A DNA stretch of 64,000 bases from Bugula neritina (taxonomy: Eukaryota > Animalia > Bryozoa), in the NCBI GenBank assembly GCA_964035545.1, contig OZ037768.1, positions 21,373,700 to 21,437,699 of the forward strand, given 5' to 3'. Shown here one piece after another: positions 1 through 64,000 of the stretch. A program made the position numbers and the translations under genes. How positions within the stretch are numbered: the stretch's first letter is position 1; every line of letters starts with the position of its first letter. The notes under the pieces were generated by a model. The model worked only from the letters and a program-made list of their open reading frames with translations, did no database searches and was not told where the DNA came from.

Positions 1-109
1 ACTGATCTGTAAGCATCCAGTAGTCAGTGTCAAATACACTGATAATATAATATTCCATAAAATCTATAATATGATGTAGTTTTAATTACATATTCAGATA
101 AAAATAGTT

Positions 110-1330
110 TTCCATTTCATTACTTTTCTCTTTTTATGTATGATATCAAAGTATATGCTCTGCATGCATATATACCTTTTTTAAATTTCACTTAGGTTGA
201 TTACAAGAAAAAGAAAAGAAAACCTAATCAAAATGCTGTTATAACATTTTAATGGTTATAAAACATGAAATATAGGAACAGAATATAGTTAAAGCTTGCA
301 TTTGCTTTATATATTTTCATGTCTAGAGCATAATATTATATAAAAAGATGGTTCAATATTTAAAATCATTAGATAAGGAATAACATAAAAATTCAACGCC
401 CTAACAAAGCTTAAGAGAATACTGTACATTAAATAACATAATATTAGATGGGAATAAGAATGATGCTGTATATAATATATGCACTGAGTATAAAATATAA
501 ACACAATTGTGTTCAATGTCACTTTCATGTTACAAGTTTTATGTAGACAGTAATAATTTACTATAATAATAGCATTTAATTCTAATAGCTGAAATGCTAT
601 TTGTAAGTATTTAAACAAAAATTATTCTATTGGCAACCAACAAAAATTCACTTTTTTAAACTAAAACAAGAGTTTTAGATGGAGCTTTTCTTTATAAAAA
701 TCAATGAATTAATTATTCATGAAAGGTCAGCACTAGCTAGGATAAATTTCATAGTGTTTTGTGTTTCCAGTAGAAACTGTGTTCTACACACTGTAAATCT
801 CTTTAAAATGAAATGGTTGATAGAAAACTTTCAATTACTGCATAAATCAGTCAATTACAATTTTCTGAGGGTGAAACAGCTGAAAACTAACTAAACTAAT
901 AATTTATGATGAGCATGTTATGCTCTTAGTACATTGCTATATGCATCAATACCTTTCCTTTTAATTACTTTTCTGCTTTTATGTATGATTTTAACATAAT
1001 ATGTTATATATGTAAACAACTTTTCAAACTTTAATTAAGAAAAATCATAATTAAATATAAAGTATATTATATAAAATAACAATGTTTTATATGTACTGAA
1101 TAGATATAAACACTTGTGTTCAAGTGTCACTTTCATGTTATAAGTTGTATGAATTGACACTATATTGATTCACTTAACATGTAACTCTAATAAATAACAT
1201 GTTGTATGTTGGTATATATTATATGCCTATACAGATAATATCCTCTTGGCTATATGACAACTATTAATTTTAATCAACTAAAATAAGATGTATATAAATG
1301 GAGATTTTTTTCTTAAAGGCTACTATGTTG
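110..1330. repeat. Old diverged direct duplication (about 110-700 versus 950-1330)
   Basis: Shared blocks in the same order: TTACTTTTCT..TTTTATGTATGAT (120/965), ATATAAACAC..TTGTGTTCAA.TGTCACTTTCATGTTA (495/1104), AACTAAAA.AAGA...ATGGAG (659/1276). Confidence 0.7.
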
Positions 1331-1924
1331 AATTATAGTTATAAACTGATGTTATATCGAGCAAGTGCATAATTATATTTTAGAGTGAAATACTTGGGTA
1401 ATATTTTAATTTCACAGTTATTTACAATAATATTGTACTGCAAATTCTTTGTGGTTGAGCGTTGGTATAAATTAGCTGTTCTGAATACAGATGTCTCGAG
1501 TATAGCTATATATCGTATGGGCTATATTTATTTTTTGTTAAATACAGTTTCAACCACGCATTAGCACTACCTATGTATTGTAACTAAATAGTAATTGAGC
1601 TAATATATATCGTGTATCACCACAGTTTACTTCAAATTCTTAATCCTAACAACTTTAATTTTTTTAGAATTTTTTTGTAAAGTCTGATATTATTACAAAA
1701 AAAATTATTACAGAAAAAAAGCCGAATCTTTAATTAGATCAATGGCCTATGAGCTCAAGCTTTCTAACTCCTGTTGCACTAAAATTAACCTATAAGATAA
1801 CTTGTCACATATAGTTACAGATCTTACTCCAAGATTATCTGTTAGGAAATCTTATATATATAAGATCAACACAATTTAGGGTATCCTTTATAAAGATACC
1901 ATGTGAACATTAGTGTGTACTCTA

Positions 1925-2020
1925 GCAGTTGAAGGGTTAATTTGGTATGCACCAAGTTTTGGGTTCGAAACTATTGGTGATGTCAGGAAAAACATCTGCT
2001 CATAACTGCCCTGTGTCTCC
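1925..2020 (+). mobile_element. Degenerate SINE fragment
   Basis: GGGTTCGAAAC...TTGGTGATGTCAGGAAAAACATCTGCTCATAACTGCCCTGTG matches the SINE core. Confidence 0.6.
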
Positions 2021-3240
2021 TGCACATCTGTGCATACGCAGTTACTAGCTTATTGGCAAAAACCTTTGAGGCCCTCACGTGAATGAGGGACTTTACCAAA
2101 GGGGAACTTATAACTGGACTGCTACAATAAGTTGAGTTCAAAATATAAATTATAACTTACTAGCTGATTCTTTCCAGCTGAGTGTTTGCCATGTCAAACA
2201 AGTTTATACAAACAAGAAGACAACTTTCAATGTACACTATCATATCGCTAGACTATGTGCTATGCTGATATTCCTGTTAAAGTGTTGTAACGTATTTATA
2301 TTAACTTTGACAATAATTATTATTGCAAATTAGGTGACTACACTATTGATTTAATAACAGCACACAAATTTCGCTTTAATACTAAATCTAAACACAGGTA
2401 TCACAAACTTGTGTTAGATGTAATTATTAACAATTTTCTCATAATGTTGCACACACTGAAATATTGGAAAATTCTAGTAACCAGTTCAATGTGGGCACAT
2501 TTTAAACCAAAAGAGTAGTCTCCTCTATGTTTCAGTCTGCGTAAGAAATCTCAATAAATATTTATCCGTCGTAAAAAAAGTTTTTAAATATGATTACTCG
2601 ATTTGCTAACGACAACAAAAATAAAACGAAAGCGAAAGCGCACTGTTTATGCGTGATTTCTTTTTGAACTAGCGTGAACCTTCGGATGTGATTAAAAATA
2701 AATGATACTATAAATAAATGCTATTTCTGAGATACTTGTCCAGTCAAGTGATAACGGCAAACTTGCTGTAGCAGTGCTTTTTAGTGCTATCCTATTAATA
2801 GTAGTCACAGGGTTATCAATATTTGAATTATGATGATAGGTAAGTCTGAATGAATTTTAACCCTAAAGATGTAGACTAACTCTAAGTCTAAAGTTCTAAG
2901 TCAAAGTGTGAAAGTAAAAAATGATTATTATTATTTATTTTTAGTCAATATCATATTGATAATCTTAATGCTAATGGTAATGATAATGACTATGAGTGAC
3001 AATGTTATTATAAAGTATTAAATTTAATATAATCATCAATAATAATTATTTTAATATTAATAATAATATAATTATCAATATCAAATTTAATATTATAGTT
3101 ATAATGTTTATATTATAATTATTTCAATCTGCATTACTCGTACTCGTAGTCATACTCATACTGATAGTGATACTCATATTGTAATTCTGTATTCATAGTA
3201 ATAACTGATAGTGATACTGATACTGTTGTATTTTTCTATA

Positions 3241-3649
3241 TGTTATGGTGGGTGAGGTGTATAGTCTTATTGGTGCATTACTCGAAGTTACACAATCGAC
3301 TTCACAGGTTTGTCTCGTGAGAATAATATTATAATATATTTATATACAATAGATACACAACAAAACGTTACAATTAGTCCATATACTACTACTACTATAT
3401 AAGTGTTTACTCCTTCTCTCACTGATAGTAACTGACTGGGGAGCAGACTGTCCCTCGTGATCTAATTAGATCCATATCCTGATCGGGGGGGGGGGGGGAG
3501 GAGCCCAACGATATCATGCCACTCACCACGTGGCATTCCGCATGGTGCGGAATGTAGAAACGCCATGACTACCTTTACTACTACAAGGGAGAGGGAACGG
3601 GTGAACTATCCCTTCCTATAGATATATATGAAATCCGTGAGCCATCACA
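3241..3649. mobile_element. Probable solo LTR
   Basis: 409-bp GC-richer island starting TGTTATGG and ending CCATCACA (TG...CA, 7/8 inverted termini), internal TATA-like motifs. Only a 3-bp flank match (ATA). Confidence 0.5.
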
Positions 3650-6600
3650 ATACTACGGTTAAACTTCATGATATTTACTAATTCAGCTATTCAAACATTT
3701 GTGTTTAATCATAATGATAATGTGAACTTTAAATTTTGCATGACGTATTGATTCCATCTAATATCTTAATATATGTCACCTGTCACAAGGTTATGATATT
3801 CAAATTGTTCTAGCTTAAAAAGTTGAATTAAATTGAATTAAATGATTTTGATAGTTGGCTTGTTTGGATTGCAGAGACTTACAGCATGTCATTCAATATT
3901 ATCACATCAATAAGAAGAGTCAGATGAGTCAGAATGTTTCTGGCAAGTAAACCTCACTCTAGCCAAGAACTGGTCAAGTCCTAGAATCAACATGGCTTGG
4001 GATTAGCTCTAACTAACAGTAATGTTTATTATAATACCATACTCATTGTCAACCTACCTGTTTATTATTCTATCATTTAAATTTAAAGTTGTTGTTTATA
4101 TCATTTTTCCAACTGTCTAAAGCTGAATGCACAATGAATTTGAGAAAGTTAAGCAGTCGTAGATTATTTCAGTTGCTAGATGTGCATATTTATATCATAT
4201 AAAATAGTTTCAAGTATAATTTTTCGTAACATTAAATCTAAGGGCCCTGCAAGAATGAGCAGAAGATACTCTGTCTTTGTACAGCATTTACCAGTACTAT
4301 AAGTACTGGAGAAATTGAAAAGCCTGTGTTACATCTGAACAATATAGCAACAGAAGTTATGTTCTCATGAGAACTTTAATGGTGCCCCAAACCAGAATTC
4401 AAAAAAAGTCAAAGAACTTGGGCTATTGAAATTTCTGTATCAATTTGAGTATATTTAGCTTCACAATCCAGTAGTTGAAAAACCAGATAATTTTGAAGGC
4501 TAAATGGTAGATTCTTACACTGCAGAAAATAATAGTTCTTAATTTATTACTATTAGGTATCTTGCTATATAACTGCCTTTGCAGGCCAAGTTGTAACTTT
4601 CATGTCATTTGAATGAAGAACAATTGCCCCTCATATTATTAAAACTATTTTTAAAACAGTTGCCAAGATTGATTAAAAACAACTGTCCCACATATGTTTC
4701 CGTAGCTACTAGTGTCATTTTTAAAATGCACTCTAAAATAGTAACAGTAAAATTGAGGTTGTTTACTGATGCTGTGTTTTTGTTAGCAAATATTCAATAC
4801 CTATTTAAAATGCATGCATCTTAAAATATCCCCAAATAATCAGTTTTTACAATTTATAATTAAATAGAAATAAAATGACCCGTTTAACAACTGTAAATGA
4901 ACTTGATTTTGACGATCAACTTTTTCTATAATGATATAAAACAAAAGAAGTAAAGCAGCATTGTGAAAATGTGTTTTATAAGTAATTTTGAATAATTATT
5001 TTCATGATAAATTTGAAAATGGTTGAAAAAGAGTTTGTGCAATCATTTTGACTATTCCCTACCGATTTTTAGTCCGACAGCTATCAGGCTCACTTGTATT
5101 TTCTTTTTAGGCAATTGGTTTATTATTAAATTGCCACCATTTTAGCAATGTACTATAATTCAGTTTATCTTAATAAAAATAATGCTAGCTGCGTATATAC
5201 ATAGTAAATTAAACAACTGAATTTAAGCAAAAATATATAGTTATATTCTAAAATAGTCAAACTATAAGGGGAAATTTTTATAGCCTTCTTTTAGGTGGAA
5301 AGATTTACATGTATAATTTTTGTCTATTAAAGCCATGATATTTAATTTTTTTATTGAGCCATAATGACTTTAGTGATGACTTTTAATTGGAAAATGTGGT
5401 TTTTCAACTGCTAAAAAGTCCAATATCTCAACTTTGAGGAATGAGCGTTAGTTTTCTTATAGGCTAGTAAATATGAAGGCTGATCAATTTTAATTAGCTT
5501 GTTTGAGGTGGTTTGGTGCAGTGCAATAACTGTAGCACTTGGCTTTAGACTTTATACTTTATGTACAATGGTCATTATAAAAGGCTAATCATTAATTATA
5601 TTTATATACCTGATTATGTAGCAACTATTGTTTAAAGTATTTTGGAGTTATTCTCTCCCCATGGCCTGTGTTTGTAACCTAGGAGAAGTTTAGTGCTGTG
5701 TGTATTATAATAGGGGTATTGGCTAATGGTAATAATAAGCAATCAGTTGTTAGTGTAAAGCCAAAGTAATAATGCCATAGTATTGTTATGTTACAAAACA
5801 GTATTTACATACAAATAATATAAAATCGGGATAGCATACACAACGTAGCGTAAAGTTGGATATTTTATTATGCTATTCAAGAGATAATTCTATCTAGATA
5901 TGGATCTGTCAAAACAAGTAAGTGAAAAGTAGCGTAATACGTGTAAAGTTTTTGGTCATCTAGTATTAGTTGTCTGTTTAATTAGTATGTATTATATATA
6001 GATATTATTCTGCTCACAGCTCTTCTTTTCTTGTACAATGCCCAGTTTACTTTATTCATAATAAAATTACTTGAAATAAGAAATAAAAAATTGGGGATTG
6101 GGGCCATGGCATAGCAGTTAGCCAAAAATATGCCGACTTGTGAAAATCATCTACCCAGCACAATGTGCATCATGTGTGATGATGTTCTTGTAATTTATTC
6201 CAATCAACAACTAATAGACATGAAGTCTATGTTTGAACAAAACTGGGTTGTTCAATTTTAACAGTAATTGTTTCTTTTTAACATTTCATCATCAATTCGA
6301 GAGTTGCTTAACAAAGCAATGGACAAAATTCAAGTATTAGAGAGTTTTTATCTGTTTTTTCCCTTTTAGATAATTTGTTCCTAGAAATAAGGTTTTTCAT
6401 TACTTTATTTGGAACTTCTGCCATGTTATATGGCATATATATATGTGCTTGTATTGGTGAAATTTGTCTTTGTGAATGCAGTTCAGTTGTTAAACCTATG
6501 AACATGCTGCATTGTAAGCTACAGCATCGCTACCTTCAATGTCACTCAGTGTGTAAAATGCACTGACAATATACAGTACATCTTCAACTACATGAGCTGC

Positions 6601-8377
6601 ATCTCCCAAAACACTAATAAAAATTACCTCCTAGTACACACTGCAAGGCAGTTTCTAGTACTATTGGCTAATCTAGCATAATCTACAGCATGTTCAAGTA
6701 CGTTCCAATAATCACCCAACGAATAAAAGAGACCCAAAGACTATTGTGTGTTGCTACATGCATTTATCTTTTGTTGACGTAGTTGTTCATTATTGCCTCT
6801 TTATAATAAAAGAACTGATAGTTTATTGAAAATTACTCTATGCCTATAGATTTTTTCTTTATAGCTAATATGTTTAAGCTGAGTGAAGGTTTTTGGTGTA
6901 GTGAATGTTTGTATCAAAGCATGAGTGAATATTCAGATTGATCCGGTGTTTAGATATTTCCAAGACAAAGAGTACAGCATTTTTTACGTCAGACTTTGTT
7001 ACAAAGTCCCCCCTCCTTACTGTAGATCACTCTATTCAAAATGTTTACTAGTATCTAGGTTTACCAGGGCATTTTTATAACAGTTTGAGTATGTAAAGCC
7101 TGTTGGTTTTTCTGCAGTGTAATTTATGTAAAGCTCAAAATTGGATTGAAATTTCTTTGTTGTTAGAAAGTAACTATCAATTCTACAATTACTTTGCTGT
7201 AGCAGCATTAGTCATATTAAGACTATAATATAAAACCATGTAGTAACTGGCAGATGAAAGAAAATCTGAGAATAAATGTACAATACAGGCTGGCTGTAAA
7301 AATATGTTGCCAAAATTAGCTCATCTTATGATAAGGTTCTTGTAGCAAAGTGTATTAAGTTTATTATTTCCAGTACTGGCCATCTTCTGCTAATGTACAC
7401 CATTTTTATGGTAACCCATTACATGTTTGACCAACTTGTCTCAAGGAAAGAATGGAAAGCTGGTAGACATGAAATCATCATGTAAACTTGTCTATTAACA
7501 ACGTATAACAGCTTCATACAGAGTTCTACGCTGCCATACTTTATACTTTCTACTTGACTACCATATTGCAACATTGCAGCACCTTTTGTGTGTGTTACTA
7601 TTACTACTGCATCGTGTTGACTTTAATCAAGTATTGAGCAGTTTAAACTTAGCAACATGATAAGGTAGCCTAATAATAAACACACACCATAATCATCGTT
7701 TATTCAATATTGTAAATAAATATAATTTTACAAACTACTCAGCTTATGATATAAATTGGAATTTTATGGTATTGTTTTCTTTGACACGAGTTAACAAAAG
7801 TTTAAACTGACATGTCATATTATGGTATATATTACATATATTATAGTATCTGATAAAATACATGCTCTATTACCATAAAATACACAATTATCAAGTTGTT
7901 TGGTACAAGCCAAATAAGAGATATCATGCACAACGTAGTTATTTGAAATCTGCTTTATTATGGTGGATATTGTATGACCTTTCTTTAGCCAATAGTGGCT
8001 CACGAGATGGTGTCTCATAGCTAAGTAGAACAGAATTCAAAGCTACTTCAACTATTGTTATGGATCCACCACGTTGCCTTCAGAAAACTTGCCAAATTTT
8101 TCTCCAAGTTTAATCATTATTAATTTGTAAATTTGCAAACCAACCAACACCTTTCAACTTTCCTCAACCTTAGTGAGCTTGTTTTGGTGTATTTTGTAGG
8201 TCTTAACCTTATTTTGGCTTCCTTTTATTGATCCTTGTTTACCATAAGTTACATTATTTTCTGTGCATACTTAGTGAATTATATTATATACTTGGTGTAT
8301 AGTGTATATATGCTACGAATTATATTATATTATATTACATACTATGAATTATATTATATTATACTTGTTATATATAG

Positions 8378-8479
8378 GTGCAGAGGACGGGCCCGGTTAT
8401 AGTAGCAAAACCAAATGAATTTGAACTGCTACACAGAGGGGCTATCTTGGACCATCTCCCACCACTTAGTGCTAAAGAG
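8378..8479 (+). CDS. DNAH3: Most 5' dynein coding exon found ([34 protein letters not shown])
   Basis: tatatag| acceptor, GAG|GTATGG donor, 102 nt, phase 0-0, open, joins in frame to exon 12832 (PAYAERPK...). LPPL motif upstream of the W-x-x-AAP motif as recalled for DNAH3. Confidence 0.72.
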
Positions 8480-11400
8480 GTATGGATTGTAGGCTAAATG
8501 CAATTAATTCCAGCAATCATGAATAGTGTATTTTCCATAAAATATTTCTTGAAATACTTTGGGCTTATGTTGTAACACTCGGTGTGTATTACATTGTAAT
8601 ACACTGTATGTTTACAGTAATACACTGTGTGTTTACAGTAATGCACTTTGTATTATGTTTTAACACTCGATTTATTTGAAAAGCCAGCTTTCAAAATCAT
8701 TGATTTGCTGCTTTGCATATTACTGTTCGTATATAAATGTGATGACTTAAATATCTAATAAAAAGACATCTAGTTTGGAAATCAACTATAAAAAAGAGCA
8801 TAAGAAAAATACTTTCTATTGCTAAAGGTTGTTTACTAGATATCTGCACTATAGTCTTTGCATACGGACAACAGAAATTTAATAAATGCAAAAATATTAT
8901 ACAGTTTTAGGATTGAGCTTTTCCTTTTATAATTCTTAGAGTCTGTATAAAAAGCAATATTGGCAGTCAGCTAGCAAATTCTGTCTACTAAATAATGTTT
9001 TTATCAGCTGCATGCATTGAAAGTTTGTGCTAAAGTCACTATATGGTCATTTGGGTTATTAAACCTGGTCAGCTAAATTAAGTCAAGTAAAAAAAGATTT
9101 TTTGTAGCCTAGTGGATTACAGTGCATAGCTGCTATGACAAATCACTATATAAATTCGCAGCCACTCGTAATGCTATCTTAGTTGTATGCGCCCATGTTT
9201 TAACTTCCTTCTGTTGAAGTTTGCATTAGGAAATGATTTGGTTGTCTGTGCTCAGTGGTACACCTGGGAAAATATGCTAGTAAGAGGTTAGTTCGGGTAG
9301 TGAGGTCACACTTGAAGTGCCTAATAATATGTTTATGAATGAAGTTTGGCAACTTTTCTCAGATATAAGTAGGCATTGTGTGACTTTGTAAGGTGAAATG
9401 TGCAAGAATAATAATAAATTGCTTAGTTTAGCTGTTGAATGTAAAATTAAACTGCATAATTGCAGCAGCAGCGGGCTAGTGGGTTCAAAACCTAATAAGG
9501 TGGTTGGTGATGTGAAAAAGGGCATTCGGTCATATTTGCTGCTGTGTTACGGTAAAAATAAGTCCTTAGCCTGCTTAAAAATCCTTTACCATCAGGGATG
9601 AAGACTTTCAACAAACAGCAAAAACTGAAAAATGATTTATTTTATAACTCGAAAAACAACTTTAAAGTTAGTCACTAAGGTCTTAGCTAACTTGTATAAT
9701 ATTATTCATACTCTATAGAATCTTATTATACTGCATGTGATAGTATAGCAAGTTAGTTGCACTATTTATTTTCTTCTATTTTCTATTTCAATAATTAAAG
9801 CACTTGAAATCCGTTGGCAGCAAACATTTGAATGAAGTCATTGTGTCAACAAGTTCATTATCTGGCAGCTGTGAGTAGGCGCTTTATCCTGCTGTATATT
9901 ATCTATTCGGAATAAATAATCAAACAAAACTTGCTAAAAATCAATTTTGTGGAAGATATGTCAACTAATACAGAATTTCACCGTTAGTAGAATAAATTAT
10001 TATTGCCACTGCATGTATAAAAACAGTAAATTTTGTATTTCAAATGAAATAAAAAACATATATTTCAAATATGTATTATTATGAAGATTCGCTCAACTCA
10101 AATTTAAAGTGTAGAATGTAATGATATTTTTTGAAACATAAGTTAAATTTTAAATGTTTCTAAATGTTTCTATCAAAAACAGGCTGATGAGCCTATATCT
10201 CATCAGCCTGTTTTTGATAGAAACATTATCAGTGCACCTCCATTGGAAATATCAGAAGACGCTGTTCTCAAACAGCTAAAGGGACTAAACTCACGAAAAG
10301 GTGCAGGTCCTGATGGTCTCATTCCGAAAGTTTTAAAAATCTGCTGCTATCAACTAGCACCTGTCTTTACAAAACTGTTTACTTTCTCCATCCAATCTAA
10401 GACAACTCCAAATTCATGGAAATCTGCAATGATCAAGCCACTTCCTAAAGTCAAAAATCCTGAACTACTTAAACAATATCGTCCAATTGCTCTCACAAGC
10501 TGTATATGCAAAATGCTGGAAAGGCTCATCAAACACTACATTATAACTCATATACCTATGGACAAATATCAGTTCGCATATCGTACAAATCGGTCTACAC
10601 AAGATGCCCTGTTATGTCTAACTACTACTGTGACAAGTTTCATTGATAAGAAAGCATCCAATTACGCAAGGTGCCTCTTTCTAGACTTCTCTTCTGCATT
10701 CAATACTATATCTATTCCAGACCTCATTACGCAACTAACTCATCTTAACTCCAATGTTACTGAGTGGATTTACAGCTTTCTTACAAACAGAGTACAGCGC
10801 ACAGTAGTGGATGGCATAACATCAAATCCAATCATAACTAACACAGGAACTCCCCAAGGGTGCTGTTTATCTCCACTATTGTTTTCTATCTACACTAATA
10901 GGATTACCTCAAGCCAGAGCAACATCACTGTAGTTAAATATGCAGATGACACTTGCATTATTGGCTGCATTGGCAAACACTCTGATCTAAATATTTACTT
11001 TGACGAGATTAAAAGAATTTCTAAGCAATGTGACGATTTAAATCTATTATTAAACCCTAGCAAGACCCAAGAAATGATGTTCTCAACCCAACGTGCGAAA
11101 CCTCATACCCCTACTCTTGTATTGAATGAAACAAACATTGTATTGTCTGAAAAAGTGAGATATCTTGGTGTGTTAGTGGATCAAAATTTGAGATTTCATG
11201 AACATGTACAATCAGTAGTAACAACAGTATCAAGAAGAATGTATATTGTGAAGAATTTTGCGAATCATAGCTCTAAACCTCTAGCAAATATGTTATTCAA
11301 AAGTTTCATCATGTCCCGCATCGCCTATTGTCTACCTACTATTTTTACTTGTATCTATGCCAGTGATAAAAAGGCTATTCGACGAATTCTCAAAGATTGC

Positions 11401-13224
11401 TCAAAACTCGGAATTGAGTATCTAAACATTGATTTGCACATTCAGAAACTCACTAAAGAACTTGCCATCAAATATATAATAGACAATGACCATTTCATCA
11501 ATAACTTTCTGAGTCAATGCCCTTCTGGAAGATATCGAACCATCAAATATAGAGGGGCATGGGGCAGAGATAGCTTCTTGCGACATCTTGTAAATACTTT
11601 AAATGAGCTTCTATTTTAAATAATCCAACAGAGTTTTGATTTTTTTCTCTTATTTTTGTTCATTCCTACTTATTATAGCCAGTATTTACACTGAATTTTG
11701 CAACGTGTTGTCATGTTCGTGATATGTAATAAATCAATCAATCAATCAATCAAAAACCATTTCATCATACATACTGCATACTAGATTTTGCCAACAGTAA
11801 AATATCCCCTGAAAGTTAATTTCTAAATAGGAATCTTTAGCCCTTATATAATTTTATTATCAAGTCAACCAGTAGCTTGCTGTTGGTTTTAGCTGCTATA
11901 TTAATATTGTATGAGTCTCAACTTACAACATTGTGTAAATTCAAGTTTAAGGATAACTGTAGAGATTATAGTCACAAGTGTTGTGTTATGTTTAATCACG
12001 TCAAATATAAATAGATTTGTCGCTATGTAGCAATGATACCATTATTTCAGCTAGCCTTTGAAATTTAAATACAGGGGCAGCTCTTATTGCTAAATCCATG
12101 TTTTTAGTTAGTTATTCGGGTTTTGATCCGATTGAGAATTAAATTGTAATATATTTATATGAATAATCTTTACTCCCGTTTTGTCTTACGTTATCTGATT
12201 TTAATAGATAAAACTAATCTTTAAATGTCACTAGAATATGTAGTTCAAGAATTAGCTCTTAAGCATAATTATAAATATCTTTGCATTAAAATATGTAGAA
12301 TTCTTTTATTTTATGTTTACAAATAGCTGGAAAGCTTAAAAGCCATTTGTATTATAGAAAGATGTACTGCTGTTCAGAATTTTTTCATAAACTGATCAAA
12401 TTTTACGTTTTTAGCCATTGTAATTGTAAGTGAAAAGGTTAAGATTTTAACCGTTTTTTTTCAAAAACTATTATTCTTGGTTAATTTGTAAGAGCTCTAC
12501 TTTGAAGGAACTATGTATTGTGTCAGTCTACATCAGCAAATATCTGAAGAGTACACTGAAATCTGCAGTTAGATTTACCTTTTTTTGTTTCACTCTATTA
12601 TTTTAATACCTAATAAATGTATTTCAAGATGTTTCTCAGTATTACATTCAATATGATTTTAATAGCCTAATTCTAATTCTAATAGTCTAATTCTAAGACC
12701 TAATGTAAGTGAAAGTTGTCACTAATGCAAATATCTATCTAGTATTAATTATTGCTTCTAAAATTAGGAAAGACAACTTCATATTTTCTATTTTGATAGG
12801 AACTATTGTTGATTATATATTTTTTTCACAGCCAGCATACGCTGAAAGACCAAAGCTGGTGGATAGGGGAGCCTGGACCCAGGCAGCACCAATCAAAGAG
12901 CAGAAACACTTCCGAAATGTCAGCGATTCTATAGCCAATAATTACAGCCCTCTGGCACGGAATCTCACATGCTCTGAGATATACCAGACAACCAGATTCG
13001 GTGTGTAGCCTACTTTTCTCTTCTGTTGAATATGTCTGGTATGGGGTGATGTACAGGATTAAGTTAACCCTCCTCAACTGTGAATATTTATTGTATTTGT
13101 AGCACCTCAGGCTGAAGAATGTCTCACAGGGCTCTTGTCTCGCTCAGATGTTGAGAATATCAGAGCAGATCTACAGCAGGCTAATGCTGTCAAATTGTGA
13201 GTGCAGATTTCATCTTTACTACTG

Positions 13225-13301
<77 letters not shown>

Positions 13302-13311
13302 GCTACTACTG

Positions 13312-13359
<48 letters not shown>

Positions 13360-16300
13360 ATACTGCTACTACTGCTACTACTGCTACTGCTGCTACTACT
13401 GCTACTACTACTACTACTTGTACTACTACTACTACTACTGCTACTGCTACTGCTACTGCTACTACTGCTACTACTACTACTGCTACTGCTACTACTGCTG
13501 CTACTGCTACTACTGCTACTACCGCTACTGCCGCTACTGCCGCTACTGCCGCTACTGCCACGTTTCTTGTTATTATTTATGTTACCAATATTCCAGCTCT
13601 AACAGACATGTACTGATGGCTGGTTTGTTACACCAGGAAGAGAGGTGAGGGGGTGTGGCATAGATATCTCTAACACATCCTCCAATTGCTTCATGCTAAC
13701 TTCTAACTTTGCAGATAACTCACTAAAGATCTACTAGAAAATTAGTTTTTCTACACACTTAAACTTTTAATTCTATAATGTTTCAGGTTCTTATAATCAT
13801 CATTAAATTTCAAATTCGTATTTTGCTAACTTAAGATTTAGATTGTAATTTTGTGTTAAAAAAAACAAAAATTGAATTTTTTTTTTATCGACAACTATTG
13901 CTTTACGTTCATTAGACTGACTGCAATGTAATATTGCGGAATATTTTGTTTGAAAATTAAAATATAGACTGTAGAGATAGATATGCTATTGTAATAATAT
14001 AACCAGTTTACTTAATAAGCCTAGGGCCACACTGTGCGTATTTTCGCATGCGAAAATTGAAATCACAAGTAGCAAAGGTGTCCACTGTACCCGTTGAGAA
14101 AACATTCGCACTTGTCGCTCAGCATTCTCAACGCAAGTGCGAATCGTCTCTGTCGTCGTCACCTAATTGGCTGGTAGTTATTCAGCGAGCTCAATTTCTT
14201 TATTTTAGTGCTACATTCCAGTATATTGCGTTTTATTGAAAGCGAGTGCAATTTAAAAATGAAAGCTTTGTTTATCACGCATCACTGACGCTACAGTCGA
14301 CACCTTTGCTACGCGTGGTTTCAATTTTCGCATGCGAAAATACGCACAGTGTGGCCCTAGGCTAACAAAGCAGTCGTGATGAGCAGTGATGTGTTAAATT
14401 TTATATTGAGTGGGCAACTCCTAATTAATCTGAAACTGCTTGTTCACTAACAGCTGTGAAATACACACTGCACGAAATAAAATCTACTTTTGGTAGAAAA
14501 ATGACTTTGTATGATTTTCACACAAGGGCCTCTCTATTAAAACTGACCTTTCTCTAACCTCTACTGTGTATCACATCTGAGATATCATAGTCAAGTAATC
14601 TGTTGAAGAAGTATCCATGCCCGAACACAATGAAGATTGCGGGTGGCATTAGCAAATCTCCGTTGCTACAACAGCTTATGTACTTGGTGCACGGGCTACA
14701 AATACTATGTATAGGGAATTGCTTGAAACAGCACTGAGTTTGGGGAAAAGGTTCTCCAGTTTGAAGTTGGAGGTTGGAAGTTCAGACAAAAATACACTCC
14801 AACTTGGTGCTGCTTCTAGCAATATCCCTTTATATATTCTCTCCGCAGAGTTTTCAACTCACAGCCTTCTTACTTACAGGTTGAAAAGTAGACAGAAGAG
14901 TCGAAACCCTTTGGTCCTCTCAACGGACGAGATGTCTGTACACCGTCCCGGTACTGCTGCTGGCTCTAAGTCTATGACTCAGAAAGAGTTTGCTAAATAT
15001 GTCGGTCTTTTGCCCTCCGTTGGAAGTCAAGGTGTTTATCTTTCGATTTGTTTGTTTGTATCTGATGTAAGGGTGATACCTTCTTGTGTCGGTGATAGAA
15101 TCAGTTCTTATTACTGTGTTTAGTAGTCTGTGTGTGTATGTAATGTATTTTATAGAGTAATAAATTGTTAACTACAAACATTGCCTTAAAATCGCACTGA
15201 AGAACTGTATACAAGTATATCTTTATACATGTACACCTGTAGATTTAGACAATTGCAATGACAGTGCAATCAGTTTAGTATCAATATAGTTTAAATTAAA
15301 AAGTAACATATCAACTGTTTTGTGGATAAACTTTCTGTGAAAAGGAAAAGCACATGGTGTGTTTAAAAATGTATGGATCACTGAAGTTGTGTTTTGCTAG
15401 TGTCAAACAGACCCAAGACTGAAGGACAATCTCGACTGCCACTGATATCTTCAGTAAACGGTCAAGAACCTTTGATCTCTTCAGTTGAGGAACCGGACAA
15501 ACTAAGTCATAGTCAACCAGGTAAACATAAGCTCCACACAGTAACTTCAGTGGCCAGCCACACAAGTTTGAGTTCAACTAGCTGCGCACGTGCCCAGTGT
15601 GGGTCACCACTACTAAACTAGCTCTGTTGATAGATAACCTATGAAAGGATGCCATGAGTTACATTTTTTAGTATTTATTTTGTTTTAAAATTTTAAGTCA
15701 TTCATTTTTTATGGTTTGAGTCAAAAATAGATGAAATACTGCATTTTTGAGGCAATTGAAATTAATTAAACTTTTCAAACAGAATACTTTTATTAAATGA
15801 ACTAGTAGTAAATCTCGAATATACCCTTTATACTTTATAGCCTGAGTATCTGCTATATCTACAATGCAAATTGCTATAATTGTATGACAGTAATTTGGTG
15901 TATGGCGTGATGTTGTATATGCACTCTAACTGGTTTAGTTTTTAGCAATGTAGTATGTGGGTGCGTGAAGAGATAGAATAATATAGTTGTTGTAACTTGC
16001 TTTGGCAATAAGATTGTCGGCAAAAAAGTTTTTTTTTTAAAATTTACAATGTTTTAGAAATGATTTTCTTAAACTGTGATTGTTTGATTTAAACTGCATT
16101 GTGAGTATAATAATGTAAATGTACTGAACTCTCGCACACATATTTTTACCTGCAGTCATGAAGCCCGCAGTGAATGGTACTCACACATCTACTACGGCTA
16201 TGGTGGAAACTAAAGACTCCAGTCATCAGTTTGAGTGCGTAGAAAATGAACACAGCTGTGAGGAGCTAGCTGTTCTGTCTGTTGAATTCCCTCCCTGGTA

Positions 16301-19300
16301 CTTTTCAACTCACGGACTTTCTAGACCCGCTACACCTAATGAACAAGATCTACCCAGGTATGAAGGATATCAGAGTGTGTTGTAAAAAGGAATAGATGTG
16401 ATGGTATGATGTGCTGCATGGGCACCGAATTAGACTAAATTGCTCAGAAATAGTGTTTGCAAGCATTTAGTTGAACTTTTGCAAAACACTTTTGTTACAA
16501 CCATGTTCTATACACACGTTTATTACCATTTTAGCGAGTTTCTATTTGTTTTAGTTGTTATTCGTCAAACTGTTTCAAACTCATATTTGTTATAATTCAA
16601 AAATTTAAATGGAACTGAAATATATTAAGCTGCCGTAGGTTCAAGGTAATTTAGTGTATTTTTGTAATTTTTTCTTTGCCTGCCTCAAATAGTTTAAAAA
16701 TTATCTAGTAGTGTTTTGTTATGCTAAGGTTGCACATAATTTCTAATGATGTTCTAACAGCACATAAAATTCTTCAAAATATGGCTTTAAAAAGTTGTAA
16801 AATGTTTTAATGAGTTTTATATTAAAAGACACAATTAAGTATATTGTCGTACATATAAGTATGAATACAATATGTATTTTATGTTTTACAGTTAAAAATT
16901 TTGCAGGATGTAAATTTAGCATAACTGTTATGGATGCTATTAGGGTCATAGAATGCTTTACTATCAATATAATTGGATTTGTTGTAGAATGTATTCTATA
17001 TATCTATACTATAAATTTAATTGTAGAATGTATTTAATATATTCATACTATAAATATAGTTCTACAACCTGTTCTATATATCCATCTTATAGATACTACC
17101 AGATATGTGAGAAAGCTCTAGAAACAGACGTGGTGGCTCCCTTACAGACACACTGGATAGAGTCAATGTATCAGTATATACCCAAACATCTCCTCACCAA
17201 CTTCCCTTCTGCTACGGAGGATTTCCTTCAGGTTGCATAACGTTATATTATTACTTATTGAGTTATATTTATGTGTTAGGTGTTACAATACTGTCTTAGT
17301 TAGTATACGGTAGTTATCTGCAATGTATAATACATGTTCAAATGTACCAATATGCTGCTGAGAATTTTCTTCAGGATGTATCATGGTATATAATTAGTTT
17401 TACTTGTTATAGTTATATTATAAAATGCAACAGTAGCTATTGTAATATTAGCAGTAGCTACCTGCAATGTATGATAGTGAATATGAAGTTTAAATCTTTA
17501 ATCTTTGTTTGTTCTACTAACAATTTTAGAATTCCCATAGTTCTTGGCTTCCTTCAATATCTCAATGCATGTATTTCAATACGCAAGGCCTCAAACTAAT
17601 TTGTATCATTGACGGAATCCTTTTATTAATTTGATCTTTTGGAACTGTCTTTTTAGTTAGGCAGTTATTTTTAAAATCAAGTATAAATATGTAATTATAA
17701 ATAAAGATTATGCCTGTATCTTCATAAAGGTTTGTTCTCTGTAAGCAGCCATATTTGTGTCCTGAAATTGTAAGACTTATTTGATAACAGGAAATGAAGG
17801 ATGACTACAACTTTGCCGTTAGAAGAGCCATCCTAGACTATGTTCTCTTAGACAAAGAGGAGCAAGACAGGGTGGGTGTTAACCTACCTCCTAAACCTTC
17901 ACACTGTGCTGGAAGGTTTGAATTCCCTTGGCAAGATAGAATGGAAGACATGAGAGAGTTTATGGCTAACCAAGTGTACACAACTCACCCTGTGCTAATA
18001 CAGCTGCTCAATCACTATGAGAAAAAGTAAGTATTGGTTCACTTTTATTGTAATTAAAAGGTATTTTGGGCGTATCTCATTGATTTTAGTCATATCTATG
18101 CAATTTTCCTGTTTGCATTTGCCATTTCTATTTTCCTTGTGGTTAGAGACAATACAGTTTGATCAGCACCTGCAGTATACTTGTACTAATTAGTAAGTTG
18201 ATATGGAAAATACTATTTACCTAAAATACTGGTAAAGTATGTTAAAACTATTAAAGAAAATAATTTTGTTTTAAAAAAGTTCATTTCCTGCTTCTCATTG
18301 ATTAGATTTTAACCATGTCAAAAACAGCTGTCACTGTGATTATAAAAGTAATATCAGATAAGAAGATTGTTTTTATGGAAAATTTATTTTATTTTTATTT
18401 ATTTTTATTTGCAACATGAGAAATTAGGGCATTTTGAAGGTCATGTGACTTGATAAACACGTTGTCTTTGTTCTGCTACACAGTTATGCTGACTTTCGGC
18501 TGGTGGACATCAAGAAATTGATAAAGTCAATACCTCTAACGATGGAATCTCTGATTAAACTAATGAAGGAGTCATGTGACAGCGCTACATCTGCACTCAA
18601 TCAGAAGTGGATCAGCGAGTGCTGTGCCATCATCAATGATAACCGGGAGAGGATAGAGGACTGGATGCCTCATGACACAGTCAGTTCTTTAATTACTCAC
18701 ATAGTATTTGCACTTATAGGCAAAGTTGTCATTTTCACTCCGCTCAAGAATACACAATTGGTTTAACATTCCTATTGGAAATGTAGCCAATTCAATGTGC
18801 TGAGAACTTCTCGTGATAGTCATTTGCTAAATTCCAGACTCTGGAGAAAAATAGCTTTTGCGTTTCACTTTCGTGCCGTGACTTTGTTTAGTAAAGATGA
18901 ATCTTAAATTAATAAATCATAGTGATGCGTGAATGGTAGTAAATATAAAAGTATATCTATACTACCTGTTTGGGTATATTTTATTGTCTTTTTATTGCAA
19001 ATTTTTTCCAATACTGTGAGATCAACAAGTGAACATTTGATCATTTCCTAAAAATGGTAAATGCTCATTCCTTAGCAAGTAACCTTTTTCACTGGTTGTT
19101 AGAGTCAGGTTAGCAGGTCACCCCCTCCCCCCACTGTTTTCCGGCTCTCAGAGTAAGCTCTTGTGTGTTGTATAGGTAACTCGTGCTGAGAAAATGGATG
19201 AGTTCTTCAACTGTGTGGCGTCCCTGATGTCTGACTTGGTACGTAGAACTGTGGAGAGATCATTGAGAGACCTGGTAGACATGATGGAGACGTACGCAGA

Positions 19301-22300
19301 CGGTAATAATTACGAGGGTGACTACCACATCTTCAGGGGGTTGGCTGTGCCTCAGCTGAAGCAGCTTTGCACCATCTTCCTTGTAAGTGGAACTGAATAT
19401 GTTTGTAGGTTATGTGGAGTATAGGTGATAGTAACATAGTAAAATATAGTACTTCTGATTGTTTACAGGTGTTATAAAATTTGAATACTAAAGACTTACT
19501 AAAAGTGTATTTACTTTTTTCAAGTTGTTGTTTCATGTTTTTTTTATTGACTTTCGGTTTTAAAATACCTTCTATTTTCAAAATGCCTTCTAATGACAAC
19601 TTTGGAAGAAAAATTGCTGATTTATATTATTACATCAAAAGCAGCAACAGCAGCGGCAGCTACTATTTGATAAGTTTTCGGGTCATTTCACTCTTTTATA
19701 TGGAAAGCTTCATGCTGATACTGAATAAGAACTCGTTTGTTGGAAGTTTGAATTCTTCAGATTCTAGAAGTTACCATCATATCACATCATGTGCCAACTC
19801 TTATACAGGTAGCAGACTATGAGAAAGAGCAAGTGATGATAAGTCCATCCAGTGAAGATTTTATTACTGCCATGGAAGAGCTGATAGATTACATAGTCAA
19901 GAGTGTCTGCGATCTTCCCAGACTCGAAACTCTTCTCTTTCAACGTTGGTGCCTCAGAATCTTCTTGATTTTTGTTTTTCATAAATTAGATTTTCAGCAT
20001 TTTTTCAACCTATTTTTTTTAACTCACCTTCCTTTTATTCTAAATCTTTTGAATTTTGAAAACAGTTTTTAATGTGTATGTATAGCTCAGCATATGTTCG
20101 ATTTTGGCACTTTTATTTAATGGGTAATCATTTTTAGTAGTAATTAGAGAGGGAATGTACGTGTATTTTGTAGCTGTGGACGGTTTAAAGTCGAAGCGAA
20201 TCAGCTCTGTGCAGCTTCATGAAGAAGTAGTTCTGTCCGCTAAAGCTGCCATCAAGAAGGTTCTGGAAGCCAACCATCTCGGCCCTTCCAAGTAAGTAGT
20301 ATATGCCTCAATTATTCTGAGTATTGTTAAATATAGTAGTCATGTCTAATATAGTAATTAAAATAAAATAACCCAAATGGTTTTGTGCAATTTTTTCAGT
20401 TGTAAGTGCCAAGTTTTTTCAACGAAATAAGTGGTCTTAAACATATCTTATTGTTGCTATCAATTATTAAAAAGAAATAAAACCTGCTGTGCAGCAAAAT
20501 AAGCAGTTACTAATCAGTACTAAGATATAGCATAGCTCTTCATGTTGTACTATTTAGTTTAAATAAAAAAACTCACGCAAGTTTATAGTCGCTATCCCTG
20601 TGAGAAACCCCTGATGGAAAGGGTTTTTGTTAAAGCGGGCTAAGGACTTATTTAAATGAGGCACAGGAGCAATTATGACTGGATGCTCTTCCTAACATCA
20701 CCAACTGCCTTTGTCCGGGCTCGAACCCATGACCTCGTGTTTACTAGGCAGACACTCTAACCCCTAGACCACGGCTGCTCTATTACTATTTAGTTGAAAT
20801 AGTTGATTGTATAATATAGATGGTTGAATGTATGATGTAGGTATGTGTCAATATATGAGCCGTACCAATACCTCCTGACTAAGCATGCAGACGACACTAT
20901 TAACAAGTATATAAGTAAAGGGCGGTCACTGCGAGAGTTTATCAAGGAGATAGAGAGACTGAAGGACATGGCGCATAAGATATGCTGCCTGCCACCGTAT
21001 GCTCCTATGCACTTCTACCTGGTGGACTGCACAAGGTTACATCAGGTGTGTAGTGTGTGTTGAATATTGAGATCTGTTATAAAGTATCGTACATGTAATA
21101 TATGTGGGCATGTAATACGTGTAGCAATTGATAGAGGAAGACGGAAATTGCTTTAACAACTGCTAGAGCTGCTGTGTTATGCACCTTTTACTGATTCAGT
21201 AATGGATAATATTTTAGTAATGTACATACCGCAGTGTTGACCTGTTTTTAAAGTCTTTTAAATAGAAGGATATGCATGGCATGGTGTACATATTATGTGA
21301 GCACATTGTTTAATAATGTTAATTGCATATAAACTTCAAAATTCAGGCTGTTGCATACTGCATAGCATTTGTTCAGCTCATAGTTAATTATGTTTGTGCT
21401 GTCTTGTAAGTTTTACTCACCCAAATAGCTCTGTTATTTTGTCATAACAACCTAACAGATGCAGTGCGCTGTACCATAACAACAGCAAGGCTATGCGCAC
21501 ACAGTGTATAAGCTACTGTAACATACTCTCTTGTTTTGTTGACCAGTCCTTAGAGTCGAGATGTAAAACTCTGTTTGGGAGACTCATAGAAGATGTAGTT
21601 GAGAGGAGTCGTAAGTTTAATAAAGGTGAGTTTAGTCAGTTGTATTGTTGTATTACATTACTATATATTATATTTTTATATTGCGTTATTTTATTTTATA
21701 CTATGTCATCTTATATTCTAATATGATAGTTGTATTAAGCTATGCTATAATATATTATTATTATTACCATTATGTTTTTTTTTTTCACCTAGACGGTTGT
21801 AGTCCTGTATTTCACTATGTATATTGTAATATATTATACTATATTATATTACAATATGTTTCAATGTATTATCTTATATCGTACTATATTTTATTTTATT
21901 ACACTACATTATACTATATAAGATTTTATTATATTGTAATGCATTATATTTTCTATTATATTTGTATTATATTCTCTTGTATTATATTTGTATTATATTC
22001 TCTTGTATTATATGGTACTATATTATAGTATAGTAATATATATTATGTAATATATACAGGCATATGCGACTCGTATGACACGATAGTCAAGGTCATCACC
22101 GAAGTACCGGAAGATACAACAAAACTAGTCAAACTGATCAAATATGTTGAAGATCTGGACGACAAAGACTTCTTAGTCATCAAGGTATCAGTTTATAGTC
22201 ACCATGGTGTCATTTTATAGTCATCAAGGTGTCAGTTTATAGTCATCAAGGTATCAGTTTATAGTCACCATGGTGTCATTTTATAGTCATCAAGGTGTCA

Positions 22301-25300
22301 GTTTATAGTCGTCAAGGTATCAGCTTTCCACATTTCATGTACATGTATAGCACAGTGTATGTATAGCATGATATGTATAGCGTAGTATGTATGTATAGCA
22401 CAGTGTATATATAGCACAGTATATGTATAGCATAGTATGTGTATAGCACAATGTATGTATAGCACAGTGTATGTATAGCACAGTGTATGTATAGCATAGT
22501 ATGTATGTATAGCACAGTATGTATATATAGCACAGTGTATGTATAGCACAGTAGGTATGTATAGCACAGTATGTATGTATAGCACAGTGTATGTATAGCA
22601 CAGTGTATGTATAGCACAGTGTATATCAATGAACTGGTTGCAGCAAAAGCTGGAGGTGGCGTCCCAGAACCTGCTCTTCCTCATGGATTACGCCCTGCTC
22701 AGTGACTCAGACATCATCAGTAACAACACCACCTTCAGGTGGAGCAACAAGATCACCGCTATTGTTAAAAACAGGTGAGTTACTTATTAGCTCTGCCAGT
22801 TCTGTTCTATTCTTGGTGTATGTTTTTATTTTCTGGAGTCCTAAAGTTTTGATCTAGTTTCATTAGATGCTGTTGGAAATTTTATTGACCATGGTTCATA
22901 AGTTTAAACTTGGCAGATAGAGTTTAGTATAGCACCCTTTGTCAGCTTATAATGTGGGCCACCATTTGTTTTGAATGTTCAAAACTAGTTCATTCAAGTT
23001 GATAGTTTCAATATTTATTCATGTTATTGTAGCGAGGGACAACTACAGAAACAGTTTGATGCGTGTGTCTCACGTCTCACTAAAACTAAGAAAAAGTTCT
23101 ACGAAAGAATCGACGTGGTGGCCAAACGAATCAAAGATTTCTCCTCAAAGTCAAACATGTCAGATGCTGAGACTCATGTTAAAGAGTTGGATGACATTCA
23201 GCAGGAGCTGGACAGCCTGAATGCTGAGGTGAGAGATGACAAGACTATTAGTATATGACTATGTTATGGGAATGTGTTTCAGCGTCACAAGAGTTATTGT
23301 CTCCTGATGAAACTTTTAAATATAGTCACTCAAGGTTGATTTTTTTGTGCTGCCAGTTTGTTGATAATTTTATTACATGTCACGTTATAGCTCCTTGTAC
23401 TTTTAGGTTTAAATTGAATTTATAAAAGTAATAAGGAATGTTCTAGAAGTAGTAATAAGGACGAAGCCGTGGTCTAGGGGTTAGTTTGTTGGCTTAATAA
23501 ACCCAAGGTCATGGGTTCGATTGCCAGTAATGGCTATTTGTGATGTTAAGAAGAGCATCCAGTTGTAATTTCTCATGTACCACATATGAATAAGCCCGCT
23601 TAAAAAAAGACTTTCTATTAGGAGGTTCTTACAAAACTATAGACTTGCTTAAGTTCTAGAAATGAAATAATAATGTTGTTAACAGAAAATGAGAATAAAC
23701 CGTGAAGAGTCTCTACTAAACCTGGAGTCGCAGGCTAACGACTTCATACTCAACGACTTGGCGGCAAGAAAAGAGCCGTTTGACAAACTGTGGAGCAACG
23801 CCGTGTACTTCCACCAGCAACATGAGAAGTGGATGAGTGGACCTCTGCTTCAGGTCAATGCTGAAGAGGTTGAAGAAGAAGTAAGTCAGCTTTCTGTCAA
23901 GTTTATCTGCTAGATGTACTCTCCTGTTAAGTACATACCCTAGATCTACCCAATTAGGTGTTTCTATTAAATCTATGTGACCTTATTTTGATCTTGTCTC
24001 ACAATTTGGGGTAGCAATGTCGGATGTGAATGTTTGTAATAAGATATAGCCATGTGTTTAATTTATATTTAGCAGTCATGTTATTTATTCTCAGTTACAA
24101 CAAGCAGACAATGGTTTCTGTTTGCATATTTGTAGTTGAAGTTTCTGTCATTTCCCTCAACTTTGTATGCTTATAATTTAAGATTACACTAGGGTTATCA
24201 TGGCAGTTACCAACGCTGGGCTAGCCTTGTTGTATATTCTGGGCTGTACATTTATACTGGTGATATACTGTTTCTAACTGTTGAACTGCTCTGTTTTATA
24301 AAATATAAGAGGTGCTGTCACTCAAGCGTAGCACCTGATAGTTGATTCTTGTAACTGTATATATAGATTGTCAACACTCACTGATACATATTATGCTAGA
24401 CTAGGGTATAGTATGCTAGAGTAGGGTATATTATGCTAGAGTAGGGTATATTATGCTAGAGTAGGGTATATTATGCTAGAGTAGGGTATAGTATGCTAAA
24501 GTAGGGTATAGTATGCTAAAGTAGGGTATAGTATGCTAGAGTAGGGTATAGTATACTAGAGTAGGGTATAGTATACTAGAGTAGGGTATAGTATACTAGA
24601 GTAGGGTATAGTATACTAGAGTAGGGTATAGTATGCTAGAGTAGGGTATAGTATACTAGAGTAGAGTATAGTATAGTAGAGTATAGTATGCTAGAGTAGA
24701 GTATATTATACTAGAGTAGGGTATAGTATACTAGAGTAGGGTATAGTATACTAGAGTAGGGTATAGTATACTAGAGTAGAGTATAGTATGCTAGAGTAGG
24801 GTATAGTATACTATAGTAGGGTATAGTATGCTGGAGTAGGGTATAGTATACTAGAGTAGAGTATAGTATGCTAGAGTAGGGTATAGTATACTATAGTAGG
24901 GTATAGTATGCTAGAGTAGGGTATAGTATACTAGAGTAGGGTATAGTATACTAGAGTAGGGTATATTATGCTAGAGTAGGGTATAGTATACTAGAGTAGA
25001 GTATAGTATAGTAGAGTATAGTATGCTAGAGTAGAGTATATTATACTAGAGTAGGGTATAGTATACTAGAGTAGGGTATAGTATACTAGAGTAGAGTATA
25101 GTATGCTAGAGTAGGGTATAGTATACTAGCGTGTTGAAGATATTGTGGGTGTGTTTAGGTCCAGAATCTGTGGAGGACAGCATACAAACTGACCAAACAG
25201 TTCCACCAGCCAGAGTTCAGGTACCCTCTGAAGGCGTCCCGAACTATAAAGCAGAAGCTGGAGACATTCAAGATAAACATGCCTTTAATTACCTGCCTGT

Positions 25301-28300
25301 GTAATCCCGGGCTAAAAGATAGACACTGGGATATGATGAGTGAAAAGGTACCTCCAGTTTCTTTTTGTTTACAATGTTGATGTCCCCCAAAGAAGAGAAC
25401 AACTCCATGTTTTAGGAATATTTTGAATTTTAGAAGTGCAAAACTCTTATTAATATATTAGGTTATCATAGCTAGGCACAGTGACAAGCTGAATGTGTTG
25501 TTAAAGAGAAGTTACCTGCTCTTTAGTCAGACACAATCACTTTTAGGAGTTTTCTTATCTTGAATGGGCTAGCATATGCATTAGTGCATTGTGTACTTAT
25601 AAGGTGTGCATTGTGTGTGTAGGTTGGACACAATTTGAAGCCACAAGAAGACACACCTCTCTCAGACATGCTGGGACTCAACCTGGAGAAACACTTGGAA
25701 GAACTGAACGCCATCAGCGCTCAGGTGAGTGGCAGACGTCTCCCCATGCTGCTCCACAGTTGTGGTATAAAACTCGAAAAAATGATGAAAAATCGAAAAA
25801 CTAGTTTATAGGAGAAGTTGTAGCAGTATGTGAGTACTAATAACTTCATAGGAGCACTACTGACTGTATGTGAGTTCTACTTATAGTAAGCGAATAGTAC
25901 TAACAGTAAGTGAGCACTACTGACAGTTAGTGAGTAGTACTGGCAGTATGTGAGTAGTACTGACAGTAAGTAAGCACTACTAACAGTAAGTGAGTACCAC
26001 TGTGTACTGTTTGCAGGCCAGTAAGGAGTTTGCCCTAGAGAATGCTCTGAAGAAGATGAGGAAAGACTGGGAGAACATGTTCTTCACCTTTATACCTTAC
26101 AAGGAGACTGGAGTCAGCATTCTGTCAGCTTTTGATGACATACAGGTAAGATATAGGTAGAGGATGACATACAGGTAAGGAGTGTAGGATAACATACAGG
26201 TAGGAAATGCCGGTGGAGCTCATGTATTAGCCTCTTGATGTAGCTATTGGTTCTTTCTAAACATTATTATGATTTTGCTATGGGATACAATAATTTATGG
26301 TTATACATGTAAAATTATATTAATATTTGTGCAATGTGCTATAGTAATTCAGTATTGTAATTTTATTACGGTGATGCATGCAGGTTTTGCTGGATGACCA
26401 CATTGTCAAGGCCACGACAATGAAAGGCTCTCCATTCATCGCACCCTTTGAACAGGAAATCAATGAGTGGGATTTAAAACTGGTAAGTGATGAGTCATGT
26501 GTTATTCTCGACAGTGTCTTGCATTGTATAAGTTATAAATACGTGTTGTGGCCCTAGGCCTATATTTCTTTAATTGTCATGTTATTCTATTACTGGTGTG
26601 CTTTGATTTTTATATATTGTTTTTATATATTACATTGCTATACTTGTAATGCAAGAAACTTATTATATTTTTTGTATATTTGAGATATTTCTCAGATAGT
26701 ATGGATTAAGTTGACGGTGTTGTAATTTGTAAGGATAAAAACATGCTGTTAGATTAAGATGTCCTTATTTTAAAAGAGCATTTCATAATATAATTATGTG
26801 TAGGAAATTTGTAATGTTATGTATTATAGTTATATGTAATGTTATTAAATATGATATTTTAGAGATAGTTTTTTTACAATAGATTATTCCTCAGATATTT
26901 TTCTCAAACCTGCATTTCTTCCCATACACATGCCACCTGTTGTTGGCTGTCACTTTTTGACATGACACCAGTTTGTATGTGTCATTTGTTCTTTGTTACC
27001 ACAGAAACGTATGAGAGATATCTTAGAGTCATGGCTAAAGGTGCAGGCGGCGTGGCTTTACCTTGAACCTATTTTTGGCTCGGCTGATATTCGTAGGCAG
27101 ATTCCAGTTGAGGGGAAAATGTTTGAAGAGGTGGACAACCACTGGTGAGATACTCCCCCCCCCTCTATAATAGTTATCAGAATCATTCCTAAATAGTATT
27201 AGGTGTATGAAAGCAATGACTACCTCCCTAGATGATGTTAGTTGATACATTTTGTATTTCTAGCTGCTGAAGTTCTCAATTCTTATGTTTAAACGTAATC
27301 AAAATAATTAGTTCGAGGTTCTTTCAGTTATTTTTTAACTTTAGAATTGTCATAACTTGTTTTCACAACATGAGAAAAGTTGCTCAACGAAACTGTTTTA
27401 ATGGCATTGCCCTTTATTCTACTTTAATGTAATTTCTCATTTTATTCTATCAAATATTTAAATTATTGTTTTGTATCTTATAGAAGGTTTAAGGTGCTCT
27501 ATATGTCTTGACTTTAAACAATGAAAACACCGATTACTCTTCTTTTCATAAAGAACAAGAAAACAAATTGTCTAGAAAAATTGTTATTCTATTTGTTTGT
27601 TTCATGATTAAATTGGTTGGTACCCATTGCAAATCATGGAAAAAGAGATTTTCTTCTTGCAAAAACTAGATATTAAGGCTATTGATTACCAAGCTTCACA
27701 CACATGTATATCAACTTTTTTACCAATTTATTATTATTACATTTAATAGTAACAGTAACTGTTATAACAGCGACTTAATCCTGCACTGACTAAGATATCA
27801 CTGGGATAAGCTGTGTTGTACTGAAACAGTATATTGCAGGAGAACTATAATGGAGAATGCAATAGCAGACACTAAGGCTCTGGTTGTCGTCTCGCAAGAT
27901 CAGATGCTGGAGAAGCTACAGAACTCTGAGGCTATGCTAGACGACATCAACAAAGGTCTAAACAACTACTTGGAGAAGAAGAGACTTTTCTTTCCCAGGT
28001 ATTGACGAGCACAGTCATAGAGTATAGAGTCTATTTCTCATGATACAGTTATATTACTCATTATGCCTCTTAGTACACTCAGTCATACTTGATTTGCTTT
28101 TCACAGGTTCTTTTTTCTGTCTAACGATGAGTTGCTTGAGATCCTATCTGAAACAAAGGATCCTTTGAGGGTGCAGCCCCACCTGAAGAAATGTTTCGAG
28201 GGTATAGCCCAGCTGACCTTCAACTCTGACACCATCATCACTGCCATGCAGTCGGCGGAGGAGGAACAAGTTCAGTTCTGTCAGACAATCAATCCGGCTG

Positions 28301-31300
28301 AGAGTAAGGGACTGGTAGAGCAATGGCTAGTACAGGTAAGATATGTACAGGTGTAAATATACAATACTTTGTTTTACAGAAAGACTATAAAAAGCTATAG
28401 TGAAGCCAGATTAAATTTGATATCCAGATGTATCTTCTTAATGATGTTTTCATTCTGTTTGCTCTAGACATTCATGTAGATTACTTTAGTATTACTTTAT
28501 TAAGAATTTTTATATACTTTTAGATAATTAAGTAATACTCTATGAGTAAGTAATTAATTGCCTATAAGTATAGGAATTAACTGTAAACATATGTATTACC
28601 ATACTTGTTGTAGCCACCATGTGATTTATTCATTACAGGTGGAAAGAGTTATGAAACTCAGTCTAAGGGAAGTGACATCACAAGCAGTCGAGGCATATGT
28701 AAAGAATGTGAGGACAGAGTGGGTGCTCAACTGGCCGGGACAGGTGGTACTAGCCGCCAGTACTATACACTGGACTGGTGAAGTCACTGAGGCTATCAAC
28801 AAGTCGACTCTCGAGTCGTACTTGACGAGGAGTAACCAGGATATTGACAACACGGTGCGACTGGTCAGGGGGAAACTCAGCAAGATGGCGCGAACCACAC
28901 TCGGAGCTCTTATAGTCATAGATGTGCACGGTGAGAGGGAACAACTTTCTTTCTGTTTATCGCTTAACACGCAGTTCACATCTTTCATCGCCTTTGTCTT
29001 TTTGTTTCTGTTGAATTCCAAGTTCCACCTAACTTTTCCATCTCTCTCTGTTTCTGGCTGTTAATTATTGTTTTTATAGTGTTCTAGCTTGATGAGTTGC
29101 GTGTCAATTGTATTGTGTTACATCCATCTTGTAGATTGTTAGTAAGAAAGACTTAAATTTAATTATTTTATTATAAGTACTTTGATTGATTTAAAATACA
29201 TTCAGGTTTTTTTCCTTGCAATACTTTTTTTTGACAAATAGTTATTTTCAGCTTTTTTGTTGAATTTCTGACTGGTTGTTCGCTACAAAGACATTACTCT
29301 AAAATAAATAATAATCTGAATCGCTGATTTGTCAAGAGACATGATTTCGGTGTTGTAGCCCGAGATGTGGTGGACATGTTGCGAAAGGAGAAAGTCACGT
29401 CCCCTACTGACTTCTCCTGGATCAGTCAACTTCGCTACTATTGGGAGAGCAGAAGTGTGATGGTGAGAATGATCACCACTACGGTGCCCTATGGCTACGA
29501 ATATCTCGGCAACAGTGGGAGGCTCGTCATTACCCCCCTCACTGACAGATGCTACAGGACACTGATGGGTGCTCTGCTACTGAACTTAGGGGGCGCTCCT
29601 GAAGGCCCCGCTGGTACTGGTAAAACAGAAACTTGTAAAGATTTAGCTAAGGCTGTGGCCAAACAGGTGTGTTGCACTCTGACAGTTTCCTATTACTTGG
29701 CTATGTTTGAAAATATTTGAAAGACAAGAAATATATTTTGTGAATTTGTAACAAAATTTTGTAAAAATTGTCGATTAGTTATTAGTTACTATAAATTTTT
29801 TTATCCATCATCAATCTATTGCATTCCTGGTGCCCATTATATACAGTATATAAAGTATTTCAGTATTTCCAAATTTGTAACGTAAAAGCATATGCGCATT
29901 GTTTCACTTTAGTGCATGGTTTCACTTTAGTGTGTGGTTTCACTTTGTGTGTTGTTTCACTTTAGTGTGTGGTGTTCAACTGCTCAGACGGCCTGGATTA
30001 CAAAGCTATGGGGAAATTCTTCAAGGGACTGGCACAGGCTGGGGTGTGGGCCTGTTTTGATGAGTTCAACAGGATAGAGCTTGAGGTGCTGTCTGTAATC
30101 GCTCAACAGGTATTATCTACAGCTACTGTTTTGTATTACATCATCAACAGGTATTATCTGCAGCTACATTTCTATATTACACCATTAAATATTACAATTA
30201 CCTTATCATACAATATGTCAAAATTCTTGTGGCAATTCAGTATATGCAATTTTTGTATTGTCGCCATCTGTCCGGTTATATTGTGTGTGGTGTAAATGTT
30301 GTTAGGTGCCAGTATTATAAAAGTGAACTTTATTAAAACCGCAGGTTCAAAGTATACAGAGGGCTATAGCAGAGAAACGAGAGACTTTTGAGTTTGAAGG
30401 GACGGTATTGAGTCTTGACCCTTCATGCACTATTTTTATCACCATGAACCCTGGTTATGCTGGTAAGTATTTTGCGCTTCTAGCTTTGGTTAATTTGAAA
30501 TGTTTAATTTTTTTCAATGCTGTAGAAACTTGTCTGCCATATTAACACACAGTTTAAGACATTCAAACAGCCAAATGAAACTTGGTGTTATAATACTGTC
30601 AACACTGAAAGGCTTGTATGATGGTTAAATGCTGTCCAACTCTTAACCTTTTCGTGGATAAAAACTTTAGGATTATCTCATTCTGTATATATGCCACAAC
30701 TGTATATACTCTCTTGTAATGATTCTATAGTATCATTAATAGTTCTACAACACATTCATCAGACAACTTTTCTTGCACATCAAAGGATAACATGTTTATA
30801 TTATGCAGAATCTCAAACATGTTTATGATTTGGCAAGCAACATAATTTACAGTTTATGTACTCTTAAAATAAACTAATGGTGTTGTCACAAGTATTGGAA
30901 GTTTGAGATCTGGAAACATGTGTTGATGTCTCATTCTATGTATTTTTACAGAACTTTGGAGTTGTTGGCCTCTTTAACTTTGCAAACCACTTATAATGTT
31001 ATTATTATAAGCTGTAAAAGATGGATTATTCTCTTAACCTTCTTACCTTTAGCCTGAGGTCAATAAAGCATTTTATGCTAAATTTTACAGGAAGGGCTGA
31101 GCTGCCAGACAACCTGAAGGTGCTCTTCCGTACGGTGGCCATGATGGTGCCAGACTACGCCATGATTGGTGAGATCTCGCTCTACTCTATGGGATTCGTG
31201 GACGCCAGATCCTTAGCTATAAAGATAGTTGCTACGTACACTCTCTGCTCCGAGCAGGTGCGCATCTCCCAGCTTGTCTACAGCTTCTATCCTGCTGCAG

Positions 31301-34300
31301 TATAAGTTGAAAAGCTTTCATGTCTAGAAACTTTTCATATATAATGTTTTTACGCTGTTGAAATATTTTTTAAATTGTATTTTATTAATACTGGGATATA
31401 AGCAAATATTGATGCCATCTGCTAAACGAAAATCTTCGTGTTTCTGTTTTCTTCCGGGATCTAGATTTGTTTGGCACGGACTTTCATAATAAATTCCTTG
31501 TGTAACAATTTTTGCAAACTGATCATTCTTGTTTAAAAAGTTATTTGGTTTAGCTATTTTTTACAAGATATTGCTGTGGTAATACAGTGAGTAAGTTCTT
31601 TGCATAATATACTTGTTGAATTTAGTTTATGCACTCATACATTAAGTATAGTTTCAGAATAACTCTTAAAATAGATTCCTTTGTCACATTGCATTGCATA
31701 AATGGTTTTTATTTTTATACTCTTCTGTTGTAGTTATCTTCTCAGCACCATTATGATTACGGAATGCGTGCTGTGAAATCTGTACTCACAGCTGCAGGGA
31801 ACCTCAAGCTGAAATATCCTGACGAGCAAGAAGACAAGCTGCTACTCAAGTCGATTGTCGACGTGAATCTTCCCAAGGTCAGCCTGTGTGCTGTTATTTC
31901 ATCTGCATTCAAATAATCTCTTTAGTCATTTTATATGCTTTTTATATGAGTGCACAGAGCAGTTGTAGCGATGTAGTTTACAGCTCAATGCGTATTGTGT
32001 TTAAGTATGGAGAGCTCAATGCAGATCATGTTTGCTGACTAAATGCTTTGCTGACTTTGTATATATGATGAATGCTGTTGTAGTTTCTCTCTCCTGATAT
32101 ACCACTGTTTGAGGGAATCCTGTCAGATCTGTTTCCTGGGGTTGTGCAGCCTAAACCCGACTACCACTCGCTGGAAGAAGCTTTGTGTAAGTGTCTGGAG
32201 AGGAATCGTCTCCAGAATGTACCTTGGTACATAGAGAAAATAATTCAGGTGTGTATACCTTGGTACATAGAGAAAATAATTCAGGTGTGTATATAGTATA
32301 CCCTAATACATAGAGAAGATAATTCAGGTGTGTATTTAGCCTAAGATTAGTTTTTTATTGTGTAACACTGCATTATTTGTGCCAAATGAACCACTCAAAA
32401 ATAACATATGATTTTTAATGTGATTTTTATTGGTCATTAGATGTCAAATTCAGAACAACTTCAATTACTGAGTAACGCCATTTCTACTTATTCTTGTATT
32501 ATTATGTGTATTGATAGCATTATATTTCTCAATGACCTCCAGATATACGACATGATTCTGGTACGACACGGTCTCATGATAGTCGGAGACCCTATTGGTG
32601 GGAAAACTCAGGCTTTCAAGGTTCTCTCTCAGTCTCTCGCACTCCTCGCCAAAGATGGAGTCATGGAGGAGAACGATGTGAGTCACTCTAGAGTCTAGTC
32701 ACTTCTGCTAATTTGGTTTCCATGGAAACACGATTCATTTCAATTCCCTGTTGATCTGATGTTATACGTTGCCTAACTTAATCAAATTTGTAAAAAGACG
32801 CCTATTACTATATTTATCACTAGAAAGCTGGAAATTTGTCTCATTGTGATATTTATAATTGACTCTATGTTGTTTAGAATAACTAGAACTAAAGTTTTCT
32901 GTTAGGTTACACAAGACCTTTATATCTCGCAATTTAATTTGATTGGCATTTAAATTTTAAATATGCTATGATTAAAAAATTTTAAATTCTTGAAATTTAT
33001 TGTTGTCATAAGAATATTGTCACGTACAGGTGAGATATTCTATCATCAATCCAAAGGCCATCACCATGGGACAGCTATATGGGAGGTTTGATCCCATTTC
33101 GCATGAATGGTCTGATGGTGTGTTGGCTAACACATTCAGAGAGCACGCTTCTGATAGGTCGGCTAGCAGGTATGTTGATGTAAACCGTATCCCGATTGGA
33201 TGTTTATCAGTACATCAACCACAAAATTTATATCATTGGTATTTATTTGATTTTCGACAGATAGACATGGTGATTATTATTTCATATATTATACACACTC
33301 ACAATTTTCTGTACATTAATTATATCGAGCTATGCTCTTTTATACAGGAAGTGGATTATATTTGACGGCCCGGTAGACGCCGTCTGGATCGAGAACATGA
33401 ACACGGTACTCGACGACAACAAGAAGTTGTGCCTCATGAGTGGAGAGATCATTCAGATGACGAACAAACAGAACATGATATTCGAACCTCAGGACCTCGA
33501 GCAAGCCTCTCCCGCTACTGTGTCAAGGTCAATTTTCAGATTTGATTTAAACTGTAATGTTTTTGAATAACTATTTAAATGATAACAATAATCGTTTTTG
33601 CTGATGGTAATGTGTCTAGTGGTAAGATCAGTTTCTCCAGAGTGTATTTAATGTATATAGTCAATACATAAATTTCAAGGTTTTTCAAAAAAGGGAATTC
33701 TATAAAGCTGAACCAGAAAGCAATGCTGCTTTGTCATTTCGGTTATTTTTTTTAGTTGACTGATATTTTTGCCAACGGTTTTATTCTTCGGTTCAATTCA
33801 TCTAACAATTTTATTACTATTACCTTTTGCTGTGGCAACTTTGCTGTGTAGATAAAGTGATACTTGTGGTTAATGGCTTGTAATTTCCCTTTCAGATGTG
33901 GTATGATATACATGGAGCCCCAACTTCTGGGTCCAGAGCCTCTCATCAAGTCCTGGAGAGACCACTGCGTGCCGGACATTCTCAATGAGCAGCAGAAAGA
34001 GACGATACGTCTGCTGTTTGAGTGGCTTCTGCCCCCTTCTCTCAGTTATGTGTCTAAGAACTGCAAGCACTTTGTCAGTTGTCACCCCATGCACCTGACT
34101 ATGAGCATGCTGAAGCTATACGGCTGTCTTCTGGAGGAGGTCAAGTGAGTCTGACCCTGCATACAGTGCTGCATTCAGCTTAACTGTACTGATATGTCAA
34201 CATACTTCATGATATTTGCTGCTATGAAATTTGAGTTACTGCAAAGTTTTGTAACTTCATTTCAAGAATATTTTTATGATTTAAACAATCTTGTTATAGA

Positions 34301-37300
34301 ATTGTCAATAATGCAGATTTGACGAGTCATGCCTCTTGAGCATCTACTCAAGTTTTTGGTCAACTGTTATACAGTTACTATGGTTACCAGTTAGTAGTGA
34401 TTTGGTGAATTGTTATATGGTTGCTATGGTAATCAGCTGGTTGTAATTTGGTAAACTGTTATACGGTTGCTATGGTAACCTAACCAGCTGGTTGTAATTT
34501 GGTAGACTGTTATACGGTTATTATGGTAACCAGCTAGTAGCGATTTGGTAGACTGTTATACGGTTGCTATGGTAACCAGCTGGCTGTGATTTACAGAGAG
34601 GTTGGTAAGGAGGACGAGGAAGATGACGAGGATTACGCTGACGATGTGGATGACGACAATCTGGACTCGGCTCCCCCTGTCAGCACTCCAGTGCCCGCCT
34701 CTACCTCCATGTCCGATCAAAAAATTATTGGTTAGTTTATTACAGAGTTTCTCCTATGACGTTGCAGCACATTTCAGTGAATGACGTTGGCGTTGGTTAG
34801 GAATTGTGGCTGTGACTAATTTACTTGGTGTGCTGATGTAAAGGTGATTGACTTTGTACATCTGCTCGTTTCTATTTTTATACTATGCGCTATTTATATC
34901 TACATGCGCTAACGACTACAAATAGTTGTAATTTTTTTAGTCATAGTCAAACTGTGAGTAGATATTAAAGCTTAAGTTTTGAAATAATATTAGCATTTAC
35001 ATATTAACTAAATTGCATCTAGCAATAGACAAACTTTAGATAATATATTGATAGGCTTTGCATATTTTAATTTTAGATGAGCGTACTAATATGGTGATAG
35101 CTCAGTTCATATTCTCACTGGTTTGGAGTGTGGGGGCTACGTTAGACGGCCCCTCCAGAATCAAGTTTGATGAGTTCTTTAGGAATTTGTGCGAGATGGA
35201 GGGCTCGCAAGCCTCCCACCCTCGGTATGTTTACTTATCTGACAGATTGTAGTCTAAACTTAGAGTTAAGATTTATTTTGACGTTTTGAATTCTATTTAT
35301 GGCAAATTACTGTTTAATTTTACTATTTAGCAATTATGAGTTTTTTAACAGCTGAATTTTTTATAACAATAAAATATTTAAGAGATTCAAAAGACTATAG
35401 TTGAGTAATAAAATACTTTGACCTGAAGCTAGAAAGCACCTAATATTGTGTTGTATGCACAGACCAGCTGAGCTGAAGTTTCCCAAAGGCTTGTTAATTC
35501 CGAAGAGAGGCCTTGTGTATGACCACGTGTTCCTGAGGAAGAACCTGGGGGGAATGTGGTGCACTTGGCAGAGCCTGGTCAAACCCATCAACATTTCTGA
35601 CCAAACTAAGGTATGGTGTCAGCTAATATGCCATGTGACATGAGCTAATGTGTCATGTGACATGAGCTAATGTGTCATGAGCTAACATGTCATGTGACTT
35701 GATATAGCAATTTAGTATGATGACATTGAAATTGTAGGGTATATTATGACCTGGTATTATATAATAACAGGATCATTTTACTTAATTTAGTACACACTGG
35801 ATATCTTCAGTTTTAGCTCTATTTTTCACAATTTAGCTGGTAATAGACATGGGCTTTTTGCCCGAAACTAGTAAAGCACCAAAAAATACACCTAAACAAT
35901 TAAGGTTCTTCTTAATTTTGCTTGATTTCCCATGTTTTTTCTTATATATTTAGCTTATTAGGAGTGCGGTCCGTTACGAAAAACCGCAACGGTTCGCAAC
36001 CAAAAGTATCTGAATAATTAGGAAAAACATGGGAAATGAAGCAAAATTAAAAAAGGCATTGATTATTTAGATGTATTTATTGATGTTTTACTAGTTTTGG
36101 CCAAAAACCCATGTCCATTAACAGTTATATTGTGAAAAATAGCTAAAAACTGAAGATATCCAGTGTGTACTAAATTAAGTAAAATGACTCAATATTTAAA
36201 CTGATTTGAACTTTGTGTAATATTGATGTAAAATTGTGTGGTTATAATATCAAATGATATGAAGTGATATTATATGATATTTTTGTGTCTGATATAATAC
36301 TGCATGTAGATATACTTGTACTTTTTAGTGGCCATAGATACTATATTAGCCCAGTTCCGCTATAGCAGGTTGTGGTATTCTATAAGCTCAGGCACTTCAA
36401 TAGTTTCATTATCTATATATAGTTAGCTTCTTTATTGTATTTTTAAAGTGGGCCCAGTGCTAACTAGCTTGGTGCACAAATCATGTAACAAAGCCTTAGT
36501 TACAATGAACTTCTCGCTAGGAAGATTACCACAGGCCGATTAAGATTATTCAGGAGGTTACTGGGCTATGCTACTCATGTCAATGTATAGTTTTAAGAAG
36601 TGGTGGATGACAGAAATTGAAATGATATATTAGTTAGATACAAAATGCAAAGGCTGGTTATATAAGTTTATTTTTGTGTCTATGTTTAATTTCAGCATTT
36701 ATATAAGCCTTCGGAGTTTAAGGTAATCTTTGCATGTAATTCTAGACTTTATTTTCTTTTTCATGTTTCTGATGTGTTCGTATTTTTTCGCTCTGACTGC
36801 TGATGAGAATATAAATGCAAATATTATATTACTCCATATATTCCAATTGTTTAAACAATACAAATAATAAATAAATACATGCAAATGTATATTTTTTATA
36901 AATTATAGAATGGTCTACATGGAGTAATATTGATTTGCATTAAATCAGTCTAGCTTGTTTCTCTAAATTAGTTTTTCTGTCCTTTCATAATTTAGAAAGC
37001 ATGTCGTAGATAAATGATAAATATTTCCCATTTCCTCATGTAAATTTTTTATTTCTTTCTATTTCAAACTGATGGTTATGGACATATTACAGTTGTATTC
37101 TCAGTTACAAAATAGTAATTTGTATAAAGTAATACAAAAAGTTGTTCATACAAATTAGATGTACGACTAGTAATGCGTAATTGAAGTGTTAACTGTTTTC
37201 TTAAATTATGTTGTCAGTTACTGATTTTAGCTTAATTTAATATATAAACGTCTATTTTTATACTTTTATACTTGTACTAAGAACTTTAAAGAACATGGTT

Positions 37301-40300
37301 AAAAGTATGCTCTCAGAAATTGATTTCAAATGCTGGTAGAATAGAAGGTACATATATTAGTTATACATCATATTGTGTAGCACATTATAGTTCATGTAAA
37401 CCGTTACATCCAGGTCAATGAGTTGATCATCAACACCGTCGAAACCGAAAAACAGATGTATTTCCTCAAGAAACTCCTCCTACTTGAACAACCTTTGCTG
37501 TTTGTTGGACCAACCGGCACCGGGAAGTCCGCCATTACCAACGCCTTTCTACTTCAGTTGCCTAAAGAGAAATACATCCCCAACAATGTCAGTTTCTCCG
37601 CTCAAACTTCAGCCAATCAAACGCAAGATATCATATTCTCAAAACTGGACAGGTACACACATTTTTTAGGCAAACTTATTAGGCATGTTTTAAGTATATG
37701 TGTGTGAGTGTGTCATTCTCAGCCTATTGACATTTATGTTGAAAATTGAAGTGTTGACCTCTTTAGTACCAAAACATTTCTCTTTTTAAAATTTTTGCTA
37801 ATCTCATTTGCTTAATTGTTAATTTTTTATATTTTGACCACACCTGCTTTTGGAAAACTTTACTAAGCTTTGTATTGCTCTTTGCGATCTACTCAGTTTT
37901 GATGGATCACGTGAAAGTATGCATGCTGTGTATATTACAGGCGAAGGCGCGGTGTGTATGGTCCACCTGTAGGTAAAAAGTTGGTAGTTTTTGTTGATGA
38001 CCTAAATATGCCTGCGAAAGAGAAGTATGGCGCTCAGCCTCCTATTGAGATACTGCGGCAGTGGATTGACCACCACTATTGGTTTGACAGGCAAGTTCAT
38101 TTGTCTGCTAGTATCACATGATCAGTCACTCTTTTTTCTACTGCAATTATTTGCTTTTAAATTAAAAAAGACAGACAACTAACTATTTTAACTTTCTGGT
38201 AAGCCCGTTGAAATGCATCTTATGAATTGTTGGGAAAGATATATAATATAATCTTTTATTGGATCAGTATGATAGATATCCTGTGGCTATACAGAATATT
38301 GTATTGAGTAAAGGCAAGTTTATGTTATGTATGTGTCAGTAATATGAGGTTGGTGGTACTCAGTCCAACTAGTGGTAATCAGTCCAACTAGTGGTACTAA
38401 GTCATAGTATTATTGAGTCATGTTTAATGATGAGTTCAACTAATAATACCGAGGCGTACTCAGAGTAACGAGCCATACTGGAGATAGTAAGTCATACTAG
38501 TAGTAATGAGCTAAGCTGAGTTGATATGTTCATAACTGTGCATTGCAGGAAGGATACCAGTGTTCTGGAGTTGGTAGACATTTTGATGGTGGCAGCGATG
38601 GGCCCACCAGGTGGAGGTAGAAACAGCATCACACCGAGATTCATGAGACATTTCAATATCATCTCCATCGACAGCTTTGATGAGGAGACTATGAGAAATA
38701 TATTCAACCCTATCTGTGACTGGCACTTCAATCAGGGGTTTGACGCTTCCCTCAAGAGATATTCCAGAGTAAATAATCATTCTCCGTGGTTTATCCATAA
38801 TTTTCATAATATTTTTGAACTGTGCAGGAATTTGGGTTAAATCGAGTCTTATTTTCAGAGACAAAACATCTGAATGAGTAAGCCTTGACTTTTAGAAAGT
38901 TTTTTTTTTTTCAAAATGCAAAGTCCAGAAGTTGCCAATGCATACAAACAGAAGCTCTGTTTCATGTGCAATGAATTCTTATAACTTAAATCCTTACCTC
39001 GAGTTCAGATTCTACCAGAGACATCAATGCAACATTTTACCAGTTTTTTCTCATTACAGATTTCCGTGTCTGCCACAATGGAAATATTCCAGAAGGCCAT
39101 CAGTAATTTCCTGCCCACTCCTTCCAAATCTCACTACCTTTTCAACCTTCGAGATTTCGCTAGAGTCGTGCAGGTATATATGTTATTGTAGCTTTAAAAC
39201 GCTTAAGCCTAGTGTATTGATATATCAACGTTGCTATACAATATATACAGTACGTACATACACGTACATACTACTATTATTATATGACTGTTCTCTCCAG
39301 GGCTTGCTGCTCATCAGACCAGATGTAGTTCCAGAAGGGACGGCAGGAAACCAGAAGATCACCCGGTTGTGGATACACGAGGTCTACAGAGTCTTCTACG
39401 ACCGTCTAGTAGACGATGCCGACAGGGAAAACTTCTTCCAAATATGTCAAGCTGTCGTCAGCACTCACTTCAAGGTGACATCATTGCTAGGAGGATAAAA
39501 TCCCATTTCTTATTAAATTTAAAATTTTAAGGAATATAGTATAAGATTATATTTTTTTTGCGTTTTTGTTCTGTCTTAGTAGACTAATAGTTTGGTGGTT
39601 TAATTGAAAAAGGGTGTACTCTATGCTAGCAGTTGATGCAGTATTATTCAATGGAAGAAAAACTTTTTTTAAAAGCGTGCAAAAATCTAAGAAAAGGAGT
39701 TTAAGGTCTCCCTATATATGAATGCGTATATAATGAGTGCACTGTTAGTTGTTAATGGACACAAATCTATGAATTTAGCATTTAAAATATCAGAAATCAG
39801 TACATCTCTTTAGTTTCTAGGTCTTAGCTCGTGTTTCTAGCTGTCATGTATTTGTAGGAGAAGTTTTCCAACCTATTCTCTCACCTGCTGTCTGAACCTG
39901 GTCAGCCAGTCACAGACGATCATCTCAGGAGTCTGATGTTTGGAGACTATCTTTCTGAAGAGGAAAGTAAGATGTACAATGAGGTAGAAAATCTACAGCA
40001 ACTGCAGGAGGTTAGTAGTAGTGTGATGCCACTGCTGTGATTGGTTAGTGAGTGTCAGCTGCTGTGATTGGCTAGTGATATTCAGCTGATTGACAATGAG
40101 ATTGAGCTGTCGTGATTGATCAATCAGTTTCAGCTGAGCTGTGATTGACTAGTGAGACACTTCAGGTGTTTTTATTGGCTAATGAGATTTTAGCTGAGTC
40201 ATACTTTATTTGGAATATTAAGGCATAATGTGTGATTATATATTTGTGTGTTGCTATTCAATGTTCTCAAGTGCGTCACGTACAGATGACTCATTGGATG

Positions 40301-41192
40301 GTGCAGACGGATCAGTTCTTTCTCTGCTCTACTTTCAGGTGATTGAAGCTTCACTGGAGGAATTCAATGCACTGAGTAAGACTCCGATGGACCTAGTGAT
40401 GTTCAGGTTCGCCATCGAGCACATTTCTCGCATCTGCCGTGTTCTGAAGCAGCCAAATGGTCACTGTCTGCTCATTGGTATTGGAGGTAGTGGACGGCAA
40501 AGCGCTACGAAACTTGCCACTTTTATGTCTGACTTTACTCTCTTCCAGATTGAGATCGCCAAGAACTATGGTAATCATTGTATTATTAGCTTACTTGAAG
40601 GTTGTAGACCTTGTGTAGTGTTTTGGTGTAGAGCAGCAATGGTGTAAAGTTTTCAGTAAACAGGATGGGACTTAGTACCACATATACTTTATTATCTCTT
40701 AGAAATATAACATTGTGGATAACAGCAGTGCGTTACCTTTGAGTTATTCGCAGGTATGAATGAGTGGAGAGAAGACATCAGGGCACTGATGAGAAAGGCC
40801 GGGGTAGACGGTGTAAACATGGTTTTCCTGTTTGGAGACCATCAGATCAAGGAAGAGGCTTTCCTAGAAGACGTCAACATGATCCTCAACTCGGGAGATA
40901 TACCCAACCTCTACGAGAATGAAGAGCGTTTGGAGATCATTGAGAAGATGCAGCAGCTGACTATGGCGGAGAACCCGCAAGCTGAGGCTACGCCACTCAG
41001 CATGTACAACAAGTTCATTGAGAGGGTCAGACGTTACCTTCACGTTGTGTTAGCCTTCAGTCCTATCGGTGATGCTTTCAGGAACAGGCTGAGGATGTTC
41101 CCCTCCCTTATCAACTGCTGCACAATTGACTGGTTCAAAGTAAGGCTTTCTATGATTTTATTCTGCTTGAGTATCTTTAATCAAATCCTACG

Positions 41193-41256
<64 letters not shown>

Positions 41257-44200
41257 ATCCTAAATGCATAATTAATTTAGCTTTTTATCTATTAATGCAA
41301 TGTTTGTAAACTGGAATGACCACAAATCTGACAAGTTATTTGATATGCAACACTTTTATTTCCCCAGCTTGAAATTAGTTAGTATTGAAACTGCCGCTCC
41401 ACATGTTGTAGGCGTGGCCAGAAGATGCCCTTGAACTTGTAGCGCACAAGTTTCTTGACGATGTGGAAATGACGAATCATGTGCGAGAAGAAGCTGTGGT
41501 CATGTGCAAACATTTCCACGAAAGTGTTCGCTCTCTCTCGCTCAAATACTACGAGACAATGAGGAGGTTAAACATTGTTATATCTTGTTGAATAGTTACA
41601 TTGAAATTTATTTGTTTAATGTAGAATTATGATCTATAAAATTTTACGAAATCAAAGTTAAAGTCATAGTCTGCTTTTCTAATGAAAATTCATACTGTGT
41701 CTTTCAGTCACAAACTTTCAACTTTGTAACCAAAAGCAGTTAATATTGTCAGGTTCGGATTGTTTTTTAAATTCTACCAACAGGTCATCTCGATTGTTGC
41801 TATGACAATGAAAGTGTAAACACTGTGCTATTTACCTTGAAAGTATGATAATAACCTTATTTGACATGCTAGCCCATCTTGAATTGCGTCACCTTGTGTT
41901 ATATGAGTTGATGTTTTCTGCAGACGCAACTATGTGACTCCTACGTCATATCTTGAACTGATTAAAACATTTAAACACATGCTGAATAAGAAGAGAATGG
42001 AGTTGCTTACTCTCAAGAAGAGATATGTCATTGGGCTGGAAAAACTCGTCTTTTCTGAAGAACAGGTATGTTCTAGTTTACTCACTTTTATTTAGAGTTT
42101 CTGTTCAGCATGGAGATAATAATAGCCTGTAACTAGTGATTATGTTACTTGACTGCAAACTTTAGGAATAACTTCGATGGTGGATGCACTTTAAAAGATC
42201 TCAATTTCAAATGTTGGTATCCGACACTTTTTCCTATTAGGAAGTTTGGGGTTTGCTTAGCCTATTTGCTATAAAGTTATGTTTGCTCTACGGAGTTGTG
42301 TGCTCTGGAGATAACGTATATGATGACCGAGTAGTTGTTTTTAATGTTTAAATAATATCAAAACTTAACGCTGCTGGTAGTTAGGCTTTCCAGCGTCATA
42401 AATGCTATTTCTAAAAAGCAGACACTCTGTCTCATACTAATTAAGTAACCTCTAAATTATTTAATTCATAAAATTAGTGTGAGGTGTCAAAACCCTCCCC
42501 CCTACTTCATTGAAATGTAGTGTGAGTTCTCAAGATTTACTCATGCTAATGCGGTTGGCTATGAATACGTCTGCAGATCAGTGTGATGAAGACTGAGCTT
42601 CTAGACCTGCAGCCGATGTTACTCAACAGATCCGAGGAAACTGCGGCTCTGGCCAAGATTATTGAGTCTGAGAGCAAAGAAGTGGAGCAAGTTCGTAAAG
42701 TAGTTGAGAAAGATGAGGCTGCGGCTACTGAGGCTGCTATGGGATCTAAGGCTATCAAGGTAGTTAGCTAACAGAGTATATATTACAGAGTAGAGTGTAT
42801 ATATTACAAAATAGAAAGTGTATATTGCAGGGTAGAGAGTATATATTACAGAGTAGAGTGTATATATTACAGAGTAGAGAGTATGTATTACAGAGTAGAG
42901 AGTATGTATTACAGAGTAGAAAGTATATATTACAGAGTAGAGAGTATATATTACAGAGTAGAGAGTGTATATTACAGAGTAGAAAGTATATATTACAGAG
43001 TAGAGAGTATATATTACAGAGTAGAGAGTATATATTACAGAGTAGAGAGTGTATATTACAGAGTAGAAAGTATATATTACAGAGTAGAGAGTATATATTA
43101 CAGAGTAGAGAGTATATATTACAGAGTAGATAGTATATATTACAGAGTAGAGAGTATATATTACAGGGTAGAGAGTATATATTACAGGGTAGAGAGTATA
43201 TATTACAGTATAGAGAGGATATATTACAGAGTAGAGAGTATATATTACAGAGTAGAGAGTATATATTACAGAGTAGAGAGTATATATTACAGAGTAGATA
43301 GTATATATTACAGAGTAGAGAGTATATATTACAGAGTAGAAGAGTAGAGAGTATATATTATATTCTGTTATGTATGCTTGCAGGAGGAATGTGAGGAGAA
43401 GCTGGCAGTGGCCATGCCTGCTTTAAATGCTGCCATAGCAGCGCTGGATACTCTCAAACAGACAGACATTTCTATAGTCAAGGCCATGGCCAATCCCCCG
43501 TCTGGAGTCAAACTAGTCATGGAGTCTGTATGCATCATGAAGGTGGGTGACTCTGCAGCCAGTGCTTCTCAGTTCTTAGGTTTAGTGTTGGAAAGAGTAG
43601 TATTTATTTGATATTTATTTACCAAATACCTTCGTTGAAACCATTTTTGTCAAAAAATTTGGTTCTAAAATTTATTAATATTGTCTGACTTTTAGTGTAA
43701 ATTTTTAAACCTTTTTAAAACCATCAAGCTAAGAATATAATATTTATAGGTAACATCAACATGGCTCAAGAACTTCTAATGTATCTCTGCCCTTCACTGT
43801 ATGCCTATCAGTTAGTCAGAAGAGTTAGTATTCCCCTAAACTACAAGTGTACATGTGACTTCTTTTACGTGTTCCAGGGAATCAAACCGGACAGGAAGCC
43901 GGTTGATGGCAAGATGGTGGAAGACTATTGGCCGGCTGCCAAGAAGTTACTCGGTGACATGAAGTTTCTAGAATCTCTGAAAGAGTATGACAAAGACAAC
44001 ATACCAGCAGCCACTATGACAAAGATACGGGGCACGTACATCACCAACCCGGAGTTTGATCCTAAGATTATCAAGAACGTCTCGTCCGCAGCTGAAGGAC
44101 TGTGTAAATGGGTGTGTGCCTTGGAGGTCTATGACAAAGTAGCAAAGGTATTTGTTTTATGTCGAAGTTTATGTAGTTTTCTTGATGTTAGTTTTGTAGT

Positions 44201-47200
44201 TTGTACTGTTTTAAACTTTTTGATAAAATTGATGTCAGGTTTAAATAACTTTATGAATTTCTAGAATTCAACCATTTGTAGTTCTCTTGTTGGTAGTTTC
44301 ATGGTTTACGTTGTTTTAAACTGTATGATAAAATTAAGCTCAGTTGAGTAGTGCTTCACCCATTTTATTTAAAACTGGAAGTAGTAGAAAAATAATTCTT
44401 CTTTTAAACGAATTCTCTATTTATGCAATTTATGCATTTATATTGCCTTTTCATTTTAAGATCAGTTTGTGCTAATTAGCTTTTTCTAAAATGTTTCTCT
44501 GTTTTGTTCCATGAGATGCCTAATGTTTGGTGTCACATGAGTTGGCTAATGGTTGGTGTTGCTGCAGGTTGTGGCACCAAAGAAGAAAGCACTGGAGGCT
44601 GCTTTGCTGGTCTTGGATGACCAGATGGCGAAGTTGAGACAGAAACAGGCAGAGTTGAAGGAAGTTACAGACAAACTGGAGGCGTTGAATGACGACCTGG
44701 AAAACAAGCAGATGGAGAAGGAGGTAAATTTTTTAGTCTCTTTGCTATCGGACTTTGCTGTCTTGTATTTGCATTTCCTGACAACTATATAAACTTGTGC
44801 TGGAGATGCAGTAGTAAATAATTTTGGATTCTGTCAGCCATTGCTTTAGCAATTTATTTTCAGTGTTGCACTTTTTATGCCAATATTTTTGCAATATAAT
44901 TATTTTCTGCCTTATAATTTTTGTTCTGTTGTTGTAATAATGAGGAAAAGGGTTTGAGGTTTGGTATGAGAGAATAGTGATTATCGTATAGCGGTTTTAG
45001 TTTTGGTATGTGGTTGTGGTAAGCTGGTTGTGATTGTAGTGTGAGAACATTGTGATTGTAGTGTGGGAACATTGTGTTTATGGTGTGGGAGTTGTGGGTC
45101 TGGTATAAAGGAAAGTGCTTGCGATACAGTTGCTGTGCTCAACATATGAGGAATAACTATTATTGTATGTAGAACCTTGAAGAGAACATCAAGCTGACTG
45201 AAATTAAAATAGACAGAGCGGAGAAGTTGATCTCTGGATTAGGAGGAGAGAAAATAAGGTGGACTCAGAATGTGAAGGACCTGACGGACACGTATGATAA
45301 CATCGTCGGGGATGTGCTGCTGTCCGCTGCCGTCGTGGCGTACCTGGGACCTTTTGAGATGGCGTACAGGAGTGTACGTATTGCTGTGTAGCAGCTTATT
45401 GGTTCTTGGTGTTTACATAAATAATGTAACATGTTTTTTATTTGAGAAGTTTGTATAATAGCAGTTGGAGAGGTTAGTAGTAAAGAGGTTAGAGCGCTCG
45501 CTTATTAAACATGAAGTCATGGGTTTGATCCCCTGTAATGGCCATTAATGATGTTAGGAAGAGCATTCAGTCATAATTGCTCCTTTACCACATTAGTGAA
45601 AAAAATATTTACTCCGCTAAAAAAATCTTCCACATGAGGGGTTTTCACAGAGATAGCGACTGTAAACCCACCTGAGTATAACAGTAGCTGGTATTATACT
45701 CTACACCCGGGCATGTTTATTATTCCAGAATGTACTGACTGAATGGTATGAGATGTGTAAAGAGAAGGAGATACCAGTGAATGACAACTTCTCTCTAATT
45801 ACTACCCTTGGAGATCCGGTTAAGATACGAGATTGGCAAATAGCGGGACTTCCTGTTGACAGCTTCTCTATTGACAACGGTAAGTTTCCATGGTTACCGC
45901 AAGTTTTCAACAATTAAATTTGTAGAATCAGAATTATGTTTTCTCTCCTGGGTCTTTCCGGTTTATATTTATGAAAAAATTAGAAACTTTTTACTATGTA
46001 GCTGGCAACCAGCCCCGCAAAAATACCAACTAAGTTTGTTACTGTTATTAAAACATAAGCTATATATGCTGGCATTTTGCTAAATCAGGGGAGACAATTA
46101 TTTTATTTGAGAAATAGCTATGGATAAGATGGCTGTGCTTTCATTTTTGTTTTTGCTGACTGAATATTATTAATTTGGGTTGTGCTGCTAATTATTAAGT
46201 CATACTTCTGTTATTTAGAAGATATTATGAATCCTTGCAATGCTACAGGCTAAGTGATTGGTGTAGTTTGTAAGTTTCTGTTTCGCGTATTGCTATTAGA
46301 GCCAACACCTTTATGGAGGCTGTTTTTGATAAAGCCTTTATTAAAGTAGACAGTTCATTTGTAATGAGCACTTCCACAGTTGTGGCACAATGTGCTTAAG
46401 CTCGGCATATTGCTTTTTTAGTGTTTTATCAAAAATTAAATATTAACTAATGTGTAATTATTTCTCTCTGTGACATTTTTTAATTATTTAATAGCTTCAT
46501 TACTGCTGCCCAATATTGGTTGTGCATAAAATTGTATATCAGTAAAGTCTTATTTATATTGACCCATGTTATTAGAGACTTCACAAGAGTGTATTGGTAG
46601 GAATGAAGATATTTATTCTTTATCCCCTTTACACCAAATATATATTATATAATAACATAATAATACAATAAATTATAGTACACAGAATATTTTTAGGTGC
46701 AAAGACCTAAATATCTATAGTTTGTGTTAGTTATTAGATATTTTTCCACATTCACAAAACTCATGTGTCCATGCAAAGTCAAACAGAGCCTCAATATTTT
46801 CTGGCATTGATGACATCACTTCCTTTTTCTCAGCCACCATCGGCTTTGCTTCTACCTTCTCCATTTCCACAACCTTCTCGCATTCTATTTCCTCACAAAC
46901 AGTAAAGCCTCCTTCATGTTGGTATTCTGAAGGGAATCTATGGGTCCAGTTAGACTCAAATAGCTCAGTGAAATATTGTCTAGCCTGTGCTCTATCTTTA
47001 ACATACTTTCTGTTGTTGGCGCACAAGTCTTCCCAGACTGGACTCTCTGCTTCGTCTAGAAATAAGAGAGAACATAACTCTTAATCATTATAACGCTTGA
47101 TTCAAGTTATTCATATATTATCTCTGTAATAGTACAGGCACTTTTAGTAGACTGAACTCTAAGGAACTCTCTTACATACGCTCATTTTAATGTAATATTA

Positions 47201-49147
47201 ATATAGCACTACATTTCAATAACGTTATATTTGTCATATTTGTATCGTACCTTTAACAAAAGCATATTCCACATCGTCCTCTTCAACTATCTCTGGGATG
47301 TTCAATTCAACTTGTTTGAAAGGTTGTTTCTCAAACTCTTTTCTTGTGGTCTGAACTTTCTCTTTGAAACTTTCTCTCTCTTCTACCTCATAAACATGTC
47401 TACAAAACATTTATTTTAGTTTATATTTAAAATTAAAATAGTTTGTTTTTATAAGCAACAATATTTTATTATTAAGTTCAAGTCTTATAATAATTACACT
47501 CATAATATTTTGAATAAAGAACATAATTATTACAGGATTGGAGTTATGCCACTTGTGCTATCGATGCTTTGCGCTATGCATTTTGAGTAGCGTTAAGTAA
47601 ATTCATGGAGTCAATTATTTATTGAAGAAAATTTAAAAAATTGAAAGTAGTAGTTTCAGTCATAAAAAATGGACACTGCACGTAAATGTAGTAATTTTTG
47701 CTTGGCAATATGTTCACACTAAGGATTCTCGTTAAAGTTGAAAGTAAATTTAGTTTTAGTAACGTATAATATACTTGGTATAAGTTCTCACCTCAAGGCT
47801 AGCAATATAGGAGACAGCAGGAGAGCAACTAGACCCAAGTCTAAAAGGATGCCAAAGAAGGCAAAAAGAATGAGTTCTATGAATATTCCAATCATATTGA
47901 GTAGATTTTCACTGTATTCTTAGGAGAGCAAACAAAGATGCAGCTTGTCAGCAGAATCTCAAGTTTTGTAATTAATTTGACTGTTGACGCGACGTAGTAA
48001 ATTTTCTGATTGTTGTGGCATGATGTATTTTTATTGGCAAATATTTAAATGTTGATATTATTTGAAATATTATAATTCTTAAAGGGCACTGGTTATATAA
48101 AAATGTTGTCAAATTTCTGCAAGCGGACTAGATCATAAAGTTTATTCCTATCAAAGCATATGACAACTCATCTCGATACTTTTTAATGCAAATGTTTTTG
48201 GTTTTACTCGGAGTCAAGCTAATAATATTATACTGAAAATAAAATATTTCTGATTTTTTTTGAAGATATGATTGTTATGTTCATAGTATTTCTTTATCAA
48301 TGAACATTGTATTACATTACAGTATGCTGTAGTACAACCAAACACACCGTATTATAATAATTATAATAATGTACTGTAATGACCAATCAACTCAATAAAT
48401 GCAAGCAAAATGTTTAAACAAATTTGCATGTTTTTCACAGTAATATGGAGTTACTTTGCCATGTCATTCACAAAAGCCAGCCTACCTTTTTAGCCCAGTT
48501 GTTTCCTATTTGTTGTCTCATCATGCCTTCCACTGGATTTGCTTTGCATGACTGAAGCTTCGTGTAAGATGCTGCAAACTTCATTATAAAATTATGCAAT
48601 TGCTGTGAGTTTAAAAGGTGGAGTTGTCAGTAGTTGTTAACAACATTCTCCACTTATGTGTTCGTACATTAGAACAGGGATATAGGTAATAAAATAGGTC
48701 CGATCAGCTTTCATAGGGATTTCTCTTGGTGAAAATTCGAGCTGTATTTTTAATTTGAACAAGTTTTGATCATATAGGAACAGAAGGTGTTACAAACCGC
48801 TCTTGTAAGAGTATCACTAGGTATGAAGTCTTGCTGTAGTTTTGCTCTGTACATGTTTGGATTTATTCTGTGATAACAGAAGGTGTTATAAACAGCTAGC
48901 CTCTGTAAGAGTCTCTGTACACGTTTCAGTCTTGTTCTCTACCAGGTATCATAGTCTCCTCTGCTAATCGCTGGCCCCTGATGATTGACCCACAAGGACA
49001 GGCTAACAAGTGGATTAAGAACATGGAGAAAGTGAATAAGTTGGCTGTTATCAAACTGTCTGACAGTAACTACACCAGGACTCTGGAGAACTGTTTGCAA
49101 GTTAGTCTCTTTCTGTTTTATACTACTTTTATTACTACTACTACTAT

Positions 49148-49188
<41 letters not shown>

Positions 49189-49201
49189 TTACTACTATTA
49201 T

Positions 49202-49236
<35 letters not shown>

Positions 49237-52200
49237 GTACTACTACTACTACTAGTACTACTACTACTACTAGTACTGCTACTACTACTACTGCTACTAC
49301 TACTAATACTACTACTACTACTGCTACTACCACTACTACTACTACTGCTGCTACTGCTGCTACCGCTGCTACCACTGCTACCACCACCACTACCACCACT
49401 ACTACTACCACTACTACCACTACTAAACAGTAACTCAGTGCCTCAAGAATATTATCTGCTACTGCTAATTCTACTCTGTCTCATAGTTTGGTAATCCCTG
49501 CCTCCTGGAGAATGTTGAGGAAGAACTAGATCCTCTTCTAGAGCCAATCTTGCTGAGACAGACATTCAAGTCCGCGGGTGTTGACTACATCAAGGTGGGA
49601 GATCAGATTGTGGAGTACAGTAGTGACTTCAAACTATACATCACCACATCACTTAGGAATCCGCACTATCTCCCTGAAATATCTGTCAAAGTGAGTATAC
49701 ATGTAATGGTAGCATTCCAAGTTCAACATAATGTTAGCATGGAAGTAGTAGCCTATAATGTTTTTGTTTGACTGCATCATATACAGAATAAAACAAATGA
49801 ATTTATCACATCATATGAGTGTCATTCAGTCTTTCGTGGGATTACTCTATAATTGTGTGAAGTCACAGAAGCACAAACCATATCTGAATTGTTACATATT
49901 TTTGCTAAAGCTTTCGATTATCCTCAATAAAACCATGAGTCCAACTACAAATGTATGATATGAACATGCTTTCTGCATTCAGTGAATTCCCAGAAGCAAT
50001 GGTGAAAAATAATATTCATCTTGCTTACTGGAAATAGATGTTGGTAGTAATTGATTCATCCAATGAGTTAGAACTTATAGGAGTTATATTTCAATATCGG
50101 CTCATCTACATCTAATACCTGCAGGTTACATTGCTGAACTTCATGATAACCCCTCTGGGACTGGATGATCAGTTGCTGGGAATTGTGGCTGCCAAAGAGA
50201 AACCTGCTCTGGAGGAGAAGAAGAACGAGCTGATTCTGGAGGGAGCTGCCAACAAAAGAAATCTCAAGGAGATTGAAGATAAAATCTTAGAAGTTTTGTC
50301 TTCTTCACAGGTGAGGAGTTCCTCCTGCACAGGAAACGTCTGTTGGCCCTTCTGCATCTCTTTTACAGTTCCTGTTTCTGAGTCACCACCTATTTGTATG
50401 AGCAGGGGATGAGTTTATTATTTCTATTGGTTGCATCTTTCGAGCTTTTCTTATTTTATAGTAAATTATATTTAATACAAAAATGGTTTGATGAAAGTTT
50501 GATTTTACTCTTTGTGTTGCAGATAGTTAAGTTACTCATATTTTAAAGAGAATAATATTATTGCTGCTCGTGTCAAGCAAATATTTTTGAAACTTTTCAA
50601 GTTGCATTTTTAGTTTTTGTGTTCCAAAGACTTGCATATAGATGTAGATGTAGTCTGTGTACACACATTTACACTGTCGATGTTTTCAATGGGTTTACAA
50701 TTCTTAACATTATACAGGTTGTTATATGTTGTATTACTCGTGTGTGTTAACTGTTAGGGTAACATCCTGGAAGATGAAGCTGCAATCAACATTCTCTCAT
50801 CTTCTAAAGTGTTATCTGAGGAAATATCGAGTAAGCAGGAAATTACGTCACGCACTGAGAAAGAAATAGACGAGACTCGCTCTGGTTACAAGCCCGTAGC
50901 TAAGCACGGCAGTATCCTGTTCTTCACCATCTCCGACCTGGCTAACATTGATCCCATGTACCAGTACTCCCTCAACTGGTTCATCAACCTCTTCATGCAC
51001 GTCAGTTGATGCGTCTGCTACTCTCTTTCATGTTCTTTAAATATTTCAGTGTATCAATTTGTGAGACAGAGTTTGGCCTTTAAATCTAACTCTGTGTATT
51101 TTTAGGTTTTGATGTAACTGATTAAACCAATTTGTCTGTCTTATTAAAATTTTTGAAGAATTTACCCACTTTTGTGTCAAAGTTGAGTGATAACTGATTA
51201 AATGATGCAATGTTATGAAATTTTATAATTTAGTATGTGCGAAAAGTTGTGCTATTGTAGGGTATACTATAATGGCAAGGCTGTACTGCATTTATCTTTA
51301 TGGTTTGGTCTTAATTTTACATGCATTATTGGAGCAAATAGCTGTTATTAGTTGAAAAAGTCTGTAAAATAAGAAAAATTTAAATGTTAAAAGTGCTTGC
51401 CACAGTCTTGTTTTTGCATTATTGAAATCATGCAATACAAGTTGCGGTCATTCTGATAACCAAGTAATAATTGCCAAATATATTATTGGCAACACTATGT
51501 GTAGTAAGGAGCTGCTAAAGTAATAATTTAAAATAATGTAAAATTTGTTACCATGAGTTGCTCTAACTTCTTTTTCATTTTCTCCTAAATTGTGTTCAGT
51601 TCTTGACAAAGAAATGCGTTTATTACGACAGGCAATCAACAACAGCAAGAAGTCCAACAACCTGGAGGAAAGAATACAGTGTCTCAACGACTACTTCACC
51701 TATAGCATCTACCAGAATATATGTCGCTCTTTGTTTGAAAAGGACAAATTGCTTTTCTCTTTTATTCTTTGTGTCAGTCTGCTCAAAGGAAGGTTTGTAC
51801 AACTTGAGACGATTTTTGTAACTCCAAACCTAGTTTAGTACGAGTTTATTATAATCTGTCTGCATAAATGTACTATTCTAATTATATGAAGTGTTGGGCC
51901 GATGTATTATGTTGGGAAAATGTGGCGATACAGGTTTGGAAATAACTATGGGAAGAGATTTTCCAATTTTAGAAATTATGCTTTTTGATATTCTCATATT
52001 ATTGATACTCTTTAGCTGATTACCAAGGGTAGCTAGTGTTGTCTCATTGCGTTATTTATTATGTATAAATAACAATGGCAGTTACATAATGATGTGTTTA
52101 TGGTATTTTATTGTGGTGTGTTGTGTTGTACTAATTGCACTATGCAGTTTGCTTTAATTTATATATCTTTATCTTTTTTTAACTTTTGTAACTTTATGAA

Positions 52201-55200
52201 ATAACTTTAAAATAACACTAATAATAGAGGTCAAGTAGATGACCGAGAATGGAGGTTTCTGCTCACTGGAGGTGTGGCTTTGGACAATCCATTTTTAAAT
52301 CCGGCTGCTGATTGGTTGAGTGAGAAGTCGTGGGCGGAAATTGTTCGATGCTCTGATTTGCCAGCTTTTAAAGGGTTCATGCACTCTTTTAAGGAGAAGG
52401 TAGTTTAGATTTATATAGACAAATTTGACATTTTCGTTCTCAAAGTAAAAATTACATCTTCAACATTTAAGCAATATAATTCTAACCACAAAATGTTTTG
52501 AAGGGGTTATTATAAGCTTCAAAACAATTTCACAGCTGAACTTTTTACAGAGACACAGATTTTATATTTCATTTAATTTTCATACGCATATCTCTTGCAT
52601 ATATGTATTAGAATTATGGTGTTTTTGTTACAAGGTTGCTGATTGGCAGATAGTGTATGATTCACCCTCCCCTCAAACAGCCGAATACATTGCCCCGTGG
52701 AACCAGTTGAATGACATGCAGAAGCTGATCGTGCTCAGACTTCTGAGGCCTGACAAGGTTAGTGAGTCATCCTTTGAGTCTCACTGTACATGTGACTGAA
52801 CTTTTAACACAGCATTGTTTAGAATTATATGTTGAAATAAGGCAGTAGTAATACAGTAGTAATTAGTGGGTATGTAGTCTTGTATTTGATACCAGGCTTT
52901 GCATTACTGTATGCTTTATATTTTGTAACACTCTATGCTATACAAAACTCATTTTGATAAAAATTTGTATAAAATCAAATAATATGTTATTTGAGTATTG
53001 AGTTTGAGTATTTTTTTATTAGTTGTTTGATTTATACACAACATTCTGTTCTTTGGTGTCACAATATCGTAGGGTAGACAAAAAGTTTCAAATAAATTCA
53101 TCAATTTCTAGTATATTGTTACTATCACAGTACTGTCAATATTTCACTCTGTTATATTATGGCAGATGGTGCCGGCTGTACAGGACTACATCGTTAAGAA
53201 TATTGGGCCACAGTTTGTTGAGCCACCTACATTTGACATATCCGTCTCTTTCGCTGACTCTATGTACTTCACACCTCTCATCTTTGTGCTGTCCCCCGGA
53301 GCTGACCCCATGGCTGGTCTTTACAAGTTCGCCGAAGAAAAAGGTGAATTTTAACTACTATTATGAATACTCAGCTTTACCACACCGAGTACTTAGTAAT
53401 ATTGCTACTCATAGTACTACAACTGATACTAATAATGCTACTAATACTAATAATATGATGGATACTAACAATATTACTGATACTAATAGTATTTATAGCC
53501 CAAACCGTTAGAACTACTGAATGTAACTAGTTATATAGACTCAACTAGCATTATCTACTACCTCAAGATATTATGAGTATCACTTACTAGTACTTACATT
53601 AGTTACTAGTAGTTATATTAGTTACTAGTTACTAGTTACTAGTAGTTATACTAGTTACTAGTTATTAGTAGTTATATTAGTTAATAGTAGTTATATTAGT
53701 TATTAGTTAATAGTAATTATACTAGTTACTAGTTACTAGTAGTTATATTAGTTACTAGTTACTAGTAGTTATGTTAGTTACTAGTTGTTTGTCATTATTT
53801 AAAATATCGGTTAATGAGTGTGAAGAGTGAGTTATTTGCAGTGTAACCTTTGTTTCTAATAATTTAAAAACTTGCAGCTTTTGGTTTAATGCTTCAACTT
53901 CATCTTTGACTAGTTTTCTTTTTCAGGTTCAAGCCAAATTGTGTTTATTTTACTATTCATGGTTATTATTTGTATATTTACATTGCTAATAGTAAGATTG
54001 TGTTTTTAATTGGCCTACAAAGTCTCATGCATTATTCGGTGAGATTATTTATTTAATCACAGGTAAATAAATATTGCAGCATTTTAAATTATTCTTAACA
54101 TTTTGTTTATCAACAATTTTGAATGTGATTTACAACTCAATGGTAGAAATCAGGTAAATGAAACATCTTTCTAAAAGATTATCTAATGGCGTGTGTTTTG
54201 TTCACTGAATCATTCCGCTTACATCTCCCTGTTTGTTTGCGGTGATCAGTTTGAAATACTTTGTGTTTAACTGTACTCAGGTGTCATCAGTAGGCCACTG
54301 GCCGCTGACAAAAATGACCTTCACCCTCAGCAGCAGAGCATAGGCTTGTCCAAAGAGCAACGTGACTTGAATCTGTTGGAATGTATGTTACTGTAGATGG
54401 CGCCGGTGTTAGCAGTTTCTTCCTGTTTCCTGCTACTCTCAATTGCTTTCCGCTGTCTTTTTGCTAATTTTCCACACATAGATGTAGTCATGGTCAACTA
54501 GCGTAGAAGCTGTTTACATTAGATCTTTGCTATAGACGTTGTAGATTCTAGGTAGAAGAACCCTTACTACAGTGCTACATGTATATATAGTAACTAAATT
54601 TATTTCAATTGCTCTGCAAAATTTTTCGTTGTATAGAAATGATGAAATATGTTCTGTTTTGTTATTTTGACTTTTAGCTTCGTTTACTGATCTTTATGTA
54701 TCTTTTTCGCAATGCTTAGTAGCCAGTTTAATCGTGTAGATCTGTTTTTTTATATATTGCAAATTAGTGTGTCAAATAGTAAGTGTTGTTTCATATCAGT
54801 TGTTTTAGGCTACATGTTCACTGAGTTAGTGCACTTCACATCTGCGACTCATCATTTTATACTCATGACCCAACCTATTACGTTCATGTCTCTTCCTTTT
54901 AAGACTCATGATTTGTTTTGATACTTATGACTCATCCTTTATACGTATGACTCGTCCTTTCTTGACTCATTCTTTTACATCTGGGACTCTTCACTATAAA
55001 CTTAAATTGTGTACATTATGCATACCACTCGTCACCTTGCACCTTTGAATAATACTTTTACTTCTGACTAATAAATCCATGCCTGCACCGTAGCAACTGT
55101 TATTAATCGTTTGAAGAACATAGCCTATCTTAATTTTTCTATGTTGGATTTCTAAGAAAACTAAAGCCCTAGAATTTTTAAAATCATATTTACGGTTTGC

Positions 55201-58200
55201 TTTTCATATCATTACAGGATGTTAATTAACATAGTTTTCCTTTCACTAATAAAAAACCCGCCTTATCTGAGATGTAGCTAAGGTACTGTAGCTAGACCCT
55301 TGTAAATATGTGTTGTGGCTAGTGCAAGCGAATTAATATGATATATATGTAATGTTTAGTAATCACAGTTAATGTATTGTAGGTATGGGAGGCACTAATC
55401 TTCAGACTATCTCTTTGGGTCAAGGTCAAGGGCCAATAGCGGAGCGTATGATCCTTCAGGTAGTTTATCAAAGAAATAGTACTTTTCATAATAATTTAAA
55501 CTATTTCAAATGACAAGTAACTTGTTGTATGTAAATTTATGTCAATATATTTTTGTAGGTGTGTTGATGTTATTTTACTATCTTTACTATCTATTTTATT
55601 CTGTCAAATGTCAGGCCATAGAGCTGGGAACGTGGGTAGTCCTGCAGAATTGTCACTTGGCCGCTTCCTGGCTCGGTGAACTGGAGAGAATCTGTGAGAC
55701 GGTCATAACCGACCCTGCCAAGACCAAGCCCGAGTTCCGTCTGTGGCTCACCAGTTACCCGTCTCCCGAGTTTCCTGTTACTGTTTTACAGAACGGAGTG
55801 AAGATGACTAATGAGCCTCCTAAAGGTGACCCAACTGTATAAGAGGATTATGATATGATAGTCATATATTGCCTCTAGTTCAATATAGAAGTGTTGTACC
55901 TTCACTATATGACCTATCTCTATAAGATTGCATATAATTCTTACTGTTAACTTACATCTAAACTACTATATACTTTATAGTCAGTATTTTGTTATACTTT
56001 GTGCTATTCTGCTTTATACTCTATAGTTTGTAGTATTCTGCTATATGACTGTGTGCTAATCTGATATATGACTATGTGCTAATCTACTATATACTCTGCT
56101 CTATGACTACGTGCTAACTTACTATATGCTCTGCTATAGGGCTGCGTGCTAACTTGCTACGGTCTTACCTAAATGATCCGATATCAGACCCGGAGTTCTT
56201 CGAAGGATGTAACAAACCTCACGTTTTCAAGAAGCTGCTCTTTGGTTTGTGTTTCTTCCACGCTCTTATCCAGGAGAGAAGAAAGTTCGGCCCTCTTGGA
56301 TGGAACATTCCGTATGAGTTTAATGAGTCTGACCTGAGAATCAGCACTCGCCAGCTGGAGGTAAGAAAATAAAGTCATACTGTGTGTACATTTTGTGTGT
56401 AGTGAACAAACTAGAGTTGTATTTGAGTGTTGAATAAATTTTGTCTTGCTGATGACTGAAATAAGGAAAGCTTATTTGTGTTCAAACATAGAACAGTATA
56501 ATTACGTGTTAGATTTTAGAATCTGCATCAGCCGTTGTATACTTGGTTATAAAGTGCTGTGAACTTTCCAGAACTTTGATTTAAGCCAAAATCATTTATA
56601 TATTTTTTTTTCATTGAGAGAATGTTGAGTGTACCGTAAGTCACTGTACTGTACATCAGAACCCTCTGTCTCCTTGTGATGTATCTGGTTGTGTGTTTCC
56701 TGTCAGATGTTCATCAACGAGTACGACGAGCCACCACTAACTGCCCTCACGTACCTCACCGGGCAGTGCAACTATGGCGGCCGCGTGACCGATGAGCGTG
56801 ACAGACGACTCATACTAAGCATTCTGGGTAAGTTGTGCTTTGCCTGACTAAACGTTGATAGTGCTTTCCTGTAGATTTTGTGTTTCCTGTTTATTTCTGT
56901 GTGTTGGTCAGTATAGTGGAATTTATATGGTTGTAAACCGAGTTGATCTTTTTTTTGTCTTATGCAAACATACGCTGTACTGTCATGACATACATTACTA
57001 TTAATATAACCATGATATATATTATGCTTACTATTATTTGCCATATGGTTGGTTACCTTGGTATTCTGTCATATTTACTGTTCCTGCCGACACCTCCGTA
57101 TTATATAGTGTGTACTGTACCAACACCTCGATGTTCTGTAGTATGTTGCACAGATGTGGCTGTGCACACTATAATGTGTACTATTTTTAGTGCTCTTTTA
57201 TTCACATGCTCTGAGTGTGATTTGCTCTTTCTTTCAGCCATATTCTACAACGAGCAGATTGTAGCCAGTGATGATTACAGATTCTCACAGAGCGGGGTGT
57301 ACTACGCCCCTCCTGAGGGTCCATGTGACAGCTACTTAGTCTACATTAGATCACTGCCCCAACTGCCACATCCCGAGGTAACTCGTCTCTCTCTACTGTT
57401 TCCTGTTTGTGTTGGTTAGATACGTCTGTTATTCTGGGTTCTGCTCATAAAACTCACACAAGGTTATAGTCACAATCCCTGTGAGAACCGATGGAAAGGG
57501 TTTTTGGAGCGGGCTAAAGACTTATTCATATGTAACACAGAAGCAATTATGATTGGATGCTCTTTCTAACATCACCAATGGCCTTTGTCGGGATTCGAAC
57601 CCATGACTTCGTGTTTACTAAGCCAACATTTAACCTTAGTGTGTGATTAGTTAACCTCCCTCTTATTTTGCTCACAATTTTGAAAATAAAAGTTGAGTTA
57701 TTCAACTTGGAAAGCTGACATTATGAGTTCAGACTATACTTCTTTTCTGCAGGTGTTTGGACTCCACGAGAATGCAGATATCTCTAAGGACCAGCATGAA
57801 ACACAGCAGCTCTTTAGTGGTATATTGCTCACACTTCCCCGACAGGTAACCATGGCAACATAACTTTCCTTAGCAACGGTTACTAACGATGCAAACCTTG
57901 TAGCATTAGTTCCCACAATAACTATGGTAATAACGATGTCATCCCATGTGAACCCATAGCATAGTGTATACAAGTTTATACTCCCCACTAATTTTTCAAC
58001 AATTCATTAACACTTTGTTATCTCACAGCACTCATAGTATAATGTGCAGATGAAAAGTTGCATGTATTTCAGGTTAGCATTTTCTTAGTGCTGTATTTAG
58101 TTCTGAGAAAGGAAAATCATTGTATATAACTGAGCCATAAGTTTTGAGATAGCTATATCACATGCAATATTGGCGTATGTTATTGCAAATATTGGAGAAG

Positions 58201-61200
58201 TTTTCGTTTATTGAATAATTAATACATTCTTTTATATTTTATAGCGATTCCGAAATCTCACTAGAGTATGATGTTCTAAAATTTCTTTTTTACTGTCATT
58301 TGCATGTAACACCTTTCTTCTAAATTATGCATGCTTTTTCTTTAGTTTACTTATATCAATAGTATTTTTACATTTTGCCTACAGCTCTGTTAGAGTTACG
58401 TTCTCTCACCAATCCTCTAACATAGTCTGTGTAGCAGTCCTTTAGTTTTATAACATAGCCTATTTACCAGTCTTTTGAAACAGCCTTCTAATGACTTTTT
58501 CTACAGACGACCATACAGAAAGGAAGCAGAATGAAGGTTGAAATATATTTCACTGTTAAAAAAATCTTCTTCGATTTTAATTGGCTTTTTCTGGCCAATG
58601 ATTTTATCTTTGTTGATTTTAAACTTCTTAGTGTGTTTCTTTAAAACTACAATTGTTTCTTATGTTTTAAAAATTTAAAAACTATTTAATAATTTAATTG
58701 CCGATTTTCTTCCGTTCCTAAAATCTCAGTTTGATTAAAATTCTTTACCCTCTCTGCCAGTTTATTTACCTAATTTACTTTTCGAAACGAATTGTATGAA
58801 AATACTGCTAGTTGATATTTTCTCATGACTTGCTCTTCTTTTTCTAATTTCCTTCCAGTCCGAGGTAACGTATGCCGCTGTTATTACCTGTTTAGTCACG
58901 TCACTAATATTTGTTGACTTATTCACTCAGCCTCCACTCTTATCACTGCTCTTTTATTTGATTGATTTATTTGGTTGAAGTGATATCAATTTTTGAAATG
59001 GTTTTTCAAATTTAGCACTGAAAGCAATTTACTAGCCATGAAAGTTTGGTGTATTGTGTTTGATATTGTTTATATGTTTGGTATTTGAGTGAATGGTTTA
59101 TTGGTTTGAATATAATTTGCTGTGTCAACTTTGGTAACATGTGCAGCAGATGAAAAAGTTCATTTCAAGTTAGCAGTCATTGTTGAAAAAAATCTATATG
59201 AAAGTTAATGAACCTAAATTTGAAAGATTCAAATATATAGTTTTGTTTAGAAATGTAATCGCTGCTGCAGTACCACGACTGTACGAATGCATTAATTGAT
59301 GTCTCCAATAATTCTTTATTGTAATAGACCGGTGGAAGTGGCAAGTCATCTCAAGAAGTCATTGATGAGTTGGCACAGGATATACTCTCTAAAATACCGT
59401 CTGCTTTCAATCTGGAGGAAGTAAAGGTTTGTGAACACTGCATGCAGTAACTCCTTGTCACTTAGTAGTAACTCTACTAACTATATTTGCTGACGTCTGC
59501 TTTATGAATCCGCATGTTCAGTCTCCGCTGTAAAGCATATTCTTATTCTGGTAACTTTGATCAATCAATTACAGTTATGCAATTCTATCTGAATAGTTAG
59601 TTTCATTAAATTTTCAGTCAAAAATCTCTCTCTCCCTCTCTGATTATGAATCAAGTTCTCTGTATTTGTTTCTTTGTGCATTCAGTTTCTCTGTATTTTG
59701 GGCATTTATGTGTCTGTGTGTGTATTACATACTAAGTTTCCTGTATTTCCTCATCACTGTAGGCTAAGTTCTTTTTATTCCCCGCTCACTTTAGGCTGCG
59801 TTCTCTATATTCTCCATCACTTTAGACCAAGTTCCCTGTGCTGTACGAAGAGTCAATGAACACTGTACTCATCCAAGAACTCATCAGATTCAACCGACTG
59901 ACTTCAGTGTTAAGAAGCAGTCTCCGAGACATACAGAAAGCTATCAAAGGTCTGGTGGTCATGTCCTCAGAACTGGAGGAGGTGTTTGACAGTATGATGA
60001 TAGGAAAGGTAACAGTGCAGTCTCTCTGCTTCTTTGAAATGAAACAATAAATAAGTAAAAAAAAACAAATAGTTTTGAATGTTTGTGTTTTTGGCCAATT
60101 TGTTAGTTTTGTTTTGTCTTTTCTTACATTTTGGTTGTGTTAATTCATTTACTATTTTAACTTCTTTGACAAAGACATAGTTTTGAATTTGTCGGTTTAT
60201 TAGAGATTAGAAATAAAAATAGTTATGAAAATCTTTTAAGTTGATATAATATACGTAATCATATATATAATATGATTATGTACAATACAGTCATAGGTTT
60301 GTGTCTACATCATTTGCAGCTACCTAGCCTGTGGGCCTCAAAGTCTTACCCGAGTCTGAAAGCTCTGGGTAGTTATGTTACAGATCTGGTGGCCAGACTT
60401 CAGTTTTTCAAGGTTAGTTGTTGGTACAAAGCAGCTCCATGCCTGGTGGTTTGTCTCCAGAACTTTTCTTGTGTAATGATTTCATCTGTAAACACTCTGG
60501 GTTCTATTGAGTCAAAATGTAATTTGATTTGAGCTGATTATTAATTACTACCTATTTGGGTGAAGTATAGAATTAACACACCAACAGTTTATATTCAAAC
60601 TATTATATGGGACTTCGTTTATTAGACCAACAATATTTTGGTTGAATTGAACAGGAATAGGTTAGAAAGACTGTGTATTGCAAAGGTAATTAAAAACTTT
60701 TCATGCTCATACTTATAGTTATAAATGAGACAATGCACTATTAATAACATAATATGAAATTCAGCTATACTTTGCAGATATTTAGTTGGCTTTTAGAATT
60801 ATAAGGAAAGAACTAGTAGTAAAGCTGTTAGAGTTGCCCCCCACTTTATAATGCTGCACTGAGCTGTAGCCAATTTCTTACCGCTGTAGGATTGGATCAT
60901 GTCGGGCACGGCTCCACCCATCTTCTGGATTTCAGGCTTCTATTTCACCCAATCATTTTTGACTGGCGTGGCTCAGAACTTTGCCAGGAAGTACAAAATA
61001 CCGATAGATCTACTCGGCTTCTCTTTTGAGGTTATGCCGCAGAATATGAACAAAAGTAGGAAACCGGTAAGAATTTTAGTTCTTTTTTTTCTAACTTTGG
61101 CAATAAAATACTAGCAGCAAACATTGGCTTACATGAAGTAGTTTATAGTACATGTAAATATTATTACTGAGTGAAGTTTCATTGTGTGTGATAATAATTA

Positions 61201-62911
61201 TTTGTAATATTGCTGCAAGTTTAATTTGTTTCCAAGAAAGTAGGTTTGTTTGGTAGCTAGATTTGATTGTTTAGCTCAAAAGCTAAGGTGTTAGGCTAAT
61301 GTCTTGAATTCATGTGAGGATGGGCATCCAATCAAAAAAATTTCCAGTAGCACTCTGAAGTCTTAAAGTTGTCAGTATGGTTTGAAGCAAAAGTAGTTAA
61401 TAGCCTTAAAAACAAGTCCATTCAAAAGTAGTTACTACAAACAAACACTAGCAGTAGTTTACTCTCAGTTTAAGTAGTATGATATGTGTTGTTATAGAAA
61501 AAACAGTTAGACTTTTCTGACTTGTCACTTGATGATCAATTACTATCTGAAGCAGTGAGTCGCACATTTGGCAGAGTTGCTGTTATTAGTTCTAATGAAT
61601 TTATCACAACATTTTATTTGCATGCTCTCTAGTTTATATCACTACACTTCCTTTGTCTAATTGAGTCTTTGATTTAGTGACTGAATATGCTTGGATTTTT
61701 AAGACATAATTTTGAATATGTTTTATTTATTAGCTAATTTCAAATATTGTTTCAGTGTTTTGAATTTTGTGGATACAGCAAAACTTAGTTATATGATTTG
61801 TTTTCAATTTTTAATTTATTTATTAGTAATTTATTTTGCATATTTATTATATAAATAATTATATTTTTAGCAAATTATTTTGGTATTTTTTCTATTTATG
61901 AAGAGTTTGAATTTTTTTCTTTGAGCAGCTGTTTGTTTCAACATAGCCTGGCCTCCTGTCTGTTGCAGAAAGATGGGGCGTACATATTGGGGCTGTTCAT
62001 GGAGGGCGCCCGCTGGGACAGGACTACTCAAGTTATTGAAGAATCTCAGCCTAAGATCCTATACGACTCAATGCCTGTAATATGGCTGAAGCCTGGCTGT
62101 AAGACAGACATAAGGCACGACAACTCCTACGAGTGTCCAGGTTAGCATTTTATTTATTTTCTTCGAGAGTTGTCTTCACTCTGCAGATCTGTATCTGAAA
62201 TAGTGTTTACTTTGTCACAATGTTATGGGCTTGCGTCGCCTGGGAAATTAAAGATGCAACTGGTTGTTGAAAGAAGTTGAAATGGTCCAGTAATCAGCAA
62301 TTTTTGGTTCCAAACTCCTATTTTCATGAGTCATGTTTTTCAAAATCTAATTAGTTTTGTAGGATTATTATTTGCTATTGATCGAATACTTCTTGAAAAC
62401 TGCTGATAACATTGTGACAAGATAAGACTGTGTGTGCTATTCAAAGCGACGCTATGCGTACCTATTTATGTTTATCATAATGTATCATTGTTTTGTCGGA
62501 CAGTTTGGAAAACATATGGGATTAAAACCTTTACTGCTGCAGCTTGATAAAAACTTTTTTGATATTTAACACTTTAACATCTGGGAAAGGGGGGACACTT
62601 GTAATATCAAATTATTTAGCTGAATTGGCTTAAGCTAGATAACAGGTGGGCCTGTAGAACTTTATCCACTGGGATTTCAACATATTATTTAGCTAATTAC
62701 TGTTTTAGCAGATGTTGAAGTGTAAACACATACAATACTGTTTATTGTGATATGATATCTTGTAGTATACAAAACAAGTGCTAGAAGAGGCACACTATCC
62801 ACCACTGGACATAGTACAAACTACGTATTGGAGATATACTTACCTACTAACAAACCCCCTACTCACTGGATTAACAGGGGTGTAGCGCTACTCTGTCAGC
62901 TTGATGACTAG
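8378..62911 (+). CDS. DNAH3: Axonemal inner-arm dynein heavy chain, DNAH3-like (76 coding exons traced; start-codon exon not identified)
   Basis: Phase-consistent exons: 8378-8479,12832-13000,13103-13196,13597-13644,14880-15031,15401-15520,16156-16357,17093-17231,17791-18026,18484-18679,19176-19382,19809-19944,20174-20291,20841-21045,21547-21625,22060-22184,22644-22774,23033-23228,23686-23880,25159-25347,25623-25724,26017-26145,26384-26482,27005-27144,27840-27998,28107-28335,28639-28930,29359-29666,29966-30109,30345-30462,31091-31257,31734-31877,32084-32248,32543-32677,33030-33169,33348-33527,33896-34144,34597-34730,35077-35224,35463-35610,37414-37652,37941-38090,38549-38768,39060-39173,39301-39474,39858-40010,40339-40570,40754-41139,41412-41566,41924-42065,42577-42759,43384-43542,43878-44147,44568-44723,45173-45373,45729-45879,48946-49100,49487-49690,50125-50310,50758-51000,51632-51792,52228-52399,52635-52757,53166-53343,55383-55459,55615-55825,56140-56360,56707-56827,57238-57377,57753-57845,59328-59426,59826-60008,60320-60412,60890-61066,61969-62140,62766-62911. 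Sum is 12,609 nt = 4203 codons including TAG. P-loops [33 protein letters not shown]; linker [16 protein letters not shown]; C-terminus [16 protein letters not shown]-terminal [25 protein letters not shown] resembles the vertebrate DNAH3 N-terminal motif as I recall it. Dynein heavy chain call is firm; orthology versus DNAH7/DNAH12 needs a phylogeny. Confidence 0.93.
9465..9600 (+). mobile_element. Degenerate, internally deleted copy of the SINE
   Basis: GGGTTCAAA...TTGGTGATGTGAAAAAGGGCATTCGGTCATA...AATAAGTCCTTAGCC...CCATCAGGG. Confidence 0.7.
10228..11751 (+). mobile_element. 5'-truncated non-LTR retrotransposon (CR1 group, Rex1/Babar-like) in dynein intron 8480-12831
   Basis: RT ORF, short 3'UTR, AATAAA at 11728-11733 and (AATC)5 tail at 11732-11751. 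ATCAAAAAC at 10172-10180 and 11749-11757 is a candidate TSD. No endonuclease domain present. Confidence 0.9.
10243..11619 (+). CDS. Reverse transcriptase (ORF2 C-terminal part) of the LINE; uninterrupted but 5'-truncated, so probably not autonomous
   Basis: [61 protein letters not shown] motifs; C-terminal PSGRYR...RDSF resembles Rex1/Babar ORF ends. Confidence 0.92.
   Translation: MEISEDAVLKQLKGLNSRKGAGPDGLIPKVLKICCYQLAPVFTKLFTFSIQSKTTPNSWKSAMIKPLPKVKNPELLKQYRPIALTSCICKMLERLIKHYIITHIPMDKYQFAYRTNRSTQDALLCLTTTVTSFIDKKASNYARCLFLDFSSAFNTISIPDLITQLTHLNSNVTEWIYSFLTNRVQRTVVDGITSNPIITNTGTPQGCCLSPLLFSIYTNRITSSQSNITVVKYADDTCIIGCIGKHSDLNIYFDEIKRISKQCDDLNLLLNPSKTQEMMFSTQRAKPHTPTLVLNETNIVLSEKVRYLGVLVDQNLRFHEHVQSVVTTVSRRMYIVKNFANHSSKPLANMLFKSFIMSRIAYCLPTIFTCIYASDKKAIRRILKDCSKLGIEYLNIDLHIQKLTKELAIKYIIDNDHFINNFLSQCPSGRYRTIKYRGAWGRDSFLRHLVNTLNELLF
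13217..13560. repeat. (ACT)n/(ACTGCT)n microsatellite
   Basis: Directly visible; intronic between exons 13196 and 13597. Confidence 0.97.
14019..14362. mobile_element. PIF/Harbinger (Tourist-like) MITE
   Basis: 71-bp terminal inverted repeats (14019-14089 / 14292-14362, 4 mismatches) starting GCCTAGGGCCACACTG; TAA on both sides (14016-14018, 14363-14365); non-coding. Confidence 0.9.
20566..20783 (-). mobile_element. tRNA-Thr(AGT)-derived SINE, best-preserved copy
   Basis: Minus strand: A box TGGTCTAGGGG, anticodon-like arm CTGCCTAGTAAACA, B box GGTTCGAGCCC, core TGATGTTAGGAAGAGCATCCAGTCATAA, T-run 3' end. 18-bp TSD with 1 mismatch (20548-20565 / 20784-20801). Confidence 0.88.
21645..22050. 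repeat. Degenerate (TATTA)n low-complexity tract
   Basis: Directly visible. Confidence 0.8.
22174..22328. repeat. 22-bp minisatellite (66-bp higher-order unit) spanning a splice donor
   Basis: TAGTCATCAAGGTATCAGTTTA variants x7. Confidence 0.92.
22345..22625. repeat. 16-20-bp minisatellite GTATAGCACAGTGTAT
   Basis: Directly visible. Confidence 0.95.
23461..23655 (+). mobile_element. Same SINE family copy
   Basis: GCCGTGGTCTAGGGGTTAG...GGTCATGGGTTCGA...TGATGTTAAGAAGAGCATCCAG...TAAGCCCGCTT. Confidence 0.85.
24388..25129. repeat. 20-bp minisatellite GTAGGGTATAGTAT(G/A)CTAGA
   Basis: About 37 units. Confidence 0.97.
25845..25998. repeat. 20-bp degenerate minisatellite TGAGTAGTACTGACAGTAAG
   Basis: Directly visible. 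Confidence 0.85.
29359..31877 (+). CDS. DNAH3: Dynein AAA1 exons (catalytic ATPase site)
   Basis: [73 protein letters not shown]. Confidence 0.97.
34362..34590. repeat. 46-bp tandem repeat x5, each unit with an RFX X-box-like motif
   Basis: Motif starts at 34374, 34420, 34466, 34517, 34563. Confidence 0.9.
35773..36187. mobile_element. Foldback/MITE-like element, near-palindromic over its whole length
   Basis: TCATTTTACTTAATTTAGTACACACTGGATATCTTCAGTTTT at left is the reverse complement of the right end; arms continue imperfectly for about 200 bp to a CG-rich centre near 35975-35995. No clear TSD. Confidence 0.8.
38091..38548 (+). other. Non-canonical GC-AG intron of the dynein gene
   Basis: CAG|GCAAGT donor required to join WIDHHYWFD to [11 protein letters not shown] in frame. 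Confidence 0.85.
41198..41252. repeat. (TA)n microsatellite
   Basis: Directly visible. Confidence 0.97.
42577..45373 (+). CDS. DNAH3: Dynein stalk coiled coil and microtubule-binding domain exons
   Basis: [15 protein letters not shown]...[13 protein letters not shown]...[13 protein letters not shown]...AAEGLCKWV...VVAPKK...[16 protein letters not shown]. Confidence 0.95.
42771..43360. repeat. 21-bp minisatellite GAGTATATATTACAGAGTAGA filling an intron
   Basis: About 28 units between exons ending 42759 and starting 43384. Confidence 0.97.
45477..45677 (+). mobile_element. Same SINE family copy
   Basis: GGTTAGAGCG...GTCATGGGTTTGATCCC...TGATGTTAGGAAGAGCATTCAGTCATAATTGCTCC...CACAGAGATAGCGACT. 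Confidence 0.83.
46612..46617 (-). terminator. Candidate polyadenylation signal of the nested antisense gene
   Basis: TTTATT on + (AATAAA on -), about 110 nt past the nested stop codon. Confidence 0.5.
46727..47895 (-). CDS. Nested antisense 3-exon gene; 193-aa uncharacterised, putatively membrane-anchored acidic protein
   Basis: Minus-strand exons 47895-47792 (104 nt), 47399-47251 (149 nt), 47055-46727 (329 nt) = 582 nt. Junctions GAG|GTGAGA...TTTTGTAG| and AAG|GTACGA...TTATTTCTAG|; phases 2 and 1 match; no internal stop. In-frame TAA 9 codons upstream of the ATG; AATAAA on the minus strand at 46617-46612. Confidence 0.85.
49121..49425. repeat. (ACT)n-type microsatellite
   Basis: Directly visible; intronic. 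Confidence 0.97.
53585..53785. repeat. (TAGTTAC)-based short tandem repeat
   Basis: Directly visible. Confidence 0.9.
57448..57638 (-). mobile_element. Same SINE family copy
   Basis: Aligns along its length with 20566-20770 (AACTCAC...CCCTGTGAGAA...GGATGCTCTTTCTAACATCACCAA...TTCGAACCCATGAC). Confidence 0.87.
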
Positions 62912-63157
62912 AACTATCTTCTCATGACACTCTAATCTAATGGAAATATCAGTGACTGAATGTTATAACTTTATAACTGTGATAATGTAAAGCTTTGCTC
63001 AATCTCTTTTACAAGTTCAACTCTCTATTTTGTACTCTTTTTTTCATCCGTCCACCGTCCCTGTATTTTCTATTCAATCTCTTATATATTATAGAACTTT
63101 GCATCTCTGTACTGCTAGCTTTGGTTAATCCTTGTAAATTACTTGCTCTATGGTAAT

Positions 63158-63163
63158 AATAAA
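63158..63163 (+). terminator. Candidate polyadenylation signal of the dynein gene
   Basis: AATAAA about 250 nt after the TAG, followed by T-rich sequence. Confidence 0.55.
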
Positions 63164-64000
63164 CTTTATTATTAGTCACATTCTGTTTTCTGTTATATAG
63201 TTTATATCTTTTACTTAAAAAACGGATTCATGGGTGATTTTTAACTGAAAATGTTGAGTTGTGTTCCCTTATTTGTGCTGAATTTCATTGATCTGATAAT
63301 GGCAACTGTTTCTACATATTTTAATGCATAAAGAGCTCAAAGTTTCAATATCATTGTGTCATGTAAAGTTACAAGAAAATATTCTACTTCTGATATCCTC
63401 TTCCTTGAAGCATTGAAACTATCTTGCTGGCAGAGTGATAAGTTTCAGGTTATGGTTTACTCTGCCTCACTAGAGCTGCAGTTAGTTAACTATCTAACTG
63501 CAGACCCTTCTTCCTATTGGACAATTTAATACTAAGAGCAAACCATCAAACTTCATTTTTATTCTCAATTTTTGCTCTCTTAATGGTTTTAGCAGAAAAC
63601 ATTTTGCCTGCTAATTCCAAATTAGGAATTCAAGTTGTTGATAAGGTTTTATCATTTCCTGAATGATATAACAGTAACTCTGATGACCCCTTGTACAGTG
63701 GTGCTGTCATATGATCCAACTTTATTTCTATTATTTTGATATGCAATATAACCGCATTCATGCTGACAGAAGCAGGAGGGTTGGAGCAGTGTCTCTACAC
63801 AACATATCTACTTAAAGTGTCTTTGCTTATATATCCTTTACCTGCTGCTCAGCCAGGGTGCAGACGTAAGTATCTTATAATGTGTACATCATGTGTTACA
63901 AGTTCAACTATAGTTACAGTCTTCTGTAATGTTCCTATTGTTGTAATTATTCGAAGTGAAAAGTTAAGTCTCAGAAGAACAGAAAATGTTAGCTATTTTA

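Follow-up and report, generated by a model that had tools for sequence, protein, structure and literature searches.

The intron of an axonemal-type dynein heavy-chain gene in Bugula neritina probably holds, in antisense orientation, a genuine protein-coding gene whose family is known only from this species and whose product would be a single-pass membrane protein. The structure of the gene, its paralogous and orthologous relations, the selection acting in its predicted frame and the hydrophobic helix of its product are documented below. Altogether, the nested copy behaves as one of a pair of duplicates, and its sister lies outside any dynein gene.

Structure of the nested gene and its host intron

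We analysed a window of 64,000 nucleotides taken from the 216 Mb assembly of B. neritina. In the program-made list of open reading frames, the copy in the dynein intron (hereafter copy A) appears only as separate pieces of 35, 58 and 99 amino acids. Read directly on the minus strand and translated exon by exon, segments 47895-47792, 47399-47251 and 47055-46727 join into a stop-free model of 193 codons. Their lengths of 104, 149 and 329 nt add up to 582 nt, that is 193 codons and a stop, with compatible phases. The features of the locus are as follows.

45729..45878, plus strand: dynein heavy-chain exon 5' of the host intron, covered by RNA contigs and joined to 48945; weak match to Pfam AAA_9, profile positions 1-17
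45879..48944, plus strand: host dynein intron of 3066 nt (joint 45878 to 48945, GT..AG ends), enclosing the entire nested gene
46612..46617, minus strand: candidate polyadenylation signal AATAAA, about 110 nt past the stop, in the copy-specific 3' flank
46727..47055, minus strand: exon 3, coding and ending in a TAA stop, acidic tail; open on translation and in all six compared sequences
47056..47250, minus strand: intron 2, GT..AG; identity to copy B 86.1%, 5 gap columns; GC 28.2%
47251..47399, minus strand: exon 2, coding, charged acidic linker; acceptor ttgtag, donor AAAG followed by gtacga
47400..47791, minus strand: intron 1, GT..AG, specific to copy A, 89.9% identical to the orthologous contig L007; GC 25.5%
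47792..47895, minus strand: exon 1, coding, 34 codons and 2 nt, hydrophobic N-terminal anchor; ATG at 47895, donor GAG followed by gtgaga, mean Kyte-Doolittle value 2.49
47896..48034, minus strand: conserved block 5' of the ATG of copy A, likely a 5' UTR or core promoter; 138 of 139 bases identical to copy B, with an in-frame TAA
48945..49082, plus strand: dynein heavy-chain exon 3' of the host intron; Pfam AAA_9 (PF12781), E = 8.4e-15, profile positions 18-62; covered by RNA contigs

At the exon borders, exon 1 runs from ATG to TTGAG and is followed by gtgaga; exon 2 follows ttgtag, runs from ACATG to TTAAAG and gives way to gtacga; exon 3 follows ttctag and runs from ACGAAG to TAA. The in-frame TAA upstream of the gene occupies 47922-47920, eight codons 5' of the ATG, and the base at position -3 is an A. 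Hexamers of the AATAAA type are frequent in AT-rich DNA. The exons have a GC content of 36-41% versus 25-28% in both introns. The original prediction of three exons with GT-AG sites, matching phases, an upstream stop, A at -3, a downstream AATAAA and a 193-residue product was thus reproduced on re-reading the minus strand, and its peptide pieces agree with the translated exons.

The host splice 45878/48945 is supported by RNA contigs from all four runs, which come from four studies, and the intron interrupts the AAA_9 domain of the dynein heavy chain between profile positions 1-17 and 18-62. We could therefore verify both the structure of the gene model, complete and canonically spliced on the minus strand, and its enclosure in a dynein heavy-chain intron. 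Other dynein introns nearby mostly measure about 0.3-0.6 kb by a rough estimate from open-frame spacing only, so that 3.07 kb is large for an intron of this gene. On both sides of the gene, the intron sequence occurs only once in the genome and carries no meaningful terminal repeats, which argues against a transposon origin of copy A.

Paralogue, orthologues and probable gene conversion

The genome holds exactly two copies of the family, both on the same chromosome: copy A at 21,420,426-21,421,594, within the dynein intron, and its paralogue, copy B, 543 kb away at 21.9638-21.9650 Mb. What had been taken for a single hidden orphan gene consequently has a paralogue, and the orthologue of that paralogue already figures in GenBank and UniProt as a hypothetical protein of 193 aa. 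The record, from the 2020 draft genome, is KAF6016779.1 ("hypothetical protein EB796_024912", UniProt A0A7J7IS61_BUGNE), an AUGUSTUS prediction (method: PMC7576161) with no function described. AUGUSTUS thus arrived independently at a 193-aa model of the same structure for the orthologue of copy B.

EB796_024912 shares with copy A its length, its three coding exons and the residues at both junctions, and the N-terminal anchors are one residue apart (I6L). The peptides are 97% identical over exon 1 and 92% over exon 3, in an alignment in which the exon 2 piece was misplaced, and the record falls into one 90%-identity cluster with the exon-3 open reading frames. At the DNA level the three exons align with copy A without indels, and exon identity to contig L008 is 94-95%. 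EB796_024912 is nonetheless an orthologue of copy B: its intron 1, upstream region and 3' flank are like those of B and unlike those of A, and its neighbours are a Cpn60/TCP1 gene, an APH-domain gene and a gene for 294 aa, with no dynein intron.

Conservation between copies A and B follows the borders of the gene model. Likeness begins abruptly at 48034 and covers exon 1, where we count two synonymous and no nonsynonymous differences. Intron 1 is unalignable (about 53-56% identity with forced gaps), and likeness restarts only a few bases 5' of the exon 2 acceptor. Exon 2 is 96.0% and exon 3 95.1% identical, both without indels, and likeness stops within a few bases past the stop codon, the 3' flank being unalignable as well. 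Overall, exon identity is 95-98% and the 582 coding nt align free of gaps; intron 2, at 86% and with five gap columns over 194 nt, is less conserved than the exons adjoining it.

The family is present on four more genomic contigs. We assigned L007 and L009 to copy A and L008 and L010 to copy B because their copy-specific intron 1 and 3' flanks match; the 3' flank of copy A is 93-96% identical to those of L007 and L009. In total, five sequences besides copy A share its three exons and their splice sites. Frameshifts or stops in close relatives had been named as evidence that would count against the gene, and here the outcome is divided: acceptors, donors and an open exon 3 are kept in all four orthologous contigs, but in L007 exon 2 is interrupted by a 5-nt insertion, with a stop four codons later. 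The other orthologue of copy A, L009, is intact over its covered part, with only an in-frame deletion of 3 nt. The sequenced lineages of B. neritina are about 10% apart in non-coding DNA, and the A locus is retained in two such lineages. The duplication into A and B would predate the split of these lineages.

In the block 48034-47774, A and B are 98.1% identical, more than the 95.0% between B and its own orthologue. This excess points to gene conversion as the means by which the 5' ends of the two copies exchange sequence. Outside this block copy A forms a long branch for exon 2 and intron 2: its exon 2 has six private changes, three of them nonsynonymous, and the other sequences differ by at most two.

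These observations bring up an alternative in which only copy B is functional and copy A is a silent or decaying duplicate, its intact look being due to a recent origin and to conversion from B. Conversion from a functional copy B could indeed help A look intact, and the frameshift in L007, the private changes of exon 2, and the fact that A lacks both the 3' UTR of B and the upstream region of B past 139 nt would all fit decay. The RNA data, given below, fit as well, since every RNA contig on the family exons has flanks of the B type. On the other hand, decay does not predict 582 coding nt free of indels next to a 194-nt intron 2 with five gap columns, an L009 that is intact where covered, or a locus kept in two lineages about 10% apart. 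The changes found in copy A only, for which conversion from B cannot be the source, weigh further against it: eight are synonymous and six nonsynonymous, with 20% synonymous expected (binomial p = 0.002). By a rough hand calculation in which half of the changes are assigned to the constrained sister branch, a neutral A branch predicts about three times the nonsynonymous changes observed. We consider a non-functional copy A unlikely, though it is the rival with the most weight, and retain copy A as a coding gene.

Selection and transcription

The original prediction had proposed dN/dS as a check of coding, and the result is favourable. By the NG86 method, dN/dS is 0.12-0.33 across the full set of pairs; it is 0.20 between A and B, and 0.12-0.15 when A is compared with its orthologues (dS about 0.23). 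In a six-frame control the predicted frame ranks lowest in dN/dS and is the sole frame without stops. These comparisons support the view that copy A evolved under purifying selection in its predicted frame. Together with the contrast in GC between exons and introns and the five recurrences of the gene structure, they make the model more than a product of chance.

We also considered coding on the plus strand. The antisense frame that shares wobble positions with the predicted one is fairly open and has a dN/dS of 0.30; it contains stops and has no splice signals, and was rejected.

Could there be no gene at all, the open segments being due to chance, to a piece of a transposon or to non-coding sequence conserved within the dynein intron? 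Such a reading gains from the lack of any homologue or domain and from the fairly open plus-strand frame just described. It fails to account for the strong synonymous excess in one frame, the only one free of stops, for the fall of conservation and the change in GC at the exon borders, and for a genomic count of only two copies with single-copy flanks. In addition, no dynein gene surrounds copy B, and the dynein intron as such can therefore not be what is conserved. We regard this reading as already largely refuted and give it hardly any credence.

The RNA evidence consists of assembled contigs from four runs, which show neither strand nor absence. Low-depth contigs cover the exon 1 block in all four runs and exon 3 in two (depths 2.5-21), from which we conclude that the gene family is transcribed. 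Their loose ends match the upstream region, intron 1 and 3' flank of copy B, and we attribute them to a B-like locus; none of the contigs in the four runs could be assigned to the exons of copy A. Exon 2 has zero depth in every run, and no contig of the four runs spans either junction 47792/47399 or 47251/47055. The predicted spliced minus-strand transcript therefore did not appear in the contigs: neither junction is represented, and the exon contigs are of B type and unspliced at the exon 1 donor. What looked like a splice at 47774 marks the end of the likeness between A and B. We infer that copy A is itself transcribed and spliced, and its topology and any molecular function have the same standing.

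One RNA contig of 577 nt continues unspliced for 168 nt into intron 1, and the frame then ends after 35 codons. This suggests a further alternative, in which the exon 1 donor is read through and the product is a hydrophobic micropeptide of 35 residues or a non-coding RNA, exons 2 and 3 being untranslated. Contigs from three runs pass the donor into a B-like intron 1 and meet a TGA or TAA one codon later, and the empty exon 2 is what read-through would give. Exons 2 and 3, however, have a dN/dS of about 0.2 in the exact frame set by splicing from 47792; they are free of indels and stops in the six sequences, apart from the changes noted above in L007 and L009, and their splice sites are conserved. 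Depths of 2.5-21 are moreover in the range where pre-mRNA and retained introns are often assembled, and contigs of this kind cannot prove absence. We judge read-through to be quite improbable and keep the spliced 193-codon gene as the preferred model.

The predicted protein and the place of the gene

For whole-protein analyses, the full-length orthologue of copy B, KAF6016779.1 (P0002), stood in for copy A. Residues 1-34, encoded by exon 1, are free of Lys and Arg, and windows of 19 residues average about 2.3 on the Kyte-Doolittle scale over residues 1-31. A single-sequence AlphaFold run yields a helix at residues 2-59, with pLDDT of 94-97 for residues 1-30; mean pLDDT is 51, and the model is uninformative past the helix, with values below 50 for residues 60-193. 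Hydropathy and model together support a product with a single N-terminal hydrophobic segment of bilayer length, a predicted membrane anchor, in line with the original prediction.

The 193-residue product would span the membrane once, with residues 1-34 as an uncleaved hydrophobic anchor and exons 2 and 3 supplying a highly acidic, largely disordered tail. A very short N-terminus, a long hydrophobic stretch and Arg35/His36 at its C-terminal border suggest an N-out topology with a cytosolic tail. Exon 3 encodes five Cys, three His and three Trp, and the motif LFxxxWTHxF occurs in it twice; all six sequences retain CxxxxC and HxxCxC, in a region with no Pfam or PDB match and pLDDT below 50. Under an N-out topology, this putative Cys/His cluster, part of a conserved Cys/His/Trp motif, could bind a metal or a partner protein.

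That the protein belongs to no recognisable family was borne out. A phmmer search of exon 3 against 1.84 billion representatives returned only the Bugula cluster, as did word-seeded searches with exon 3, the exon 1 open reading frame and KAF6016779.1, and sequence searches of the ESM Atlas and PDB gave no match. No Pfam family exceeded its cut-off; the only row, Get5_C, scores 13 bits (E = 0.078) where 22.9 is required, and is noise. Scans of metagenomes with the protein and with a DNA pattern from exon 1 found no locus, in a set that possibly left out records close to the Bugula genome. Rfam has no family on 46400-48300, so the conserved 5' block (99% identical) is not a known RNA. The family therefore appears lineage-restricted, as proposed, and is so far known only from B. 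neritina, within searches that excluded the genomes of other bryozoans.

Nested intronic genes of animals lie wholly within an intron of their host gene, often on the opposite strand. Copy A resembles them in having its whole coding unit in one intron, on the opposite strand and with introns of its own, and in a host intron much larger than its neighbours. It differs in being one of a duplicate pair rather than a unique insertion, and its independent transcription is a prediction. As such, copy A is an ordinary nested, lineage-restricted gene.

The original prediction also envisaged that expression of the gene may be coupled to, or interfere with, dynein transcription, which is pure conjecture. 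In its fullest form, a young Bugula-restricted family placed a working copy in the dynein intron, both copies stay under selection with their 5' ends converting, and copy A is transcribed antisense to the dynein pre-mRNA in ciliated cells, tying the output of an orphan membrane protein to the activity of its host gene. We consider this scenario as a whole improbable.

The finding bears on no old problem of the field. Nested genes occur widely, as do orphan proteins annotated as hypothetical, and so far copy A has no link to the biology of dynein or cilia. If the coding reading is true, copy A would neatly illustrate a lineage-restricted gene that has persisted after being duplicated into the intron of another gene, with purifying selection that can be measured and concerted evolution with its paralogue in plain view. 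It would be of use for annotating the chromosome-level genome of B. neritina, and for understanding how orphan genes spread and are retained in a phylum that has been poorly sampled.

The gene model and its host intron

In RNA-derived contigs from four runs of four studies, 45878 is joined to 48945, with GT..AG at the intron borders, and the exons on either side match the Pfam AAA_9 dynein motor domain (profile positions 1-17 and 18-62). Copy A, the minus-strand three-exon model, therefore lies within a genuine 3066-nt dynein heavy-chain intron, as the original prediction had it. Adjacent dynein introns mostly span a few hundred bases, a rough estimate from the spacing of open frames reading as dynein exons. 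The stretches of dynein intron beside copy A each occur once in the genome, and the involvement of a transposon is thereby ruled out.

We read the minus strand of 46500-48100 directly and translated each proposed exon separately.

Elements of copy A (window coordinates)
47895-47792, minus: exon 1, starting with ATG and ending TTGAG, then donor gtgaga
47399-47251, minus: exon 2, acceptor ttgtag, ending AAAG, then donor gtacga
47055-46727, minus: exon 3, acceptor ttctag, TAA stop
46617-46612, minus: downstream AATAAA, read from the sequence

The exons sum to 104 + 149 + 329 = 582 nt, or 193 codons and a stop, in compatible phases. An in-frame TAA stands eight codons 5' of the ATG, whose -3 position is A. 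Direct reading and translation thus bear out every element of the predicted model: exons, splice sites, phases, upstream stop, A at -3 and AATAAA. The mechanical ORF list holds the gene only as unjoined pieces of 35, 58 and 99 aa. GC content is 36-41% in the exons and 25-28% in the two introns.

Other parts of the dynein gene carry features of their own. A long tandem array fills 42768-43344 in another intron, with two plus-strand frames open (YILQSRE... and SIYYRVE... repeats). Some 40 nt past the dynein exon ending near 49082 begins a TAC microsatellite (49121-49425, about 100 units) that leaves several frames open on each strand. Between recognisable dynein exons, about 2 kb at 53351-55373 show no obvious dynein open frame; this may be another unusually large intron and could hold something.

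A paralogue on the same chromosome

The genome of the window (Bugula neritina, 216.00-Mb assembly; PMC11480708) contains exactly one other copy, found by DNA search of 216,009,554 bases.

Copy B and its identity to copy A
C4:21963782-21965172: copy B, same orientation as copy A, 543 kb distant
48034-47774 (139 nt upstream, exon 1 and first 18 nt of intron 1): 98.1% identical
Remaining intron 1: unalignable
Exons 2 and 3: identity 96.0% and 95.1%, both free of indels
Intron 2: identity 86.1%, with 5 gap columns
3' flank: likeness stops a few bases past the stop codon

Four further genomic sequences were obtained via the protein cluster, among them L008, from the 2020 draft genome GCA_010799875.2, and L007 and L009, both JGI metagenome contigs. 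Intron 1 and the 3' flank of copy B (90.6% and 94.2% identity) are present in L008 and L010, those of copy A (89.9% and 93-96%) in L007 and L009, whereas identity across types is about 50%, that is, unalignable. Both copies thus predate the split of B. neritina lineages at about 10% non-coding divergence.

The cluster of the only database match includes KAF6016779.1, "hypothetical protein EB796_024912 [Bugula neritina]", an AUGUSTUS model built with transcriptome hints (PMC7576161). This protein of the copy B orthologue (P0002) has 193 residues, and those at both exon junctions are the same as in copy A. The notion of a single hidden gene consequently falls: copy A is one of two paralogues, and the family was already deposited as a hypothetical protein.

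In the 5' block (window 47774-48034; 4913-5173 in L006, the genomic sequence with copy B), A and B are 98.1% identical, compared with 95.0% between copy B and its own orthologue in the 2020 draft. In the exons, no site separates A-type from B-type sequences. We interpret both observations as gene conversion between A and B; the sequences suggest a recent, sharply bounded event confined to some 260 nt.

In L008 (6379-9327), the copy B orthologue and a 294-aa gene without a Pfam family are arranged head to head, with about 670 nt between their coding starts. Upstream of the conserved 5' block of copy B, RNA contigs extend for 381 nt or more; the transcripts of the two genes may therefore overlap or share a bidirectional promoter.

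Transcripts and the predicted protein

Eight runs, guessed to be RNA, contain small shares of the region's words, and contigs from four of them were placed on the window. All four cover 47774-48034 (depth 2.5-21) and two the 3' half of exon 3 (depth about 4.5); none covers exon 2. Contigs can show neither strand nor absence, and within that limit the only joint reported in the four runs is the dynein one, with neither copy-A-specific RNA nor the modelled splicing among them. Contig loose ends at 47774, 48034 and 46724, absent from the window, match intron 1, the upstream region and the 3' flank of copy B with few mismatches. Inside the contigs, differing bases are B-type at 47866 and 47921, and 47880 carries the I6L state of P0002, a one-residue difference from the window copy in the N-terminal anchor. 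Together, these ends and bases indicate that the contigs derive from B-like loci of related individuals. Position 47774 was rejected as a splice site, the break being the point where A and B stop being alike. One 577-nt contig continues unspliced for 168 nt beyond the exon 1 donor. In run X1, a total-RNA metatranscriptome whose host is more divergent, contigs (depth about 5) also lie on parts of the dynein intron, among them A-type intron 1 across the donor, as pre-mRNA or carried-over DNA would produce. Overall, the family shows low-level transcription.

Whole-protein analyses were made on P0002. Its residues 1-34 contain no Lys or Arg and reach Kyte-Doolittle 19-residue means of about 2.3. 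The single-sequence AlphaFold model has a helix at 2-59, with pLDDT of 94-97 at residues 1-30 and below 50 from residue 60 on; the ESM Atlas model is as poor (pLDDT 0.50). The helix and the hydrophobic, Lys/Arg-free stretch agree with the predicted membrane anchor. In the window copy the tail is acidic (14 D+E against 8 K+R in exon 2, 23 against 12 in exon 3), and exon 3 encodes 5 Cys, 3 His and 3 Trp residues. Its CxxxxC, HxxCxC and double LFxxxWTHxF motifs are kept in all six sequences; the two LFxxxWTHxF copies (46730-47053) lie about 60 residues apart, with CxC after the second, and the repeat gives BLASTP E = 0.001 in P0002. Sequence searches returned no Pfam family, PDB relative or homologue beyond the Bugula cluster, in line with the orphan status first proposed. 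The N-terminus is very short, and Arg35/His36 directly follow the long hydrophobic stretch; these features would suit an N-terminal anchor that stays uncleaved and leaves the acidic Cys/His tail on the cytosolic side.

Coding constraint and possible loss

In six of six sequences compared, the two acceptors and two donors are conserved and exon 3 is open. By Nei-Gojobori, with exon-wise counts summed, dN/dS is 0.12-0.33 across all pairs: 0.20 for A against B (dS 0.124, near the intron 2 divergence of 0.154) and 0.12-0.15 for A against its orthologues (dS about 0.23). When the count was repeated for six frames as a control, the predicted frame had the lowest value (0.20) and was the sole stop-free one; the plus-strand frame sharing its wobble positions gave 0.30 with stops, and the remaining four 0.8-2.1.

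Substitutions private to copy A, which cannot have been copied from B, comprise 8 synonymous and 6 nonsynonymous ones, with about 20% synonymous expected (binomial p = 0.002); as the long branch in exon 2 and intron 2 is that of copy A, part of these changes may belong to the branch of the other sequences. Even so, by our rough calculation, a neutral copy A branch would carry about three times the observed nonsynonymous count.

Frameshifts and neutral evolution in relatives had been named as grounds against the gene. L007 (JGI 3300003318) does carry a 5-nt insertion in exon 2 (about 395-400, tandem AAACA) that shifts the frame, with a stop four codons on. L009, the other copy A orthologue, lacks it and is intact where covered, apart from 3 nt deleted in frame from exon 3, and the dN/dS values do not bear out neutrality. 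If the L007 insertion is not an assembly error, the intron copy may be dispensable in some lineages or haplotypes. The interplay with dynein transcription that was first suggested is conjectural. The original observation holds and its interpretation does so in part: copy A, one of two paralogues in a family already on record, is very probably a genuine coding gene, restricted to its lineage, that lies antisense within a dynein intron.
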